Shown in pieces: positions 1 through 64,000 of a stretch of 64,000 nucleotides of DNA. How positions within the stretch are numbered: the first letter of the stretch is position 1; the number at the start of each line of letters is the position of its first letter. A model generated the notes under the pieces. That model was not told where the DNA came from and made no database searches. It saw nothing but the letters and a program-made list of their open reading frames with translations. Source of the DNA: Malacoraja senta (taxonomy: Eukaryota); contig CM075978.1 of the NCBI GenBank assembly GCA_038087875.1, forward strand, positions 127,224,001 through 127,288,000, in the 5' to 3' direction. Both the position numbers and the translations under genes were made by a program.

Positions 1-352
1 GGAGAAGGAGGGAGAGGTGACAGAGAGACCGATATAGACAGACAGAGAGACAGATATCGTTGAGCATCAGCATCAGCAGAATCACGTGGGAAGGATTTAT
101 TAGCACCAGGGAACGCCAACGGCAATGGCAACTTGAAAGTCAAGTCCATTCATACAAGCACCCACTGCCCCCCCCCCCCCACACACGTGGCAAGGATTGA
201 TTGGTCCATATATTCCAGAATTTTCGTTGTGAGGGGTGATGGGGTTGATTGGCCCCAGGGGGCGCCTGTCTCCAGGGCGAGCGCTGACGCAACACCCCCC
301 CCGCCCCCTCCCGCGTTGGGGGACGGGGCCCAACGGGTCCCACTTGGTCTAG
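1..352 (+). mobile_element. Right end of a probable DNA transposon (Helitron-like terminus), truncated by the window edge
   Basis: GC/CpG-rich block ending in hairpin GGGGCCC-AAC-GGGTCCC (325-341) and then CTAG (349-352), after which the sequence abruptly turns AT-rich. The base after CTAG is A, not the canonical T. Confidence 0.4.
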
Positions 353-524
353 ATAGTTATAAAATTATAAAATCTAACCAAGCCACAGATTTTTAGTATT
401 TAGGAATGGTGAAAAATTACATGTTTACATGATTGTGAATCCAAGAAGCGAACTGGATAAATAATGTCAAATTCATGTTCTATTCTGATCTTGAAAATTA
501 AAAAGGCTGAATTATCAGTCAGTC

Positions 525-844
525 TTTAGAGTTTAGAGTTTAGAGATACTGCTTGGAAAAAGGCCCTTTGGCCCACCAAGTCCGCGCCGACCTTTAGCCC
601 CGTACACTAGTTCTATCCTACACACTACGGACTATCCTAGGAACAATTTATCATTTTACCAAAACCAATTAACATACAAACTAGTACGTATTTTGAGTGG
701 CAGAGGAAAGAGGAGTACCTGGAAAAACCCCACAGTCACAGGGAGAACGTACAAATTCCGTACAGACAGCACCAGTAGTCAGGATCGAACCCGTAACTCT
801 GGCGCCGTAAGGCAGCATCTCTACTGCTGCGCCACAGTGCCGCC
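525..844 (-). mobile_element. tRNA-derived V-SINE (HE1-like)
   Basis: On the - strand: tRNA-like head GGCGGCACTGTGGCGCAGCAG with B-box GGTTCGATCC, V-domain-like core, LINE-derived 3' end and (CTAAACT)n tail. Confidence 0.85.
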
Positions 845-1386
845 TTAAATTCTAACAATCTTACCTTTATAAAATAATTACTCTGTCAAGCCACAACAGG
901 GAGAACAGAACATAGTGCTTGCTTCATTAAGAATTTCATAAAAAATTTAAGAAAATATGGAGAAAATCATAACCCCCCTTGAGAGCGTAATGCAATTTAA
1001 TTTCATGCTAATAATTGGCCTCAAGTTCTCTTCCTGTAAATTTTGCATATACTTCTCCTTGCCAACTTTCACTGAGATATTCATAGGTAATCCATAATTG
1101 ACACAATTTCAAAATCAGCATTTAAAATTCTTCCTCAATCATCCGTTTTCATGATGAATCCACTGTAATTATCTCTCAGTGATAAAATTTATATTTTCAT
1201 TTTCACCATAGGATTATTGTCGAAGCATTGCTATTAAATCTGCATCCCAGGAAGTCTCATGGATAGGAAAGGTTTAGAGGGATATGGGCTAAACTTGAGC
1301 AGGTGAGACTAGAGGAGATGGGACATCTTGGTCAGCATGGGCAAGTTGGGCTGAAGGACCTGTTTCCCTGCTGTATGACTCTATGT

Positions 1387-1645
1387 CTTTAGACATTAGA
1401 AGTACAGCGCGGATTCATGCCCTTCGGTCCACTGAGACTGCGCTAACCAGCCATCACCCTGTACACTAGGACAATGTACAATTTTACTGAAGCCAATAAA
1501 CCTACAAACCTATATGTCTTTGGAGTGTGGGAGGAAACCGGAGGACTCGGAGAAAACCCACACAGTCACAGGAAGAACGTACAAACTGCATACAGACAGT
1601 ATCCTTAGTCAGGAATGGACCCGGGACTCTGGCGCCTCTGTGTCA
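1387..1645 (-). mobile_element. V-SINE (HE1-like), 5' degenerate
   Basis: Core CCGGTTTCCTCCCACACTCCAAAGAC on the - strand; same family as 525-844. Confidence 0.8.
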
Positions 1646-1740
1646 CCCATTAGCAACTGGAAAACAGTCTGAAGAAGGGTCCCTGACCTGTAACGTCGCC
1701 TCTCCATGTTCTCCAGAGTTTCTACCTGACCCGCTGAGTT

Positions 1741-2190
1741 ATAGAGTCATCCAGAGTGGAAACAGGCACTTCAGCCCAACTTGCCCACACCAACCACCAT
1801 GACCCATCTACACTAGTCCCACCTGCCTGCGTTTGGCCCATATCCCTCTAAACCTGTTTATTTAACGTTGTCTCAACTACCACCTCTGGCAGCTCGTTCC
1901 ATTCACTCACTGCCCCTTGTATGAAAACGTTTCCTATTAAATCTTGCCCCCCTCACCTTAAACCTGTCCTTTGGTTCTCGAGTCTTCTACTCTGGGCAAG
2001 AAACTCTGTGTATCTACCCAATGTATTCTCTCATGATTTTATACATCTCTATAAGATCACCCCTCATCTGCCTGCACTCCAAGGAATAGCGTTCCAGCCT
2101 ATTCTGCCGCTCCCTATAGCTCAGACTGTCGAGTAATGGCAACATCCTCGTAAATCTTCTCAGCATCCGTCCCAGCTTGACCACATCTCT
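1741..2190 (-). mobile_element. CR1/HER1-type LINE 3' fragment
   Basis: ORF 2014-2271 contains RRFTRMLP...LSYRERQNRLERYSLECRQMRGDLIEMYKIM (CR1 ORF2 C-terminus), followed by the family 3' UTR. Confidence 0.85.
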
Positions 2191-2590
2191 TATAAACTTT
2201 CTATAAACTCCAGCACTTTGCGTCGTTTTTGGTAAACCGGCATCTGCAGTTCCTTGTGTCTGCAGTCTCATGAATAATTTCTGATCTTTCCCATGTTATA
2301 AAATCTAAAGTAAGCTAACATTTGTGCCATTGATATTCCCAGAGCCTAAAGGAGCAAAGAAATGAAAGGCAGGATCCCTGCATTGAATTATCATCAAGCG
2401 ATCCCTATAGAGTGCATTTACCAGATGCCAGGCAAGGCAGGATGACTGAAGTCTCTGAAGCTTCTGCAAACTCTATGACCGATTAACTTACTCCATGAAG
2501 AATGAGGGGTATACCAGATGGCTGCTGGAAACCTCCTCTAAAATAAATTAATTCCTTCGAGAAAAGAGATAAAGAACTGAGGAAAAATAA

Positions 2591-2728
<138 letters not shown>

Positions 2729-3082
2729 TAATTGAGGAGAATTATCATTATTTTACGTTAAGTGCTCTTGAGATCGATAATGGATTGGCAAAACAAAGCT
2801 CACATGAAGCACAATGGTTGACCACTCTTCTAAATATATTTGTATGCTTATTTTATTGTGAAAATAAAGGCTATTTATAAAGGTCCAATCTGCTTTTGCT
2901 TATTGTACCAGCAAGGAAAGTTTTGCACATCTGTGTATCGGTAATATTAGCTTATTAACAATTGTGCTGCTTTTTAAACAAAACGAAGTAAAGCTATGTG
3001 ATAAAGTTCCAGCTATCGTCCTGATTTTTGAAAAGCAGTCGCATTGAAACGTTGGTGACATGCAGCTTTTTTCATGTGATAT

Positions 3083-3845
3083 TGTAAATTGCTCGTTCTA
3101 AGCTTCCCCCCAGTCTAGTTTCAGTCAAAAATCACTGAATCAAGCACTTGCGCATCAAAACTTTATTTTGACAAAACACAATTACAGTTCCCACTACTGT
3201 ACCTAACCACCGCGGGTTCGATCCTCGTATCTGCCTGATCAAGCCCTCTTGGCATCGCTCAAACAGAGACACTCCAGAAGGTCACGTAATCCTAAACGCA
3301 CTCCCAGAAGATCGACATAGGACCTCGTGGCAGCGGACTTTTATAAGTCCCCGGACCTTGAGGGGCCGAACCACATGGGGGTGGCCTCTTTACAATCCAA
3401 TTACAGATATCGATTAACCCCATACATGACAGACATTTCCCTAACCCAATAATACAGTGGCTAATACATTGTATTCAAACAGTGTTTCTCAGAGGAAACG
3501 AACATCGCAACATTTGCCCTGATATGCAAGAAAACCTGACAAGGCTCAATACTTAATCCAATCAACATTCAGCAAAGTAAAGCTTTACAACATTATTTAC
3601 AATGTGTATGTCTGGTTTGCATTCATCCAATCCATTCTATGCATTTTGCATCTAATTGTCAGGGTCTGCAGATGTTCCCATTCTCTTCCTGCAGCCCTGA
3701 TCTAGGCTCTAGACAAACTGGCACCACTCTGCAGCTTGTCCCATTTCTACAGAAAACACTTTTAAATTGACCAAATGGCCTAGAGGCCCAGAAGCCTTTA
3801 CTCAATTTTAGGGTTCTAGCCTCTCCAATTTGACCAGGATTAACA
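3083..3845 (-). repeat. 3' LTR of the ERV (763 bp)
   Basis: TGTAAA...TTAACA on +; about 95% identical by manual count to the other LTR; - strand TATAAAA at 3339-3345 and AATAAA at 3162-3167. Confidence 0.92.
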
Positions 3846-3857
3846 TTCAGTCCTTTT
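3846..3857 (-). other. Polypurine tract (imperfect) of the ERV
   Basis: AAAAGGACTGAA on the - strand, directly abutting the 3' LTR. Confidence 0.6.
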
Positions 3858-5955
3858 ATCATATATGATAACCCATCATTTATGGTAACCAAATAGTCAA
3901 ATAATCAGCTAACCAGATATACATATGTGTGTTCATTACATTCTCCATCTATCAACAACAGAAGATGATGATGTTTCTTCCCAGAATCTTGTCAAGCTTC
4001 CCGAGTTTTCGTGGGCGTAGCTTCACAATTTCCGTCTGATGAGTCTTCACCTCCCGAGTTTTCGTGGGCACAAATTCCCTCCATCCGCGTTGTTGCCCAT
4101 TCTTCCATCCCTTTCCATAGTCGACCCTATAACGTATAATTCTAAAAAACTTGGGACAAAACTTGAAGTTACCATTCATGCACCAATGCTTCCCCATACA
4201 TTCACTGTAATTCTGCAATACTATCTCTTTTCCATTTCACTATTACTATCCTATTATATTCTGTTCTATAATATACTCTTTTCTATCCTAGGATCAACAC
4301 TAATCAACTCTCTCGATATTCACACAATGTTATAATATGTATATCTGATGATGGTTTCTCATATAAATTTCAGCTGGGTTCAGTCCAGATTTCCCTACAG
4401 GCGTGACTCTTTTTTAAAGCAAACCATGATGAATGTTCCAATTTAACCAAATTCAGTCTCAGCCTTCAATTTACTATTTCAAATTTCAGTGTCCATCTCA
4501 TCCTTCTCATTCTGCAGCATTGTGGCCGATAACACAATTTCATTCCAATTCCTGTGGAATTCCCAGCTGTTCAAATGTAATCAATCAATTTCTATATGCT
4601 GTCAATTTCATCATAAAGCCAATTAAGAATGCCAATTCCAGGGACAATTTCTTTCCACCTTGATAATAGAAGCCGCTTTACCATCAAGGGTTAAACAATT
4701 TAGATCCATCAGTCAAATACATCGTCTCTGATATCTCCACGCCCATTCAAGTTTCTCCTTCTAATTCGATAGACTTCTCCTCCAGTACTCTCTTCCTTAG
4801 TATGTTGGCTCCGCTCTCAGTCTAGGGGTTCTCGCTTATACTAGTTCTTAACTACTGAGTAATTTCCTAGTCCGGTCTCTTAAAGGGAAGTCCAGCTGCT
4901 CACAGTTCCTCTTTTGACCATTTCCAATTCCAACTCTCATGTTCCCTGAATAATTTCCATACTACTACCAGATCTTCCCAAGTTCCATCCTTCCCGATGT
5001 TCTCTGAACAATCCTTCCCATCTCTGGCTGCCTGTCTGGGGATGAGACAATAACAATATCAATTAATAATCAAACTCCAAATATTCCTAAGCCAAATCTC
5101 CCCAGTCAGTTCCAAATCTCAAATTTAAAGTCCCTCCAATTCACTACCATACAATTTAGAGACCGAATTCCAAATTTTATAAATTTATTTCTAATAATCA
5201 TAATTTAGACGCAAAGTAGGTGTTTTACCCCAACCCACAGAGGAATGTCTTTTTATTCAAATTCAGTTCTTCAAAGTGGGGCTTACTCCAATAGTCATCA
5301 TAGGATGTCGGTGTTGCTTCTTTAGGGAAGATTAGATAGTGTCCTTTATTTTCCTTCCTTTACTGGCTTCAAAATCCAGATGATATTAAAGTTGGGCACT
5401 AGGGTAGGTTTTCTACTTCTTCTTTCCTGATGTCACTTTCAAGGGAGTAAGGATACTGAGTAGCAGCTTTCTCTATCAGTTGGCCTTCCCAGATTTGTCT
5501 TAAAGGGACAGGACAGTATCATTTCCTCCTGCTTGTTGATTCCTGTTTCTGGGGAGCTACATTACCTGTGCTGTCTTCTGCCCGTTCTCAAGGGGTCTGT
5601 GTATTCTTTACCTCACTCCCCAGATAGTATGTTGTCGATTATACTGTCCTGCAGGCACAAACTCAGGAACACGTTAGTATAATAGCTTCTTTCCCCACTC
5701 CCATACCTCCTGCACAATAAGTTTGTTTTTTCTCTCCCTAGTGCCATTTCTTCTCCTTAGTTCCAATTTTTTCTCACGCCAGCTACTATGTTTCTTACTT
5801 CCTCCTTTCAGTGAGGGATTCTCGAGAATTAGATTCTTTGTGCCTCCTCCTAGAATTTGGAAGGGGTAATGTTCTCTCTGGTTTTTATTGCTGTTTTTGG
5901 GCCATGTGAGGACGCCTTCAGATTTAATAGATAGTATTTAACTGGCAGGTTAGGG

Positions 5956-7771
5956 CTAATGAAATGGGTTTGATTGCCAAAATGTCCCTGCCCCCTGATC
6001 TCCTTGCCAATGTCCTCGTCCTCTACCTTCAGGGTCCCAAGTATACCAGTAACCTCTCGGAATCCACTGGTTTCTGAAACCCCGTGGCCCTCTTCTTTGC
6101 CCCCTTTCTTCTCAGTAGTACTCCCTCACAGGACACAACCGACTCCAATGTCCCAATTCCCCACAGTTGTAGCACTGATCTGGTCGGACCGCTCTATAAT
6201 CTCTCCAACCAATCCGAGGAAAAGTCGGCTCTCGTAATGGTAGATCTATCCAAGCTTTGAGATCTTCCTCCTGCTTGTCTTCCTCCGTCTTTATTTCCCT
6301 TTTTGAATTTTTAATATAGGTCTCTGTATAGGTCTCTGAGCTGCCTTTGGATCAGGCTGCATTAAAGTCTGAACATCTGTGGCCAGGGGGACATTTATAC
6401 CTATTGCGGGACTTAATACCAAAGGTGGAGTAGGCAGCGTTCTACAAACGAACTGCCTACGGGGAATCCGTTCTATACCGCCATCGTCAGGGAATTGCTC
6501 TGACATAATAAATCCCTCCGTATCCTCCTGCTGTCTCACCCTCAGAAAAGCTATTCGTTCTGTCTCTGTACTTCAGGAAGGATTCCTTCACTTTCCCACT
6601 ACTGGATTTTCTAATTAAAAGCCCTGTCCCACGGTACGAGTTCATTCCAAGAGCTCTCCCGAGTTTAAAAAAAATCAAACTCGTGGTAAGAACGGAGAAT
6701 GAACGTAGCGGGTACGTCGGAGCTCGGGGACATCTCTTACCGCTCGTACCGCTAACGGCAGGTACTCGGGAAGACTCGCTAGCGGCGGGTAAGCACGGGA
6801 AGACTCGTGAAGATTTTTCAACATGTTGAAAAATGTCCACGAGAGCCCCGAGTACCGACGAGTGACCATTACCGTAAATCTCCTAGTTCGAATCAGGGCA
6901 AACTCGGGAGAGCTCTTGAAATGAACTCGTACCGTGGGACAGGGCTTTAATTTTGGTACCCATTTCGACGGAACCTTCCTTCTAGCTCATTGATCTCCCA
7001 TACTATCCTCCACTGGTAGAACAATCATAGGAGCTAAAGGATCCTTCCCCGATTTTTCCACTTCAGATTTGAATTTAGTGGGAGGAGCTGATGATAACGC
7101 TGACTCCTCCCGTGTGCCCTGCTCGCAAGCTGTGCATGGTGTCTCCAAACTGGGAACATGAGAATGCTGTGAGGAATGCTGTGGCTCCATTCCGAAAAAT
7201 TCTACCCAGGCATATTTTGAGCATGTCTCCCTTCAAGGTCTCCAGATACTGCTGCATTCTTACCAAATATAATAAGTTTCATTTTAGTCGGCACCTCCCC
7301 TTTAAGAGCCATCTCAGTAGTTTCCCTTTTAGAAGATGGTGTTCTCTCCTGCTCCTGCTCCTGCTCCTGCTGTTGGCTTCCACTATCTTCCTTTCCCTGT
7401 TCTGGAATGTCTCGAGAACGACCAGTTCTCTCGTGTTCCCCTCTAATTCCTAATTTATATGCCACCATTCTTAGAGTAGACAGCAAAACGATCTCTTTAT
7501 TTATTTTCCTTCTAGTGAAGAACATTCTCCATATTCCAATTAGCTCATTCCCTTCTTCACTGTTCCCATATCATTTAACAATTGTTTCTACGTAGTTTAT
7601 TGCTATTACAGATTTTAGTCCACCCAGCGGCAAAAGTTCGCTTCTCAAAACTCCGTTTAATTCTCCTGATAATCCTCTTAATCTGTCTGCTTCATGTGGA
7701 AGCTTCTTGCAAATTATCCTTATCGGACTTCCTGGTCTATTTGATCGGTCCATCTCTGAGACATTCCCCAT
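5956..7771 (-). pseudogene. gag: Decayed retroviral gag
   Basis: MGNVSE start (ATG 7771, N-terminal Gly); MHR-like ESFLKYRDR (6559-6585); zinc knuckle CYNCGELGHWSRLC (6133-6174); terminal TAG 5956-5958. Internal stops (7571, 7202, 6112), frameshifts and a MITE insertion. Confidence 0.8.
6619..6946. mobile_element. MITE with ~50 bp TIRs and TTAA target duplication, inserted in gag
   Basis: TIR AGCCCTGTCCCACGGTACGAGTTCATT(C/T)CAAGAGCTCTCCCGAGTTT; TTAA at 6615-6618 and 6947-6950. Superfamily uncertain (Kolobok-like TSD, Harbinger-like termini). Confidence 0.88.
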
Positions 7772-9630
7772 TTTTTGCGCATTAGTTACAAAACAAAATA
7801 AAATTCCAGACACTAACACCTATTCAAACTCACTCCTTCCTTTCAGATTCTAAGGTCAATAGAGTCTCTCCCACACAATGGCTAATCGTCTCTCAGATTC
7901 ACACCTACTCGCGCTATGGTTCCCTTCCAACCGTTACTCAATCACTCACTCAATCGCTCCTATTCAATTATTCAAACCACTCACATATTCAATCGCCCTC
8001 CCAACTTTCTTATCAATTAGATCACAATCACTTAATTCAACTCTAAACTTTCAAACAATGGATCTCCGGTTTCTCAACCCAAGACTCCAACTCTCAATCT
8101 TCCAAGCAGTAATCTCTCCCACTCAATCCACTTTAAGTTTGCACAGACAAACAAATCCGAACCATGCTAATAAAACTATAATCAGAAAAGCAAATATTCC
8201 TCCGATTACAATTAACCCAAAACAAATCCCAATATAAACTACAAGCATCCAATAAATCACACTCTAATAAATCCTCCTCGTGGCACAATCGGTCAGCGGA
8301 ATGACTCCTCCCCTGACACAGCAATCGAAAGATTACAAACCCTGATCGAACCACCATGACTCAGATTCTCACAATACTACAATGTAAACAATTACAAATA
8401 TTTAATTCAAACACACCTTTACTTCAATTATCTAAATCCTTAAACACTCACACATGCAGCATACAACTATGGCGGTCCGTGAACTTAACACACTCTAAAT
8501 CTTAACTTTCTAAATCTTAATACACTCTAAATTTATTTACATACACAGAATATTTACACAATTCGGATCCGATAACAATACAAAAAGCTAGATTTTTACA
8601 ATTTACAAAAATGATTTAAAGTGCTAGCGCGCAGTTTACAAACACTTGATCTGAACGCCGCGTCACGCTGCTATCAATCGGTGAACCTCTCCCTCCGATA
8701 CCGAAGATTTTCCCCTTCCTAGGTTACGCTTTGCTGAGGGGTTCTACTCCTTAAATGACTACTTTTCCTCCCAAATGTTACTATCCTCACGCTAAGACTG
8801 GACTGCTATAGGGGGACCTCTATCCCTCCTCTCTAAGTTCTACAGAATTAGGGGTACCCTTCGCATTCGGATTACTTTTCACCAAGTAAACCAGGTTCCC
8901 GTCTCTCAGGTACTCTTCGCTATCAGGTACTAATCAACAATCGACCAGAGGGTTACTATTCACTGTTGATCAGCCGCTATTCGGAATCGATCACAAACAT
9001 GCACAAACTCCGAAGTTCTATCTGCAAGAATTTGAATTCTACCGTACGGGCAGAACTTCAATGTGAAATTCTGTATTTGGAAATTTGATTCTGCAAATCT
9101 AGGCTTACTCTCGAACTCCTAGTTTTGGTGCGTACCACTCCACATACGCGGGCTCGATAATACAAACTAAATTGCCCAATGAAATCTCGAATGGACTAGA
9201 ATATTCTCAGCCAATCTATACTCTATCCACCGAGCCCAGTACCTTTACGAGATTCCTCGTCCGTCACTCCAGGGAGGGACTCAGATATCTTCACGCAGAC
9301 ACCCCTCTCTGCTGGGCACTGAGGGTTCAGCGCCAAGCCTCTTCACGCTGGCAGTCGTCGATGCCGATTTCGGAACGCACCTTTCCAATCAGCACTCCCA
9401 GCAAAGATAGATCAATACGTAGGCCAGACCTGTGTTTCAATACCCCGCCAATTGGATACCAAATCTGAACCTTGGGCCACCCCTCACCCAATGAAGCGCG
9501 TCAGGCTCTCGTTAAAGCAGCTGCAGTCTGCCAACTATGACCAAGTTTTGGGTCACTCCACGCCCTGTTTTATGGGCCCCTAACCCAAAGGAGTGCTAAC
9601 CACCACCCCACCCCCCCACCCCCCCCATGC

Positions 9631-9770
9631 AGAGTCAGGGGATATGGGGAGAAGGCAGGAACGGGGTACTGATTGGGGATGATCAGCCATGATCACATTG
9701 AATGTCGGTGCTGGCTGAAGTGCCAAATGGCCTACTCCTGCACCTATTGTCTATTGTCTATTGTCTATTG
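9631..9770 (+). mobile_element. CR1 3'-end fragment inserted in the ERV leader
   Basis: GGGGATATGGGGAGAAGGCAGG...CCTACTCCTGCACCTATTGT with a (CTATTGT)n tail, matching the CR1 end at 50550-50669. Confidence 0.85.
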
Positions 9771-9933
9771 CTTGCTAGACTCTGTTCCAATGATCTCGAT
9801 TGGACCCTTTCCCAAGCCCGCGAATGATTGATCCGCTCCGAGTAACGGAGTGCCGAAAACCAATGAAAAAACTGCACAGTGGGCCCGATTTCAACACCCT
9901 TGATTGCAAACTTGTGTTTGGGGGTCCATTGAG

Positions 9934-9951
9934 ATCCTGGACGAGCCCCCA
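9934..9951 (-). other. Primer-binding site, tRNA-Pro
   Basis: TGGGGGCTCGTCCAGGAT, one base after the LTR CA; one mismatch to the MLV-type tRNA-Pro PBS TGGGGGCTCGTCCGGGAT. Confidence 0.92.
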
Positions 9952-9952
9952 A

Positions 9953-11536
9953 TGTAAATAGCTCTTTCTTAGCTTCCCCCCAGTCTAGTTTCAGTCAAAA
10001 ATCACTGAGTCAAGCACTTGCGCATCTATACTTTATTTTGACAAAACACAATTACAGTTCCCACTACTGTACCTAACCACCGCGGGTTTGATCCTCATAT
10101 CCTCTTGGCCTCTCTCAAACAGAAACACTCCAGAAGGTCACGCATTCCTAAGCGCTCTCCCAGAAGATCGACACAGGACTTCGTGGCAGCGGACTTTTAT
10201 TGGTCCCCGGACCTCGAGGGGCCGAACCACATGGGGGTGTTCTCTTTACAATCCAATTACAGATATCGATAACCCCATACATGATAGACATTTCCCTAAC
10301 CCAATAATACAGTGGCTAATACATTGTATTCAAACAGTGTTTCTCAGAGGAAACAAACATCGCAACATTTGCCCTGATATGCAAGAAAACCAGACAAGGC
10401 TTAATCCAATCAACATTCAGCAAAGTAAAGCTTTGCAACATTATTTACAATGTGTATGCCTGGTTTGCATTCATCCAATCCATTCTATGCATTTTGCACC
10501 TAATTGTCAGGGTCTGCAGATGTTCCCATTCTATTCCTGCAGCTCTGATCTAGGCTCCAGACAAACTGGCACCACTGCAGCTTGTCCCATTTCTACAGAA
10601 AGATTAGATTAGATTAGAGTTTTACTTTATTAATCCCCTTATTCAGGGGAAATTCAGATGTCCTTGCAGCACACAAATAAAAATACAACATAGCATTAAA
10701 GAAGAAGTTTAACATTAAAACATAAAAACACCCCCCCACAGTGGGAAGGCACAAAGTCCAGTCCCCATCCCCATGTCCACCCATAGTCGGGCCTATTGAG
10801 CAGTCGCCGTTACGGAGGCCCGATGGTCCAGGCCGTTTTTGCCGGGTGATGGTGCCCCGGCGTCGGGAGAACCCCCTCAGCAGCTTGGGGTGCCAGGAAC
10901 GGCCGCCTCCTTACAGGCCTTACGACCGCGGCTTGCAAGCCAACATGCCGCGCTGGACGGAGCTCCACACACTGGTGATCTCGGCGAGTGATCCCAGGCT
11001 CCCGATGTAAAGTTCAGCGCCGCCGCCCGCAGCTGGCCGCTCCACAGACCCGCGGCTCCGCAATGTTTTTTTATCGGCGGTCCCAGCATACCGGGGTTCC
11101 AGCGCGGTGACTCAGGCAAGGCACCGCCCACTCCGCGAAAGCGCTCCATCGCTCTGCCGCCGCCGAAGCCGAGGTTCTGGCCAGGTATCCTCAGGAAACA
11201 CCGCTCCAGGCTGCGCTGGTAGGCCACGAGGACGGGTCAAAGGTGCTGCTCGGAGGAAAGCAGCCTCTCCGACCAGGTAGGGACTTGAAAAGCAGTTTCC
11301 CCCTTCCCCCCACCACCCCCCACACATAAAAAAAAGATTAGGCCCCCTGACTGCACACTCAACGTACTAAAAATAATAAAAAAGAAGGGGGAAAAAACGG
11401 ACAGCTGCAGGACAGGCAGCCATTCAGGACAGTGCCTCCTCCACAAGCACTTTTAATTTGACCAAATGGCCTAGCAGCCTAGAAGCCTTTACTCAAATTT
11501 AGAGTCCTAGCCTCTCCAATTTGACCAGGATTAACA
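9953..11536 (-). repeat. 5' LTR of the ERV, interrupted by an 842-bp insertion
   Basis: 9953-10602 plus 11448-11536 align colinearly with 3083-3845. Confidence 0.92.
10603..11444 (-). mobile_element. GC-rich non-autonomous retroposon (copy A) with Rex1-like 3' tail
   Basis: Absent from the sister LTR; flanked by AAG/AAG; - strand end GAATTTCCCCTGAATAAGGGGATTAATAAAG followed by (AATCT)n. Confidence 0.75.
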
Positions 11537-12509
11537 ATATCATACACATTCAAGATAAAACATAACGTCAGCTAAAGCAGTTTCAGAAGTCAGAGATAAT
11601 TGGATTATGAGTGGCAAATAACATTAATTTAAAACTGTACTTGTTATCTGATATTAACATAATTAAAAGTGGCCAAATATGATAATATGAAAAATAAAGC
11701 CAAATAGATGTTTGCAGGAAAGTTCAAATGGAGAATCTCATAGACACAGAGTTCAGGCACAGCAATACTGCCACTAGCAGGAGAAATTAATTACAGCATA
11801 ACATGCTGATCAATATTACCATGCGCAAAAGGAAACGACTACTATATAAATGTGACAAAAGTGTTACAATATGAACTCCAGTAGACTCAGGAACAGCTTC
11901 TTCCTCTTTCTTAACAGGCTGCTGAACGGTCCTTCCATAAGCTAGGGTATTATACGATTCACTTCTACCCAATTGCAGACATTGAACTTTGTGTCTGGAA
12001 CTAATGCGTTACCATGCTTTAACACATATTCACAATCTCCATGATATCTCTGTCCTGCATCTGATACCTTACAATGTGGGTTGTAATTGCACTTCGAAAG
12101 TGCACAAATCCATATTTTGGTCAGCTATTCAGGGCTAAGATTTTCCGCCAACTGGACAGCACGCAACAAAAAAGCTTTTCACTGTACCTCGGTAAACATA
12201 ACGATAAACTAAACTAAACATCAGCAAACACAATGCTGGAGGATGTGTTGTCAATGGAACTAATACACTACAACATGCTAGAGAACTTATTCTGCACTGT
12301 GTATCATCCCCTTAACTCTATCTCAAGAGTCAAGAGTGTTTTATTCTCACATGTCACGGACAGAACAATGAAATTCTTACTTGCAGCAGCACAACAGAAT
12401 ATGTAAACATGGTACTGTATGTATTGTGTGACTTGATTGTATTTACCTGCAGTTTCTGATCTGATTGGACAGCATGCAAAGCAAACCTTTTCACTGTACC
12501 TCAGTACAA

Positions 12510-13596
12510 TACAATAGACAATAGGTGCTGGAGTAGGCCATTCGGCCCTTCGAGCCAGCACCGCCATTCACTGTGATCATGGCTGATCACCCACATTCAG
12601 TACCCCGTTCCTGCCTTCTCAACATATCCCCTGACTCTGCTATCTTTATCTAACTCTCTCTTGAAAGCATCCAGAGAATTGGTCTCCGCTGCCTTTTGAG
12701 ACAGAGAATTCCACAGATTCACAACTCTTGGTGTGAAAAAGTGTTTCCTCATCTCCGTTCTAAATGGTCTATCCCTTATTCTTAAACTGTGGCCCCTGGT
12801 TCTGAACTCCCCCAACATTGGGAACATGTTTCCTGCCTCTAGCGTGTCCAATCCCTTAATAATCATATGTTTCAATAAGATCCCCTCATCCTTCTAAATT
12901 CCAGAGTATACAAGCCCAGCCGCTCCATTCTATCAACATATGACAGTCCCGCCATTCCAGGAATTAACCTCGTGAACCTACGCTGAACTCCCTCAAAAGC
13001 AAGAATGTCCATCCTCAAATTGGGAGACCAAAACTGCACATAATATTCCAGGTGTGGTCTCACTAGGGCCCTGTACAACTGCAGAAGAACCTCTTTGCTC
13101 CTATACTCAACTCCTCTTATTATCAAGGCCAACGTGCCATTAGCTTTCTTCACTACCTGCTATACCTGCATGCTTACTTTCAGTGAGTGATCAACAAGGA
13201 CTCCCAGATCTCATTGTACTTCCCCTTTTCCAAACCTGAAACCATTCAGATAATAATCTGCCTTCCTGTTTTTGCCACCAAAGTAGATAACCTCACATTT
13301 ATCCACATTAAACTGCATCTGCCATGCATCCGCCCACTCACCCAACCTGTCCAAGTCACCCTGCATCCTCAAAGCATCCTCCTCACAGTTCACACTGCCA
13401 CCCAGCTCTGTGTCATCTGCAAATTTGCTAATGTTACTTGTAATCCCTTCATCTAAATCATTGATGTATATTGTAAATAGCTGCGGTCCCAGCACCGAGC
13501 CTTGCGGTACCCCACCAGTCACTGCCTGCCATTCTGAAAGGGACCCGTTAATCCCTACTCTTTGTTTCCTGTCTGCCAACCAAATTTCTATCCATG
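12510..13596 (-). mobile_element. CR1 LINE, 5'-truncated (RT C-terminal half and 3' UTR)
   Basis: ORFs with GVPQGSVLGPQLFTIYINDLD...SKFADDT and LVRPHLEY; TSD TCAGTACAA (12501-12509 and 13597-13605); inserted into an older Rex1-like tail. Confidence 0.93.
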
Positions 13597-13796
13597 TCAG
13601 TACAAGTAACAATAATAAACCTAAACATAATATCTTAAAAGGTTCATCTTTAAGTATTATCTTCCCAAATGTAAACGTTAAAATTCCCATTTCTGTCGTG
13701 TTTTAACCATTCTAATAGCTATATAAGATTGATAATCTTTCTCAGTGCCATAATATCCTTGCTGCAATATAGCCCAGAACTACACACACCAGTATA

Positions 13797-14065
13797 GCAT
13801 AGTGGCGCAGCAGTAGAGTTGCTGACTTACAGTGCCAGAGACCCAGGTTCGATCCTCACTACGAGTGCTGTCTGTATGGAGTTTGTACGTTCTCCTCATG
13901 ATCGCGTGGGTTTTCACCAGGTGCTCCGATTTCATTCCACAGTCTATGGATTTGTAGGTTAATTGACTTTGGTAAATTGTCCTTAGTGTGTAGGATAGTG
14001 TTGGTGTATGGGAGATCGCTGGTGGGCTCGTTTCCACGCTGTATCCCTGGCCTAAACTTAAACTA
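13797..14065 (+). mobile_element. V-SINE (HE1-like)
   Basis: GTGGCGCAGCAGTAGAGTTGCTG head, GGTTCGATCC B-box, TAAACT tail. Confidence 0.82.
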
Positions 14066-15231
14066 ATGTAGTCAGGGATCAGCTAATAAACTTTATAAAT
14101 TGCTAATCCCACATTATGATTAAAATTCAATTCTTGGTGCATCAATCCCAACAATCTGATTTCAATGTGTAGGGAGGAACTGCAGATGCTGGTTCATGCT
14201 GAACATAGACATAAAATGTTGGAGTAACTCAGCAGCTCTGGCAGCATCTGGAGAAAAGGAATAGGTGACGTTTTGGATCGAAACCCTTTCAATGCTCTTT
14301 TTCCTGAACATGTCCTGCTCTAGCATATGATAAAAGATGTATTTTACAAAATGTTCAGTCCAACTGCTTTTTAAGAAATCAATAGCAGGTAGGAAGTTTA
14401 TAAATTCATCACACGGGACCCAATCTGTGCCGATGTTGCCTGTGGTGGTGATTTTCTTTTGCAGCAGTGCGGCTCCTGACATTCTGCCAGCCTCGCTGGT
14501 ACGAAGGCTTCTATACGCGATAATTAGACCACAAGAGGCAGAGGGTAAGACCCTACGCACAATCCAGGTGCTGTCGGCTCATCCTGTCAGTAGGTTCTCC
14601 CCTCTAAATCGGCAGAGACATTTCCAAACAGCTGACAAAAAAATGCAACCATTTTTTAAATAAAAAATATTAAGACATGATGAATCAATTTAAAACCATA
14701 GTCCACGTATCTGAATTCAAAACAAAAGGACACAAAGTTCTCGAATAACTCAGTGTCATAGAGTCAAAGAGTGAGACAGCCCTCAGCCCAACTTGCCCAC
14801 ACCGACCAACAAGCCCCATCTACACTAATCCCACCTGCTTGTTTTTGGCCCATAAACTTCTAAACCTACCCTATCCATGTACCTGTCTAAATGTCTCTTA
14901 AACATTGCAATAGTATCTGCCTCAACTACCTCACCCTGCAGCTCATTCTATACACCCATCACCCTTTGTGTAAAAAAGTTACCCCTCAGGTTCCCAATAA
15001 ATCTTTCCTCCCTTCACCTTAAACCTCGGCCTGAGCGATCCCTCAACCCGAAACGTTACCCATCCATGTTCTTCAGGAATACTGCCTGACCCACTGAGTT
15101 ATTCCAGCACTTTGAGTACTTTTGTGTACTAGCCAGCATCTGCAGTTCTTTGCTTCTAAATTAGAAACAATATTATTTATTTGAAAAGCTTTTCTTCACT
15201 TCCTTTCGATTCCAATAAACGAGGCTGCTCC

Positions 15232-15451
15232 CAGGGCACGTGGGCATGCTGGACAGTTGCCCGGGGCCCCACGAGCATAGGGGCCCCATGCTAATCTATG
15301 TATTGTAGAATGTTATTGTAGAACATGAAAACGGAGAAGAACATCGCAAGTGCATGACGACATATTTGATTCGGCATAAAGAAACTGGAAGTGTAGGGGC
15401 CCCAGTGCACTACTTTGCCTGGGGGCCTATAATGCTGTTAAGACGGCCCTG
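15232..15451. mobile_element. Small non-autonomous hAT element
   Basis: CAGGGC...GCCCTG termini, 8-bp TSD GCTGCTCC (15224-15231 and 15452-15459), internal GGGGCCC motifs. Confidence 0.85.
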
Positions 15452-16024
15452 GCTGCTCCCAATGTGTGGCGGAAAGCGGCTGCATATCCAGTCCAATGAG
15501 GAGCAGTTGTGGATTCTGGTGAGTTGGATGGACAGCATCTCATCTCTAGTGTAAACCTGTGGAGCTTGATACAGCCCATAGAACATAGAACACAGAACAG
15601 TACAGCACAGGAACAGCCCACAATGCCTGATGCCAAGTTAAACTAATCTCCTCTGCCTGCATGTGATCCATATCCTTCCATTCCCTGTATATCCATCTGC
15701 CTATCTAAAAACCTCTTAAGTGCCATTATCAAATCTGCCATCAGCACCAACCCTGGCAGCTCATTCCAGGCACCCACCACTTTCTGTGTAAAATACTTGC
15801 TACTCACATCTTATTTGAACTTTCCCCACATCACCTTAATGCTATACTCTCTCGTCTTTCACATTTCTACTCTGGGAAAGAAAGGTTCTGACTGCCTACC
15901 GTATCTCTGCCCCTCATCATTTTTATATACCGGTAATTCTATCAGGTCTATCCCCAAACCTCCGGAGTTCAAGAGAAAATCCCCCCCCACCCCCCCATGT
16001 TTTGTGAAACATGTTGCAACAAAA

Positions 16025-16540
16025 CCGCCCGGGATTGGCTGTAGTGCCCAGGTCGGCTCACCTGCCCTGGGATTGGCTGTAGTGCCCAGGTCGGCTGGCA
16101 GGACTGGGTGCCCCGGGACTGGCTGTAGAACCAAGGTCGACTCGCCTGCCCCACACTCCATAGACGTGCAGGTTTGTAGGTTAAGTGCTTCGGTAAATTG
16201 TAAATTGTCCCTAGTGTGTCGGATGGTGCTAGTGTACGGGGTGATTGCTGGTCGGCGCAGACATGGTGGGCCAAAGGACCTGCAGTTCCCAGGTCGCCTG
16301 CGTGCCCAGGTTGGCTCACCTGCCCCGGGACTGGCTGTAGCGCCCAGGTCAGCTGGCAGGTCCGGCTGTAGTGCCCAGGTCCCCTGCATGCCCTGGGAAT
16401 GGCTGCAGTTCCCAGGTCCCCTGCGTGTCCCAGGACTGGCTGCAGTTCCCAGGTCGCGAAAACTTATTGAAAAAAACCCGCCTGCTGATTTCGGCTTATG
16501 GGCCGGATCCGGCCCGTGGGCCGTAGGTTGCTGACCCCTG
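16025..16540 (+). mobile_element. Right part of a hAT-Charlie-like element with an internal GC-rich minisatellite
   Basis: Ends GGCCGGATCCGGCCCGTGGGCCGTAGGTTGCTGACCCCTG followed by TACTAGAT; repeated GGCTGTAGTGCCCAGGTC units; V-SINE fragment at about 16150-16280; left TIR not found. Confidence 0.65.
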
Positions 16541-16861
16541 TACTAGATGTTAGACCTCATTGTGGCCACCCCCCCATGTTTTAAAAGCGATTTCCTCCCA
16601 TTTCTTCTACGATAGAACTTTATTTATCCCAGGAGGGAAATTGGTCTGCCACAATCATAAAACACAAGATACATTAATTAAATACGTTACAAAATGGAAA
16701 AGACGATCAACTGTTGGCTGGCTGCCGTGTGCACGGAACAGGATGTGAATGTATATGTGAATCTAATACCCTCTAATCCAGTGGTTACGTTTCTTTCCTA
16801 ATTTCACTATTTTATGTCAGCACTGAATTCCATTCAGTATTTCCTAGCCAACTTTCTCAAC

Positions 16862-17281
16862 CAAGTCAAGTCAAGTCAAGTCACATTTATTTATATAGCA
16901 CATTTAAAAAACAACTCTCGTTGGCCAAAGTGCTTTACATTTGTTATCAGAATAGTATAAATAAACAAACTACATACATATATACATATAGCCCTCGCTC
17001 AGTGGACGTCAAGAAAGGCTTGGGAGAATAGATACGTTTTTAGTCTTGACTTAAAGGAGTCGATGGAGGGGGCAGTTCTGATGGGAAGAGGGATGCTGTT
17101 CCACAGTCTAGGAGCTGCAACCGCAAAGGCGCGGTCGCCCCTGAGCTTATGCCTAGACCGCGGGATATTCAGCAACCCGAAGTCGGACGATCTGAGGGAC
17201 CTGGAGGTGGAGTGGTGGGTAAGAAGACTTTTAATGTAGGTGGGGGGCAAGCCCATTGAGGGCTTTGTAGACATAGAGGAG
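16862..17281 (-). mobile_element. L2-clade LINE 3' end
   Basis: Encodes LPPTYIKSLL...SRSLRS...RGDRAFAVAAPRLWNSIP...FKSRLKTYLFSQAF; (TTGAC)n tail at 16862-16882. Confidence 0.88.
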
Positions 17282-18647
17282 GTACAACCAGTACTTTCTG
17301 CTCTTGAATAATCTTCTTGATTATTTTCAATCCTTACCTCCCCAGTGTCATTTTCAATTAAAAAACGGATAGGCACCAGAAGATCGCTAATGGATAAGTC
17401 GCCAAATACACAACCCTGTGTTGATCCTAGTTGGCCAGAAGGCACTGATGTATAGCAGTGATACTTTAAAACAATCCAAAAATGAGAGAAAAAGTGACCC
17501 AGAGCACATGGAAATTGCTTCTGTTGTGTATGTCAGCAAACATCTTTCTCCATTTACCGGTGTATCGTCAACATTTTCTCATTTTAGATTATGGCCCAGT
17601 GCTATGTTAATGTCAATAAATGAAGCAAAAACATCCACTATTCTCCACTTTGCCCCAAACCCTTCTGCTGAATTTTGGATAAATGAATGCGTAAATCAAT
17701 ACCTATCACTAAATGGTTTCGCTTAATTGACAGGTGAGTTGATGCAAAATAAATTTTCACTCTCACATCCAAAGCTTTGAGGAGAAATGTTTGCAGTTTT
17801 GTCATAACTAATACACAGTTATGTGTAATACACAGAGGAATTCTTCAATAACACATTTCAAAATCAGGAGCAGGCATCTTGAATGCAGAGGCTTCGAGAT
17901 GATGCTGTGGGATGCAGGTGCAAAGATGTTAATGGGATTTTTGTATCTAGCAAAGGTATAAAACCTTCCAAAATAACTGAGTTAAGAACTCTAATATCAT
18001 GCCAGAGAGAAATAGCAAAACCAGAACTTTATGTGCTCCAAGTTAAGTGACTGCTCTGATGTTGTATTAAAGAAAGAAATGTTTATCAACATTTCTTTCT
18101 GTGTGAGAAAAGAACTGTACATTGTATTTTCCAGGCAATGTTATTCAGCAGAGATGTAGCAATGTAATGCAAGGCAGTAATGCCTCTTTCAATATTCTTT
18201 CAGTTGGCCAAAAGTAAAGATTTAAATATTCATCCACTTAAGAGCTACATCATGCAATATAGTATAGAACACATTTGCACAGTATTCAAATGAAATTTGC
18301 ATTATCGTGATATTAACTGATTTTGCGCATGCCTTTTTGCTAATGAGGAAGGACTGAGAGCTATGAGAAATCCATGTGCCCTGATACTACCCCTGGCATC
18401 CACTTTAACCAAATGCTGCCGACAGACATTCAAATTTGGCTCTAGTGGGATTTTCAACCACATTGGTCAAAGTCAATAAGATCTCAGCTTGAAGAGGGGT
18501 CTCGACCCAAAATGTTCGTATTCATGTTCTCCAGAGATGCTGCCTGACCCGTTACTCCAGCACTCTGTCTTATTGATCTATGTCATGATTGGCACAGTTC
18601 TCTATGATATATTTTACAGGAGACTCCTTGCTGCATTCTTTATACTT

Positions 18648-18928
18648 CAGAGTTTAGATATACAGCGTGGAAACAAGCCCCTCAGCCCACCGAGTCCGCA
18701 CCGACCAGTGATCACCCCTTACATTAACCTATGTAAACTAGGGACAATTTTACAACTTACCAAAGCAAATTAACCTACAAACCTGTATGTTCTTGGAGTG
18801 TCGGAGGAAACCGAAGGTGCCGAGGAAAACCCTCACGGTCACAAGGAGAATGTACAAATTCCGTACAGACAGCACCCGTAGTCGGGATCGCACCCGAGCC
18901 TCTGGCGCTGTAAGGCAATTTGTAACTT
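18648..18928 (-). mobile_element. V-SINE (HE1-like)
   Basis: Same family sequence as 525-844. Confidence 0.82.
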
Positions 18929-19139
18929 TGCCTCCTGTCCAAGCATGCCAGGGGTGTTGATGAACAAGACCTGCACTGCATTGTCCAGACCACATGGGTG
19001 CACGGGGATCGATCTTGCGGACCTAGCAACAGTCTGACAGGGCAGGCCAAGGCTCAGCAAAACTCAGTACATTGCCCTGGTTTTATCATGGCATAGTTCA
19101 CCCTCAAATGTCCAGGAATGAAGAAGATTGAATAAAGTG

Positions 19140-19500
19140 ATGAACTGCCCAGTCCATCATGGGTACTGACCTCCCCACCATCAAAGGCATCTACAGGAGT
19201 CACTGTCTCAAAAAGGCAGCCAGCATCAGTCCCACACCACTCTGACCACGCTCTCAAAGGCCCACACCACCCTGGCCATACTCTTGTTTCACACCTGCCA
19301 TCGGGAAGAAGGTATAGGAGCCTGAAAACTGTAACTTTCAGGTTCAAGAGAAGCTTTTTCCCTACAACCATCAGTATATACTGTATATACAGAACTATAT
19401 ATTATGGTGTTTACAGAGTACTATGTTTACATATCTGTTGTGTTGCTGTAAGTAAGAATGTCATTGTTCCGTTTCAGGACATATGACAATAAAACACTCT
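19140..19500 (+). mobile_element. Rex1/Babar-like LINE 3' fragment
   Basis: Translates roughly to TAQSIMGTDLPTI...HPGHTLVSHLPSGRRYRSL...RFKRSFFPTTI; 3' end GACAATAAAAC. Confidence 0.7.
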
Positions 19501-19537
19501 TCACTCCTGACTGTTGACTCAATGACTGTGGGATTGA

Positions 19538-19699
<162 letters not shown>

Positions 19700-21110
19700 T
19701 AAATGTGAAAATAAGTGGATAACCACTGAAACTACACACCTTGCGATTATATCTAGAGTCATAGTCATAGAGCGTGGAAACAGGCCCTTCGGCCCAACTT
19801 GCCCACACTAGCCCAACTGCGGCTCAACATGTCCCATCTACACTAGTCAAACCTGCCTGCGTTTGGCCATATTCCTATAAACCTATCCTGTCCAAGTACC
19901 TGTCTAAATGTTTCTTAATTGTTGAAACATTTTTAAGCTGATAGAAATGCAAAGCAACTGACTACAAATGAGAAATAAATCTCTTATGGATTGTAGAAAT
20001 TGGAAGTCTATTTGGATTGAGCACTATTCTTTATTTTGGTTCAAATTTCATCAGATGCCTCTGCAACATTTACTTAAAAGGAATGTCATTGTTACCAATG
20101 GTGATCATGAAGTCAATGGTTCAATGGTTGTTTTTTATCACTTACGTAATGCACGGTAAAATTCTTGCACCCATTGTCCCTTTGTGTATTAATCAACAGT
20201 TCCTTGTTTCCACACTAGTTCTATGTTACCACACTTTTGCATCCACTCCCTGCACACAAACATACAAACCCACACATCTTTGGCACCTGGAGGAAACTGG
20301 GAGTAAAATAAAACTGTTGGAAGCATGGAAACTGTTCCGGAAGTGAAATACACATCCCACTGGTGCTTTTGAGAGAGAGAAAAGGGACTCTTCTGAAATT
20401 AGGTTAAATACAGTTCAGCTTTAATTGGCATATGGATTTGCTAAATAGTGATAGTGGAAGGCTCATTCCTCAGCACTGACGGTTGTCATATTGACGAGTA
20501 CCAAAATTTGCCTTTAAAAAAATCAACATGCTTTAAAAAAGACAGGAATGGAGATGAACATAACTGACAGTCAGCATGCATTTAATTTTCCTCAGGCAGC
20601 TGAAGTCTCTCCTGTGATATTTGATGAAAACTAATTGGCTTTAGTAAAGATGGTAAATCCTCCTGAGTGTGTAAGATAGTGGTAGTGTACAGGGTGATCG
20701 CTGGTCGACGTGGACTCGGTGAGCCAGAGGACCATCATTTCACTGCTTTTTAGTTATCATGCCTAGAAATTCAATAACATAGCATGTGTTTGAATGGTAG
20801 CATGTAAAATAATTCCTAAAATTAAAACCTCACATTGTGTGTAACAAATGAACTCCAGGTCTCATTACTTGATGACTTGTAAACATATATTTTTCCTTTG
20901 CTCTTGCTTACATATTCACTACATTGAATCTACCTGCATAACAGCAGTGTCTCATTTCTCTCAACACAAAAGCACCTCGCATATCCAGTGACCCAGGGTC
21001 CCAGGTTCAATCCTGACTTCAAGTGCTGTCTGCACAGAGTTTGCATGTTCTCCATGTGACTGCATGAATCTCCCCCAGTGCCTTTGCACCGCAGGACTTT
21101 GTAAGACTGA

Positions 21111-21482
<372 letters not shown>

Positions 21483-21781
21483 TAGTCTATCCTAGGTTTA
21501 GGTTTATTATTGTCACTTGTACCGAGGTACAGTGAAAAGCTTTGTATTGCATGCTATCGAAACAGATCAGATATACCATTCATAGATACAATCAGTTCAA
21601 ACTCAAGAACAATAGGTAGAGCAAAGGGGAAGATACAGAGTGCAGAATATAGTTCTCAGCATTGAAGCGCATTGTAGTGCATCAGTTCCTTACACAAAGC
21701 ACAATATACTCAATGGGGCATTGGGGCATGGTGAATCGAACAAGTTAGATAACCTTTCACTTCTAAAATTGACTTTAACTA

Positions 21782-22156
21782 GGTTTAGAAAGATGAGGGG
21801 GACCTCATTGAAACTTACCGAATAGTGAAAGGTCTGGATAGAGTGGATGTGGAGAGGATGTTTCCACTAGTGGAAGAGTCTAGAACCAGAGACCATAGCC
21901 TCAGACTAAAAGGATGGACCTTCAAAAAGAGAAGAGGAGGAATTTCTTTAGTCAGGGGGTAGTGAATCTGTGGAATTCATTGCCACAGAAGACTGTGGAG
22001 GCTGTCAATGGATATTTTTAAGGTGGAGATTGATAGGTTCTTGATTAGTATGGGTGTCAGGCGTTGTGGGGAGAAGGCAGGAGATTGGGGCTGAAAGGTA
22101 GATAGGAGTGGACGATGGGCCGAATGCCCTAATTCTGCTCTTATGACTTATGAACA
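21782..22156 (+). mobile_element. CR1-type LINE 3' fragment
   Basis: FRKMRGDLIETYRIVKGLDRVDVERMFPL-like coding end followed by the family 3' UTR. Confidence 0.8.
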
Positions 22157-22471
22157 TGTCTTCCAATTGGAGAAGGGATTAAGATGATCCTATTTATATG
22201 GGATACCTTCAGTACTTGACTTATCTACTGTGAGAAACAGCATTACTGAATGTATCCTGTATAATCTTATATGCAATCTTCTATGTATGTTGGAAAGGTT
22301 TCATGTAGTCAGAGCTATACATAGGCTGCCCCACGCTGTGCTATAGAGGATTGAATTTTAAACATAAATTGGTTTTCATCACCTAATCTCGGTAACTAAA
22401 AGAAATTACAAACTTGTAGTGTTCCAGTCTAAAGTGTGGATGTTCTGTTTATATATATAGAACAATAAAAG

Positions 22472-22953
22472 TTTTTTTTGTTTTTTTTTAAATTTGTATT
22501 TTATTAGAAGTACATTACATTACAACCACATACATTAGTACTTGTCATTTATATCTTCTTACAATTAATGTACTCCATTTATTTTTTACACTAGAAAAGG
22601 AAAAGATTGAAAGAAAGAAGAAAGTGAAGGAAAAAGTGGAAGTGTAGGAAATGTGACAACAAAAAAGGACGAAGACCCTATAAGAGCAAAATTAAAAACA
22701 AAAGAAAAAGAGTTAAGAAATAGACCCTAGGAAAAAAAGAAAGAGAGAAAGAGGAACAAGAGAGAAACAAATATTTTTATGAGCATTACGCAAATTGGAC
22801 ATACCAACTCTTCAACTATCATCCCCCCTTACCTGACCTCAATTTTTTTTTTTAAGTACTTTTGCACCTTATGTTTGTAATAATTCTATAAATGCAGACC
22901 ACGTCAGGTGGAAATGATCTGGTTTACCTGCTAGGAAGAGTCTTATCTCTTCT
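22472..22953 (-). mobile_element. L1/Tx1-type LINE 3' end
   Basis: ORF2 end EEIRLFLAGKPDHFHLTWSAFIELLQT*, poly(A), and 11-bp TSD AACAATAAAAG (22461-22471 and 22954-22964). Confidence 0.85.
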
Positions 22954-23950
22954 AACAATAAAAGAATTGAACTAAGTATTAGTATATTGAGAAAATGTTA
23001 AGTCAACAGGGATACACATGCAAGTTTGTCTTGCTGGAAGATGTATTTAGCTCTGAAATAATCCAAAATCTACATACACCTGAAAAATATGTACCGGTAA
23101 TTACTTTCTTAGTAGCCACTAAGATTGAGTAACCTTAGAATAATTTGAATTGTCATTTGAGAATGGGAGAATAATTAGAGTCTTTAGCCTCTAGTAATCC
23201 ATGGTCCTGATCACAGAGCTGACAGATCACACCAAATTTTACTTTAACTTTGCCCCTGTAATTAAAGGGAATTTGCAAGCTGATTTGTGTTTTTTGTTCC
23301 TGTGTCAGTGATGTTGGGAATGGTTTGAGAACAAAATGGATAATTAACATGTCAATGTGTAGCTTTGTTTCTGCCCACAGATCAAGATTTGAAGTACCAA
23401 AAATATTTACCTCCAGCCTTGACTATATCAGGAGCCACGTTGATGTCTGTTTAATGTAGGGCTGTCACTTCTTCCCATGTCTTGAAGGATAACAAGGCTT
23501 CAAGTATCTTCTGCAATAACTCTGAAGGTTTATTGCAAGTTGAAATTGCAGCTGTGCACAAATATATACCTAGACATCCGTTATTGCTTCCTGAAGAGGC
23601 CAATGGTAAATGCCATTAAATAAGCACTACCCAGCCACAATCATATTGTCACCGTAAAGGCACAAATTACTACTGCCGAAAGGGCTCAATGGTGCCACAT
23701 GCTGTTTAGCTTGGTGCATCAGAAGATGATGATTTTCCAAAGATGGGCACAGAAGCTACATCAGCAGCTTTAACCAGCTCGTTGAGTAACTTAGTGAAAA
23801 TGCCAGGTTTACAATGATACAGTATTACCAAGGTTGAAAAAAATGAACATGGAAAGTAAAAAAATAAATACATTTATTTGTAAAGTTCTATCGTATCGTA
23901 TCCTAAAACTGGAAGTAAATACTAGAAACCTGGAAAACTATTCTTCCTAA

Positions 23951-24115
<165 letters not shown>

Positions 24116-24157
24116 TGATCCTCGAGTGGAATAGGATAATGTTATGAATCCTATTAA

Positions 24158-24667
24158 AGGTTCAAAGGGTTCAAAAGTCAGTTTATTGTCACACGTACCA
24201 ATTAAGGTACAGTGAAACTCAAAACCATACAGCCATACTTTAAAAAAAGCAACAAGACACACAACTACATAAAAGTTAACATAAACATCCACCACATTCC
24301 TTACTGTGATGGAAGGCAATAAAGTCCAATCTTCTTCCCCTTTATTCTCCCACGGTTTGTTTGAGTCAAACTATTCGCAGTTGGGGCGATCGAAGCTCCC
24401 GTGTTGGGGCGATCGAAGCTCCCGTGTCGGGACGATCGAAACTCCCGCGTCGGGGCGGTTGAAGCTCCTGCGGTTGGAGCTCCCGAAGTTGGCCTCCAAC
24501 AAAGGCCTCCAACTCCTCGGTTAGGCCGCATCTCCGTCGTGGTAAGAGATTTAAAAAAGTTTCCCTCACCCCCCACATAAAACAAGCAAAAGAACACTAA
24601 AACATACATTTAACACATACTAAAAAAACAACAAAGAAGGAAGGGACAGACAGACTGTTGGCGAGAC
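24158..24667 (-). mobile_element. GC-rich non-autonomous retroposon (copy B)
   Basis: Head shared with copies A and C; internal ~22-bp tandem repeats (CGATCGAAGCTCCCG) at 24380-24485; tail GACAATAAA followed by (TTTGAACC)n; flanked by TTAA on both sides. Confidence 0.7.
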
Positions 24668-25881
24668 TTAATCAAAACTTTCAAAGTGCCCAACTAAAGA
24701 TTCCTGCAGGAAACAGAAATGGAACACCATAGTCAAATCAAGAGTATTTAGTTGTCTTTTGTACCAACGATGGAACAATAAAACTCTTACCTGCTGCAGC
24801 ACAACAAGCCTGTAAACACAATACACATAGATAATGTATAATAAACACAACATCAATAAGTAATAACCCCAATATTGAGAACCAGAGGATATGGGTTGAA
24901 GGTGAGGGGGGGGGGGGGGGGAAGATTTAATAAGAACCTCAGGGGTAATTATTTTACACAAAAGGTGGTGGGTGTATGGAACGAGCTGCGGAGGATGTAG
25001 TTAAGGCAGGGACTATCGCAATGTTTAAGAAATATTCCGACAGGTACTTGGATAGGACAAGTTTAGAGCGATAATGGGCCAAACGCAGGCAGGTGGAACC
25101 CATGTAGATGGGGCATGTTGGTCTGTGTGGGAATGTTGGGCCAAAGGCCCTGTTTCCATGCTGTATGCTCCATGACTAGTGCAAAAAAGTCCTTAGTGCA
25201 ATCAAAGATAGTCCATAATTCACAGTGGAGGTTAGTTGTGTACTGCGCCAGCTTTCTCCCCTCTGCTACAATCCGTCTGAAGAAGGGTTCCAATCTGAAC
25301 ACCACCTACCCATAATTCTCCAGAAATGCTGCCTGAACCAAATATTTTAACTCTTACCTTGTGTCGTTAACAATTCAGTTTGTTGAGGGGTAGCTAGAAT
25401 ATCGTGTGTGGATTTCTATGGCTCAGCGGTTGCATCTTGCCATTCCTGCTGGTGACCAAAGCCCACCTGGTGAGAGAGTGTAATACCAAGCCATGGTGAT
25501 CTTCAGTTAAATGAACACTGTGGTGATGCTAGTTGTGAGTGGCAAAGATAACTTATTAGGCAGCAGATTATTTGGTATGTGGCTTATTTTTGTTTTTCAG
25601 TTATACAAATTATTTAAAATATTTTTTTACTCAATTCCTTCTCAGAAGATGTTTCTTCACACTGGGATTGCTCCCCATGGATATCTGCACTCCTTCACCC
25701 TTGGGTTCACTGCAGGCATAGCATCATAGAGTCATACAGCATGGAAACAGGCCCTTAGGCCCAACCTGCCCACGCCAACCAAGATACTCTGTGCCACTAG
25801 TCCCACCTACCTGCATTTGGCCCATATCCTTCTAAACCCTTATCCATGTGCCTGTCGAAATGTCCTTTAAATAGTGCGATA

Positions 25882-26191
25882 GTTTAGTTTAGTTTGGAGA
25901 TGCAGCACGGAAACAGGCCCCTCGACCCACCGAGTCCGCGCCGACCAGCGATCCCCGCACACGAACACTATCCTACATACACTAGGGACAATTTACAATT
26001 TTACCAAGCCAATTAACCTACAAATGTGTACGTCTTTGGAGTATGTGACGAAACTGGAGCGAATGGAGAAAATACACGCAGGGTGCGGGGAGAACGCACA
26101 AACTCTGTTCAGATGGCACATATAGTCTGGATCAAACCTGGGTCTCTGGCAGTGTAAGGCAGCAACTCTACCGCTGCGCCACTGTGCCACC
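25882..26191 (-). mobile_element. V-SINE (HE1-like), near full length
   Basis: tRNA-like head at the 26191 end and a (TAAAC)n tail. Confidence 0.85.
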
Positions 26192-26389
26192 GCGTTCTAT
26201 GGCATCTGAGTCCATATACTCACCACCCTTTGTTTCCCCTCAGGTTCTTATTGAATCTTTCCTCTCTCACCACAATGATCTGGTCGTTCTACTTCCCAAA
26301 TCTAGAATAAAAGTAGCAAATGTTATAAATACTAAGCAGGAAAATCTGCATGTGGGAGCAGAAAAATAGTTAACATTTCAAGTTGATAT

Positions 26390-26843
26390 GGAACAGAACA
26401 ATACACACAGGAATAGGCCCTTCAGCCCACAATGTCTATGCCGAGCATGATGCCAAGACCATCATCTACCCGCCTCCACATAATTCAGATCCCTCCATTC
26501 CCTGCATACCTATGTGTCTATCCAAAGGCCTCTTAAACACCACTATCCTATCTGCCTCCACCACCAGCTCTGACAGCACATTCCAGGCACTCACCACTCT
26601 CTGTTAAAAACCTTACCCAGCACATCTCCTTTAAACTTTACCCCTCTCATCTTAAAGCTATGCCCTCTAATGTTTTGATATTTCTATCCTACAAAAAAAT
26701 GTTCTGTCTGTCTATCCTATTTATTGCCTCTCATAATTGTAGATACTTCTATCATGTCTCTCCTCAACCTCTGGTGTTCCAGAGAAAACAATCCAAGTCG
26801 GTCAAAACTCTCTCTGTAGCGAATATTCCAAAATCCAGGCATC
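26390..26843 (-). mobile_element. CR1/HER1 LINE 3' fragment
   Basis: MMPGF...YRESFDRLGLFSLEHQRLRRDMIEV. Confidence 0.75.
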
Positions 26844-27037
26844 ATTATGATGACAATAGACAATAGGTGCAGGAGTAGGCCATTCGGCCCATCGAGCCAG
26901 CACCGCCATTCACTGTGATCATGGCTATTCATTCACAATTAGTACCCTGTTCCTGCCTTCATCAGCAGTTCACTGATGTTCTTTGTTAAGTGTTCTGTGA
27001 TTCCGTAGTTAAGAATTAATTGTTGCAATCTCTGTAG

Positions 27038-27856
27038 GATCCAGATGTCATTAATACTTTGCTGCCGGTGGAATACGGACCTCCTGCAGAAGAAGAAGGG
27101 AATGTTCCCATGCGGCCAGATGACCCTGATGGATTGGCACCACTGTTGGTTTCTCCTGCCCAAGGGACAGAGAATGAGCACATTTCCACTGACCCTTCCC
27201 CGTCACCCCAGCGTCCCACCAGCCTCTGCCTTGGTGAGCATCGAATGAGACTCGTTCCCAACGACACAGCCGCTGTACCTGCTGGACGTCCGGCCGAGGG
27301 AGGACCTCATGTCAACAAGATATACTCACAAATGAACAGCTCCTCCGCGTTACAGCAAGGTAGGGGCTCCCAGAAAAAACCAACCAACCTCTGGAACCCC
27401 ACTTATGGGTCTTGGTTCACGGAAAAGCCTGTTGTGCAAATCAACTGCAGCACGTTGACTGACAACCGACCGCCAGACAGAGAGGACTCTGGCTTCCGGG
27501 CCAGCAGCAGCAGCGTTCCCTCTGCTCCCATCCCAGCGCCCAGGCTGCAGGCCTCCGCGGTTGTTCTAGAACCTTCTTCCCTCGTGGCCAACACGTTGGA
27601 TGTGCCTCTGTTCCGGCTGCACCAGTTCCCGTGTGGGAATGTGAGTTATGCATTCCAACAGCAGCAGAACCACCATCACCAAGGACTGTCTTCTGAATCG
27701 ACATCTGCTTGTGCTTCTTGTAAGGAAGATTACAACTCACATGTTAGCAAGGGCTTACCCATCCAGCAGGACCCACGTGTACATCCTGTTGCCAATATAC
27801 CCACATGGGACTCGGGACTCTCTCTAGCAGAGGATGTAAATGTTACTATACTGTAA
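27038..27856 (+). CDS. ALK: ALK terminal coding exon (human exon 29 equivalent; C-terminal tail)
   Basis: tag|GAT CCA GAT GTC, encoding DPDVINTLLPVEYGP...NLWNPTYGSWFTEKP...LEPSSL...VPLFRLHQFPCGNVSY...VTIL*. ALK-type tail motifs and the adjacent convergent CLIP4 favour ALK over LTK. Confidence 0.93.
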   Translation, partial: DPDVINTLLPVEYGPPAEEEGNVPMRPDDPDGLAPLLVSPAQGTENEHISTDPSPSPQRPTSLCLGEHRMRLVPNDTAAVPAGRPAEGGPHVNKIYSQMNSSSALQQGRGSQKKPTNLWNPTYGSWFTEKPVVQINCSTLTDNRPPDREDSGFRASSSSVPSAPIPAPRLQASAVVLEPSSLVANTLDVPLFRLHQFPCGNVSYAFQQQQNHHHQGLSSESTSACASCKEDYNSHVSKGLPIQQDPRVHPVANIPTWDSGLSLAEDVNVTIL

Positions 27857-27902
27857 TGGAGGTAAACGTAAAGATGGTTTTATTTCGGCAAGTGTCAGAC
27901 CT

Positions 27903-27908
27903 AATAAA
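27903..27908 (+). promoter_or_regulatory. First candidate ALK polyadenylation signal (another at 28729-28734)
   Basis: AATAAA 46 nt after the stop codon; usage unknown. Confidence 0.3.
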
Positions 27909-28993
27909 AGCAGTTGCAAGTACCATTTGGCTCACAGGACTAGCACAGGTTCTTGTTTTAAGTCCAAAATGTAATGTGAGACACAACTGAATGCAAAGTA
28001 CGCTCCAATACAACTGTCTATCTATGTCCAACTGTCTGTCTATCCCCAATACCACTAATGCATTGGAAAGTATCCAATACAGCCAATGTATTTGAAAGTA
28101 TCAAGCATACATACTGGCAAATTTGGGCCATCATTGTAAGTAAGCCATTTCAGTACCCAGTGAGTTAATTTATATATATATTTTTTTTAGTAAAGGTTCC
28201 AAATCAAGCTAAATCCGAAAGACAGAATTTGTCACTAATTTTGTTGGGTTTAATTCCTCTGCAAAAGGTAGGAACCACAACATCAAAGGAAGGGGCAGAT
28301 CGGATTTTAAGTCTATGAGGGGCATTGTGATCTCAAAATGAAGAAAATGTTTGCATTCATACCTTTCACAATCTCAACGTCTCAAAGTACTTAACAGCAA
28401 TTTCGAAGGGACAATAGACCAAAACCAACATGAAAAGGTTTTTGTGCAACATGTGTGATTTAACGCACTCAGTGTAGTGTCAGGATATCACTTCTGGTTG
28501 ATTCCTACTCTTGACCAATTTTCAGGAACAATGGACGGGATGTTTAACCTCCACAAATGACAACCTCCACAACCCTCACACTACACAAGAGTTGGAATCC
28601 AGATGGCCATTAGACCCAGGATGCTGCAACATACGGTAATAAGTATTTGTCCGGGGAGGGTGTACCTTCTCCCCTGGTGTAAGCAGTACACCGCAGCCCA
28701 CTTTGTAAGCAAGTGCATGTAAGTTAAAAATAAAAATGAATTTTATCTTCAGGGGTTTATGCCTTTTTTTCTGATTCAGACCACCAAGATAGTTCCACCA
28801 AGATAATATCTAGAACCAAGCTACAACAAATCATCAGACTGTGAATACAGGCTATCTGTGAGATTAGGATTGGAGCAATTTCCAGTACATGGAGGCTGCA
28901 GCTTTCCATCATACAACGGACCGAAAGGGATGAATGATGGCTCGGACTCTCACAAGACCAAGAAGTTGGGGATACCAAGATACTGGTCCTGTA

Positions 28994-29220
28994 GACAGAC
29001 ACAAAAGGCTGGAGTATCTCTGTGGGTCAGGCAGCAACTCTGAAGAAAAGGAATAGGTGACGTTTTGGGTCGAGACCCTTCTTCAGAAGAAGGGTCTTGA
29101 CACGAAACGTCACCTATTCTTTTGGTCCAGAGATGCTGCCTGACCCACAGAGATACTCCAGCCTTTTGTGTCTCTCTTGGGTTTAAGCCAGTTTTTGCAG
29201 TTCCTCCCTACACATACTGC
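28994..29220. mobile_element. Penelope-like pLTR fragment in inverted-plus-direct arrangement (long hairpin) with hammerhead-like motifs
   Basis: About 28997-29086 is the reverse complement of about 29084-29174; TSD-like ACT(G/A)GTCCTGTA at 28982-28993 and 29221-29232. Confidence 0.75.
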
Positions 29221-31097
29221 ACTAGTCCTGTATCTGGTCTGTTGAGATCCTGGCCTATATTCTGCACCTTTTGCTCATCGCTAGTCATTTACCCAGAGTA
29301 GGGAAATCAAGAACCAGAGGATGTAGGTTCAAGGTGAGAGGGGAAAGATTCATTAGGATACTGAGGGATAACTTTTTCACGCAAATGTTAGTGGGTGTAT
29401 GAAACAAACTGCTGGAGGAGGTGGTTGAGGCAAGTACTATCGCAATGTTTAAGAATCATTTAGACAGGTACATGGACAGGACAGGTTTAGACAGATATGG
29501 GCCAAATGCTGGCAAGTGGGTCTAGAGTAGATGGGATATGTTGGCCAGGTTAGGCCGAAAGGCCTGTTCCCATGCTATAAGACTCTAAGACACTATTATC
29601 TTAAGGCTGGAATGAAAAGACAAACACGTTTTTATTCCCACTCGTACAAACAAGCAAAAACCACTCTTATCCAGGTGCCTACTTCAGATCATATTTGATA
29701 TCTATTTACCTCTAATCCAAATTTATTTCTGAATCACAATTGCTGCATTTAAAATATTTACAATTCCTTTCAAATTCTCCAGCAAACAGCAATGTTTCAT
29801 GAAGCACTGATGGTAATGGATATTTGTTATAAACTAAAATAAAACAAAATTGCTGGAAATATTCAGCAGATCAGTCAGTTAATGTTTCAGGTTTGATGAC
29901 TATACACGGGTGAAACATTCACATGAAACATTGACCTTCTCTCCCCACAGATGCAGTCTGACCTGCTCAGTATCTCAGAATTATCTTATATATTTGCAAT
30001 GTTAAGCCTAAGTAGTTGCTATTTTATTTTTTGCTAGTAAACTAATTTTGACGTGCACTTCATTTAAATAGAATGTAACTTCTGATCCAAATTGTTATGA
30101 ATTCTCCGATCATAAACTATGGTACACAAAATGTAATCTTGTTCAAATTGATGTGTTGTTTCAGCAAGCTCACAGTCTTGGATTTGACCAGATAATAATA
30201 TTTATATTATTATTATTATGTGGAAGTGTGACTCTGCCCTATTCTCCTCTTTCCACATTCATGTACTTTTTAATTGTTTTAACTCTACAATTTTTGTTGC
30301 ATAGGCACCTTATAGTTGCTAGTGATTTAGATATTCAAACTATGTCATGTTCATAAGTTCTAGGAGAAGAATTAGGCCATTTGGCCCGTCAGGTCTACAC
30401 CACCATTCAACCATGGCTGATCTAATTTTCCCCCATTCTCCTGCCTTCTCCCCATAACCGCTGGCTCCCTTCAGAATCAAGAATCTGTTAATCCCCAACT
30501 TTATTGAATAACTTTATCATTATCTTTATTGAATAACTCTACATTTCTTTATTGAAAATCCCTTGCCTCTTAAATAGTGCCGACTCCATTTCGGTTCACT
30601 TAGATCTTGAAGATGGATGTCCTACATTACCATGCCTTGGAGGCAAGGAAATCATCCAGTGCATTTCAACTTGTATATTTTTGAGAATGTAGAGTTTCTA
30701 AGAGATTATTTTCCAGTTCTGTTCTCCAGACCCCTCTACAATGGAGGTAATGCAACTAAGGTTCATCATGAAAGGTTCATTGTCCCTGATTCCTGGGATG
30801 GTGTTTATGAGGAGAGAATATGTAAATTGTGCCTACCTTCTCAAATTTAGAAGAATGAGAGATTATCTCATTAAAATATAAAACATTCCACAGGAGTTTG
30901 ACAGGATTACTGTTGGGACAATGTTTTTCCTAGGCTGGCTTCTAGAACCGGTAGCTATGGTCTGAAAATAATAAATTGGCCATTCAGGACAGAAGTGATA
31001 AGAAATTTGTCTAGAAAATATTGAATTTACAATAAAAGATACATTTTGAACGACGTAACTGGTAGGAGGTTGAATAGCTTACTCCCATCTCCTTAAG

Positions 31098-31385
31098 AAT
31101 TTAGACCTTAAAGATACAGTGTGGAAACAGGTCCTTCGGCCCACTATGTTTGCACCGACCAGCAATCACCCCATACACCAGCACTATCCTGCACACGAGG
31201 GGCAATTTGCAATTTTGCAGAAGCAACTTAACCTAGAAATCTGCGTGTCTTTGGAATGTGGGAGGAAACCGGAGCCCCAGGATAAAACCCATCGGGAGTC
31301 ACAAGGAGAATGTACATAACACCAGCACCCATAGTCAGGATTGAACCCAAGTCTCTGGCGCTGTAAGGCAGCAACTCTACCGCTG
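31098..31385 (-). mobile_element. V-SINE (HE1-like)
   Basis: Family sequence. Confidence 0.8.
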
Positions 31386-31807
31386 ATCAAATTAATAATT
31401 TGTTTTCAAATTTCCTTTTGAGCGAGTATGGGCAGCACAATGTCATGGCAGTAAATCTGCCACCTTACAATGGGTTCAATTCTGACTACCCGGGATTTAG
31501 GTAAAATTCCCTCATGTCTCATTTGGGTTCGATTTGGGTAAAGAATTTGTAAAATGCAATGGAGAATATTACATGCCACGTGTGACTTTGAAGTACATGT
31601 CCAGAAATGTCTTGGTGCAATCCAAGCTTTGTGCTAGGTAGCACTCTACTTTTGATGAATCAATGTTTTAAAGTGTTGTGGGGTAAAATTTCCATCCATT
31701 TTTTTCTATGCATTCAGTGCAGCGTCAGCGGAAACTCCTGCACATCATTTGCTTCTAAATATTATGTTTCAGATTACTGATTAATAGGAATATTAATGAG
31801 GCATGAG

Positions 31808-32132
31808 GGCGGCACGGGGGCATAGCGATAGAGTTGCTGCTTTACAGCACCAGAGACCCAGGTTTGATCCTGACTACAGGAGCTGTCTCTACGGTGTTTG
31901 TACGTTCTACCTGTGACCACGTGGGTTTTCTCGGGGAGCTCCGGTTTCCTCCCACACTCCAAAGACGTACAGGTTTGTAGGTTAATTGGCTTCGGTAAAA
32001 TTGTAAAAAAATTGTCCTCATTGTGTAGGATAATGCTAGCATTCAGGGTAATCGCGGGTTGGCGCGAACCCGGTGGGCCGAAAGGCCTGTTTCTGTGCTG
32101 TATCTCTAAAGTCTAAAGTAAATTAAAGTCTA
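31808..32132 (+). mobile_element. V-SINE (HE1-like), full length
   Basis: GGCGGCACGGGGGCATAGCG head, CTCCGGTTTCCTCCCACACTCCAAAGACG core, (TAAAGTC)n tail. Confidence 0.87.
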
Positions 32133-34097
32133 GAGTAGGATCAGCAATGTGGCAGAGATTCTCTCCTCTATCAGTCCTCCGCTGGAGTCACCTTGTGCCA
32201 TTCACCTTCTGTCTGACGCCCACATCGTGCCCCAGCCGCACAACACTCATTCCTCCCCGCATTCAGGTCACCCACCAAACTTGCAAATCTCCAGGCTCCA
32301 ACGTGCAAGCTTGTCACTTTCCATTGCTGGGTTGCAGGTAGCAACGGGAGGTACCCTTCCCTGGCCTTCCTTGGGTTTCAACTCAAAGCTGCTGTTTCTG
32401 GAGTTCATGAAGTTAGTAGGGAAACAAAAGAAGCAGCAAAATAATCTTAAATCCACCGAGCCAGTACCTTCTTCATGAATCAACTTGAAAATTCCACCAT
32501 ATTCCTTATTGACTTTTCACAAGAAATATGCCAGTATCTTCATCATATTATACACTTTGTTTTAATCCTTTCCAGAATAATGTTTCCCAATTCTGGTTAT
32601 GATTGTTAAATCTTATCTCACTTCTTTACCATTCCTTCCTCTTGTTTAATTTGAAAGGTAGGTATTTTAGGGGATGGGGAGAAGTTTAGTGAGTGTGTGT
32701 GCCTGAATATTGATTATTACTTATTTAAGTATCATTTCCGATTACAAAGCAACATTTGCCTACGTTTACTTCACCCCAAAATAATTTATTGTGTTCAGCA
32801 CTTTGAGAAGTTTTGATGTTCCATAAAATGTGAATATCTATTTTCTTTCCCTGATAGAATACATTTCCTGTGCAAAAGTCCTGTGAGACACTTTGGGTTA
32901 GACTTGTACACTCATCTCATCTTTCCAAAAAAAAAGGTTATCATTTGATGCTCTGAACTTTCTGCTGCCTCAGAGAGATCTGATCTGTTAATAAATAGGA
33001 AGCCAGTTTTTGATAAGCCAAAAGCAACAATTCGAACTTACTGACAGAGAGAAAACAGATTGAAAGATCAATGCTCCACACTGGGTCGGGATTTACAAGC
33101 TGCAGGGAGCTACCACTTCTACCGAAGGGACTGGAATCTTAAAAAAATGTAAATGTTCATTATGTCTATTTCTACACTGTTCAAAAACTTCTTGTCAATA
33201 GTGAAGATTGCTCATTACTGCATGGTCACCAAGCCATTTTACTTCATTACTTCTTAGAACATGGTGGTGTCAATGTGCAACCTCTGCATAGGATTTATCG
33301 GTTGCAACTCCTTCCTGGTGATCAGTTGGCATTGTAAAGTTACTCTTAGGTGCATGGCCCTTTGATTGTTTTACATGGAGCATAGTTATCAGTTACAATG
33401 AATAGGTTTTGAAGTTATGTATTTTAAAAAGCTGGATGTTAAAATCAAAATAAATAAAATGTAAAAATTACATTATTGCTGTAAGATTGCCTAATACATT
33501 TGTATGAATTTATTTATCAGCTATTTCAATAGAGACATTAATTAATCTCTTTTTTATTTTAAATACGATGGCATAGGTGAAATTGTGGACAATAATTTGC
33601 CATGGGATGGTAGCACTGTAAAAATTTATTTCTCACTTTACAATGATAATGTTTTCAATCTTAAGATTAATCTCAATCTTAAACTGCTGAAAGTACATTT
33701 TTTAGACTAAATATGTGTTAATTTTAGCAAATGCACATTTGGGAATGAGAACTTTCAGCAGCAGTTATACCAATTGTTAAAACACTGCATGAATGTACCT
33801 TTATTAAGTACATTTAAACACCATTACATATTATTATTAATAAACAATTCATTTAGTTCTTAACAATTTATTTATGAATCCTTCAAACTGCTAAGGTATA
33901 TGAAGACTTACCCATAGCTATCTATGCCTATATATATGAATACATTTCTTGTCAAGCGTTGAACTATGTTAACACCCTTGCTGACCCACAGTTATTTTAA
34001 TTTGCAACAGCCTGTGAGAAGTCTACCTTCTATTCATAACCACAGGTCAGTGTAAATACATCAAGTCTTCTAACCCATCATTCTACTGTGGTTTTAA

Positions 34098-34406
34098 TTT
34101 AGTTTAGTTTAGTGTTGAGATACAGCGCGGAAACAGGCCCTTCGGCCCACCGGGTCCGCGCCGACCAGCAATCCCCGCACATTAACACTATCCTACACCC
34201 ACTAGGGACAATTTTTACATTTACCAAGCCAATTAACCTACAAACCTGTATGTCTTTGGAGTGTGCGAGGAACCGAAGATCTCGGAGAAAACCCAAGCAG
34301 GTCACGGGGAGAACGTACAAATTCCGTACAGACAGCACCAGGATCAAACCCGTGTCTCCGCCGCTGCATTCGCTGTAAGGCAGCAACTCTACCGCTGCGC
34401 CACCGT
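34098..34406 (-). mobile_element. V-SINE (HE1-like), young-looking and CpG-rich
   Basis: Family sequence with a (TAAAC)n tail. Confidence 0.87.
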
Positions 34407-36115
34407 GATCTAAAGTATTAAAGTACCCTTTGTTTTCATAAGATGGGTTGAAATATCTCATTCTTCCAGAAAATAACACTGACATCTTCCCAATGCACCG
34501 GATTACTCTTAAAATCATATATATTATGTTTCAACTATTATTTTTGATCCATCTGCTATCAAGGTTGAACATAATACACCAATTCAGAATTCAAGTATTA
34601 CCACATATGACTGCAACCAATCTTTATATCAAATAATATACAAATAACATCCAAAACTTGCAGTGAATTTCAGGGTCAGTTGAACAACATTAATCTCAAT
34701 GTTTTACTGTATGAATTGTATGGAGTCTCCTCAACCTGTATTTTACAGAGCATCCATCTATCACTGAACAATATTGACAGCATTGGTCAAGTCGAGAAAA
34801 ACTCTGTAAGTATTCAGATTGGTTTCTTTCTTAGAAACAAAGTTCAGAATGTCTATCGCCATTCGATCAAGTAATTTGATGGTTCTCAGTGAGAAATTTT
34901 AAAATGTATTTAAATATGATTATGTTGAATCCTTCTTTAAACTATTTTCAAAATTGGGAAAAAATATTTGCCTGCTTTGGCTTTGATCAAAATATAATAA
35001 GCAGTACTATATTATCAATTAATAATTACATTTTTGATAGTGCAGAAACTCTCAAATGGGTCATTAATTTAAATGATCAGAGATCTAATGTGAAATGCCA
35101 AGATGAATGAGGTGAGGTAATGTAAATCAGCCATTTTACAATCATGCTTATCTGTTATTATCGTTGATTAGTCTATTTTTTCCTAAATCTAATAATTATA
35201 GTCATTAGGCACTGAAACATGTCTTTCAGTGCAACCCATCCATCCTGACTAAGATGCCCCATCTACACTAGTCCCATTTGCCTGCATTTGGCCCATATCC
35301 CTCCAAACCTTTCCCAACCGTGTACCTGTCCAAGTGTCTCTTAAATGTTGTTATAATACCTGCCCCAACTGTCTCCGCTGGCAGCTCCTTCCATACACCC
35401 ATCACCCTCCGAGTTAAAAAAGTTCCTATTAAATCTTTCTCCGATCATTTTAAAATCAAGAAAAACTCTGCAGTAGTTTTCTCCAATTGGAGCACCATTA
35501 TTCAAATTAGAGTATCAAAGTTTATCTTTTCTGTGATCTAATCCAACCACATGAGTGTGTAGAAAGGAACTGCAGACGCTGGTTTATACTGAAGAAAGAC
35601 ATAAAGTGCTGGAGTAACTCAGCGGGTAACTCAGCATTTCTGGAGAAAAAGGATGGGTGACATTTCGGGGAACGAACCAAAAAAAAGGCCAGAACAAAGC
35701 AGGGCCAGCAACAGAAGACCAAGGAAGGGTGGAGCCCATAATGGCCCATTGTGGGCTGGTCCACCACATGAGTATGTAGCCTGCACTGGGAGAATAGACT
35801 TTCATTGGGTGGGGATAGTTGGCCTAATGCCACAGCTTGTAGCTGCTGCCTCACAGCCCCTTCAACCCAGGTTCAATTCTGACTCCTGCACTGTGGATAT
35901 GAAATTTCAAAATTTTCCCTGTGCAGTTGTAGTCTTCTCCAAGGTGGTTTGGTTTCATTCTGGTTCATTGGCTACTTATCCCTGCTGTACAGGGAACAAG
36001 TGGGGGAATGAAGTTGATGAGATTGTTCTGAGAATTGGCACAGACACAGTGGCTCAATGGCTCCTTCGATGTTGTAAGGAAATATGAGAACACTGAGAAA
36101 TCTCTGCATGAAATG

Positions 36116-36395
36116 GGGCACACAGTGGTAGAGCTGCTGCCTTACTGCACCAGAGACCTGGTTCGATCCTGACTACGGCTGCTGTCTGTACGGAGTTTGT
36201 ATGTTCTCTACGTGACTGCGTAGGTTTTCTCCTGATGCTCTGGTTTCCTCTCACATTCCAAAGACGTGCAGGTTTGTAGGTTAATTGGATTCGGTAACAT
36301 TGTACATTGTCCCTAGTGTGTAAGATAGAACTTGTGTACGTGGTGATCGCTGGTTGGTATGGACTCGGTGGGCTGTTTCTGTGCTGTATTGTAAA
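36116..36395 (+). mobile_element. V-SINE (HE1-like)
   Basis: Family sequence. Confidence 0.82.
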
Positions 36396-36626
36396 GTCCT
36401 ACGTTATGTATGCTCCTACTAAAGAATCTTACACAAATTCAAGTCGGCGTAAATAAGATCATAAAGTAAACTACTGTATTTCAACATTGGAATTTATTTG
36501 CAATTGTACAGGCAGAAGAAGTTTTATTTCCAATTCCTTTCATTTTCCCATCAAGTGAAAATAAGTTAGTCCACTCCTGGCCAGATGGTGGAGGAGTTGT
36601 CAATCAATGAGAGAACTTTCCTGGAA

Positions 36627-37008
36627 AGTTTTAGTTTAGTTTAGTTTAGTTTAATTTAGTTTAGTGTAGATACAGCACAGAAACAGGTCCTTCGGCCCAC
36701 CGAGTCCGCACTGACCAGTAATCCCCGCACACTAACATTATCTTACACACACTAGGGGCAATTTACAATTTTACCAAAGACAATTAACCTACAAACCTGT
36801 GTAGGAAAGAACTGCAGATGCTGGTTTAAATCGAAGGTAGACACAAAATGCTGGAGTAACTCAAGAAGGGTCTCGAACCTTCAAACCTGTACGTGTGGGA
36901 GGAAACCGGAGCACCCAGGGAAAACCCACGTAGGTCAAGGGGAGAACATACAAACTCCATACAGATAGCACCCATAGTCAGGATCGAACCCAAGTCTCTG
37001 GCGATGTA
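36627..37008 (-). mobile_element. V-SINE interrupted by a Penelope-like pLTR fragment (about 36801-36881)
   Basis: CAAACCTGT duplicated on both sides of the insert. Confidence 0.75.
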
Positions 37009-37009
37009 G

Positions 37010-37508
37010 TCAGTCTGCCTGGAGCTATCTGATCTCCCCGTTGATAAACACTTTAATTCCCCTTCCCATTCCCACATTGACGTTTCTATCCTCAGCCTCC
37101 TCCATTGTCAGAGTGAGGATAAACGCAAATTGGAGGAACAGCATCTCATATTTTGCATGGACAGCTTACAACCGTGGTAAGAATAATGATTTCTCTAACT
37201 TCAATTAACCCCTGCATTCCCACTCTCTCCATCCCTCCCCCACCCAATTCGCACCAGCATCTCGTTCTCACCCAACAAACAGCTAGCAATGGATTGTTTC
37301 CTTTATCAGTTACTTATTTGCGTATCTTTCATTCATTGCTCTATATCTCACTATATCTCTCGTTTCCCTTTCCCGTGATTTTCAGTCTGAAGAAAGGTCT
37401 CAACCCGAAAAGACACCCATTCCTTCTCTCCAGAGATGCTGCCTGAGTTATTCCAGCTTTTTGTGTCTATCTCAGGTTTAAACCAGCATCTGCAGTTCCT
37501 TCCTACAA
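37010..37508 (+). mobile_element. Penelope-like element 3' part (GIY-YIG C-terminus plus pLTR with hammerhead-like motif)
   Basis: PVDKHFNSPSHSHIDVSILSLLHCQSEDKRKLEEQHLIF, followed by CTGAAGA...CCCGAAA from 37387. Confidence 0.75.
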
Positions 37509-37645
37509 ATCTAATTAGGCTATATATTATTTGTGGAAAACATGGATGTTATCCAGGTTTTGCTGTATCTGGGCACAAATTATTTCATAATCTGGGGAGT
37601 TGCTAAAAAAAATGAACACGTGAAAATATCAGGAAGCTTACCCAC

Positions 37646-37966
37646 TTAGTTTAGTTTAGTTTAGTTTTGTTTAGAGATACAGCATGGACACAGGCCATTT
37701 GGCCCACCAAGTCTATGCCGACCATCGATCACACCAGTTCTGTGTTATCCCATTTTCGCATCCACTCCCTACACACTAGGGGAAATTTAACCTAAAAACC
37801 CGAACATCTTTGGGATGTGGGAGGAAAGTAGAGCACCCAGAGGAAATTCCCACAGTCTCAGGGAGATCATGCAAACTCTGCACAGACAGCACCTGAGGTC
37901 AGGATCGAACCGGGGTCTCTGGCACTGCAAGGCAGCAGCTCTACCAGCTGCATCACTGTGTTGCCC
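37646..37966 (-). mobile_element. V-SINE (HE1-like)
   Basis: Family sequence. Confidence 0.8.
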
Positions 37967-39274
37967 ATTGTGACGGAGAGAAAGCATCGATGAAACAGCA
38001 GAAGATGGTTTGCCTTTAACAACACATCATGTTCTTCTCATCTAGATATGACTCCTGTCAATGTTCACCTCATCTCCAGGGATTTCAGCTCTACCTACAC
38101 TCCTAGTTGCCACACGCAGCCAAATGCTGTTTTGCTACCAAGGGTAATCATGCTCTCCTCATCTCATTTCTGGAATTCAGGCTTTAGCAATGCAAGGAGC
38201 TAAGTGTTCCTGGAGGAACCCATGCCAGGCATCTGTTAGCAGACAATTAGTGTCACTTGATTAAGCTAACAGCATTCACATGTGCACCAGGCTCATAGTG
38301 ACAGCCACGCTGCCACATGAAATATGACAGCACAGGCCATTGGCATGCCGAAGCAACACTTAAGCTGCCTGTCCCCCTCTGAAGATACCTAAACGTAATT
38401 AGCACAGATTTGTGAAGGTTTTCTGGAGGTGGAGGTCTCTTCCTCTGCATGACAAACTAATTCAGTAGCTAATTTGCTAACTGCAAGCCCAATTCCCCAT
38501 TTCCCAACAGTTTCACACTTTAATTCCCCGCACTGATTGATTGCCGTAAATTCTGCTTGGTCACACTGCAATAATGAAAGGCAATGGAAAATGAACATTT
38601 TTCAGCCAATATAAAATGGAATTATGCTTTATGGTATTTGAATGCAAATGTGCATGGTGCAGCCTGACTGTAGGTTTGAAGACTGGTGCTCCAGAATCTG
38701 CTGTGCCTGTAGCTGGGCCATTCTAGTATTGTTACCTGACAATGTGGAGAGTTTCCCAAATCAGTCCTGTACACAAAAGAACAGAGCAAATCAAATGAAT
38801 CTCAAGAAACGTCACATATCCATTTTCTCCAGAGATGCTGCCTGGTCCACTGAGTTAGTCCAGCACTTTGTGTCTTGCTGAAGATTGCAGCACCTATTGT
38901 TGCTGGTGTTCCTCAAACAGCTGAAGATGGCCGTAAGTGGAACAGTGCCTTGCAACAACCATAGCCATCTTCATTTGATTCCATCCATTGGTATATTTTC
39001 CCTTCACTGCCCATTGATTTCAGTTTCACCAGGCTCCTTGATGCCACACTCAGTCAAATGTGTCCCTCTCTCCACACCTCCAGAATCTAGCTCTTTGCTT
39101 CAAGTATTGAATCAGGTGGAGTAGTCCTATCAAAAGCTAAACCAGGCATCACGGAGCAAATTATTGGTGAGAAAATTCTCCTCCGTGTCATTTCTGATCA
39201 GAGGGATGTAAATAAATGCTAGCTTTGGCAGCAATGCTCAAATCCATAAAAACGAAATAATAAAAGAATCACCA

Positions 39275-39545
39275 TGGCATGGACGCGTATGGGCGACTGG
39301 GACGTTGTAGCCATCACGGAAACCTAGTTAAGAAAGGGGCAGGGCTGGCAGCTCAAGGTTCCCGGTTACTGGTGCTTCAGGCAAGACAGTTAAGGCAAGT
39401 ACTATCATTACATTTAAGAGACATTTGGACAGGTACGTGGATAGGATAGGTTTAGAGGGATATGGGCCAAAGGTGGGACTAGTGTAGATGGGGCATGTTG
39501 GTCGAATGGGTAATTTGGACCGAAGGGCCTGCTTCCACACTGTAT
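39275..39545 (+). mobile_element. Internally deleted CR1/HER1 LINE (endonuclease N-terminus joined to the 3' end)
   Basis: WDVVAITET*LRKGQGWQLKVPGYWCFRQD, immediately followed by TTTAAGAGACATTTGGACAGG and the 3' UTR. Confidence 0.65.
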
Positions 39546-40803
39546 GTCAATGCCTGTTCTTTGCCTCCCTTGCTTTCCCTCATGCTGGAAAGTGCTAGCT
39601 AGCTGATTAATAGAATACCACTGACCTCCTAAGCTTGCAGAGTCAATAACGTGCGACTCAGGGCCTCGATACGCAGCTGCAGATTGCGCCATCTGAGCAT
39701 GGGTAGCAGCAGTCCTGGTGGCAGCAGGTAAGGGATGGGAGCACTAACACTGTCCGCCCAAAGGTTGACAGTAGGTTCCTGCTCCATTGAGGCAAGTTCC
39801 AGGGCAACATCTCGTGTTACTAATCTGTGGCAGGATATACTGCTTTGATGGCCTGCAAGCCCACTGGACTTCTTAATCCAGTCACACTGGCAGTGGTCTG
39901 GGATGCACGACAGGAAGATAATCTATGAAAGTGAAGAACTGCAGATGTTGTCAAATAGAAATTAAAAGTAAAAAATATTTAGTGTCTCATGAAGAGTCTT
40001 GACCTGAAATGTCACCTATTCCTTTCCTTCAGATGCTGCCTGACGCGTTGTTACTCCATTATTTTGTGTCTATCTTCTGTGTAAACCAGCATCTGCAGTT
40101 CCTTCTTACACAATGCCAAATCATGGTCCATTCCAAAACTCTGTGAAAGGACATATCCCATCTCAAAACAGTGGGCAACAAGCTCTGTACGAAGCCCAGT
40201 AGCAAACTAATACCAGACTCCTCTAGTATTCCATACTCTTCTGCAGGACCCCGATGCACCAAGGATTTTTGATGCACATCAAGTCTTTTTCTGTAGCCTG
40301 TCCTTTAAAGTCTGCATCCCAGTCCTCTGCGTTAGTCTGGCCTCCGTCCAGGCTGCAAGCTACACATAACCAGTCTGTCATCTCCAGTGCTAGGCTCAAA
40401 ATTATGTACAGCTTTGGTATATGAGTTAGTGGCTGTAAAATCGAGTGACAGTGTACCTTCATCATAGCCGTTTTCTTCCTGTTCCTGCACCACTTGATCA
40501 CATTACACTTCTTGAGCATTTGAAAGGACGAAGTTGCAATATGTAAATTTGCGGTGCGATGTGAGATGTAGAGATAGAGATGGGGTTGGGCTCTGCAGTG
40601 AATCCAACCCCATCGGCGGAGCCCCAAAACAATTAAAAATTAATTTTCATGATTGAAATTAATATTGTTTTCCCAATGATATCAAACATATTGAAATAAT
40701 AAATGTAGTTGAGGGTGGAGTTCATCTAATTGAATGGTTAAGCATTTTCAGAAGGGTTCAATTGCCTTCACTTGATCCTTATTCATGGTGCCAAACCCCT
40801 TAA

Positions 40804-41118
40804 GGGCCTGTCCCACTGTACGAGCTAATTCAACAGTTCTCCCGAGTTTCCCCTGATTCGAACTCGGAGAATTACGGTAATAGCCGCTCGTAGGTACTCG
40901 GGGCTCTCGTGGACATTTTTCAACATGTTGAAAAATCTTCACAAGTCTTCACGAGCTTACCGCGTTTCCCGAGTACCTGCCATTAGCGTTATGAGCCGCT
41001 AAGAGACGTCCCGAGCTCCGACGTACCCGCTACGTACATTCTACGTGCTTACCACGAGTTTGATTTTTTTTTTTACTCGGGAGAGTTCTTGAATTACCTC
41101 GTACTGTGGGACAGGCCC
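40804..41118. mobile_element. MITE of the same family as 6619-6946, opposite orientation
   Basis: GGGCCTGTCCCAC TIRs, TTAA at 40800-40803 and 41119-41122, shared internal sequence. Confidence 0.88.
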
Positions 41119-42724
41119 TTAACTGAAACTTGAGATGTCTTAAATGTTTTGTAATAGTTTCTTCTGTAAGAGCCACATTAAAGGAAATCTAAATTAAATT
41201 GACGATCAAGGTTAGTGGGGCAGATTATAAAACAATTTTTACTTTACAAAATGGGGTATTGTTTTGGAGCTAAATGATATGACAATTTTTGAATGAAATC
41301 GTGAAAATAAGCAGCCTTGCTCATGTGGCAAAGAATTTTGAAAATGAAATACATCCTTCTTGGGACTTCAATACATCCAAGTGTGAATGGAACTCAAGGA
41401 ACAACAAGGGTTTCAAAAATGTTTATTTTGTTTGGGGAAGGAAAGGGAAACAAATTATTTGAAGTTTTTTTTTAGCCATTATAGAAGTAGGTAAATGTCA
41501 CCTAACACAAAACAATACAAATAATGCATGATTCTAATCAGGGTTATACTGAGCAAAGCATATTTAATTGGGCTATCTGTAACAGCATTTGTAAGTCTGA
41601 CATCTATACTTGTACATGTTTAAAAATAAAATTGGTCTATCTCAGCTCATTGACAGGCATCTTAAGAAAAAGAATTGTACATTAAAATAGTTCTCATCTA
41701 ACATTTACATTTCTTAAAACTCATACAATAATATACTGCAATTTTTTAATCTTATTTATAAAGCATTAGCTCTCTTGAAGTGCCACTATAATTCAAAATA
41801 ACCATAGAAATATCCAAAATAACACAAATTCTGTGAGAAGCTGTTGAATTTATTGAAATACACTAGTTCTGTTTTGATCTTAAATTTCAAAGAAGCAACT
41901 GGTTATTTTTTATCGTGATGAGAGATAAACATTTTTCTTGGCCTTGGTTGTCTCTCATGTAATACACGAGAGAAGTGGTTGAGGATATAGGAAAAACGAA
42001 ATGACCATTGTTTTAAGAAATACAGATATATTACGATAGAAATTCATTGTAAAGTTTAGTTCCTTTTCTTGAAAATGTATGTCTTAAAGCTAATTAGGAA
42101 TATATAGAATATATTTCTAATGGTCTTGCCCTGTGAATCTGTATAATTTAAGAATGACAGTTCAGAGGCATCGAAATTCATGGTTTCAAAGCTAGATCTT
42201 GAATCCCAGTTTCCTATTACACTGAAGCCACTAGGCCATCATAAATCTAATCCATCTGAATAAAAGCCTTGTGTCTCACGCATCAATCATGCCTTACTCG
42301 TGCAAATCTTGGCCACATTTCCCCAGATAGGCTCACTTCCAAAAACAGCAGAAAATTGCTTATGAAACGACATGTGGACATCTGGCTTTATTATGTTAAA
42401 ATAAAAATATATTTTTTTATAAACTGTTTAACCAATTGATTTCTTCCAAAATTATTTGATACTGCCAATCCATAAGCTTCTCCCACCTACAGCAATTAGC
42501 TCACGTTTGACACCAAGATGTGGCAATTTATAATAAGGATAGTGTGTCGTTATAATTGGGCGAGATCAGGCTAGAGAAGGTGGACCTTATTCAGAATAGA
42601 GTTTGATATGTAATATAATACTGTATAAAACTTCTTACTTAATACTTCATCCATGCCAGGGTGATAGTTAACCTGGAGAAAGATTAAGATGGAGTCAAAA
42701 TCTGTATGAATATTTTGCACAATC

Positions 42725-43058
42725 TTCAGAGATGCAGCTCGGAAATAGGCCCTTTCCGCCCACTGGGTTTGCACCGACCAACACACCGTATCCTGCATTC
42801 TAGGAACTATCCTACACGCCAGGAACAAGTTACACGCACTATCCTAGACACTAGGAACAAATTACAATTTTTACCGAAGCCAATTAACCTACAAACCTGT
42901 ACGTCTTTGGATGTGGGGGGAAACTGTATCACCTGGAGAAAACCCACGTGATCACACGGTGAACGTACAAACTCTGTACAGCAGCACCCGTAGATAGGAT
43001 CGATCCCGGTTAACTAGCGCTGTAAGGCAGCAAGTCTACTGCTGTACCACAGTGCCAC
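42725..43058 (-). mobile_element. V-SINE (HE1-like)
   Basis: Family sequence with a short internal duplication. Confidence 0.78.
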
Positions 43059-43439
43059 ACTTAACCGATTTTGTAAAATTAAAATCTCCGACCTATAAAT
43101 TGATAACATCATTTAGTGTGCCAGGTACTCCATTGACATATTTCTCGTAATGTGATTCCCTATGTAAATCTATTTATTGTTTCAGATTTTCTTTGAATAA
43201 CCTTCCTCAGTAAGAAGTAAAACATGATTTGAACTGCTAGGTTCGAAGGCATTGTGTGTCATATTTGGAGAAATGAATGTGTTTGTGGCAATGGGTTGTC
43301 AATGTATTAATGTGCCAGCTTGATCTTGTTCCACATTAATTGTCAGTAAGTAAATTGGCAGCTTGTACAGTGATACTCACTTCTGTTTGGTTTCGTGAGA
43401 GGTCCAAATGTGCTAAACACTTATTTTGCACTTTCTGCA

Positions 43440-43855
43440 GCTAGTTTAGTTTAGTTTAGTTTATGGTCTTGTGTACCAAGGTACAGTCAAAGGCTTTTTT
43501 GGTGCTTGCTCTCCAGTCAGCGGAAAGACTATACATGATTACAATCGAGTCATCCACATATACATGATGAAGGGAATAACGTTTAGTGCAAGATAAATTC
43601 TAGTAAAGTCCAATCAAAGATAGCCTGAAGGTCTCCAATGAGGTAGATATTAGCTCAGGTTGTTGATAGGATGGTTCAGTTGCTTGATAACAGCTGGGAA
43701 GAAGCTGTCCTTGAATCTGGAGGTGTGCATTTTCACACTTCTCTACCTCTTGCCTGATGGGGGAGGGGAGAAGAGGAAGTGTCTGCAGTGAGACTCGCCC
43801 TTGATAATGCTGTTGACCTTGCCGAGGCAGCATGAAGTATAGATGGAGTCAATGA
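43440..43855 (-). mobile_element. Rex1/Babar-like LINE 3' fragment
   Basis: FLFSPLPSGKR...RFKDSFFPAVI-like end with a (TAAAC)n tail. Confidence 0.7.
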
Positions 43856-44039
43856 GTACAAGAGAAATGAAGATTCCTAAAGAAGAAAGTCAATTAGAAC
43901 CAAACAGTAACCACCTACAGAACTCTCTATCAGCTACAGGAGGCATGAATGAATTTACTTAATTTGGACCAACAAATTGTGTCTACATGAGTTAAGATGA
44001 TGTAGGAATATTGTCACAGTATTGTGCTACCGGTTCCCT

Positions 44040-44527
44040 CGGTATGCTGGAAAGAGTGCAGATAAGATTTAAGAGGATGTTGCCAGGAGTATAGGGCCTG
44101 AGCTCTAGGGAGACGTTGGGCAGGCTTGGACTTTATTCCTTGAAGTGCAAGAGGCTGACCTGATAGAGGTGTATAAAATCTTGATGGGAGCAGAGAGTGT
44201 GAATGCATCGAGTCCTTTTCCCAGGGTACGGAAAACAAGAACTAGAGGGCATACATTTAAGTCGAGAGGGGGAAACTTTAATAAGTACCTGAGGGGCAAA
44301 TTCTTTGCACAAAGGATGGTGGTAAATGGAATGATCTGCCAAGGGAATTAGATGAGGCAAGTTACAGTAACAGCATTTTAAAGACATTTGAACAGGTACA
44401 TGGATAGGAAAGGCTCAGAGGGATATGGGCCAGGTGCAGGCAAATGGGACTAGCTTTGATGGGGCATCTTGGTTGTCATGAACAAGTTGGGCCGATGGGC
44501 CTACTTCAATGCTGTATGATTCTATGA
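44040..44527 (+). mobile_element. CR1/HER1 LINE 3' fragment
   Basis: DLIEVYKILMG...RTRGHTFK...RGKFFAQR, then the 3' UTR shared with the V-SINE tail. Confidence 0.82.
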
Positions 44528-44862
44528 TGCATTCAACTGACATGAACAAGTTGCCAGTTATTGGTAAACAAGGCTACCAACACATTTGACTTCTTGACCT
44601 TGCTTCGTTTCAAGCTGGCATAATCATTGTTTACACCAACAATTGATGTGTTGCTCCTGGGTGCATAGTATTAATGAGTTCATCAGTGGGCACAACCAAC
44701 TGTTTTATTACTACTGAGCAACAATGGAAATGTTACAATTGACCAGTGCTGTATTTTCCAAAGTACGATGTAATAGTGGCTACACTGTTATGACAAACGT
44801 TGTGACTAACTGGGATTCCAAAATATGCTTTGAAAGTGCAAATCATTTTTTCCACAAGGCGA

Positions 44863-45170
44863 GGGACAGTGGCACAGTGGTAGAGTTGCTGCCTTACAGC
44901 GCCAGAGACCTGGGTTCGATCCTGACTATAAGTGCTGTCTCTATGGAGTTTGTACATTTTCCCTGTGGCCACCTGGGTTTTTTCCAGGTACTCCGGTTTC
45001 CTCCCACACTCCAAAGACGTACAGGTTTGTAGGTTAATTGGCTTCAGTAAAATTGTAAATTGTCCCTGGTGTGTAGGATAGTGCTAGTGTATGTGGTGAT
45101 CGCTGGTCAGCATGGACTCAGTAGGCCGAAGGGCTTGTTTCTACGCTGTATCTCTAAAGTCTAAAGTAAA
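44863..45170 (+). mobile_element. V-SINE (HE1-like)
   Basis: Family sequence with a (TAAAGTC)n tail. Confidence 0.85.
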
Positions 45171-45277
45171 GAATCCCTAATACTGTCTAGTTAGTTCTAC
45201 TTCTCTCTTACCTTTGTATCACTAGAATATGTAGAGCTTCGTCTGCACAACATATGCACCTACACTGCTATGTGCAA

Positions 45278-46027
45278 TGGCACCAGGGGCGCCGGGGAGG
45301 TGGCTGCCCTGCTGGCAGTCTCTTCGTATTTTCTTTCTTTTTGTTATCTTTTTAGTGCGTTAAAAGTTTGTTTTAATGGTCTTCGGTTTGTTTTATGTGG
45401 GGGGAGGGGGGAGGGGATCGGGGGAAACTTTTTTTCAGGTTCTTACCTTCCCGGAGATGTGATCAATTTTCGGATCACATTTTCCGGACTCTGTGGCCTA
45501 CCATTCATGGAGCTGGAAGCCTCCTCGGACTGTCGTGAGCCCCACCGCGGGACGCGGACTTAACACCGGAGCTGATCCCTTGCCTGGGATCGCGACCACC
45601 GCCGAATCACCATCAAGGCTCGCAGTCTCGGGTGAGGGTAGTGGGGAGCTCCAACGTCGCAGAAGGTTCGACCAGCCCCGACGCAAGGTTCGATCGCCCG
45701 GACGGGGGAGCTGACATCCCCCCGAAACGGGAGCTTGATCGCCTCGACGCGGAGGGCCAGAACACCGCCGGCTACGGGAGTCAAGATCATCCCGTTAACG
45801 GGGGCTCAAGGCCCACGACCGAGGAAAAACAAAAGGAAGAGACTTGAACTTTATTTTGCCTTCCATCACAGTGAGGAATGTGTAGGAGTCACTGTAGTGG
45901 ATGTTCATGTTAAAATCTGTTTTTTTGAGTGATCTGTTGCTTTTAATTGTATGACTGACCTGGCCAATGAAAATTCCTCGTATATGTTGCAAAACATACT
46001 TGGCGAATGAAGTGTGATTCTGATTCT
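45278..46027 (+). mobile_element. GC-rich non-autonomous retroposon (copy C)
   Basis: Head shared with A and B; TTGCCTTCCATCACAGTGAGGAATGTG block shared with B; (GATTCT)n tail. Confidence 0.7.
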
Positions 46028-47018
46028 TTTGACCAGATATATAGGATTTGTGAAGTGCACAGAAAATTGGTCATTACAATGGATTCCAAGGTACATCTTT
46101 ATTAGTAAGAAAGAGTAACTGAAAAGATTTAGATAATAGTTTTGGATATGCATGAATAAGAGGGATATGGTAAATAAGAGATGGTCTTGATATCATGTTG
46201 GGCATAGACTGTGGGCAAAACGACCTGTTCTTGTGCTGTACTATTCTATGGTCTAAGCCATGAAAGAATCTCAGTGTCCTGTAAGGTATCATTCTCAGTC
46301 CTTCGCCACTTCAGATCTATACATTTTAGATGTGGGTTTTTTGGGTGTAAGCAGAGAATTATCCAGCACATGTGAGATGTGGAAACAAACACAAATTGAC
46401 AGATGTGCCAAATCTGAAGTGCTCAAGCGTGTCACAAAGTGACCGAAGCATGCAGCTACATTCCATTACAGAGGGTTTACATGTGAAATCATTCAAGCAG
46501 TTCAGTTCTAAATTTCAGTTGTATAACGTGCCCAGTTTGAGCTGCATTATGTGGCTGTCAGCAAAGAAAGATCTGTGTGAGCAGTCTTAGCACAAGTAGC
46601 TTGCGCACGTGTGCTGCTGGTTACTGTGGCAGCTAGGTCAATGTTTAAAAGATTTTGTGGGTATTGTATTCAAGGTTAAAGATGACCACCTTCATGTATT
46701 ACATTTATTTTCCAAGGATCTGGATTACGCTGGCAAGACTGGCTATTTATTTTCTATTTATGATCGCCCTTGAGCTGTTAAGGCAGCTAGGAGTCAACCA
46801 CATTGGAGAGACTGGAGTCAAATACAGAATAGATCTATATGGTAATCATGGTAGATTTCCTTCCTGAAAAACATTAGTGAAACAAGATAGGTTTTAATGA
46901 CAATATGGGAGTTTCATGACAACTATAACTGATGGCTAGGCATTTGTTCAGAGTTTATTTAGTTAATTGTATTTGTTTCAAAGCTGCCCTGATGGAATTC
47001 AAACTCCAGATCTATACA

Positions 47019-47295
47019 TTAGTTTAGTTTAGTTTAGAGATACAGTGCGGAAACAGGCCCTTCGGCCCACCAAGCCAGTGCCGATCCCTGCACTATCCTA
47101 CACACTAGGGACAATTTTACCAAGCCAATTAACCTGCAAATCTGTACATCTTTGGAATGTGGGAGGAAACCAGAGCACCTGGAGAAAACTCAAGAGGTTA
47201 CCGCGAGAACGTACAAACTCCATACAGACAGCATTAGTAGTCATGATCGAATCCGGGTCTCTGGTGCTGTAAGGCAGCAACTCTACAACTGGCTA
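47019..47295 (-). mobile_element. V-SINE (HE1-like)
   Basis: Family sequence. Confidence 0.8.
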
Positions 47296-47640
47296 CTGCG
47301 CAGTTTGGATATAGACTGGACACCAGTCCAGACACCAGTCCAGTCAACTACCGAACCCTTTTTGCATATATTGATTCTTCAGGCATGATTTTGCCTGTAA
47401 TCATCCGTGTTGAATCTGGATCAAGAACTGATGCTCATATTAATATGTCACCACTCCTTACTATTTCCCTTTTGTTTCAATGTTTCGCACAGTAATTATA
47501 CCTTACCTTATTTACAGAAGTGCTTCAAGTTAATGAAGAAAGTAAACTCTCCTCAATTTTAAACATTTAAACATTTTAGAGAGGCATTGTCTATAAGGGC
47601 AACTTACTTTTCATTGTGCAATTTAACTAACACTTTTTGA

Positions 47641-50600
47641 AGGAGGGAGAGGGAGAAGAGTAGATCGGAGATGTCAGTGTTGCAGTTGAATAAAGGGGAC
47701 TATGGGGCCATGAGGGAGGAGCTGGCCAAAGTTGACTGGAAAGATACACTAACAGGGATGACAGTGGAACACAAATGGCAGGTGTTTCTAGGAATAATAC
47801 AGAAGGTGCAGGATCAGTTCATTCCTCGGAGGAAGAAAGATTCCAAGGGGAGAAAGGGGCGACCATGGCTGACAAGGGACGTCAGGGACAGTATAAAAAT
47901 TAAAGCGAAGAAGTACAACGTAGCAAAGATGAGCGGGAAGCAAGAGGATTGGGTAATGTTTAAAGAAAAACAGAAGATAACCAAAAAGACAATATGGGGA
48001 GAAAAGATGAGGTATGAAGGTAAGCTAGCCAAGAATATAAAGCAGGATAGTAAAAGCTTCTTTAGGTATGTGAAGAGGAAAAAAATAATTAAGACCAAAG
48101 TTGGACCCTTGAAGACCGAAAAAGGTGAATTTATTATGGGGAGCAAGGAAATGGCAGATGAGTTGAACAGGTACTTTGGATCTGTCTTCACTAAGGAGGA
48201 CACAAACAATCTTCCTGATATAATAGTGGCCAGAGGATCTGGGGTGACAGAGGAACTGAAGGAAATCCACATTAGGCAGGAAATGGTGTTGGATAGACTG
48301 ATGGGACTGAAGGCTGATAAATCCCCAGGGCCTGATGGTCTGCATCCCAGGGTACTTAAGGAAGTGGCTCTAGAAATCGTGGATGCATTGGTGATAATTT
48401 TCCAATGTTCTATAGACTCAGGATCAGTTCCTGTGGATTGGAGGGTAGCTAATGTTATCCCACTTTTTAAGAAAGGCGGGAGAGAGAAAACGGAACTATA
48501 GACCAGTTAGCCTGACATCGGTGGTGGGAAAGATGCTGGAGTCAATTATAAAAGATGAGATAGCCACACATTTGGATAGCAGTAACAGAATCGGTCCGAG
48601 TCAGCATGGATTCACGAAGGGGAAATCATGCTTGACTTATCTTCCGGAATTTTTTGAACATGTAACTAAGAAAATGGACAAGGGAGAGCCAGTGGATGTA
48701 GTGTACCTGGACTTTCAGAAAGCTTTTGATAAGGTCCCACATAGGAGATTAGTGGGCAAAATTAGGGCACATGGTATTGGGGGTAGAGTGCTGACATGGA
48801 TAGAGAAGTGGTTGGCAGACAGAGAACAAAGAGTAGGGATTAACGGGTCCCTTTCAGAATGGCAGGCAGTGACTAGTGGGGTACCGCAAGGCTCGGTGCT
48901 GGGACCGCAGCTATTTACAATATACATCAATGATTTGGATGAAGGGATTCAAAGTAACATTAGCAAATTTGCAGATGACACAAAGCTGGGTGGCAGTGTC
49001 AACTGTGAGGAGGATGCTATGAGAATGCAGGGTGACTTGGACAGGTTGGAGGAGTGGGCAGATGCATGGCAGATGAAGTTTAATGCGGATAAATGTGAGG
49101 TTATCCACTGGTAGCAAAAACAGGAAGGCAGATTACTATCTAAATGGCGTCAAGTTTGGAAAAGGGGATTCAAACGGGATCTGGGGGTCCTTGTACATCA
49201 GTCTGTGAAAGTAAGCATGCAGGTACAGCAGGCAGTGAAGAAAGCGAATGGCATGTTGGCCTTTATAACAAGAGGAATCAAATATAAGAGCAAAGAGGTC
49301 CTTCTGCAGTTGTTCAGAGCCCTAGTGAGACCACACCTGGAGTATTGTGTGCCGTTTTGGTCGCCTAATTTGAGGAAGGACATTCTTGCTATTGAGGGAG
49401 TGCAGCGTAGGTTTACAAGGTTAATTCCCGGGATGGCGGGACTGTCATATGCTGAGAGAATGGAGCAGCTGGGCTTGTACACTCTGGAGTTTAGAAGGAT
49501 GAGAGGGAATCTCATTGAAACGTATAAGATTATTAAGGGCTTGGACACACTAGAGGCAGGAAACATGTTCCTGATGTTGGGGGAGACCAGAACCAGGGGC
49601 CACAGTTTAAGAATAAGGAGTAAGCCATTTAGAATGGAGACGAGGAAACACTTTTTCTCACAGAGAGTGGTGAGTGTGGAATTCTCTGCCTCAGGGGGCA
49701 GTGGATGCAGATTCTCTGGATGCTTTCAAGAGAGAGCTAGATAGCCATATAACCATATAACCATAACAGCACGGAAACAGGCCATCTCGGCCCTTCAAGT
49801 CCGTGCCGAACATTTAAAATATATATATATATATTTTTTTAATTAAAAATAAATACTTCCCCCTAGTCCCATCTACCTGCACTCAGACCATAACCCTCCA
49901 TTCCTTTCCCGTCCATATACCCATCCAATCTATTTTTAAAGGATAACATCGAACCTGCCTCCACCACTTCCACTGGAAGCTCATTCCACACAGCTACCAC
50001 TCTCTGAGTAAAGAAGTTCCCCCTAATGTTCCCCCTAAACTTCTGTCCCTTAATTCTCAAGTCATGTCCCCTTGTTTGAATCTTCCCTACTCTCAATGGG
50101 AAAAGCTTATCCACGTCCACTCTGTCTAACCCGCTCATAATCTTAAAGACCTCTATCAAGTCCCCTCTTAACCTTCTGCGCTCCAAAGAATAAAGACCTA
50201 ACTTGTTCAACCTTTCTCTGTAACTTAGTTGCTGAAACCCAGGCAACATTCTAGTAAATCTCCTCTGTACTCTCTCTATTTTGTTGACATCCTTCCTATA
50301 AATAGGCGACCAAAATTGTACTCCATACTCCAGAATTGGCCTCACCAATGCCTTGTACAATTTTAACATTACATCCCAACTTCTATATTCAATGCTCTGA
50401 TTTATAAAGGCCAGCACACCAAAAGTTTTCTTTACCACCCTATCTACATGAGATTCCACCTTCAGGGAACTATGCACAGTTATTCCTAGATCCCTCTGTT
50501 CAACTGCATTCCTCAATTCGCTACCATTTACCGTGTAGGGCTCTTAAAAATAGCAGAGTCTGGGGATATGGGGAGAAGGCAGGAACGGGGTACTGATTGG

Positions 50601-50669
50601 GGATGATCAGCCATGATCACATTGAATGGCGGTGCTGGCACTCCTGCACCTATTGGCTATTGTCTATTG
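47641..50669 (+). mobile_element. Young CR1 LINE, 5'-truncated ORF2 (RT) with frameshifts, split by a nested LINE
   Basis: ORFs 47671-48501, 48452-49114 and 49205-49744 (KSPGPDG, YRPVSLTS, YLDFQKAFDKVPH, GVPQGSVLGP, KFADDTK); 3' end resumes at 50536 and ends in (CTATTG)n. Confidence 0.95.
49745..50535 (-). mobile_element. Second CR1/HER1 subfamily copy nested in the opposite orientation
   Basis: Stop-free 217-aa ORF2 C-terminus (49863-50516), (ATATGGTT)n tail, TAG duplicated at 49742-49744 and 50536-50538. Confidence 0.92.
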
Positions 50670-51834
50670 AAGTGAATTTCATGAATGCAGTAAATGTAAA
50701 ATGAGGTTAAAACCACTCAGAATATTAATTATTTCTTTGTCCACATCCACTGTTTGATCTGAGATGTATACCTGGCATATTTTGTTTGTATTAACATTTT
50801 CTGATCCAGCCAAAGCTAGACATTTAATTTACTTTGGATTTCTTCCCCCCCCCCCCCCCCACCCCATAAATTACATTGAGGGGGATAATGCTTAAAGGAT
50901 CTACTGAGACAGCTATTATTAAAATTAATTAATTATCAATTAATTATAACACCCAGTAAGAACAGGAACTTAAAATTAAAACAATAGTCAGATTTAGTTT
51001 GCACATAATTAAACCAAATCAGTATTTTTTTTAATTTAAAAATCATGGTATACTCCCTTTCAAACATTGATTGTTTTAATAATAAATGAAACATAGATGG
51101 CACATTATAAACCTTTATATATCACTATATTACTAATCCAACACTAATGATTCTGGCGGCAATATAAACGTAATTAGCACTAACACTAAAGTCAGTGTCA
51201 GCAAATAATCACGACTATTCGTCCGACCAAGCAACAAAAGCAAAGCTGCATTTCATTGTACATATCCGGGGCAGTTTTACTACCATCCATCAGATTTCCC
51301 ATTGCTAACAGAATGAAAGTAAAAGGTAAAATAAAATTCAATAAAACTGCATGAACACAAAGCTGTTTATATCAACAACTGTGAAATTGTTTAGAAAAAA
51401 TAATTTCAACCTGACCATAGCTAGATAAGGGAGCCAGCAACCACAGTGTTGACAATGCTGTCACCCCATTGCTGAGCAAGGTTGAAAATTATCTTTTCAG
51501 GGACTCTCACTAACTTGCTTACCTTATGAAGCTGACAATGTTGCTATTGCTATGACGCAGTAAAGCAAATGCATCACAGCTGAGTCAATTTTTCTCTCTC
51601 TCAGAGCTCAGTGGTAATAATGGGCCATTGACTTCAGCTCTTTGTCATTTGCAGGAAGTGGTACTGCTAATTTAGATCAGATCACATTATTACTGATGAG
51701 AGAGCGTTGACCTGAAACATAAACTCGTTTTTCTCTTTCCGTTGCCTGATCTCCCAATCGTTTTCAGCATTTTCTGAGTTTAATACAAAACTTCTGAAGC
51801 AGCTTGCTCATAGGAATTCATAGACAAAACGTGT

Positions 51835-51840
51835 TTTATT
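51835..51840 (-). promoter_or_regulatory. Candidate CLIP4 polyadenylation signal
   Basis: AATAAA on the - strand followed by GTTTTGTCT, about 2.6 kb past the CLIP4 stop. Confidence 0.35.
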
Positions 51841-54449
51841 TAACACAAGTACATTCTCATTAAGTAGCTTCTTCAGTACTGTGAAATATAACAGCACAAT
51901 GAAACATTACACACTATAACATTTATATTCAAAAATATCAACCATTCTTTCTGAAAAAAATCTAAATATATAATGTATTATAAACATTTCAAAGTGCAAC
52001 ACATTTCTTCCTGTCTTGTACTGAGTTTGAACCACTCTGTCACAAAATATCTGATGAAATTATTTTTTTAAGGTAAATCTAGAGATGCTGTTGGAAATAA
52101 ATGTGCTTAGATTAATTGTATATAACTTCTGTTTGGAAAATGTAGCTGTAAGTGAGCAGTAAGCAATAAAGCAGCACTGGCTGTGTACGCACAATTGTTG
52201 ATGATTAGAATTATTATGGGGAACAAAAATAACCTTATAGACCTAACCGGAACATCACATTTTGTTCGTGCTTTCACTTCCTTTCATTCATAGTACCTAG
52301 TATATACTCTATGGCACTTACTGTACACACAACGAGGCATCATATGCTAAAATGTAATACTAAGCAGTAACACAATTGCCTTTCCATACATAAATCCAAT
52401 ATTGATAATCAGGTACAAGCCAGAGCATTACCTTCATCAAGAGTGCAACAGACTGTATCAATTACTGAGACATATTCATGCTTACAAACTGCATTGCAAA
52501 ACTTTTACCCATTATTTCAAACGAATATCACTTTTCTGTGAAAAACTTAAGCCCGGAGATTCCTCTTTGGATGAAACTGGAATAACTACAATATTTGCAA
52601 GCCATAGTATTTTGCTGGTGCACATTTACGCCCAAATTAGCCTTCAAAATTTATTAAAATTAACGGGTTTAATATAATCAGCAGAAATGAACACTGAATC
52701 TCCACCAGTATATGATTTATTTGACCGTTAAAATGTAAGTTTTTGATCATTCAGCTATCATTCTTCTTTATCAGCCAGGGGAACATGTTTAATTATTATG
52801 CAATAAGACAACACCGATTCATTTAGCCAGTATTAGGGTGTAAAGGGTTAAATTATGGGGACTCATTGCGCAAACTTGACTACCTTTTTGCTGAGGTTAG
52901 AACGTTGAGAGAGAATGTAATTAAGGATTTTTACAATAAGAAAAGGATGTGACAGAATCAATGATGAGACTACTTCATCTTGTAGGGGGAAATCAGAGAA
53001 AAAGGGTACAATTTTTCAATTAGAATTAAGTCATTTGGCAATGAGATCAGAATCACATGTTCACATAAAGGCACAGTAGATTTGGAGTTCACCCTGCAGT
53101 TCAATGCAGCTTGTCATTTGACATTTTCCAGTCTAAGAGTGATGGAATTTCAATAGCTAAGACGACCAGGAGATATGAAAAGAGATGAGTAAGTGAAAAT
53201 AAAATATAGATTACACCTTATATAACAGAATGGCAGAACAACTTTAAGGGATGAATGGTCAATTCTGTTTTTTGGTGTCAAACAGCATTACTGGAATTAC
53301 ATAAAAATAAGCAGAATTTACGGCACAGAACCAGGCCACTCAGCCTAATGATTTCATGCTTGTGTTTCTGCTGCAAATAGCTCCTTCCAATCTGCTTAAT
53401 CTATCCCTGCATAGACATCCTTTCCCCCCCATGTTGTTAGATAACTTCCTCTTAAAAGCCTTATGTTCATCGTCTCAGCTACGAATGGCAGCAAGTTTCT
53501 CCTTCTAATAACTCTCTGGGATAAAGACATTTCTCCTAATTTTCTTTTTCGATTTACTGGTGGCAATCATATATTTATGACTCCCAGTTTTACACTTCCT
53601 CACAGGTTGCAATATCATCTCTACCTCCACAAGATCAAACCCTTTCATAATTGTAATGACCTCTACTCAGTCATCCTTTAGCCTTGTCACATCAAGAAAA
53701 GAGTCCCAGGCTGTTCAATCTTCTTTGATAGTTATAACCTCTCAGTTCTGGTATCATACTTGTAAATCTTTTTACAGAGCAGTCACCTTCAAGGAAACAT
53801 GAGTGAAATATATGATCAAAATCAGTGAGATAGATTGAAAACACATTATCATGTATGAAATTCTGTACATTTCTTGGAGTAATATCTACCAACTGGTGAA
53901 TATTTTGAGCAAAATGAGTGAATCTCTCCATAAATGTTAAGAGGTGACAACCTTGTTATGTTACCACTGATTATTGTGAGAATAATGTGGTGCAGATTTC
54001 CTGATACCTCAACACACAGATAAAGCAGAAAATATAAAGCAGGTTTGGGTGAGGATAAATGCAAAAAAAATTGCAATTGTAGGAACATTTGTTGAGAAAT
54101 TAATTTCTGATTGGAAGTGCCAAATTCAATTGAATTTCAGAGGCTGAATACAAAGTGCGGATGTAAGTATATAGCACGATAGCACTGCCATACTTCCTAA
54201 GTATGTGTTTCATGCTGCGGCCAAATGTCTGGTTTACAAACAAATGGAAAGGATGAAGGTAATGTGGGCAACTCAGGTTATCCATGACCAAAATAATGAA
54301 CACAATTTCCCAAGCCTTAAAAATTATGGAATTTGTTTGCACCCATATTTTGAATAATCAGTGTGCAATTGGAGAGGAAACCCCAGGCTCAGGTTCATGT
54401 TAAATTCACATTTTCCTACATTCTCCTTACCTTGGTAAAAACAAATCAT

Positions 54450-54768
54450 TTACCCCTCAATATCATCCACTAATGTTGTCCCATTAATACCTCGGTAGGT
54501 CACACGGCTTGGTCGTACCAGAACTCCGTAATTTGGTTTACAAGTAAAATAACGTTTCTCTCCCACGCAGCCGTCATTTTTTCCCTTAGGTGAACGCAGT
54601 TCCAGTCCAAGCCAAACTCCAGGAGCAAAGTCAGTGGGTCCGATATATCTAATGATCGCCATCTCACTGGAGCTGCTCAGTAGTACCTGTGACCCTTCGT
54701 GTAACTTCACATTTCTCTCAGTCATACTTGTGCTGCTCCAACTTCGTCTCATGCTTGGATTTTTTGGC
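54450..54768 (-). CDS. CLIP4: CLIP4 (CAP-Gly domain-containing linker protein 4) terminal coding exon
   Basis: Acceptor tcttgttttcag|G; encodes PKNPSMRRSWSS...VKLHEGSQVLL...RYIGPTDFAPGVWLGLELRSPKGKNDGCVGEKRYFTCKPNYGVLVRPSRVTYRGING*. GKNDG CAP-Gly motif, CLIP4-type C-terminus, and convergence with ALK as in human. Confidence 0.94.
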
Positions 54769-55448
54769 CTGAAAACAAGAAATAATTGTTGTTAGGTGTA
54801 AATCGTGAATAATGAAAATTCTTCTGGAAGGGCTCTGCCCAAGATATTAGCCCATCTTTCCTTTGCACCTGCGGGTTAACTTATTCTTCATTTCGAGCAT
54901 TTTTGGTTTTTATCTGTTTTTCAGCGTTGTACTTCTTTTAAGTTCAATGAATCACATCTTGACTTTAATATTCAAAGAGGAAGGCTGAGAGAAGTACTGC
55001 CTCAGATGAAACTGATTTTACTAAGTTAAAATTTAATTTAATCTGTAGGAATGCAGATATTCCTATGAATGCTGCTATAGCATTTGGACATTAATTACAC
55101 TGGATTACATTATATAATTTAAAAAAATACGTACTTCCAGCAGATATTGTAAGAACTAGGTCGGCATGGGCAAATTGGGCTGAAGGGCCTGTTTCCTTGC
55201 TGTATAATTCAATGACTATAAATATGGGCAGGTGGGACTAGCAGATATGGGGCATCTTGGTCGGCATGGGAAAGTTGGGCTGAAGGGCCTGTTCCCATGC
55301 AGTTTGATTCTGTAACTGCAATCTGAAACATCTTCATGATGATGTGAATTTTGAGGGTCTGATTAATTAAACAATTTTACTTTAACATCCTTTATTTTTG
55401 CTTCTCTAATGCTTTCCGCATGCATGCCTAACAAGACATACTGGAAAC

Positions 55449-56918
55449 CAGTGGCGGATCTACATTTTTGGGGCCCTGAAGATTGAACTGCTATGGGGGC
55501 CCCTTCGCAACCAGCAACGAGGTCTGGGTAACCACTGTTATCTTCTTCAATGGGGTTGTTCCATGACAGGTTGGCTAGGCTCACGGCAGGGTCCAGGGGA
55601 AGCGCCCCAGTGGAGGTTCATGGGGCAACGCCCCCTGAAGCTCCTGCATTTTCAATAGATTGAAAATGTATTGAAAAAACTACCAGCTTAGAATTTTTCT
55701 AACACATAAGCAGTAAAATAACCCCCAAAATATATATATTTCATGAAATAGACAATAGACATTTCTATGATCATCCACAATCAGTACCCCATTCTTGCCT
55801 TCTCCCCATATCTCTTGACTCTGCCATCTTTAAGAGCTCTATCTATCTCTCTCTTGAAAGCCTCCAGAGAATTGGCCTCCACTGCCAATCCACTCTTGAA
55901 GATAGCGGAACGAGGTACTGATTGTTGATGATCAGCCATGATCACAGTGAATGGTGGTGCTGGCTTGTAGGGCCGAATGGCCTACTCCTGCACCTATTGT
56001 CTATTCACAACGCTCTGTGTGAAAAAGTATTTCCTCATCTCCGTTCTAAATGTCCTATCGCTTATTCTTAAAATGCGGACCCTGGTTCTGAACTCTCCCA
56101 GCATTGGAAACATGTTTCCTGCCTTTAGCGTGTCCAAACCCTTAATAATCTTACATGTTTCAATAAATGGCCTCATACAGCTAAAAAAATCTTTTAAAAA
56201 AATGTAACCTGAAATGTCTCTTTGCCTAGCACCGAGATGAGAAAAAACTTATTCATCCAGAGTTGTGAATTTGTGGAATTCGTCTCCTTCAGCAGCACCT
56301 CGGTCTCCCTTCCTGAGCTCAGACACCCACTTCTCCTCACCTCACCTATGCTCACTTCCCCTCACCTACACCTCGACTACTCCCCTCACCTCATTAAACC
56401 CCTCGCCTCAACGATAGCTCATTACCAAACTTCTCCTCACACCTAAACCTCTCATCGACTAAACCGTACCTCACTAAACCTCGCCCCTCAAATAAACCTC
56501 ACACCTCACCTCACACCTTAACCTCACCTCAATTTAACTAAACCTCCCACCTCACACCTAATCCGCGCCTCGACTAATCGCCACCTCTCTCCCGCTCCCT
56601 CTATTTATAGCCATCCCCCCCCACCTCCCCGGCTGTTGGCAGCGCCTCACGTGAGCGGAACGGCTCCAATCAGGGGGGCGGGGCCAAGCTGGTAGAGCGG
56701 CGCAGGCGCATTGCCCGAGAGAGCCGGTGGGAGGGAAGGGGTGCACCGCACTGACGTTGCGTCGAGCCCGAGCCCTGTCCCCCCACCCGCGGTGGCCGCG
56801 CCCCTCCCCGTGGGAGGGGCTGCGGGATTTAAATCGGAAGAATATGCTTCTGGGGCCCCTGCGGGATTAGGGGCCCTGAAGCTTAAGCTTCATTAGTTTC
56901 ATAGTAGATCCGCCGTTG
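55449..56918. mobile_element. Non-autonomous hAT element (1470 bp) with cargo
   Basis: TIRs CAGTGGCGGATCTA and CAACGGCGGATCTA, 8-bp TSD CTGGAAAC (55441-55448 and 56919-56926); internal CR1 fragments, (CCTCA)n tract and CpG-rich block. Confidence 0.88.
56575..56757 (-). promoter_or_regulatory. Pol II promoter-like motif cluster inside the hAT element
   Basis: TATAAATA (- strand, 56602-56609), TCACGTGA 56647-56654, CCAAT 56666-56670, GGGGCGGGGC 56675-56684, GCGCAGGCGCA 56700-56710, TGACGT 56752-56757. Confidence 0.5.
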
Positions 56919-57673
56919 CTGGAAACTTGTGATAAAAAGGCAATAAATATTGTAACAAACTCAGCAGCTCTGCTGCGTGAAAAAGCTCAGATTCCACATG
57001 GCCCTTCTTTTAGAGGCACGATTGAAAATCATTGCTTTTAGATTGCAAACCTATACTTTACCACTGCGGAGCATAAATTGCATTGCCAAACACAATATTT
57101 ATCTTCAAAATTTGATCAAATCAATATTTGAATTTCAAAAATATTAAATAAAAGTATTTTTCTGCTCACCTAAAAAGATTCTAATTCAAAAGAAATGTTT
57201 AAATATATAAACCCCATTGCGCATTATTCCATCCAATAGCAGAAACTTGCAACAAATTTGCATATAACAGCTAGAGTAAAATATGTTATTAAATATACCC
57301 TATAACTAGCTTCACGTTGCTTTGTGTCTTCCTTTATTCAAAGGTATACTAAAAAGAAATAGCATGTCAGGGCATTAAGGCACTGGTAACTGCTGTATTT
57401 TTTAATTACACCTATCTTTACCATTGTTAAAATAATGCAGGTCAAGGCGACAATTTAATAGCCACTTTGCAAAGCTGCTGTTGGCGGCACTTCTCAACTT
57501 GATTGGGAGTGCTGCACACTAAATGAGACTGCGGAAGGGCCATGAGAACATAGTCAGCGTTTATGTATTTCAAAACAACTCCAATTAAATTGTGGTTAAA
57601 AAAATTAATTACTCTTCTACCAGCTGGCATACTAACAACCTTGGTTCCAATTGTATGGTCCTGTCACCAGCTA

Positions 57674-58234
57674 CAGTGCCCTCCATAATGTTTGGGACAA
57701 GGACCTATCATTTATTTATTTGCCACTGTACTCCACAATTTGAGATTTGTAACAGAAAAAAAATCACATGAGGTTAAAGAGCACATTGTCAGATTTTATT
57801 CAAGGGTATCTTTATACATTTTGGTTTCATCATGTAGAAATTACAGCTGTGTTTAAGCTAAAAATGGCTGCAATACAGGCCTGGCAGAGCATCACCAGAG
57901 AAGACACCCAGCAACTGGTGATGTTCATGAATCGCAGACTTCAAGCAGTCATTGCATGCAAAGGATATGCAACAAAATGCTAAACATGACTAGTTTCATT
58001 TACATGACATTGCTGTGTCCCAAACATTATGGTGCCCTCAAATGAGGGGACTATGCATAAACACTGCTGTAATTTCTACATGGTGAAACCAAAATGATAA
58101 AAATGGCCTTTATTAAAATCTGACAATGTGCACTTTAAGCACATGTGATTTTTTTTCTATTACAAATCTCAAATTGTGGAGTACAGAGGCAAATAAATGA
58201 TGGGCCTTTGTCCCAAATATTATGGAGGGCACTG
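57674..58234 (+). mobile_element. Tc1-like deletion derivative (MITE) with long TIRs
   Basis: TA|CAGTGCCCTCCATAAT...ATTATGGAGGGCACTG|TA, about 180-bp TIRs, and transposase C-terminus AWQSITREDTQQLV...RRLQAVIACKGYATKC. Confidence 0.92.
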
Positions 58235-59442
58235 TATGTTACCAACTGGGCTTGGTGTTTTGTAGGAGTGCAAAATAATGAGATCAATATTTTGTTCATG
58301 AGTGACCACATAAATACAACCACTATTTGCTGCATCATAAAAAATATGCTGGCATTTCTATAACATAGTCTTGTGTAATGATAAAAGGCAATAAAACAAA
58401 TCACTCGCAGCTGGAGGCATCGTGGCATCTAAAGCTCCTCATTTTCGTCAACATTACAATTCAGCAGTTTCATTATCATCATGCTTCTTCAAAGAAACAA
58501 AATGCTTGCAAAATACTGATGGAATTCAGCAGTTAGATGGCAGCACCCTGCCCTTATAAAAAAATAGCATAATATTGTTTTTGTATAAAATGTTAGAAGC
58601 AGCATAAGCTTCATTACAGGCACAGTATGGAGTCCAGATTGTCAAAATATTTATCCATTATCAAATATTCATCACGTACAACATTTCCTGAAACTTTAAT
58701 GTTCAAACCTATCATTCAACCAACAATTTAATTCATATAGTATCTTCAACGTGTATCTCAAGGTGCAAGAGAGAATTGTTATCAGACAAGATACAAAACG
58801 GAGGCATACAGTATGACCAAAGGTTTGATCAAATAATTAGATTTAAAATAAACATTTGAAATCAGGAAAGGCTGAAAAGCAAGGTTTACCTAGCTCTCAA
58901 GGGATCCATCCTAGGTAATTATCTTCCTTATCTACACTCCACTTCCCAGCACCATTTGTCATAGTTGTGTCCGAAATCATAGTGTTGTTACCCAGTCTCT
59001 AAACTCTTTTCTATGTCCCTCTCTGATTGTTAACAAAGCCAAACCTTAATAGCACATTATTTAGGTGTCCTGTTTCACCCCAAGCTGAAGTGCAAAAGTC
59101 ATATTTCCAGAAACACCTTTGTAACTTCACCTGGTTGTACCTCCGCGTTTCAAAACTCTCAGATATTCATGGCACCCAAGCTCAGCTTTGCCAGCTCTCC
59201 ACAATAGGTTGCGTTACTTGAACAAATATATACTCCAAGTGGTATAGAAGTAGCTGGGGGCACAGCTGCCAGAGCTGCAGTGATGAAAACCACATATATT
59301 CAAAAGGATAGACTATGATATTAGAGATACAGCGTGGAAACAGGCCCTTCAGCCCAACCGGGTCTTTGCCAGCTTGTGATCACTCCATACACAATAGGGA
59401 CAATTAAAACATTTTAACCAAAGACAATCAACCTACAAACCT

Positions 59443-59573
59443 TAGATAGACACAAAAAGCTGGAGTAACTCAGCGGGACAAGCAGCATCTCTGGAGAGAA
59501 GGAATGGGTGACGTTTCGGATCGAGACCCTTCTTCAGACCCTAAACTTCTCGACCCAAAACGTCACCCATTCC
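59443..59573 (-). mobile_element. Penelope-like pLTR fragment inserted in a V-SINE remnant
   Basis: Same unit as 62420-62579; follows SINE sequence ACCTACAAACCT. Confidence 0.7.
59506..59541 (-). ncRNA. Minimal type I hammerhead ribozyme motif (Penelope-associated)
   Basis: GGGU-CUGAAGA-A-GGGUC UC GAUCC-GAAAC-GUC-ACCC: conserved core, stem II, 4-bp stem I and palindromic ACGU stem III. Confidence 0.6.
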
Positions 59574-61157
59574 TAGAAAGCATCCCATCAGGCAGGATGC
59601 ATCATTCACATTTTGGTGTGGGAACTGCTGTGCCAAAGACTGCGAGAAACCATTGACAGCTAACGCAACCCAGTCCCAAAAGAGCAATCTCAATCATGGC
59701 TCCTCTGACAGTACAACGCTTCCTCAGCACTGCAATGAAAAGTAACCCAGATTTTTTGTAATGGGTTAATTCATGTACTGTGTAATATGTGCACAACTGT
59801 TCGTGCTCCGGAGACAGAGAAGATTTGCTTACATTGAAAAGGGTATACAGAAGGTTACAAGCAAGACAATCAGCAACTACAAAATCAGAAATAAATCTGA
59901 AACACTAACTCTGTTTTTCCTTTCACTGTTACCAGGAATTTCTGATTTTGTTACAAGTTTGATATCAGATACAATAAATATTAAAGACAATGAAAGATTA
60001 AGGTTTGAACTTATGGCATGAAAAGATGAAGATAACAAAGAAATTTCATTAGAACAAATAAAATATTAAAACATCCAGTTTAGGAAAGACATTGCATCCA
60101 CTTTCAAATGAATAGAATATAACCAGATAAAATGAATAAAAATGAGCGAAAAGTACATTCAAAGAAAGACATTTAACATATACTTTTGACAACATTTTTG
60201 AAAACATTTTATAACTTCAATATTTGAATTTTCTGTTACTGGCAAAAGCAAAAGCCAGTTGAAAATATAGTTGAATATTCCTGACCCACTGACTTTGTGT
60301 TTTGCTAGAACATTGGAATCTGAAGAAGGGTCCCAACCTAAAATGTCTCCTATCCATGTTTTCCACAGATGCTGCCTGACTCGCTGAGTTACTCCAGCAC
60401 TTTGTGTCCTTTTGTGTAAACCAGCATCTGCAGTTCCTTGGTTCTATGATCTACTGAGCAAGTTTGAGGGGCCAAATGGTCTACATCTCTCTTACTCTTT
60501 TGTTCCTCTTAAGTAGCATGATCGCTTCAACGATCCCTCTTTATTTGTAATGTTATATTTTGTACCTTGCTGGGGAAGTTGCTTTTATTTACTAGCAAAA
60601 ACATTCTAACTATCTCCCCCCAGTGGAAATGGCTCATACTGCAACCTGGTCAACTTACTCCTACGTTCTTGCTCTTTTGTTACACGTTTATCCGGACAAC
60701 CAAGGTACGTTCCTGAATCAAATATCAACCTTATTAATCTAAGAAAACTGGGATCTTAAGAAAAGATACCAATTATTATTTCTGAACAGTGGAATCAGTC
60801 GTGAAATCTATCTATAAAACATTGCTGATTAAAATCTCGTGGATAAGAGGATGAACTCTGAAAAAAGGAAATGCTCAATTTTTTTTTGTGGTGCTAGGAT
60901 TAGAAGGACTCAGTATAATGGGGCCGCTGCAGAGTGTAAATGTTCTTATTCCAACTTCTGCCCAGTCTACCTTCCCTATAGCCAGTATTTCACTGTGCAT
61001 CCTGCTGCAGAGAGGTACTGAAATCAGGCATAACGCTTAATGGCAATATCTTCCCTACTAATTATCTAATGCATAAAATTTATCTTTGTGTGATTGTATT
61101 AGCTAATGTATTACTATTTGCCATATCATATGTAGTTACAATTTTTCATTCTTTACA

Positions 61158-61455
61158 TTTAGACTTTAGACTTTAGAGATACGGCGCGGAAACAGGCCCT
61201 TTGGCCCAGCGAGTCCTCGCCGACCAGCAATCATTCCGTAAACCATCACAATCCTACACACGTGGGACAATTTACAATTTACCGAAGCCAATTAACCTTT
61301 TTGGAATGTGGGAGGAAACCGGAACACCCGGAGAAAGCCTATGCAGTCAGAGAGAGAATGTTCAGACTCTGTACAGACAGCACCCATAGTTGGGATCAAA
61401 CCTGGGTCTCTGGCGCTGCAAGGCAGCAACTATACCGCCATGCCACTCTGCCACC
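61158..61455 (-). mobile_element. V-SINE (HE1-like)
   Basis: Family sequence with a (TAAAGTC)n tail. Confidence 0.82.
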
Positions 61456-61798
61456 CTCATGCTGCATTAATATTCTTATTAATTAGTAGTCTATAGCTTA
61501 AAATTTAAAATGAAATCATGTGCAGTAGTTTCTGCTGACGCTATTGAGAGCATAGAAAAACCTGATGGAAATTTGCCCCGCAACACTTTAAAACATAGAT
61601 ACATCAAAAGTAGAGTGCTACCTAGCACAAGGCTTAGATTGCTTCCAGGAATTTCTGGACAAGTACTTGAAAGTCACACATTACATTTTATTTTCTCCAT
61701 TGCATTTTTGAAATTCTTTACCCAAATCCATAGGGATGTATTAATAAGTCTATCATTCAAAAGAAGAATACTTTACTCTTAAACATTTCCTGCCCTTT

Positions 61799-62235
61799 CC
61801 CCACAATTAAAATGTGGATTACGGAAATGACCAAGACCTTGCATTTGGAAAAAATAAGATTTGTATTAACTGACAAACCAGAATTATTTTCTAAAATATG
61901 GTCTCCATTTATTGAATTTTTAAAAAAGTAAACTGGTTTAACACAAAATTAAAGTCATAACTTGAGTTTAGGGTTGGATGAACAACTATACTCAACATCT
62001 CCGGGATCTATCTCCACAATCTTTATATTTGTAATCTCTTTTCCTTCTTGCCTTTTTTCTTTTTTTTTCTTTCTCCTTTTTATTAGTTTATAGTCTCTTT
62101 TATTTCTTTTTTTTTCTCTATTTCTTTCCTTTAAAAAAAACCTTTAAAAATTGAAGCTATGTAAGAACTCTGTAACCAGTTTGTTGTTTATTACCATTGG
62201 TACATATGCTTTTAATTAAAAAAAATAATTAAAAA
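61799..62235 (+). mobile_element. L1/Tx1-type LINE 3' end
   Basis: PTIKMWITEMTKTLHLEKIRFVLTDKPELFSKIWSPFIEFLKK*, A-rich tail, 18-bp TSD AAACATTTCCTGCCCTTT (61781-61798 and 62236-62253). Confidence 0.88.
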
Positions 62236-62419
62236 AAACATTTCCTGCCCTTTAACTGGGAATCAGGATATTATTAAAACAAATAATAGTCATGATGATT
62301 ACAAAACTACAAGATTGTTATTATATGTTACCTGGTTCACTAATATCCTACAGGGATGGAAACCTACCCTCCTTACCATAGTTTATAAATCTGTTTATAC
62401 ATGACTCCAGATCTACTAA

Positions 62420-62579
62420 AGATACACACAAAATGCTGGACTGAAGTCTGAAGAAGGGTCTCAACCCGAAACGTCACCCATTCCATCTCTCCAGAGATGC
62501 TGCCGTCCCACTGAGTTATTCCACCATTTTATGTCTATCTTCCGTTTATACCAGCATCTGCAGTTCCTTCACACACATA
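62420..62579 (+). mobile_element. Penelope-like pLTR insertion with a hammerhead core at 62448-62475
   Basis: 14-bp TSD TCCAGATCTACTAA (62406-62419 and 62580-62593); short inverted 5' piece, then CTGAAGA-A-GGGT CTCA ACCC-GAAAC-GTC. Confidence 0.78.
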
Positions 62580-64000
62580 TCCAGATCTACTAATGTGATT
62601 AACTAGAAAATAGCCTTCTAAGAGCTATGAGAGATAGGAAAATAAAGCTGGCATTCATGGGGTGGGTGGTGGTGGGGAAGATTAGTTTTCATGTTGAAAC
62701 TATTTGCATAATATTTAGTTCATCTCCTGGAAAGGATGCTATGCACTGTGATGCTTCAAAATCAAAGCAAATTAATGTCAAATTTACATTAGAACAGTGA
62801 AACTAAGAAAATAATTGAAACTGTATCCTATTATAACCACAAGAACAACAATATTTAGTTAAATAGCACCATAAACATTGCAAAGCATCTTAAATTTGCA
62901 AAGAAACAAAATTTGACACCAGCCACGCAGCAAGATATTAGAGTTGAAGATATAAAGCTTGGTAAAAGAAATGGGTATTAAAAAGGGATTTGAAGGAGAA
63001 AAGGAGAGCTGCAGAGGTGGAAAAGGAGTTGGGGGAGAAGGCAGGAGAATGGGGTTAGGAGGAAGAGATAAATCAGCCATGATTGAATGGCGGAGTACAC
63101 GATGGACCAATTGGCCTAATTCTGCTCCTATCACATATGGAGAAAAATAGCAGGGCTTGGGTAGTAAAAGCACACTATGAACTATGAAGAGCAATTAATT
63201 TGGTGGATAATCATGAAGTCAGCAAGGAAAGAGGCAGATTCCTTCAAATCACTAAAGGTCAAGATGCAAGTGCAACATGTGTAACTATTGGTAGGAGGGT
63301 TCTTTATTAAGAGATTTGATTACAGCAGTAAATAAGTCTAATTGCAATTAATTTTAGCTCTGGTGCAACCACACCTGGAATATGCTGTAGTTTTGATATC
63401 TGTACCCAAGGAAGGATGTACCTGTCATAATGGATTAGCTCCAGCAATGGTGGGTTTGCTGTCTGAGAGATAGTTTGCAAGGGGACATATTCTTTCGAGT
63501 TTAAAATAAGAGGAGATTTTATTGAAACTTAACACAATTGTAAAAGAGATTGACAGGCTAGAAGCAAGGAGGATATTTCCCTCGAGTGAGAAGCTTTGGG
63601 CCAGAAGGCACAATTTGAGAATAAGAAATTGGCTATTTAGGGCTAAGATGAGAAGAATTTGTTCATTTAGTGAGCAGTGAAGCCTTTAAATTCTTGGCTT
63701 GAGAAATCTGTGTGGTTATATTCATTCATAATAAAGATGGATAAATGAGTGGGAAAATTAGTTAAGATATGTACATAAAGTATACTTACATTGTTTGCAC
63801 AACCCCATTGAAATGCAATAGGCTACAAATAAGAAGCGCTAATGTTATTGAGGTGAAGCTATGGTTGTAGACAATCTAGGTTAGCCACAGACAGTTATGG
63901 GGAATAGAGTTTATGGAATGTATCCAATGAAACTCGCATAGCTATCGATGCCAGAATGCAGGATGTGGAAAATGTATCTTGTCAACAAAGTGAAAATCTT

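Follow-up and report, generated by a model that had tools for sequence, protein, structure and literature searches.

An ALK intron of Malacoraja senta holds a dead member of a skate family of endogenous retroviruses (ERVs) that is epsilon-like, non-autonomous and present in many copies. The sole gene of the family appears to be a capsid-less gag kept under purifying selection. The family was likely copied by an env-less gag-pro-pol relative, with the short Gag of the family likely acting as a packaging adaptor in cis. We consider this combined reading probable, with real room for doubt, and set out its evidence below.

Within the window, the whole 64,000-nucleotide stretch of DNA that was analysed, the two-LTR element spans 3083-11536 on the minus strand, antisense to ALK (Table 1). 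A sequence-only reading of this DNA had described TG...CA LTRs, an ATAT target-site duplication (TSD), a near-perfect Pro primer-binding site (PBS), a polypurine-like tract (PPT) and a gag with an N-terminal Gly and one CCHC. These features, which are those of a class I ERV, are all present, the PPT in a weak form. Its LTR length of about 760 bp holds for the 3' LTR; a foreign insert of 845 bp at 10600-11444 brings the 5' LTR to 1584 bp. The PBS was scored against what we take to be the tRNA-Pro motif, and the full 18-mer is found in L050, L060, L128 and L129. Gag opens with MGN at 7771 and continues through a matrix-like N-terminal domain, a charged linker, a capsid stub, the CCHC and an RG-rich tail ending in NPF.

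Table 1. Features of the element, its nested inserts and the adjoining ALK exons (window positions).
Feature	Position	Strand	Evidence
ALK kinase exon 5' of intron (RDIAARN...)	2635..2727	+	
TSD ATAT, left	3079..3082	.	sequence
3' LTR, 763 bp, TG...CA	3083..3845	-	
3' LTR AATAAA	LTR position 679 (window 3167)	-	
3' LTR TATAAA	LTR position 501 (window 3345)	-	
Weak PPT, purines 11/14	3846..3859	-	
Post-integrase 3' segment, 70-84% identical in pol-bearing lineage	3961..4086	-	
Decayed integrase-core remnant, 63-68% identical to env-less lineage integrase	4353..4770	-	
Non-coding post-gag stretch, partly shared with capsid-bearing sisters L131, L132 (78-82%)	4771..5955	-	
Capsid-less gag, with frameshift, stops and insert in window copy	5956..7771	-	
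Single CCHC zinc knuckle	6133..6174	-	Pfam zf-CCHC E 6e-8
328-bp MITE inside gag, 54-nt terminal inverted repeats, TAA duplication	6619..6946	.	
Leader, about 2 kb, 83-85% shared with sisters L131 and L132	7772..9933	-	
146-bp piece of common repeat, in leader	9623..9768	.	matches in 43 records
tRNA-Pro PBS, 17/18 versus tRNA-Pro complement	9934..9951	-	
5' LTR, 1584 bp, TG...CA, broken by 845-bp repeat	9953..11536	-	
845-bp repeat inside 5' LTR	10600..11444		
TSD ATAT, right	11537..11540	.	sequence
ALK exon 3' of intron (ASYYRKGG...TDTW)	19564..19665	+	

The host gene is ALK by its best PDB match (94 bits versus 58 for ROS), and we take it to be ALK and not LTK, which was not among the PDB matches listed. 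As had been proposed, the intron (2728-19563, 16,836 bp) splits the activation loop at DIYR/ASYY, and the element makes up 50% of it. This copy looks ordinary, an old intronic insertion in antisense orientation with nothing to suggest a role, and it may serve as a shared marker among skate species. Three nested inserts of 845, 328 and 146 bp had escaped the sequence-only reading. The 328-bp MITE, presumably Harbinger-like, recurs at window 40807-41115 and in L145; neither it nor the 146-bp repeat was found at the same gag or leader site, respectively, in other family copies. One locus initially listed as a relative (L058) matched through the 845-bp repeat only.

Remnants apart, the window element contains no capsid, pro-pol or env. 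Other family copies retain 55-105 nt of the RT start in the post-gag stretch, and the integrase remnant of the window copy has a local score of 77, where shuffled sequence reaches 17 at most. A pol profile is nearly blind to this stump at the protein level (best iE 0.007 among the copies; none in the window), so the integrase assignment rests on DNA similarity. An env remnant considered for the 3' region had no match to the env ORFs of the genome; the segment is integrase. The leader likely holds the packaging signal, and the post-integrase 3' segment, conserved in the pol-bearing lineage, is a candidate cis signal.

The genome-wide LTR search that the sequence-only reading had suggested revealed a high-copy family, with 3482 candidates for the LTR, 1102 for the 3' internal part and 481 for gag DNA, all to be read as candidates or lower bounds and not as counts. 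The matrix-like domain was recovered in 150 of 150 scored matches, giving at least 150 gag-bearing loci; internal copies probably number in the hundreds and LTRs in the thousands. We read 47 loci of these several hundred. The copies, 68-92% identical, share the capsid-less, pol-less layout, with a spacing from matrix (MA) to nucleocapsid knuckle (NC) near 1.3 kb in every copy free of an intervening insert. Other family loci carry 4-bp TSDs of their own, exact in L033, L035, L002 and L004. The family is thus a non-autonomous ERV in which a common internal deletion was amplified to many loci. The capsid profile, which scored 280-417 bits on full-length capsids from five loci outside its training set, reached at most 12.8 bits in 41 family loci and the window, and only within positions 1-39 of 229. 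Class I pol or env was detected at the protein level in none of the 47 loci or the window, and the integrase stump is present in 36 of the 47 as well as in the window; the window element and the family loci hence lack the capsid, pro-pol and env of an autonomous provirus.

The expectation of a pol/env-bearing master copy is accordingly not supported, the deleted layout being common to the copies. One candidate for a full-length master (C2250) owes its extra 4.5 kb to what we read as LINE pieces, a segment bringing RT frames of its own and endonuclease-like text. Seen in isolation, the window copy resembles a decayed provirus, and Gypsy-type pol occurs in two family copies (L080 and L096 only), as would be expected of an ordinary provirus from which pol and env were lost once it had inserted into ALK, or of a Gypsy retrotransposon. 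The deletions are however common to all copies read, the Gypsy pieces are nested and have LTRs of their own, and the score of a related intact pol is 463 bits on MLV RT versus 182 on Ty3; we regard this explanation as refuted and give it next to no weight.

The family gag is homologous to the gags of gag-pol-env elements (L121 and L123, matches down to E 1e-10) and nearly always keeps its N-terminal Gly, a signal for plasma-membrane targeting. The same capsid-less junction is found in an annotated gene model of Leucoraja erinacea, the little skate. No aligned locus (0/42) has a gag frame open from ATG to end, the best being L077 with two stops near its start. The name "matrix-like" reflects only where the domain sits and its homology to the N-terminal end of complete gags: the domain had no Pfam or PDB match, its two AlphaFold models were all-helical and poor (pLDDT 48 and 51), and at E<=0.001 no fold match was obtained with the low-confidence model. 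PDB sequence, ESM Atlas, longer-protein and Rfam searches returned no result.

Selection on gag was assessed by a tree-free tally of variants shared between copies versus private ones, with CpG sites excluded. With half of the copies chosen by protein similarity, dN/dS was 0.24 for shared but 1.23 for private variants (p=9e-27), and the shared value fell to 0.15 in MA and 0.11 in NC versus 0.41 in the linker; the two off-frame values were 1.09 and 1.16. Restricting the tally to 20 copies picked by DNA gave 0.19 shared versus 0.86 private (p=5e-10). Across both sets, MA and NC ranged from 0.05 to 0.15 versus 0.4-0.6 for the linker, whose constraint is gone once only the copies picked by DNA are used (0.6, p=0.57). 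Some non-gag frames also have low shared values (0.43-0.56), from small counts. Read from these substitution patterns, the capsid-less gag was under codon-phase-specific purifying selection during the spread of the family and not after insertion, with the strongest constraint indicated for the matrix-like and zinc-knuckle regions.

Retroviral packaging signals often extend into gag, and the constraint might have acted on the RNA or on mere translation, through packaging structure or escape from decay, instead of on protein function. PMC6466679 cites a paper whose title names translation of the mouse element IAP IΔ1 as the determinant. The synonymous excess nevertheless sits in a single codon phase and is far stronger in MA and NC than in the linker, and upkeep of the frame alone would purge stops, not amino-acid changes. 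The domain-specific dN/dS largely refutes this account, which we hold to be very improbable. Selection by the host would be another source of constraint, the capsid-less Gag being kept as a restriction factor that poisons assembly of related Gag or in a Bhikhari-like developmental role, with amplification a by-product of few conserved expressed loci. It fits the Leucoraja gene model and the zebrafish gag-only ERVs described as required in development in the excerpt consulted (PMC12067270). The neutrality of private variants, the lack of an open gag frame in the 42 aligned loci and a constraint seen on variants common to copies, as expected of replicating lineages, speak against it, and we judge it quite unlikely.

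A pol-bearing relative exists in the same genome as a lineage (675 candidates, sampled as L139 and L141-L156) in which no match to env was found. In common with the family, this env-less gag-pro-pol lineage has the LTR, the PPT (L143, 84%), the matrix-like domain, the integrase and the 3' segment. It is a separate lineage, its LTRs being only 63-71% identical to those of the family. All 17 of its fetched copies are decayed and only L146 could be dated by its LTRs. In the RT tree, a chondrichthyan clade (100/100) joins the walleye epsilonretrovirus WEHV1 at 98/95, a placement obtained with one epsilon reference and midpoint rooting; since the family has no RT, grouping with class I retroviruses was tested on that of the lineage sharing its integrase and LTR, and on L121. 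This supports a position with the epsilonretrovirus, and not with gammaretroviruses or Gypsy, and narrows the earlier assignment to gamma/epsilon-like class I; RT and integrase are not of Gypsy type. Walleye viruses have accessory ORFs and a His or Gln primer. Given the Pro PBS and the lack of further Pfam domains in nine frames of the window element, we describe it as epsilon-like and not as a member of the genus Epsilonretrovirus. A Gag_p30-bearing family has only PBS and knuckle in common with it and an RT on the gamma side. That the host is a skate is borne out by a related ERV RT of this genome, which shares 99% identity with a protein of Amblyraja radiata.

Because other Pro-primed autonomous families, including env-bearing class I ones, are present in the genome, the env-less lineage stays a putative helper. 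VL30-like co-packaging into particles of env-bearing ERVs would have spread the same non-autonomous family by infection, and the near-universal retention of the N-terminal Gly would suit this. We consider it unlikely: outside the PBS region, the DNA of those families shows no similarity to the element, whereas LTR, PPT and 3' segment are shared by the env-less lineage, one copy of which is equal in age.

With the env-less lineage as helper, the LTR would produce a Pro-primed RNA, to which the short Gag may bind via its zinc knuckle and RG tail. The N-terminal Gly domain would bring this Gag to the assembly site of the helper, where it could co-assemble with helper Gag as a minor component, and helper RT and integrase would then make a new copy within the cell.

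Regarding age, alignment of the window LTR pair reproduces the earlier manual count of about 39 substitutions and 4 indels (39 in 739 columns, 23 transitions and 16 transversions, plus 4 small indels; p=0.053, 95% CI 0.038-0.071; K2P 0.055). The accompanying statement that the insertion can be dated stands for relative divergence but fails for absolute age: K=0.055 translates into about 125 My at 2.2e-10 per site per year, the shark rate assumed in PMC4422223, and into about 12 My at the mammalian rate given in the same excerpt. Between the two LTRs of a copy, K2P is 0.058-0.079 for 11 family members and 0.057 for the pol-bearing L146.

A broader picture, to which we give slightly less than even weight, is that skates harbour a long-lived parasite of retroviral origin with a single protein, a capsid-less Gag with membrane-targeting head and RNA-binding knuckle, which loads the parasite's own RNA into helper particles. 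It would be the end of a deletion series from gag-pol-env through env-less and gag-only to capsid-less gag, each step amplified in the same genome. That the capsid was dropped, yet both flanking domains are strongly constrained, suggests a minimal packaging adaptor acting in cis and is relevant to the ways in which a defective retroelement gains access to helper particles. Judged by titles and abstract openings, literature searches listed no paper on this family or on a capsid-less gag-only ERV. Subscription papers, Dfam/Repbase and the supplement of bioRxiv 2021.11.23.469661, which reportedly lists env-bearing ERVs of six cartilaginous fishes, could hold relatives.

Among known systems, the mouse pairs VL30/MLV and ETn/MusD have a coding relative that mobilises a defective element in trans, as proposed for the skate family, and MusD is env-less like the proposed helper; as far as the sources consulted describe it, ETn is non-coding with LTRs near-identical to MusD, whereas the skate family conserves a protein and its LTRs and those of the proposed helper are only 63-71% alike. 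Mammalian MaLRs carry a gag-like internal ORF, a single gag-derived ORF as in the skate family. They are very numerous non-autonomous LTR elements too, but class III and mammalian (named in an excerpt of PMC4724089). The elephant shark CmiERV lineages II and III, compared by description, and the walleye epsilonretroviruses are epsilon-side class I elements like ours (excerpt of PMC4422223). The definition of CmiERVs required pol plus env, so a pol-less family would escape that screen, and families of this kind are missed by shark ERV screens that demand pol or env. Zebrafish Bhikhari-1/-2 and chicken ENS-1 are likewise gag-only non-autonomous ERVs, Bhikhari also in a fish (PMC12067270, in part). 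Bhikhari is however a young lokiretrovirus with a coiled coil and capsid in its Gag, a combination absent from the skate family, which has a CCHC and belongs to another clade; the capsid, the one Gag domain retained in Bhikhari and ENS-1, is what was discarded here. A precedent is mouse IAP IΔ1, likewise internally deleted, non-autonomous and amplified after the deletion (PMC6466679 and PMC1331978, excerpts), although it is class II with a gag-pol fusion ORF, in contrast to an old class I epsilon-like family shared among skates whose ORF lacks the capsid. Its truncated Gag-based fusion protein is described as acting in cis (PMC6466679), and by analogy a packaging-adaptor role in cis is likely for the short skate Gag.

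The insert in the ALK intron is a real ERV-derived element which, ordinary as an intronic insertion, represents a family that has been amplified, has gag as its only gene, lacks the capsid and shows a clear signal of selection. The sequence-only reading had described two LTRs with TG...CA ends, an ATAT duplication, a near-perfect Pro primer binding site and occupancy of half of the 16.8-kb intron, all of which were recovered, and its manual count of about 39 substitutions and 4 indels was borne out by alignment, which gave 39 substitutions in 739 columns (K2P 0.055) and four small indels besides one 845-bp insert. The LTR carries TATAAA at position 501 and AATAAA at 679, and the PPT is weak. 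An 845-bp insert in the 5' LTR, a gag insert of 328 bp that is a TIR element, and a leader insert of 146 bp are missing at the same sites in other copies; the core comes to ~7.1 kb, and the copies L040 and L035 measure 7165 bp and 7217 bp, respectively. The window gag is disrupted by a frameshift, stops and an insert.

Coordinates of the window element, its surroundings and related loci in the Malacoraja senta genome (L, loci; C, contigs)
Feature	Location	Strand	Remarks
Window element	window 3083-11536	minus	antisense to ALK; TG...CA LTR ends, ATAT duplication
3' LTR	window 3083-3845	minus	
5' LTR	window 9953-11536	minus	carries 845-bp insert
Primer binding site	window 9934-9951		tRNA-Pro type; 17/18 positions of the motif
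Integrase stump	window 4353-4770		65% to L139 integrase core, score 77 (shuffles at most 17)
ALK intron	window 2728-19563		50% occupied by window element
Exon downstream of intron	window 21126-21266		best match human ALK
328-bp TIR element, other copies	window 40807-41115; L145:4082-4393		86%; 79%
GC-rich minisatellites, ALK introns	window 16025-16462; 24383-24483		18-37 bp units; 23 bp units
Gypsy elements nested in family copies	L080:1659-6323; L096:542-6204		LTRs 98% identical
Pol-less capsid-bearing sisters	L131:2825-9901; L132; L140		
Second CCHC knuckle	L131:5529-5627; L152:5777-5866		~450 nt downstream of gag knuckle, different frame
Epsilon-side class I ERVs	L121:677-9901; L122:1-9541; L126:371-9080		long open gag, pol, env-like frames
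Second Pro-primed family, gamma-side	L047-L066, L069, L070; env loci L019-L026		Gag_p30, pol and env
Insert within ERV	L136:5277-6278		weak similarity to Dam methyltransferase (E 9e-4, short of the cut-off); possibly DIRS-type
Tandem arrays of ERV pieces	G000:C2:142892371-142897262; C7:26197963-26216220; C1715		regular spacings of 2347 bp, about 5.9 kb, about 8.1 kb

The expectation that the insertion could be dated held for the measured divergence and not for the date itself. A K of 0.055 translates into about 125 My with the shark rate assumed in PMC4422223 and about 12 My with a mammalian rate, and as the direct shark estimate in PMC10587355 is 7e-10 per generation, no firm date follows. 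Left-flank contigs continue 23-30 bases into the LTR in all four sequencing runs, from four organisms, which falls below our junction threshold of 31 bases and is no more than suggestive of a filled left junction in these organisms. Compared with the window over about 850-900 bases, three of these flanks show 26-29 substitutions (about 3%). This divergence is lower than that of the LTRs, which would fit an insertion older than the split of those organisms.

Searches of the same genome returned 3482 candidates with the LTR, 1102 with the 3' internal part and 481 with gag DNA (40 scored each), while the N-terminal domain matched in 150 of 150 scored, hence at least 150; solo LTRs made up five of the nine best LTR matches other than the window. 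All 47 sampled loci, a few being the same element read twice, are colinear with the window across overlaps at 68-92% identity. The distance from the zinc-knuckle region (NC) to the 3' LTR, measurable in 28 of 46 loci, was 1990-2320 bp for 14 of them and 210 bp for another. The remaining loci have longer gaps, and those scanned held a LINE-type RT, Gypsy with its own LTRs or frames without an informative Pfam match. The anticipated pol/env-bearing master copy did not emerge, as three class I pol and three env proteins of this genome found no class I pol or env in the 47 loci and the window, the two nested Gypsy elements being the exception in that search. The deletions came before the family's spread.

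The family gag is without a capsid. Its alignment with the capsid-bearing gags of L131, L132 and L140 breaks off after the first few capsid residues and picks up again shortly ahead of the knuckle, and in the copy L077 a stop-free frame of 477 aa runs from the N-terminal domain through to the end. A capsid profile of 229 positions matched 7 of 41 family loci, scoring no higher than 12.8 bits and only inside positions 1-39, and gave no match in the window, compared with 280-417 bits on full-length capsids from five loci outside the training set. The capsid-less junction recurs in LOC129701504, a protein of Leucoraja erinacea and the sole match among 5037 candidates. A profile of the N-terminal domain found relatives in shark and skate and led to many related families in M. 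senta; structure prediction and fold search gave no demonstrated fold for it. No description of a capsid-less gag-only family was found in the literature searched, repeat databases lying outside that search.

Selection was assessed by a tree-free count comparing codon states common to at least three of 38 copies with states private to one, CpG sites excluded. Shared states gave a dN/dS of 0.24 (164 nonsynonymous, 164 synonymous) versus 1.23 for private ones (511, 100; p=9e-27), with shared values of 0.15 in the matrix-like N-terminal domain (MA) and 0.11 in NC, the linker standing at 0.41. Twenty copies chosen by DNA similarity only gave 0.19 versus 0.86 (p=5e-10), with 0.07 in MA, 0.05 in NC and 0.6, not significant, in the linker. 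Low shared and near-neutral private ratios indicate that the gag protein mattered in replicating lineages and not after each insertion. One rival reading has the capsid-less gag kept through host co-option, and these near-neutral private changes speak against it; another places the constraint at the RNA level, against which stand ratios of 1.09 and 1.16 in the two off-frames of gag. Ratios in the integrase stump, in the leader and in 3' stretches were 0.43-1.19 on small counts.

An integrase stump was found in 36 of 47 family loci, and a short RT-start remnant persists in other copies. The env-less lineage around the gag-pro-pol locus L139 numbers 675 candidates, and 16 further copies have pro-pol and mostly a capsid-bearing gag, with no match to three env queries; from integrase end to LTR is usually well under 1.5 kb, and all copies read are decayed. 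Where covered, lineage and family agree at 63-71% in LTR, 63-71% in integrase and 70-84% in the post-integrase segment. Divergence between paired LTRs is 0.058-0.079 across 11 family copies; in L146, which alone among the env-less-lineage copies could be dated in this way, it is 0.057. In an RT tree of 34 rows the lineage lies within a clade of chondrichthyan sequences (100/100) whose link to WEHV1 has support of 98/95, and a quick tree of 65 rows, omitting L133, L136 and L080 for short coverage, is concordant. The proposed gamma/epsilon-like class I placement is supported on the epsilon side, through this LTR- and integrase-sharing lineage, and the gamma group lies apart from it.

Some related families are complete gag-stop-pol-env elements with an MLV-type integrase C-terminus and a gamma-type env. 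Their pol scores highest on MLV RT, at 463 bits compared with 207 on foamy and 182 on Ty3, which argues against a Gypsy affiliation. An env-bearing element as helper is the rival to the env-less lineage. Three sisters (L131, L132, L140) resemble the window at 72-85% in leader, LTR and 3' region and carry another gag, which includes capsid and is 37% identical over the N-terminal domain; the shells seem to have exchanged their gag cassettes. For the gamma-side Pro-primed family there are 71 matches to Gag_p30 and 78 to env, many of the env frames being ~667 aa long. LTR pairs of the epsilon-side elements are 99.8-100% identical, indicating very recent activity in this genome; they share no DNA similarity with the window element.

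The best reading is that the family is non-autonomous and that the env-less lineage would serve as its intracellular helper for copying, whereby the short Gag, acting in cis, would carry the RNA that encodes it to the particles of the helper; we infer all steps, from transcription through co-assembly. Precedents are the fusion protein of IAP IΔ1, which acts in cis, and VL30, which MLV co-packages (PMC6466679), as well as ETn, which relies on the env-less MusD (PMC1331978). Zebrafish Bhikhari, as described in PMC12067270, is likewise gag-only, but has retained the capsid that is absent in the skate family.
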